The notes beneath the pieces were generated by a model. It had not been told where the DNA came from and did not search any database. It saw only the letters and a program-made list of their open reading frames with translations. A stretch of DNA of 11,554 bases from Chlamydiales bacterium (GTDB taxonomy: Bacteria; Chlamydiota; Chlamydiia; Chlamydiales; JBDQID01), in assembly GCA_047611865.1 (NCBI GenBank), contig JBLFWS010000106.1, positions 1 through 11,554 on the forward strand, written 5' to 3'. Shown piece after piece: positions 1-11,554 of the stretch. The position numbers and the translations under genes were made by a program. Position 1 is the first letter of the stretch; the number at the start of each line of letters is the position of its first letter.

Positions 1-617
1 AACTCCATGTTATTTGCTGGACCACCGGGCACGGGAATAAGGGAAAGAGAATCCGTATGGCCTATGAAGTAGATATCGTAATTACTAAGTCCAGCAATTT
101 GCTCTCCAAGCGACTCATACAGAGGAGTTGATCTCTGAACATCTATGGAATTGGGATTTATTTTATAAGACCCTTTTTCAAAAACTCCATAAGAAGGGAG
201 AACGAGAATAACTTCATCTTCCATGACATTGATTTCTACATCGCCTTCTCTACCAAAATTGGTAATCTTTTTTACTTTTTCGTTTTCTTCTTGTTGTACG
301 GGTTCAGTGAGGTCGATTCGTTTGTACTCTGCAAGAGGGCGTAAAGTGGAAGGTTTTACACTGGAGCGGGCTATGACTCGAGGGCTTTGAGAAACAGAGG
401 GTTTAGGAAGACTCTTTTGCATGGGAGCACTGGCAAACGACTGACTAATACCCAAGGCTCCTTTCATTACACCGATCTGTGCCTGAAATTTGATTTCTGT
501 AATTGTGGACATGGAGAATAGCAAAATAAAAAACACCATTAGCAGTGTCATTAAGTCGGCAAATGTCAGAATGAAAAATGGAGCGGTAAGCTCTTCTGGA
601 GGCTCCGGTACACCCAT
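1..617 (-). CDS. motB: Flagellar stator B subunit (MotB/PomB/MotS family); 5' part only, runs off the left edge
   Basis: Translated by hand. ATG at 617 has an in-frame TAA at 623-621 and an AGGA just upstream. The frame is open for 205 codons to the edge: MGVPEPPEELTAPFFILTFADLMTLLMVFFILLFSMSTITEIKFQAQIGVMKGALG...YDIYFIGHTDSLSLIPVPGGPANNME. It has the single TM helix with the essential Asp (D21, TFAD), a plug-like helix, and the OmpA-like GHTD motif. It lies directly downstream of motA. Confidence 0.95.
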   Translation of the reverse strand, partial: MGVPEPPEELTAPFFILTFADLMTLLMVFFILLFSMSTITEIKFQAQIGVMKGALGISQSFASAPMQKSLPKPSVSQSPRVIARSSVKPSTLRPLAEYKRIDLTEPVQQEENEKVKKITNFGREGDVEINVMEDEVILVLPSYGVFEKGSYKINPNSIDVQRSTPLYESLGEQIAGLSNYDIYFIGHTDSLSLIPVPGGPANNME

Positions 618-649
618 ATTTTACAAGTCCTGGTTTCTTATGCGTCCAA

Positions 650-1456
650 TTATTCGCCACCTGATTCGGCTTCTATTTCTTCTTTAATATCTGCTGTGAC
701 ATAAGTCAGAAGTTTTTTCTGAACAATTCTTGGGTTATCACCGTTCTGAATTGCAAGAATTGCTGCAATAATCATTTGTTTGTATACAACTTCTTCTTTT
801 GTACGTTCCTGCAGTTTACCAACGAGAGGAATACAAAGCATGTTGGCCAGCATACTACCATATAATGTCGTGATCAAGGCAACGGCCATGGCCGGACCGA
901 TGGTGTCAGGGTTGTCTAGGTTGGCAAGCATGGCCACAAGTCCTACAAGAGTTCCAATCATTCCGAAAGCCGGACCCAATTCAGCCCATTTAAGGACCAT
1001 TCCCTGGCCATTCTGGTGTCTGGCCTGTAGGGCATCGAGTTCCAGGTTCATGATCTCCGCAATTTGTTCTGGTGCAGTACCATCAACAGCTAGTTGAATC
1101 CCACCTTTAATGAAAGGGTCTTCAATGTCTTCTGTTCGAGCGTCAAGAGCAAGAACTCCATTTCTACGGGCTTCTGTAGCATAGTCTACTAATTCGAGGA
1201 CCAGTTCTTTAAGAGCTGTGATCTTGGGATTGTAATTAAATGACATCCCAAACACACCTCCAATTTTGGTGACTTTCTCCAAGGGGTAAACCATCACAAC
1301 ACCGAGCATAGACCCCCCGATTGTAATGGCCGCCGAAGAAGGCTGGTAGATAAACAAGGCTATCACAAGGCCGAAGTCGCCACCTGTTGCCAGAAGCATC
1401 CCCATAAATACAAGTCCCCATGCTCCTGCAAATCCTATGATTGTTCCTGTGTCCAT
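650..1456 (-). CDS. motA: Flagellar stator A subunit (MotA/PomA/MotP family), 268 aa
   Basis: Motifs ARRNGVLALD (rotor-contacting charged loop), AVDG, GPAFGMIGTLVGLVAML, GPAMAVALITTLYG and IQNGDNPR. GGAG RBS-like site upstream. Confidence 0.97.
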   Translation of the reverse strand: MDTGTIIGFAGAWGLVFMGMLLATGGDFGLVIALFIYQPSSAAITIGGSMLGVVMVYPLEKVTKIGGVFGMSFNYNPKITALKELVLELVDYATEARRNGVLALDARTEDIEDPFIKGGIQLAVDGTAPEQIAEIMNLELDALQARHQNGQGMVLKWAELGPAFGMIGTLVGLVAMLANLDNPDTIGPAMAVALITTLYGSMLANMLCIPLVGKLQERTKEEVVYKQMIIAAILAIQNGDNPRIVQKKLLTYVTADIKEEIEAESGGE

Positions 1457-1501
1457 CTCTCCACCTGGCTAAAGGGTTAGCAAACCGCTTTGTTTTTTAT
1501 A

Positions 1502-1708
1502 TTAGTAGGCTGTGGCTATTCGTACAGCGTTATGGATCTCTTTTTTATAATTCATAAACAACTCCTGTATTTCTTCTGCGCTTTCCTTTACCAGTAGGCG
1601 ATCCTCGGTTATGAATACGAGGACCGTATCGGCGCCATTTTCTATGGATTTTATCTTGTCCGCATTGATGAAAATTTCTTCACCGGTAAACTTTGTCAGC
1701 TTTATCAT
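1502..1708 (-). CDS. flbD: Flagellar FlbD/SwrD family protein, 68 aa
   Basis: MIKLTKFTGEEIFINADKIKSIE..ADTV......RLLVKESAEEI matches the family pattern MIxLTxLNG..F.LNADLIE.IE..PDT.I......VKES.EE. It sits in the canonical position between flgE and motA. Confidence 0.9.
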   Translation of the reverse strand: MIKLTKFTGEEIFINADKIKSIENGADTVLVFITEDRLLVKESAEEIQELFMNYKKEIHNAVRIATAY

Positions 1709-1803
1709 CTTAATTACCGTAATACCTAATCTAAGGGTTTAGTTTAAAGTGATTTTTATATATTTCTCGTCCCTTTTTAACCGATTTGAGAGTTTGCCAC
1801 TAC

Positions 1804-1835
1804 AAAAAAAATGGGAAGGCATACCAAGCCTTCCC
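1804..1835 (-). terminator. Intrinsic terminator after flgE
   Basis: Minus strand reads GGGAAGGC-TTGGTAT-GCCTTCCC-A-TTTTTTTT: a perfect 8-bp GC-rich stem (1813-1820/1828-1835), 7-nt loop and U8 tract, about 35 nt past the flgE stop. Confidence 0.85.
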
Positions 1836-1869
1836 TGAGAGAGAGGAGATTATTAGTTATTTTAAATGA

Positions 1870-4671
1870 TTAACGCTTGAGGCTCAGGGCTTCCTGGATC
1901 ATATCATCTATAGTTGATATGGTCTTACCTGAAGCACTGTAGCTTCTTTGAGTGACAATCATTTCAGTAAGTTCTTCGGTAATGTCAACATTTGATGCTT
2001 CCAGGGAGCTACCATGAATCTTGGAGTCGATAGAATCAGTAGAGGTTCCCGTGGAAGCTCCCACAGAAAAAACACTATCTAATCCTTTAGTTATTCCACT
2101 GGCATTAGCGTTTGCGGTTTGTGTGTAATAGCTGGAGCCTAGTTTTTGAAGCCCTTCAGGGTTGTCAATATGCATAAGGCCTATTTTTGCCAGGACACGA
2201 GTTTGGCCATTTGTATAAACGCCGTTGATTTTACCGGTGTTTTGTTCAGAAGCTGTCCTGATTAAACTCCCTGAAGTGTATCCATCTACATTACTTCCAA
2301 CTAAAGTGTTATCACCTGTATAGGAGGTGAGGCTACTGAAATCGACAGCAATCGTGGATGTACTTGCTTCAAGAGAGCTCGTTTTAGGAACAAAAGTGAT
2401 AGAACCGGCGCTTTTGTATCTGGCATCACCAGATGACGAGGCATTGGTCAGCACACTTCCTGTGTTAATGTCGAAAGCTACAACGCCGCGGACCGTGGAG
2501 GTGTCAGTAATGCTGTTATATGTGTCCCGATAGATAGTTTTATCAGCAGGTGAGTTTGTTGAAAATGTGTTGACATTAGGCTGTAGAGACACTTGGTATT
2601 TCCATTCGATATTGGTAAGACCTGAAGATCTATCTCGAAGGAAGTAGGAAACAGTGGAGTGTTCATTTCCCTGGCTATCATATACTCTTGTTTGTGAGGT
2701 GACATCAGCCTGAACAAAGGAGTTGCTTTCTCCTTGTTTGCCACTGATACCCTGTGAAATTTCACCTAGAACAGTTCCGAAGTTAGCGCTGTCGCTTCTT
2801 GTAAGTCCTGCTCCAGTATCTGCTGTATTGTTAAGTGGACTGAGCTTTAAATCTCTGAAGTTGCCGTTAGTTGTGCTGAATTTTAAGCGACCATCTTCAA
2901 AAGTTACCCCCGTGGTTAAGTCGGCAGTCAAAGCTCCGTCTTCTGCCAGGCTGGAAAAGCTAGAACTTCGCAAGGTATTTTGTAGAAGGCTTGCAAGTTC
3001 ACCCATAGAGGAAAATTCGTTGTTACTGGCATTGGCATCTCTAGCGACCAGTTTGAATTCTGACAGGGAGGTGCTTCCTAAGCCGTTTGTTGCAGAAAGC
3101 TGAAGGATTCCGTAGCCTGTGCCATTGGCTCCACCGTCTAGACGAAGTCCCGCAAATTCACCGTATTCTGTTGCACTGTTTGTGGTAGAGTAACCATAAT
3201 TTTCCAGTCCTGTAGTATCAAACCAGTTTTTAGTAGCGCTTACAGAGCGGGCGCCCAATGCAAGGCTTGGGTTGGTAATGATATTTCCACTAGAGTCCGT
3301 GCGGGCTTGTGTAGTAGCTGTTGTTGCATTATCAGTCATGGCTATTCCTGTAAATCGATCCAGCATTTCTGTATTGGTGGAGTTCATGACGAGTCGGAAC
3401 TGATTTACAAGTCCTGCTCCATTGAAATTGATTTGTCCGAACTTATCCAAAGTAATGTTTAGATCTGTTGATGCAGCATAATTTGTAAGTTGTGTATCAC
3501 GTAAAGTTCGTTCGACCAAGTCTGTAAGCTGCTGTATATCAGTGAATTCACCACTTCCAATCGTAACTGAACCTCCACCGCCAGTAATGCTGGCTGTTGC
3601 TCTGTTGTAATCGCTAGGTGAAGAGGATACTCGGTTAAAACTGGCTAATATTCTTCCATTAGGGTCTACCATAGTAACTTCAGAACGTAAAACGTCATTA
3701 TGAGTGATGCTTGCTCCGCTAGTCCCTCTGGCGCTTGCTCCATCAGTGAGGTTGCTTATAGCAACAGAACTAGTTGTGATGAGGGTAGTTGGGGTAGCTG
3801 AGGAGAGAGTTATACGTCGGTTTGCGGTATCAATGGCTGTAATGTTACGTTGTACTTGGTTTGTACCCTGGACGATACTTACTGTATTTCCAACAGTAAA
3901 TCCTTCAATCAGATTTGCCGGTGTTGTGCCTAAGACTATAGTTGTCAATCCTGCTTCAAGGGTGGCAGAGGAATCCGTATAATTGACACTGTCTTGATAG
4001 TATCCCGATCCAAAGGTTGATTTGGCACCTGCTGTTCCCACTATAGCGGTACTCATCCGTCCAAAGTTTTCACCACCGGAAAAAAGCTCCCATGCGTTAG
4101 CAATGGTACTGGCGGGGGTCTCAGTGGCGGAAGAATCGATATTGGCTTTTAAGTTTACTTGGGTAGTGGCTTTTGCAGCGAGAGTTCCTGAGTCAATCTG
4201 TATAGCAGCAGCAGAGGGGGAGATCACTTGAGTTTCACGGTTTACGTTAAAACCTTGAATTTTGTTCCCAAGAGAGTCAACAATATTTAGATTGCCATCG
4301 AGGCGAAAGGCTCCATTTCGGGTAAGCATGAGAGCAGCTGTAGCTCCGTTTTTTGCTACGAAAAAATCATCTCCTTCAATCATAAAATCAAATGCACGAC
4401 CGGTTTCAGTTTTAGTACCCTGCTGGAAGATCTTATCAACACTAGCAACTGCGACACCCATTCCCACTTCCTTGGGATTTGTTCCACCGTAGTCAGCCCC
4501 ATCACCTTTGGAGCCTTCTGCCATGACTTGGTAGAAGACGTCAGAAAATGTAGCTCTGTCCTTCTTAAACCCTGTGGTGTTGACGTTGGCAAGGTTATTA
4601 CCAATGATTTCCATTTTTTGAGCCTGAGCCTTGAGGCCGGAAACGCCTGTGAATAAACCCCTGAATCCCAT
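1870..4671 (-). CDS. flgE: Flagellar hook protein FlgE, unusually long (933 aa)
   Basis: N-terminal SGL...IGNNLANVNTTGFK rod/hook motif, TRNGAF, AKATT..NID, VYDSQGNEH, and C-terminal LEASNVDITEELTEMIVTQRSYSAS. AAGGAG RBS upstream. Follows flgD. Confidence 0.96.
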   Translation of the reverse strand: MGFRGLFTGVSGLKAQAQKMEIIGNNLANVNTTGFKKDRATFSDVFYQVMAEGSKGDGADYGGTNPKEVGMGVAVASVDKIFQQGTKTETGRAFDFMIEGDDFFVAKNGATAALMLTRNGAFRLDGNLNIVDSLGNKIQGFNVNRETQVISPSAAAIQIDSGTLAAKATTQVNLKANIDSSATETPASTIANAWELFSGGENFGRMSTAIVGTAGAKSTFGSGYYQDSVNYTDSSATLEAGLTTIVLGTTPANLIEGFTVGNTVSIVQGTNQVQRNITAIDTANRRITLSSATPTTLITTSSVAISNLTDGASARGTSGASITHNDVLRSEVTMVDPNGRILASFNRVSSSPSDYNRATASITGGGGSVTIGSGEFTDIQQLTDLVERTLRDTQLTNYAASTDLNITLDKFGQINFNGAGLVNQFRLVMNSTNTEMLDRFTGIAMTDNATTATTQARTDSSGNIITNPSLALGARSVSATKNWFDTTGLENYGYSTTNSATEYGEFAGLRLDGGANGTGYGILQLSATNGLGSTSLSEFKLVARDANASNNEFSSMGELASLLQNTLRSSSFSSLAEDGALTADLTTGVTFEDGRLKFSTTNGNFRDLKLSPLNNTADTGAGLTRSDSANFGTVLGEISQGISGKQGESNSFVQADVTSQTRVYDSQGNEHSTVSYFLRDRSSGLTNIEWKYQVSLQPNVNTFSTNSPADKTIYRDTYNSITDTSTVRGVVAFDINTGSVLTNASSSGDARYKSAGSITFVPKTSSLEASTSTIAVDFSSLTSYTGDNTLVGSNVDGYTSGSLIRTASEQNTGKINGVYTNGQTRVLAKIGLMHIDNPEGLQKLGSSYYTQTANANASGITKGLDSVFSVGASTGTSTDSIDSKIHGSSLEASNVDITEELTEMIVTQRSYSASGKTISTIDDMIQEALSLKR

Positions 4672-4689
4672 TATTCGCTCCTTCGGTTG

Positions 4690-5118
4690 TTATTGTTGTG
4701 GCTCTTCTACTTTTAAAATTTGGCTAACACTAACTAAACGGCCGTTTGCGAGGCTCAGGACAGGGCCATCGGCTGAGTAACTTACGGACTTGACGGTGCT
4801 TGTTATGAATGCTCCGGAGTCGGGAGACGCAATAGGATCGTTTATTGAAACATCCTTTCCAAGGAGACGCGTAGCCCCCATAAAGGAATCGGTGTTTTGT
4901 CCGTCTGTAAGGGTTTGGTTCAAATTGGACATTTGTTCTAGGGAGCTGAACTGTGCCATTTGTGCCAGCATTTGCTGATTGTCCATGGGGTCGAGGGGAT
5001 CTTGTTGCTGCATCTGAGTCAGCATCAGTTTGAGGAAATCGTCCTTTCCAAGTACATTTTTAGCTTCTCTGGAATCAACAGGAAGTTGATTGGCACTAAT
5101 AATACTATCTATACTCAT
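4690..5118 (-). CDS. flgD: Flagellar hook capping protein FlgD, short form (~142 aa)
   Basis: LGKDDFLKLMLTQMQQQDPLDPMDNQQMLAQMAQFSSLEQMSNLN is the FlgD N-terminal signature. I moved the start from 5124 to 5118 because the GAGGAG RBS (5125-5130) directly abuts the 5124 ATG but is 6 nt from the 5118 ATG. Confidence 0.95.
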   Translation of the reverse strand: MSIDSIISANQLPVDSREAKNVLGKDDFLKLMLTQMQQQDPLDPMDNQQMLAQMAQFSSLEQMSNLNQTLTDGQNTDSFMGATRLLGKDVSINDPIASPDSGAFITSTVKSVSYSADGPVLSLANGRLVSVSQILKVEEPQQ

Positions 5119-5132
5119 TTTCATCTCCTCGG

Positions 5133-6296
5133 TTAAGCGATAATATTCAGGAGTTCATCGCTATCAATTATTTGAGCTTGCTCTTCATCAGGGTCTTCTT
5201 CTGTGGGGCTTATTTGATTATTTTCGTCATAGCTGTAAAATGAACGAATCCATTCCTTCATCGTTTGCTGGTCTTCAACAGAGGTGAAGGATTTACCGTT
5301 ACCGGCATTTGTGTCGTTGTGGTCGGAAACAGATACATCTATTTCTTGAATGTCCATCCCTTTGTTAGAAAAGGAAGCTCTAAGCGTGTCTAAGTTATCT
5401 TGTAAAAGTTCTTTAACGGTGTTGTTTTCTACGACAAAATGTGCTGAGGCACTGGAAGCCTCAATAAGTAGATTGATTTTTACATTTCCTAATACATGTG
5501 GCTTTAAACTAATGTTGATTTCACCAATGCCTTTTTTCACTAACATCCGCATTTGATAACGCACTTGTTCTAGGGCGTTGCTTTTCATCTTTTGAATTTT
5601 TTCTAGATATTCAGAATCGCGACTTAAGCTTGCTGGCTTATTTTCGGAGACGTTTTTACTGGTGGAATTTTCCCCAGTAGATGTACTTGACCCTTGCCCA
5701 TTGCGAGGAAGTTCTATGGATTTTCCGGATTTTCCATCCGTACCTGTAAGAACACTCAAGAGTTTTTGAGAAACTTTTTCGAAATTAGGGTTTCTTACAG
5801 ATGTCAACTTAGAAATATTTTGAAGGGTTGCCAAAACTTTAGCTTTTTCTCCAGGATCAATGGATGAGCGATCCATAACGGATAGGAGCTTGTCGGCACT
5901 TTTGTCAGAAGACTCTACTGAGGCATTGTTTACACTAGCGGAATTGTCTTGACTGCTTGTAGTGCCTGTTCCCTGAGAAGAGTTTCTAGCTCGAAGACCT
6001 TTTTCAGCATGAAGGTTTCGACTTCTTTTCTCTGAATTAAGGTGCTTATTAACTCTTTCTTTAGGATTTCCGTAGCGAACCTGACTGTCATCTGATTCCC
6101 ATGCAGGTTTATGAGAGGAGTTTGTTTGGGAATCTTTTTTTACTTGAGCGGTAAGTTTTTCCACATCCTCACGTTGAGCTGTGGCTATTTCAAATCGCTC
6201 ATGAAAATTACTGTTGGCATTCTCTAGTAAACCGAAAGCATGATTATTTAGATCGAATTTTTTTAGCTTGCCCAGCATTTCCAGAGCATTTTCCAC
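5133..6296 (-). CDS. fliK: Flagellar hook-length control protein FliK, 387 aa
   Basis: Low-complexity S/N/K-rich N-terminal ruler region plus a C-terminal T3S4-like domain (EINISLKPHVLGNVKINL...AHFVVENNTVKELLQDNLDTLRASFSNKG) and an acidic tail. GTG start with a GGAGG RBS 6 nt upstream. Directly upstream of flgD. Confidence 0.88.
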   Translation of the reverse strand: MENALEMLGKLKKFDLNNHAFGLLENANSNFHERFEIATAQREDVEKLTAQVKKDSQTNSSHKPAWESDDSQVRYGNPKERVNKHLNSEKRSRNLHAEKGLRARNSSQGTGTTSSQDNSASVNNASVESSDKSADKLLSVMDRSSIDPGEKAKVLATLQNISKLTSVRNPNFEKVSQKLLSVLTGTDGKSGKSIELPRNGQGSSTSTGENSTSKNVSENKPASLSRDSEYLEKIQKMKSNALEQVRYQMRMLVKKGIGEINISLKPHVLGNVKINLLIEASSASAHFVVENNTVKELLQDNLDTLRASFSNKGMDIQEIDVSVSDHNDTNAGNGKSFTSVEDQQTMKEWIRSFYSYDENNQISPTEEDPDEEQAQIIDSDELLNIIA

Positions 6297-6337
6297 TTGC
6301 CACCTCCGTGTGCAAATATCCTTTGTAATGGAAAATA

Positions 6338-6354
6338 AGCAATTGGCGTGCCAG
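6338..6354 (-). promoter_or_regulatory. Sigma54 (RpoN) -24/-12 promoter for fliK-flgD-flgE
   Basis: Minus strand reads CTGGCACG-CCAA-TTGCT, an exact match to the consensus YTGGCACGNNNNTTGCW. It is correctly oriented, 42 nt upstream of the fliK start. Predicted TSS near 6327. Confidence 0.9.
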
Positions 6355-6400
6355 AAAGAAGATGTCAGAATGAAAGTTTATTTTTTACTGAGAGCATTGG

Positions 6401-6459
6401 TTCGTGTATTAAAATCACGAAATAGCCTCAAAATCAACGATTCCCTAATTTTAATACAC
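6401..6459. promoter_or_regulatory. Overlapping inverted repeats; candidate upstream activator (enhancer) site
   Basis: Perfect 12-bp inverted repeat GTGTATTAAAAT (6404-6415) / ATTTTAATACAC (6448-6459), plus the palindrome TTCGTG-N9-CACGAA (6401-6421). They lie about 75-130 bp upstream of the predicted sigma54 TSS. Function is inferred. Confidence 0.45.
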
Positions 6460-6463
6460 AGCC

Positions 6464-6492
6464 TAGACATTTTCGATTAAACAAGGTAAGCT
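6464..6492 (+). promoter_or_regulatory. Putative housekeeping sigma70-type promoter for ileS
   Basis: TAGACA (6464-6469), 17-nt spacer, TAAGCT (6487-6492), ending 47 nt upstream of the ileS ATG. A second -10-like TATACT at 6504-6509 lacks a -35. Confidence 0.45.
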
Positions 6493-6539
6493 TTACTACT
6501 TAGTATACTTAACAATGTGTAAAAAAGAGAATTTTCGAG

Positions 6540-9500
6540 ATGTTTGACCCAGTAAAGAATGAGTCGGCTGCAGAAAGAGAAGAAAAAGTTTTGCAGCAGT
6601 GGACAAAGGAAGACACTTTCAAAAAATCAATTGAGCAGCGCAAGGGCAAGCCTTCATTTTCCTTTTATGATGGACCTCCTTTTGCCACAGGACTCCCTCA
6701 TTACGGTCATTTGCTTGCTGGAATTATAAAAGATGTCGTCCCTCGTTATAAAACCATGAAAGGTTTTCGCGTTCCTCGCCGTTTTGGATGGGACTGCCAT
6801 GGCTTACCTGTAGAAAACGAAATCGAAAAGTCACAAAACCTTTCGGGAGCAGCATCTATTGATGAGTTTGGGATTGCAAACTTCAATGAGGAATGTCGAA
6901 AAATTGTTTTACGATACACTGAGGAATGGAAGAAAACAGTTAATAGGATTGGTCGCTGGGTAGATTTTGACGATACCTATCGCACCATGGATCTTCCCTT
7001 CATGGAATCCGTTTGGTGGGTATTTAAAGAACTATTTGATAAGGGCTTGGTTTACGAAGGCTATAAAGTCATGCCCGTTTCGGCAAAATTAGGCACCCCT
7101 CTTTCTAACTTTGAAGCTTCTGATAACTATAAAGAGGTTGATGACCCATCCCTTACAGTAAGCCTACCTTTATTGGATGATCTTGATACTGAAATTCTGG
7201 TATGGACGACAACTCCCTGGACTCTAATTTCTAATCTGGCCCTTGCCGTAGGTGCAGATATTCAATACGTTAAAGTTAAAGATCATTCCAGTGCAAAGCA
7301 GTACATTTTGGCACAAGAGCGTTTGAGTGCCTATTACAAAGAAGAAAGCGAATACGAGATTCTTGACAGCTTTCCTGGTAAAAAGCTGGAAGGTTTGCGC
7401 TATAAACCTCTTTTTTCATATTTTGAAGACAGAAAAGAGGAAGGGGCCTTTCGGGTAATTATTGCAGACTTTGTCACGACCAATGACGGTACAGGTGTTG
7501 TTCACACAGCTCCGGGATTTGGTGAAGAAGATTTTTATGCCTGCAAAAAAGAGGGAATTGAAGTCGTATGTCCTGTTACTAACAACGGGACCTTTACTTC
7601 GGAAGTTCCTGAATATGCTGGAGTATTCTTCAAAGATGCTGATAAGGATATTATTAAAAGATTGAAAAGTGAAGGAAGAGTGATACAGCACGGAACTATC
7701 CGTCACCGTTATCCTTTCTGTTGGCGCTCCGATACCCCGTTAATTTACAAAGCCGTAAGTAGTTGGTTCGTAAGTGTAGAAAAAGTCAAAGATAAAATCA
7801 TTGCTGCGAATGAGCAAATTCATTGGACACCCGGCTACCTGAAGCACGGCCGCTTTGGTAAGTGGCTTGAAGGAGCTCGCGACTGGGCTATAAGCCGAAA
7901 TCGTTACTGGGGAACACCTATTCCCCTCTGGCGTTCAGAAGATGGCGAAGTGATAGCTATTGGTAGTGTTACTGAACTTGAAGAGCTTACTGGAGAAAAA
8001 ATTGAGGACCTTCACCGCCATTTCATTGACGATCTGACTTTTGAAAAAGATGGAAAGAAATTTACTCGAATTAAAGAAGTCTTCGATTGCTGGTTTGAAT
8101 CGGGCTCCATGCCATATGCCCAGAACCACTATCCTTTTGAGAACAAAGAAAGTACCGAAGAGAATTTTCCAGCAGACTTTATTGCCGAAGGTTTGGATCA
8201 GACTAGGGGATGGTTCTATACTTTAACAGTTTTGGGAGCTGCATTGTTTGATAAGCCTGCTTTCAAAAATGTAATCGTAAATGGAATTCTTCTTGCAGAA
8301 GATGGCGCCAAAATGTCTAAGAGCCTGAGAAATTATCCTGACCCTACAGAGGTAATTAACAAATATGGTGCGGATGCCGTACGAATGTATTTGTTGCATA
8401 GCCCTGCTGTTCGGGCTGATGACCTTTGTTTTTCAGAAAGAGGAGTAGAACTTTCTCTAAGAAAGATTCTTATTCCTTGGTGGAATGCCTATGTGTTCTT
8501 TATCACTTATGCACGCATTTACAATTGGGAACCTTCTAAGGATTTCAATATTGTTGAATCGAAGCCAGATGCAGTGATTGACCGTTGGATACTATCTCTA
8601 CTTAATCGACTTGTTGAAGATGTGGAAAAAGGGATGGATGATTATGATTTAAGTCGAGCTGTTGAGCCATTTGTTGGTTTTATTGATCAGTTGACGAATT
8701 GGTATATTCGTCGTTCCAGGCGTAGATTTTGGTCAGAAAAGGAAAGTCTTGATCGTGATCAAGCATTTAATACACTATATACTGTTCTTTCTACATTAAC
8801 AGAGATCGCCGCTCCATTTGTTCCTTTTATGAGTGAGACAATGTATAGCAATCTTCGCACTAAGGACATGGTTGCCTCCGTCCACTTGCGAGATTTCCCT
8901 GAGTTTAACGAGGCGGTTCGTGATGAAAGCCTAGAACTTGAGATGGCCGCAGTTCAGATCACGGCTAATTTGGGGCACAGCCTACGAAAGGAACATAAGT
9001 TTAAGGTAAGGCAGCCTCTTCCAGCTGTTCATATAGCCTCTGGTGACCCCAAGATTCTAGAGTTTTTACAGCACCAGAAACACTTGATTGCTGATGAGCT
9101 GAATGTGAAAGAAGTAACTTTTCATGATGACGAGAGTCAGTTTGTGAGTCTCAATGTGAAACCTAACTTCAGGACCCTTGGTAAAAAAGTGGGCAAGTTA
9201 ATGAGGCCCGTTCAGCAAGCGATCACTGATTTTAATCAAGATCAGATTGAAATGTTGCTGAATGGAATAGAGGTAAAAATCACAGTTGAAGGGCAAGATA
9301 TTCTATTGAAACCCGATGATGTGGAAGTTCGTCGCGAAGTTCGTGAAGGAATGATTGCGGCTAACGAAGATGCCATTACTGTCGTGCTTGATACAAGCAT
9401 TAATGATGAGCTTCGAATGGAAGGTTTGGCTCGTGAGGTGGTAAACAAAATTAGCACTATGCGAAGAGATAGTGGTTTTGATGTTGCTGATCGTATTTAT

Positions 9501-9698
9501 ATCCAAATAGACACGACTGACCTTGTGCGTGAATGCTTTGAAGTTCATGGGGACTATATTAAGGGAGAAGTCTTGGCTTTGGGAGTTAGTTTTGAATTTT
9601 GTAAAGAGGGTATAGAGTGGGATTTAAATGGTGAAAATTCAGTTATTTATCTCACAAAAGCTGATGCTACGAAAGATCACCCTGTAAAATCTTCCTAA
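6540..9698 (+). CDS. ileS: Isoleucine--tRNA ligase, type 2 (IleRS2), 1052 aa
   Basis: DGPPFATGLPHYGH (HIGH motif), GWDCHGLP, CP1 editing motifs WTTTPWTL and GTGVVHTAPGFGEED, WAISRNRYWGTPIP, DFIAEGLDQTRGWFY and KMSKS. The long C-terminus (KVRQPL, ELNVK, EGLAREVVNKI..MRR) lacks the type-1 zinc finger. Confidence 0.98.
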   Translation: MFDPVKNESAAEREEKVLQQWTKEDTFKKSIEQRKGKPSFSFYDGPPFATGLPHYGHLLAGIIKDVVPRYKTMKGFRVPRRFGWDCHGLPVENEIEKSQNLSGAASIDEFGIANFNEECRKIVLRYTEEWKKTVNRIGRWVDFDDTYRTMDLPFMESVWWVFKELFDKGLVYEGYKVMPVSAKLGTPLSNFEASDNYKEVDDPSLTVSLPLLDDLDTEILVWTTTPWTLISNLALAVGADIQYVKVKDHSSAKQYILAQERLSAYYKEESEYEILDSFPGKKLEGLRYKPLFSYFEDRKEEGAFRVIIADFVTTNDGTGVVHTAPGFGEEDFYACKKEGIEVVCPVTNNGTFTSEVPEYAGVFFKDADKDIIKRLKSEGRVIQHGTIRHRYPFCWRSDTPLIYKAVSSWFVSVEKVKDKIIAANEQIHWTPGYLKHGRFGKWLEGARDWAISRNRYWGTPIPLWRSEDGEVIAIGSVTELEELTGEKIEDLHRHFIDDLTFEKDGKKFTRIKEVFDCWFESGSMPYAQNHYPFENKESTEENFPADFIAEGLDQTRGWFYTLTVLGAALFDKPAFKNVIVNGILLAEDGAKMSKSLRNYPDPTEVINKYGADAVRMYLLHSPAVRADDLCFSERGVELSLRKILIPWWNAYVFFITYARIYNWEPSKDFNIVESKPDAVIDRWILSLLNRLVEDVEKGMDDYDLSRAVEPFVGFIDQLTNWYIRRSRRRFWSEKESLDRDQAFNTLYTVLSTLTEIAAPFVPFMSETMYSNLRTKDMVASVHLRDFPEFNEAVRDESLELEMAAVQITANLGHSLRKEHKFKVRQPLPAVHIASGDPKILEFLQHQKHLIADELNVKEVTFHDDESQFVSLNVKPNFRTLGKKVGKLMRPVQQAITDFNQDQIEMLLNGIEVKITVEGQDILLKPDDVEVRREVREGMIAANEDAITVVLDTSINDELRMEGLAREVVNKISTMRRDSGFDVADRIYIQIDTTDLVRECFEVHGDYIKGEVLALGVSFEFCKEGIEWDLNGENSVIYLTKADATKDHPVKSS

Positions 9699-9727
9699 TC
9701 TCAGCTTAAGATAGAATATCCTAATAT

Positions 9728-9780
9728 TGCCACAGATGGTTTAGTTAAAAAATCATCTGTGGCAGCAATTATTTTTTTTT
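9728..9780 (+). terminator. Stem-loop and U-tract after ileS, probable intrinsic terminator
   Basis: TGCCACAGATG (9728-9738) / CATCTGTGGCA (9754-9764) form a perfect 11-bp stem, extendable inward by one G-U and three A-U pairs. It is followed by GCAATTA and T9, so the U-tract is offset from the stem by about 7 nt. Confidence 0.7.
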
Positions 9781-9894
9781 ATTTTCATATTTTTCATTTT
9801 TTCCTTTACCAAATTTTTGTTATTTTTTACATATTACTTAATATGAGCGAAACATATGATTTTGTATCTCTTGATTTAGAGGAACTGATACGTT

Positions 9895-11382
9895 TTGGCT
9901 ATTAAATTGCTCCGACATTTTTTTCCTATCACATGGAAAGAAGCTCCAAGATTTTTTCTTCTGATTTCGATTTTTTTCACTGTTACATTCAATACAAAAA
10001 TTCTTAAGATTTTGAAAGATGCTTTAATAATTACTGCACCCGATTCTGGAGCGGAAACTATTCCATTCCTGAAGACCTGGATGCTCATACCTTTCTCGTT
10101 AATTTTGATAAATCTGTACGACAGACTTTCTGATTGGCTCAGTAAAGAGAAGTTGTTTTACTATTTTACGGGTGGGTTTCTGGCATTTTTTCTATTTTTT
10201 ACCGTGGTACTTTTTCCTAACAGAGAAATGCTTCATTTTCATGGTTTATGTGACTATCTTGAGTATTTGCTTCCTCTGGGTTTTAAAGGGTTTATCTCGA
10301 TTTTTCGTCATTGGACATTTTCTCTTTTTTATGTAATGGCAGAAATGTGGCCAACCATTTTGTTGTCATTTATATTCTGGAATTTCATAGCTTGCAATGT
10401 CACTGAAGGCGAGGCAAAAAGGTTTTATGGCCTATTTTCGTTAGATTTCGGAGGACTGGCAGCAGGAGGTATTACGGTTTTACTTTCAAGAGTAGACTGG
10501 GGCTTTCTATATGTAGATAAATGGCACGGGTATATGTCAGGCTTAGTGGGGGTGATAACTGTCGCAGGCTTGGCACAAATGGGCCTGTACCATCTATATC
10601 AGCGGAAATACATTAAGGAAGCCCCAATTAAACAGCCTGTCCCTGAGAAAGGTGCTTCTCGTAGTAAGATGACTCTTAAGGAAAAGTTTCAGTCCATAAG
10701 CGAAAGTCCCACCTTATTTTACATTGCGGTTTGTGTATTTTGTTTTGAATTTACTGATCAGTTAGTGGAAGTTGTGTGGAAGGATCAAGTAAGTCAGCTT
10801 TATACTACTCCGTGGGAATTCAGCGAGTACATGGCAAAGATTACTTGGATGACAGGAGTCCTGGGGATACTTGTGGTTTTTGGAATTTCAAGCTTTATAC
10901 TCCGGGAAAAGCCTTGGATTGTGGGGGGGCTTATTACTCCAATCATACTTATCTCTACTAGCCTTCTATTTTTTTCGGTAATGCTTATTCCTTCATTTGC
11001 AAATTTTCTTGGACGGCTTAGTGGTAAGGATCCCATGGTGCTAATTGTAACTATTGGATCCGTTAGGTCTATCTTAATGCAGGTGGCCAAATATACCTTT
11101 TTTGATAATACAAAAGAGCTGGCTTTTTTGCGATTCCCTGAGGAGATACGTCTTCGTGGTAAAGGCCTTTCAGATGCTTTCGCTTCTCGTCTAGGGAAGT
11201 CTGTTTCCTCTTTGTCTCACCAGAGCTTATTGCTAGGTCTTCATTCACTAACAGTCGCAGCACCAGTTATTGCAATAATGGTTCTGTCTTCGGCAGCTGC
11301 TTGGTTGCATTCTGTATTTTCACTGGGTAAAGCTATTTCTACATCCCAAGAGGAAGGTGGAGAGTTTTCAGCTTCTGCTTGA
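9895..11382 (+). CDS. TLC/NTT family nucleotide transporter (Npt1/Npt2-like), substrate uncertain, 495 aa
   Basis: Multi-pass membrane protein with NTT motifs FPI..KE, FN..IL..KD, SGAETIPFLKTW, FSLFYVMAEMW, EAKRFY, LVEVVWK, KYTFFDNTKELAF and RLGKS. TTG start with AGAGGA upstream; an in-frame TGA at 9886 precludes an earlier start. Confidence 0.92.
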   Translation: MAIKLLRHFFPITWKEAPRFFLLISIFFTVTFNTKILKILKDALIITAPDSGAETIPFLKTWMLIPFSLILINLYDRLSDWLSKEKLFYYFTGGFLAFFLFFTVVLFPNREMLHFHGLCDYLEYLLPLGFKGFISIFRHWTFSLFYVMAEMWPTILLSFIFWNFIACNVTEGEAKRFYGLFSLDFGGLAAGGITVLLSRVDWGFLYVDKWHGYMSGLVGVITVAGLAQMGLYHLYQRKYIKEAPIKQPVPEKGASRSKMTLKEKFQSISESPTLFYIAVCVFCFEFTDQLVEVVWKDQVSQLYTTPWEFSEYMAKITWMTGVLGILVVFGISSFILREKPWIVGGLITPIILISTSLLFFSVMLIPSFANFLGRLSGKDPMVLIVTIGSVRSILMQVAKYTFFDNTKELAFLRFPEEIRLRGKGLSDAFASRLGKSVSSLSHQSLLLGLHSLTVAAPVIAIMVLSSAAAWLHSVFSLGKAISTSQEEGGEFSASA

Positions 11383-11554
11383 TTGGGAGTTTTTTGATCT
11401 TTGTTAGGATGGCTAGACCCCAATGATTTTTTTTCCATGATTTATCGTAAACAAAGAAAAGGATAGGTCCCAATATGTTGTCAACAACGGCAACCTTTGC
11501 CAGGGCAAAGGCGCAGGTAGCACAAAGTGAAGCTTTGACAATGGAACGAAGTCG
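11339..11554 (-). CDS. Possible 3' end of a small membrane protein entering from the right edge (weak DUF2061-like resemblance)
   Basis: Open frame from the edge to TAG at 11341-11339: RLRSIVKASLCATCAFALAKVAVVDNILGPILFFVYDKSWKKNHWGLAIL...GM*. It overlaps the NTT 3' end by 44 nt. A plus-strand start at 11475 is a competing interpretation. Confidence 0.22.
   Translation of the reverse strand, partial: RLRSIVKASLCATCAFALAKVAVVDNILGPILFFVYDKSWKKNHWGLAILTKIKKLPIKQKLKTLHLPLGM

Follow-up and report, generated by a model that had tools for sequence, protein, structure and literature searches.

Flagellar hook and motor genes alongside ileS on a contig from an environmental member of the Chlamydiota

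Flagellar gene sets were described in the marine chlamydial single-cell genomes SCGC AB-751-O23, AG-110-M15 and AG-110-P3 (Collingro 2017, PMC5604735), and the cited reports of later chlamydial MAGs also include such gene sets (Koestlbacher 2021, PMC8242063; Dharamshi preprint, bioRxiv 10.1101/577767). That a chlamydia may possess such genes is therefore knowledge published since 2017, and what follows on how this flagellum is controlled, what probably powers it and how large its hook is adds detail to a known trait. Neither the main text of the 2017 paper nor its supplement 1 mentions flgE, motA, fliK, flbD, sodium, stator or RpoN, so that the linkage to ileS, the size of the hook, the stator signature, the promoter and the terminator described below appear, relative to those two documents, to be new.

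The locus occupies one whole contig (C106) of 11,554 nt, hereafter the window, from a 3.6-Mb MAG in 272 contigs with an estimated contamination of 2.5%. According to the ORF listing, Pfam and NCBIfam, the minus strand carries fliK-flgD-flgE-flbD-motA-motB′ and the plus strand ileS followed by a TLC/NTT transporter gene. Gene content, phylum, linkage and the conservation of promoter, terminator and residue signatures are direct observations. Taken as a whole, the window is very probably a genuine piece of an environmental-Chlamydiota chromosome, with two flagellar units (hook and motor), an ancestral linkage to ileS and an independent NTT gene. Its features are:

3..617, minus: motB′, N-terminal 205 codons; TM helix with Asp21, and plug (PF13677 MotB_plug, 8.8e-15); C-terminus cut by the contig end
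650..1456, minus: motA, stator subunit (PF01618, 2.4e-28)
1502..1708, minus: flbD (PF06289, 5.6e-18, full length)
1813..1835, minus: intrinsic-terminator-like hairpin of 8 pairs (6 G-C), then T8; 35 nt past the flgE stop codon
1870..4671, minus: flgE, giant hook protein of 933 aa; domain D2 interrupted at residues ~190-655 by an insert of ~465 aa
4690..5124, minus: flgD, hook cap/scaffold (PF03963, 1.8e-23; NF007197, 122.7 bits)
5133..6296, minus: fliK, hook-length control (PF02120, 1.2e-17); GTG start, GGAGG 6 nt upstream
6297..6539: fliK-ileS intergenic gap, 243 bp
6339..6353, minus: sigma-54 type -24/-12 element, TGGCAC-N5-TTGC, facing fliK; motif start 57 nt before the start codon
6400..6466, plus: ~66-nt copy of a dispersed intergenic repeat whose 3′ boundary is sharp; consensus ending ...ACACGACCTAG
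6540..9698, plus: ileS, type-2 (eukaryote-like) isoleucyl-tRNA synthetase (TIGR00392, 989 bits against a cut-off of 621); DUF5915 C-terminal domain
9727..9765, plus: terminator-like hairpin after ileS, 16 pairs and a T-run
9895..11382, plus: TLC/NTT nucleotide transporter (PF03219, 413.5 bits; TIGR00769, 366.3 against a cut-off of 387.2); TTG start as in the ORF list
11339..11554, minus: open frame of no family, probably not a gene; it runs off the contig end, with fewer than 60 further codons on contig C190

The best 80 IleRS loci are headed by records of Chlamydiae, Chlamydiales, Parachlamydiales, Simkaniaceae, Rhabdochlamydiaceae and Waddliaceae (57-71% identity). In the IleRS tree the window falls within a 62-row clade (support 100), 41 rows of which are labelled Chlamydiota; it stands apart from 17 rows of Myxococcota, Planctomycetota, Bdellovibrionota and Kiritimatiellota. 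The flagellar contig C21 carries UPF0242, which we take to be a chlamydial family. FHIPEP and FliP are each encoded at two loci in the genome, which indicates a T3SS of non-flagellar type in addition to the flagellar export apparatus. Sequence placement thus supports an IleRS nested inside the Chlamydiota and, as its source, an uncultured environmental member of the phylum. The first-pass annotation had called the IleRS chlamydia-like, as the tree bears out, and had proposed a flagellated, nucleotide-parasitic member of the Chlamydiota; this agrees with the IleRS placement, the seven NTT copies and the near-complete flagellar and chemotaxis set.

The same annotation had described six flagellar genes, with the order flgE-flbD-motA-motB among them, as one uninterrupted unit behind a 243-bp divergent gap. 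Order and gap stand; the single unit does not, for the terminator after flgE splits the hook unit from the motor unit. A hairpin with a T-run lies at most 80 nt after flgE in all eight genomes compared, its sequence differing among them. The hook module, fliK-flgD-flgE, would begin at a sigma-54 promoter and end at this intrinsic terminator, and would supply the length ruler, the cap and a hook subunit enlarged to ~930 aa. Window positions 1-127 equal positions 1-127 of contig C221 reversed (100% identity), so that motB continues into C221, which holds the OmpA-like C-terminus of MotB, a FliL-like ORF and fliM. The motor module, flbD-motA-motB, would accordingly extend across the contig boundary to the fliL-like gene and fliM, and would yield a stator with ion-path residues like those of the sodium-driven PomAB and MotPS.

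Rod and hook genes are RpoN-dependent in Campylobacter and Helicobacter, and class III genes are likewise in Vibrio and Pseudomonas. In an unrelated phylum, the chlamydial genome resembles these systems in its -24/-12 elements before fliK-flgD-flgE, flgB and flgF and in its receiver-bearing NtrC-type activators: in 8/8 genomes fliK is preceded by the element at a distance of 48-73 nt, comparable ones precede flgF and flgB, and the genome encodes a full-length RpoN with two NtrC-type activators that have receiver, AAA and HTH_8 domains. No -24/-12 element precedes fliF, flhB or the flagellins, and the strict motif occurs six times in the genome where ~4.2 are expected, a count that is uninformative by itself. 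We infer from these sequences that fliK-flgD-flgE is expressed under sigma-54. Because sigma-54 is reported to be tied in Chlamydia trachomatis to conversion into the infectious form (PMC7482065), it may couple flagellar assembly to development in the present organism as well; hook and rod synthesis would then be timed to a late developmental stage, as with the C. trachomatis sigma-54 regulon.

MotA scores 233.7 bits with MotP and 227.4 bits with PomA, its best NCBIfam models, and falls under the cut-offs of both. Aligned to Vibrio alginolyticus PomA (8bri; see also 8brd and 8zyv), it has the sodium-type threonine triad (T169, T196 and T197, at PomA positions T158, T185 and T186) together with S201, and, like PomA, a residue other than isoleucine where PomA has A190; for the sodium signature of stators we refer to Hu et al. 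For MotB, the closest protein of solved structure is Vibrio PomB (E 1.2e-8), whose D24 aligns with Asp21. PomA is, however, a weaker match to MotA (E 2.1e-46) than is Clostridium sporogenes MotA (5.8e-53). The triad is present in 7/7 chlamydial orthologues and 66 of 67 database relatives, and the ion-path residues of the stator are kept in all seven orthologues. The triad also occurs in each of the 53 next-best non-chlamydial MotA relatives, mostly uncharacterised, and so marks a large subfamily of putative ion use. With the sodium-type reading of the triad, the motor is predicted to be sodium-driven.

Most of the remaining apparatus is encoded elsewhere in the genome in open frames: flgBC-fliE, flgFGAHI, a flgJ-like gene, flgN, flgK, flgL, fliW, at least 10 flagellin genes, fliFGHIJ, fliM, fliOPQR and flhBA, with cheA, cheW, MCP and csrA for chemotaxis and regulation; FliN, FliD, FliS, FliA, FlgM and CheY stand outside this inventory. 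The near-complete set, its frames open, answers the suggestion that the other flagellar genes might be missing or pseudogenised. Of 400 genomes sampled from the phylum, 10 have strong FliG matches; this figure, together with the publication of the trait in 2017, agrees with the first-pass view of chlamydial flagella as rare rather than unprecedented.

On this basis the chlamydia may well be motile, its extracellular stage swimming towards hosts. An apparatus that is real and chlamydial might instead serve purposes other than swimming, as a device for secretion, adhesion or host contact, or be a relic near loss like the orphan flagellar genes of the Chlamydiaceae. This we consider unlikely. In its favour, Collingro 2017 (PMC5604735) states that no chlamydia has ever been seen swimming, flagellar genes are patchy in the phylum, as the FliG figure indicates, the locus of genome G004 is motA-motB-fliL-fliM with no adjacent hook module, and in genome G031, which has the hook module, the 6.2 kb read beyond flgE on its downstream side contain no motor module. 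Yet every frame is open; the genome has a stator, a C-ring, both the L and the P ring, flagellins, FliW with CsrA, and CheA, CheW and an MCP; and the ion-path residues are kept in all orthologues, as are promoter and terminator in all eight genomes. Open frames, a full list of parts, and conserved residues, promoter and terminator fit purifying selection on a rotating machine.

Swimming aside, the ancestry of the cluster can be read from its hook protein and its neighbourhood. Pfam matches in FlgE are limited to residues 8-36, 97-161, 658-798 and 889-931. A search with the insert returned 31 proteins, each of them a FlgE of 921-958 aa, and the organism-named ones are chlamydial (4/4); one, from single-cell genome AB-751-O23 of the 2017 paper, is 47% identical over the insert. 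The search gave the insert no sequence relative outside chlamydial FlgE. The relatives of MotA, similarly, group in a set of 67 proteins with identities of 53-100%, beyond which identity is at most 49%. Insert and cluster support, at the level of sequence, a single origin of the chlamydial flagellar system.

The divergent adjacency of fliK and ileS is found in six of the eight genomes in which a fliK locus was read (G000, G028, G009, G022, G402 and G031), representing six of the eight chlamydial families compared. In G297 fliK lies away from ileS, and in G001 the 1.6 kb separating fliK from the start of its contig contain no ileS, which is on another contig. Among 80 more distant IleRS loci, none has flagellar genes within 8 kb. 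The hook module, head-to-head with a housekeeping gene, was very probably inherited in this arrangement from an ancestor shared by six or more chlamydial families.

Recent horizontal gain of the cluster from a non-chlamydial donor is, in our view, very improbable. The order flgE-flbD-motA-motB-fliL-fliM is of the Thermotoga, Firmicutes and spirochaete type, a likeness to Thermotoga in chlamydial flagellar gene order already noted in supplement 1 of Collingro 2017 (PMC5604735), and six-taxon IleRS and FlgE trees are incongruent, with weak support. The 465-aa insert confined to chlamydial FlgE and the position beside ileS in six families argue for chlamydial descent, however, as does native composition: GC is 41.6% in the window and 41.5% in the genome, and the tetranucleotide distances of the window halves lie at the 82nd and 14th percentiles, inside the genome's range. 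Pfam found no transposase or integrase domain in the window, the nearest named non-chlamydial MotA relatives are Planctomycetota in 9 of 14 cases, from the same PVC superphylum, and in published trees (PMC5604735) the flagellar proteins of chlamydiae form a distinct, monophyletic group.

The linkage itself rests on assemblies of single runs. One contig of 9,663 nt (run X1) spans window positions 1948-11554, and another of 16,897 nt (run X2) spans the entire window and 5,287 nt further left, exactly C221 minus the 127-nt overlap; both bridge 6297-6539, the stretch in which the first-pass annotation had asked for a chimera to be excluded, though these two runs may be the assembly's own source. 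Its description of the junction as free of transposase, integrase and tRNA holds (the window has no tRNA and no Rfam family), but not its description as free of repeats: the anchor motif of the repeat at 6400-6466 occurs 41 times in the genome, longer copies being intergenic in 30 of 32 cases. A chimera or binning contaminant joining a chlamydial ileS/NTT half to the flagellar half of another organism is scarcely credible: the MAG is in 272 contigs with contamination estimated at 2.5%, and the assembly of run X3 breaks at the repeat, leaving 6462-6603 unbridged, but depth is even on either side of the junction in two per-run assemblies (63.3 and 12.8), five other families have the same junction, independently assembled, and organism-named FlgE and MotA relatives are chlamydial. 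The window is a genuine piece of chromosome.

Beyond ileS, the hairpin and T-run make the NTT gene a separate transcription unit. An NTT gene lies beside ileS in none of the relatives in which the ileS neighbourhood was read, and the adjacency, conserved in none of them, is therefore without wider meaning. Several NTT paralogues are typical of environmental chlamydiae; with chlamydial Npt1/Npt2-type transporters (TLC, PF03219) the protein shares a full-length TLC domain, as one of seven paralogues in the genome. It differs in being 29-36% identical to the other six, in reaching at least 44% identity in three database relatives only and in being at most 40% identical to all others: by sequence it is a divergent, fast-evolving, lineage-specific paralogue, and a putative transporter of nucleotides.

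Among solved structures, FlgE is closest to that of Campylobacter jejuni (PDB 5jxl, 5az4; 851 aa), both by sequence (E 1.2e-44) and by fold (Foldseek E 1.7e-19), and each is larger than usual for a hook protein and carries additional domains within D2. It differs in its score with the epsilon-type model TIGR02489, which is 174.7 where the cut-off is 412.85, and in its insert, which gives generic beta-barrel fold matches only (Z ~9 for residues 229-310). The genomes of Collingro 2017 share the phylum, a complete flagellar and chemotaxis set beside a non-flagellar T3SS, and the dispersed layout, in which flgBC-fliE stands in one place and flgFGAHIJN, together with flgKL-fliW-flagellin, in a second. 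The window's FlgE is orthologous to a protein of AB-751-O23, and it comes from a distinct genome, the 3.6-Mb MAG, whose runs are labelled ice metagenome.

The window makes up all of contig C106 in a 3.59-Mb chlamydial genome (G000: 272 contigs, estimated completeness 95.5%, contamination 2.5%). An ORF listing combined with family scans gave the following genes.

Genes of the window
3-617, minus strand: motB', cut by the contig end
650-1456, minus strand: motA
1502-1708, minus strand: flbD
1870-4671, minus strand: flgE (933 aa)
4690-5124, minus strand: flgD
5133-6296, minus strand: fliK, GTG start with GGAGG 6 nt upstream of it
6540-9698, plus strand: ileS, a type-2 enzyme with DUF5915
9895-11382, plus strand: TLC/NTT transporter (family scans)

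Between fliK and ileS lies a gap of 243 bp. Searches of the window for tRNAs and for Rfam families (E up to 1), and a domain scan for transposases and integrases, returned none. The first-pass annotation, which had described flagellar genes divergent from ileS and an NTT gene with no transposase, integrase or tRNA, was thus correct on both the gene list and the absence of these elements. IleRS scores 989.1 against TIGR00392 (cut-off 621.4) and carries the DUF5915 C-terminal domain (PF19302, 5.4e-64), as expected of a type-2 enzyme; assignment to the MupA/MupB exception type is rejected, the scores of 777 and 750 falling far under the cut-offs of 1900.

A trivial explanation for flagellar genes beside a chlamydial ileS is a chimeric contig, a possibility that the first-pass annotation had proposed to check across 6297-6539. 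The GC content of the window (41.6%) is that of the genome (41.5%), and neither half stands out from G000 in its tetranucleotide composition. Contigs from two sequencing runs cross the junction: a single 9,663-nt contig of run X1 spans 1948-11554 and a single 16,897-nt contig of run X2 spans the entire window, with even read depth over the fliK-ileS junction in both (these two runs may be the source of the assembly). A third run, X3, contains the window sequence in contigs that break at 6462-6603, at a repeat. Synteny supports the junction independently: five relatives, each of a different family (G028, G009, G022, G402 and G031), also have fliK and ileS side by side and divergent, so that the adjacency is present in six of the eight genomes whose fliK locus was read, G000 included. 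The other two are G297, with no ileS within 8.4 kb of fliK, and G001, with the two genes on separate contigs. A chimeric junction is, in practice, excluded. In none of the 80 IleRS loci returned from a scan of named species genomes do flagellar or NTT genes occur less than 8 kb from ileS: the fliK-ileS linkage is limited to flagellated families, and the junction offers a fixed landmark for following which families have gained or lost the flagellum.

Depth in the X runs peaks at 9651-10036, where a genome search found no repeat; the peak is probably due to cross-matching of AT-rich low-complexity sequence. Exact 127-nt end overlaps place the window in the contig order C108-C221-C106-C190, and the X2 contig reaches 5,287 nt further to the left, the length of C221 less the overlap. 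Such overlaps with another contig are found on 113 of the 272 contigs, many of them unbranched (chains include C108-C221-C106-C190, C109-C202, C8-C250 and C227-C268), and much more scaffolding would be possible from the assembly's own contig ends.

One copy of a dispersed intergenic repeat lies in the window at 6400-6466; the repeat is ∼66 nt long, ends sharply on its 3′ side and has the consensus ...CTCAAAATCAGACATTCCCTAATTTTAATACACGACCTAG. Its anchor motif occurs 41 times in the genome, and of 32 longer copies 30 lie between genes (e.g., C4:30386-30437, C190:492-525 and C36:23458-23515). The repeat has no Rfam match and no fixed relation to the genes downstream; short-read assemblies break at it.

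That the host belongs to the Chlamydiota, as the IleRS segments had suggested at first reading, is supported by the IleRS phylogeny. In the scan of named species the top IleRS loci (57–71% identity) were nearly all titled Chlamydiae, Chlamydiales, Parachlamydiales, Simkaniaceae, Rhabdochlamydiaceae or Waddliaceae; those at 46–55% came from Kiritimatiellae, Planctomycetota, Myxococcota and others. A FastTree phylogeny of 79 rows nests the window inside a 62-row clade (support 100) in which 41 rows carry the label Chlamydiota, three the label Verrucomicrobiota and 18 no phylum label, with the 17 remaining rows, from other phyla, on the outgroup side. G000 is placed in one order with the ∼400 genomes sampled. 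Its flagellar contig C21 carries UPF0242, which we take to be a chlamydial family. Two FHIPEP loci (C109; C8 joined to C250) and two FliP loci (C269 and C15) indicate a flagellar export gate and a type III secretion system that is not flagellar, CesT-type chaperones are encoded, and there are seven TLC copies: the hallmarks of the chlamydial lifestyle, a non-flagellar type III system and multiple NTT transporters, are both present. Runs X1–X3, labelled ice metagenome, contain the window at ≥99% identity with few single-base differences (two are the possible source runs), and because the window is present in all three the organism seems to live in ice-associated communities.

The NTT gene encodes a full-length TLC domain (413.5 bits against a Pfam cut-off of 21; residues 4-479 cover positions 10-489 of the 491-position profile), its score against TIGR00769 (366.3) lying under the cut-off of 387.2. 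Since a 16-pair terminator hairpin follows ileS, the gene is predicted to be a separate transcription unit. It is 29–36% identical to its six G000 paralogues, and only three database relatives reach at least 44%. The position after ileS is found in G000 only, being kept in none of the relatives whose ileS neighbourhood was read; one close relative, with FlgE 91% and NTT 90% identical to those of the window and both proteins recorded with a longest contig of 27,556 nt, may share the linkage.

The remainder of the apparatus was inventoried by genome-wide family searches and Pfam scans of the matched contigs.

Flagellar and chemotaxis genes elsewhere in the genome, by contig
C1: flgB, flgC, fliE
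C21: flgF, flgG, flgA, flgH, flgI, flgJ-like, flgN, flgK, flgL, fliW, five flagellins of ∼580–640 aa (four in tandem)
C5: fliF, fliG, fliH, fliI, fliJ
C109 and C202: flhB, flhA, cheA (split by a contig end), a double-CheW protein, an MCP
C269: fliO, fliP, fliQ, fliR, csrA
C268, C227, C85, C122 and C35: further short flagellin genes
C221: the OmpA-like end of MotB, a 168-aa ORF, fliM, after which the unit ends

The 168-aa ORF on C221 matches FliL weakly (E 1e-4, slightly short of the cut-off). Export gate, MS and C rings, rod, L and P rings, hook, junction proteins, filament and stator are all encoded, and among the remaining flagellar and chemotaxis genes, which the first-pass annotation had proposed to inventory, flhAB, fliOPQR, fliFGHIJ, fliM, flagellins, cheA, CheW and MCP were found. 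A lone 151-nt contig from an RNA run (X7) falls within fliK and does not demonstrate transcription.

Flagellin-family genes number at least ten, many for a 3.6-Mb genome: four in tandem of ∼610–640 aa and one of ∼580 aa, located on C21 (L027:12475 to L028:5453), and several short ones of ∼265–290 aa on C268, C227, C85, C122 and C35. Both fliW (C21, L028:5797-6246) and csrA (C269, L134:2887-3198, directly after fliOPQR) are present. The pair suggests control by the FliW-CsrA-flagellin partner switch known in Bacillus and Campylobacter.

Pfam domains in the 933-aa FlgE are confined to both ends and residues 658-798; a search with residues 190-655 returned 31 proteins, all of them FlgE of 921–958 aa. 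The four matches bearing an organism name are all chlamydial, one being from the single-cell genome AB-751-O23 of a 2017 study, and FlgE is ∼920–950 aa in all eight genomes read. In an AlphaFold model (mean pLDDT 64) the canonical D1 and D2 domains are matched at Z 12–13, with D2 split by the insert; a fold search with the insert itself gave generic beta-barrel matches only (Z 7–9) and no named fold. The best overall match is FlgE of Campylobacter, a likeness that is architectural only, and assignment to the large epsilonproteobacterial FlgE family (TIGR02489) is rejected at a score of 174.7 against a cut-off of 412.85. A giant hook protein specific to the phylum could mark flagellated chlamydiae in metagenomes.

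Expression of this protein appears to be under sigma-54 control. A candidate element, TGGCACGCCAATTGC, is located at 6353-6339 on the minus strand; TGGCAC-N5-TTGC is the sigma-54 consensus, the GG and GC are exactly 10 nt apart, and the motif, oriented toward fliK, begins 57 nt ahead of the GTG. A matching element lies 48–73 nt upstream of fliK in all eight genomes, between flanks that do not align (in G402, TCGC replaces TTGC). Similar elements also precede flgF and flgB. Across the genome the strict motif is not enriched, given six sites against ∼4.2 expected, and a search for sigma-54 and sigma-28 patterns upstream of fliF, flhB, flgK, flgN, flgL, fliW, csrA and the flagellins found none.

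G000 encodes a full-length RpoN and two NtrC-type activators with receiver, AAA and HTH_8 domains, at C17 (L146:1045-2436) and C6 (L147:1042-2445). Two of the six strict sigma-54 sites are also on C17 and C6. In Chlamydia a single NtrC-type activator is known; one of the two present here may be dedicated to the flagellum.

A G-C-rich, terminator-like hairpin with a T-run stands at 1835-1813, 35 nt past flgE, and comparable hairpins of divergent sequence follow flgE in all eight genomes. Scans of the whole window performed no better than shuffled sequence (sigma-70, 21 against 22.4; terminators, 11 against 11.4), and from the terminator scan only the two intergenic hairpins were retained. The spacer between flgE and flbD varies among genomes from ∼130 nt to 1.8 kb; in G031 motor genes are absent from the 6.2 kb read after flgE, and in G004 motor genes are present with hook genes absent from the 4.9 kb read upstream. 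The locus would thus comprise two units: a sigma-54 hook module, fliK-flgD-flgE, and a motor module, flbD-motA-motB-fliL-fliM. Upstream of flbD no sigma-54, sigma-28 or sigma-70 pattern was matched. The same region (1709-1760; also loci L136, L139, L152, L153 and L142) contains CTTTAAA, a spacer of ∼17–18 nt and (G)TTATAG, which stops 10–15 nt short of the flbD start codon in ∼6 of 7 genomes; this motif may be a promoter of the motor module or a site of translational control.

In C. trachomatis the sigma-54 regulon has been linked to the change into the infectious form (PMC7482065). From this link we may reasonably infer that the flagellum would be made late, at the extracellular stage, which agrees with the scenario in Collingro et al. 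2017. Through the conserved promoter, synthesis of the hook would be coupled to the developmental sigma factor that chlamydiae use.

As to what drives the motor, the top NCBIfam models for MotA are MotP (233.7 against a cut-off of 394) and PomA (227.4 against 341), and because neither equivalog cut-off is reached the stator is not filed under either name. It may nonetheless work as they do. Aligned with Vibrio PomA, MotA has threonine at the positions of T158, T185 and T186 and serine at that of A190 (T169, T196, T197 and S201 in MotA); the proton-driven stators compared by Hu et al. have alanine in place of T158 and T185. The best solved relative of MotB is PomB, whose D24 aligns with Asp21, so that both the threonine triad and the conserved aspartate of the B subunit are present. 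The triad is found in 7/7 chlamydial orthologues, 66/67 close database relatives and 53/53 next-best relatives; being common to all of the latter, it marks a large subfamily of which few members are characterised. Judged from these residues, a sodium-driven motor is plausible. Chlamydiae have sodium-based energetics, and a sodium-type stator would suit these as well as marine and ice habitats.

Flagellar genes are rare in the sampled genomes of the phylum. Of 400 genomes scored, 10 have a strong FliG match (E up to 2.3e-9, frames of ∼350 aa), each of a different family and G000 among them; 26 of the 400 give a match with E no higher than 0.001 and 15 exceed the cut-off, the weaker matches having frames of ∼480–520 aa that we infer to be MgtE-like proteins. 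MotA falls in a cluster of 67 relatives at 53–100% identity, in which all four proteins with organism names are chlamydial; past the drop in score, Planctomycetota account for 9 of the 14 named relatives that are not chlamydial. This is a hint, from similarity and not from a tree, of PVC ancestry. Trees of IleRS and FlgE from six genomes differ in topology and are poorly supported (inner-branch supports 43–96).

Together these analyses allow a joint reading, which as a whole we offer as possible but rather doubtful: chlamydial flagella would be a distinct lineage dating back to the PVC ancestor, with rod and hook genes wired to sigma-54 and the extracellular particle built as a swimmer, a sodium rather than a proton motor, a chlamydia-specific hook extension of ∼465 aa, and a hook module kept head-to-head with ileS from a time before the split of at least six families.

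The details of promoter, terminator, stator, hook size and ileS linkage were found neither in the main text and supplement 1 of Collingro et al. 2017 nor by a full-text literature search on chlamydiae, flagella and sigma-54. Those of control, stator, hook and linkage appear new relative to that main text and supplement; the supplements of other papers may bear on this. The flagellated chlamydia itself is an already-known phenomenon. In three single-cell genomes of marine chlamydiae, Collingro et al. 2017 described complete sets of flagellar and chemotaxis genes; they found the proteins to be distinct as well as monophyletic, made the case for an ancient trait that was differentially lost, and suggested that extracellular stages are motile; later studies of metagenome-assembled genomes described flagellar genes in additional chlamydial lineages. 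Flagellated chlamydiae contradict the textbook view of a non-motile group, a point already made in 2017, and to this picture the present locus contributes a testable mechanism for chlamydial flagella.
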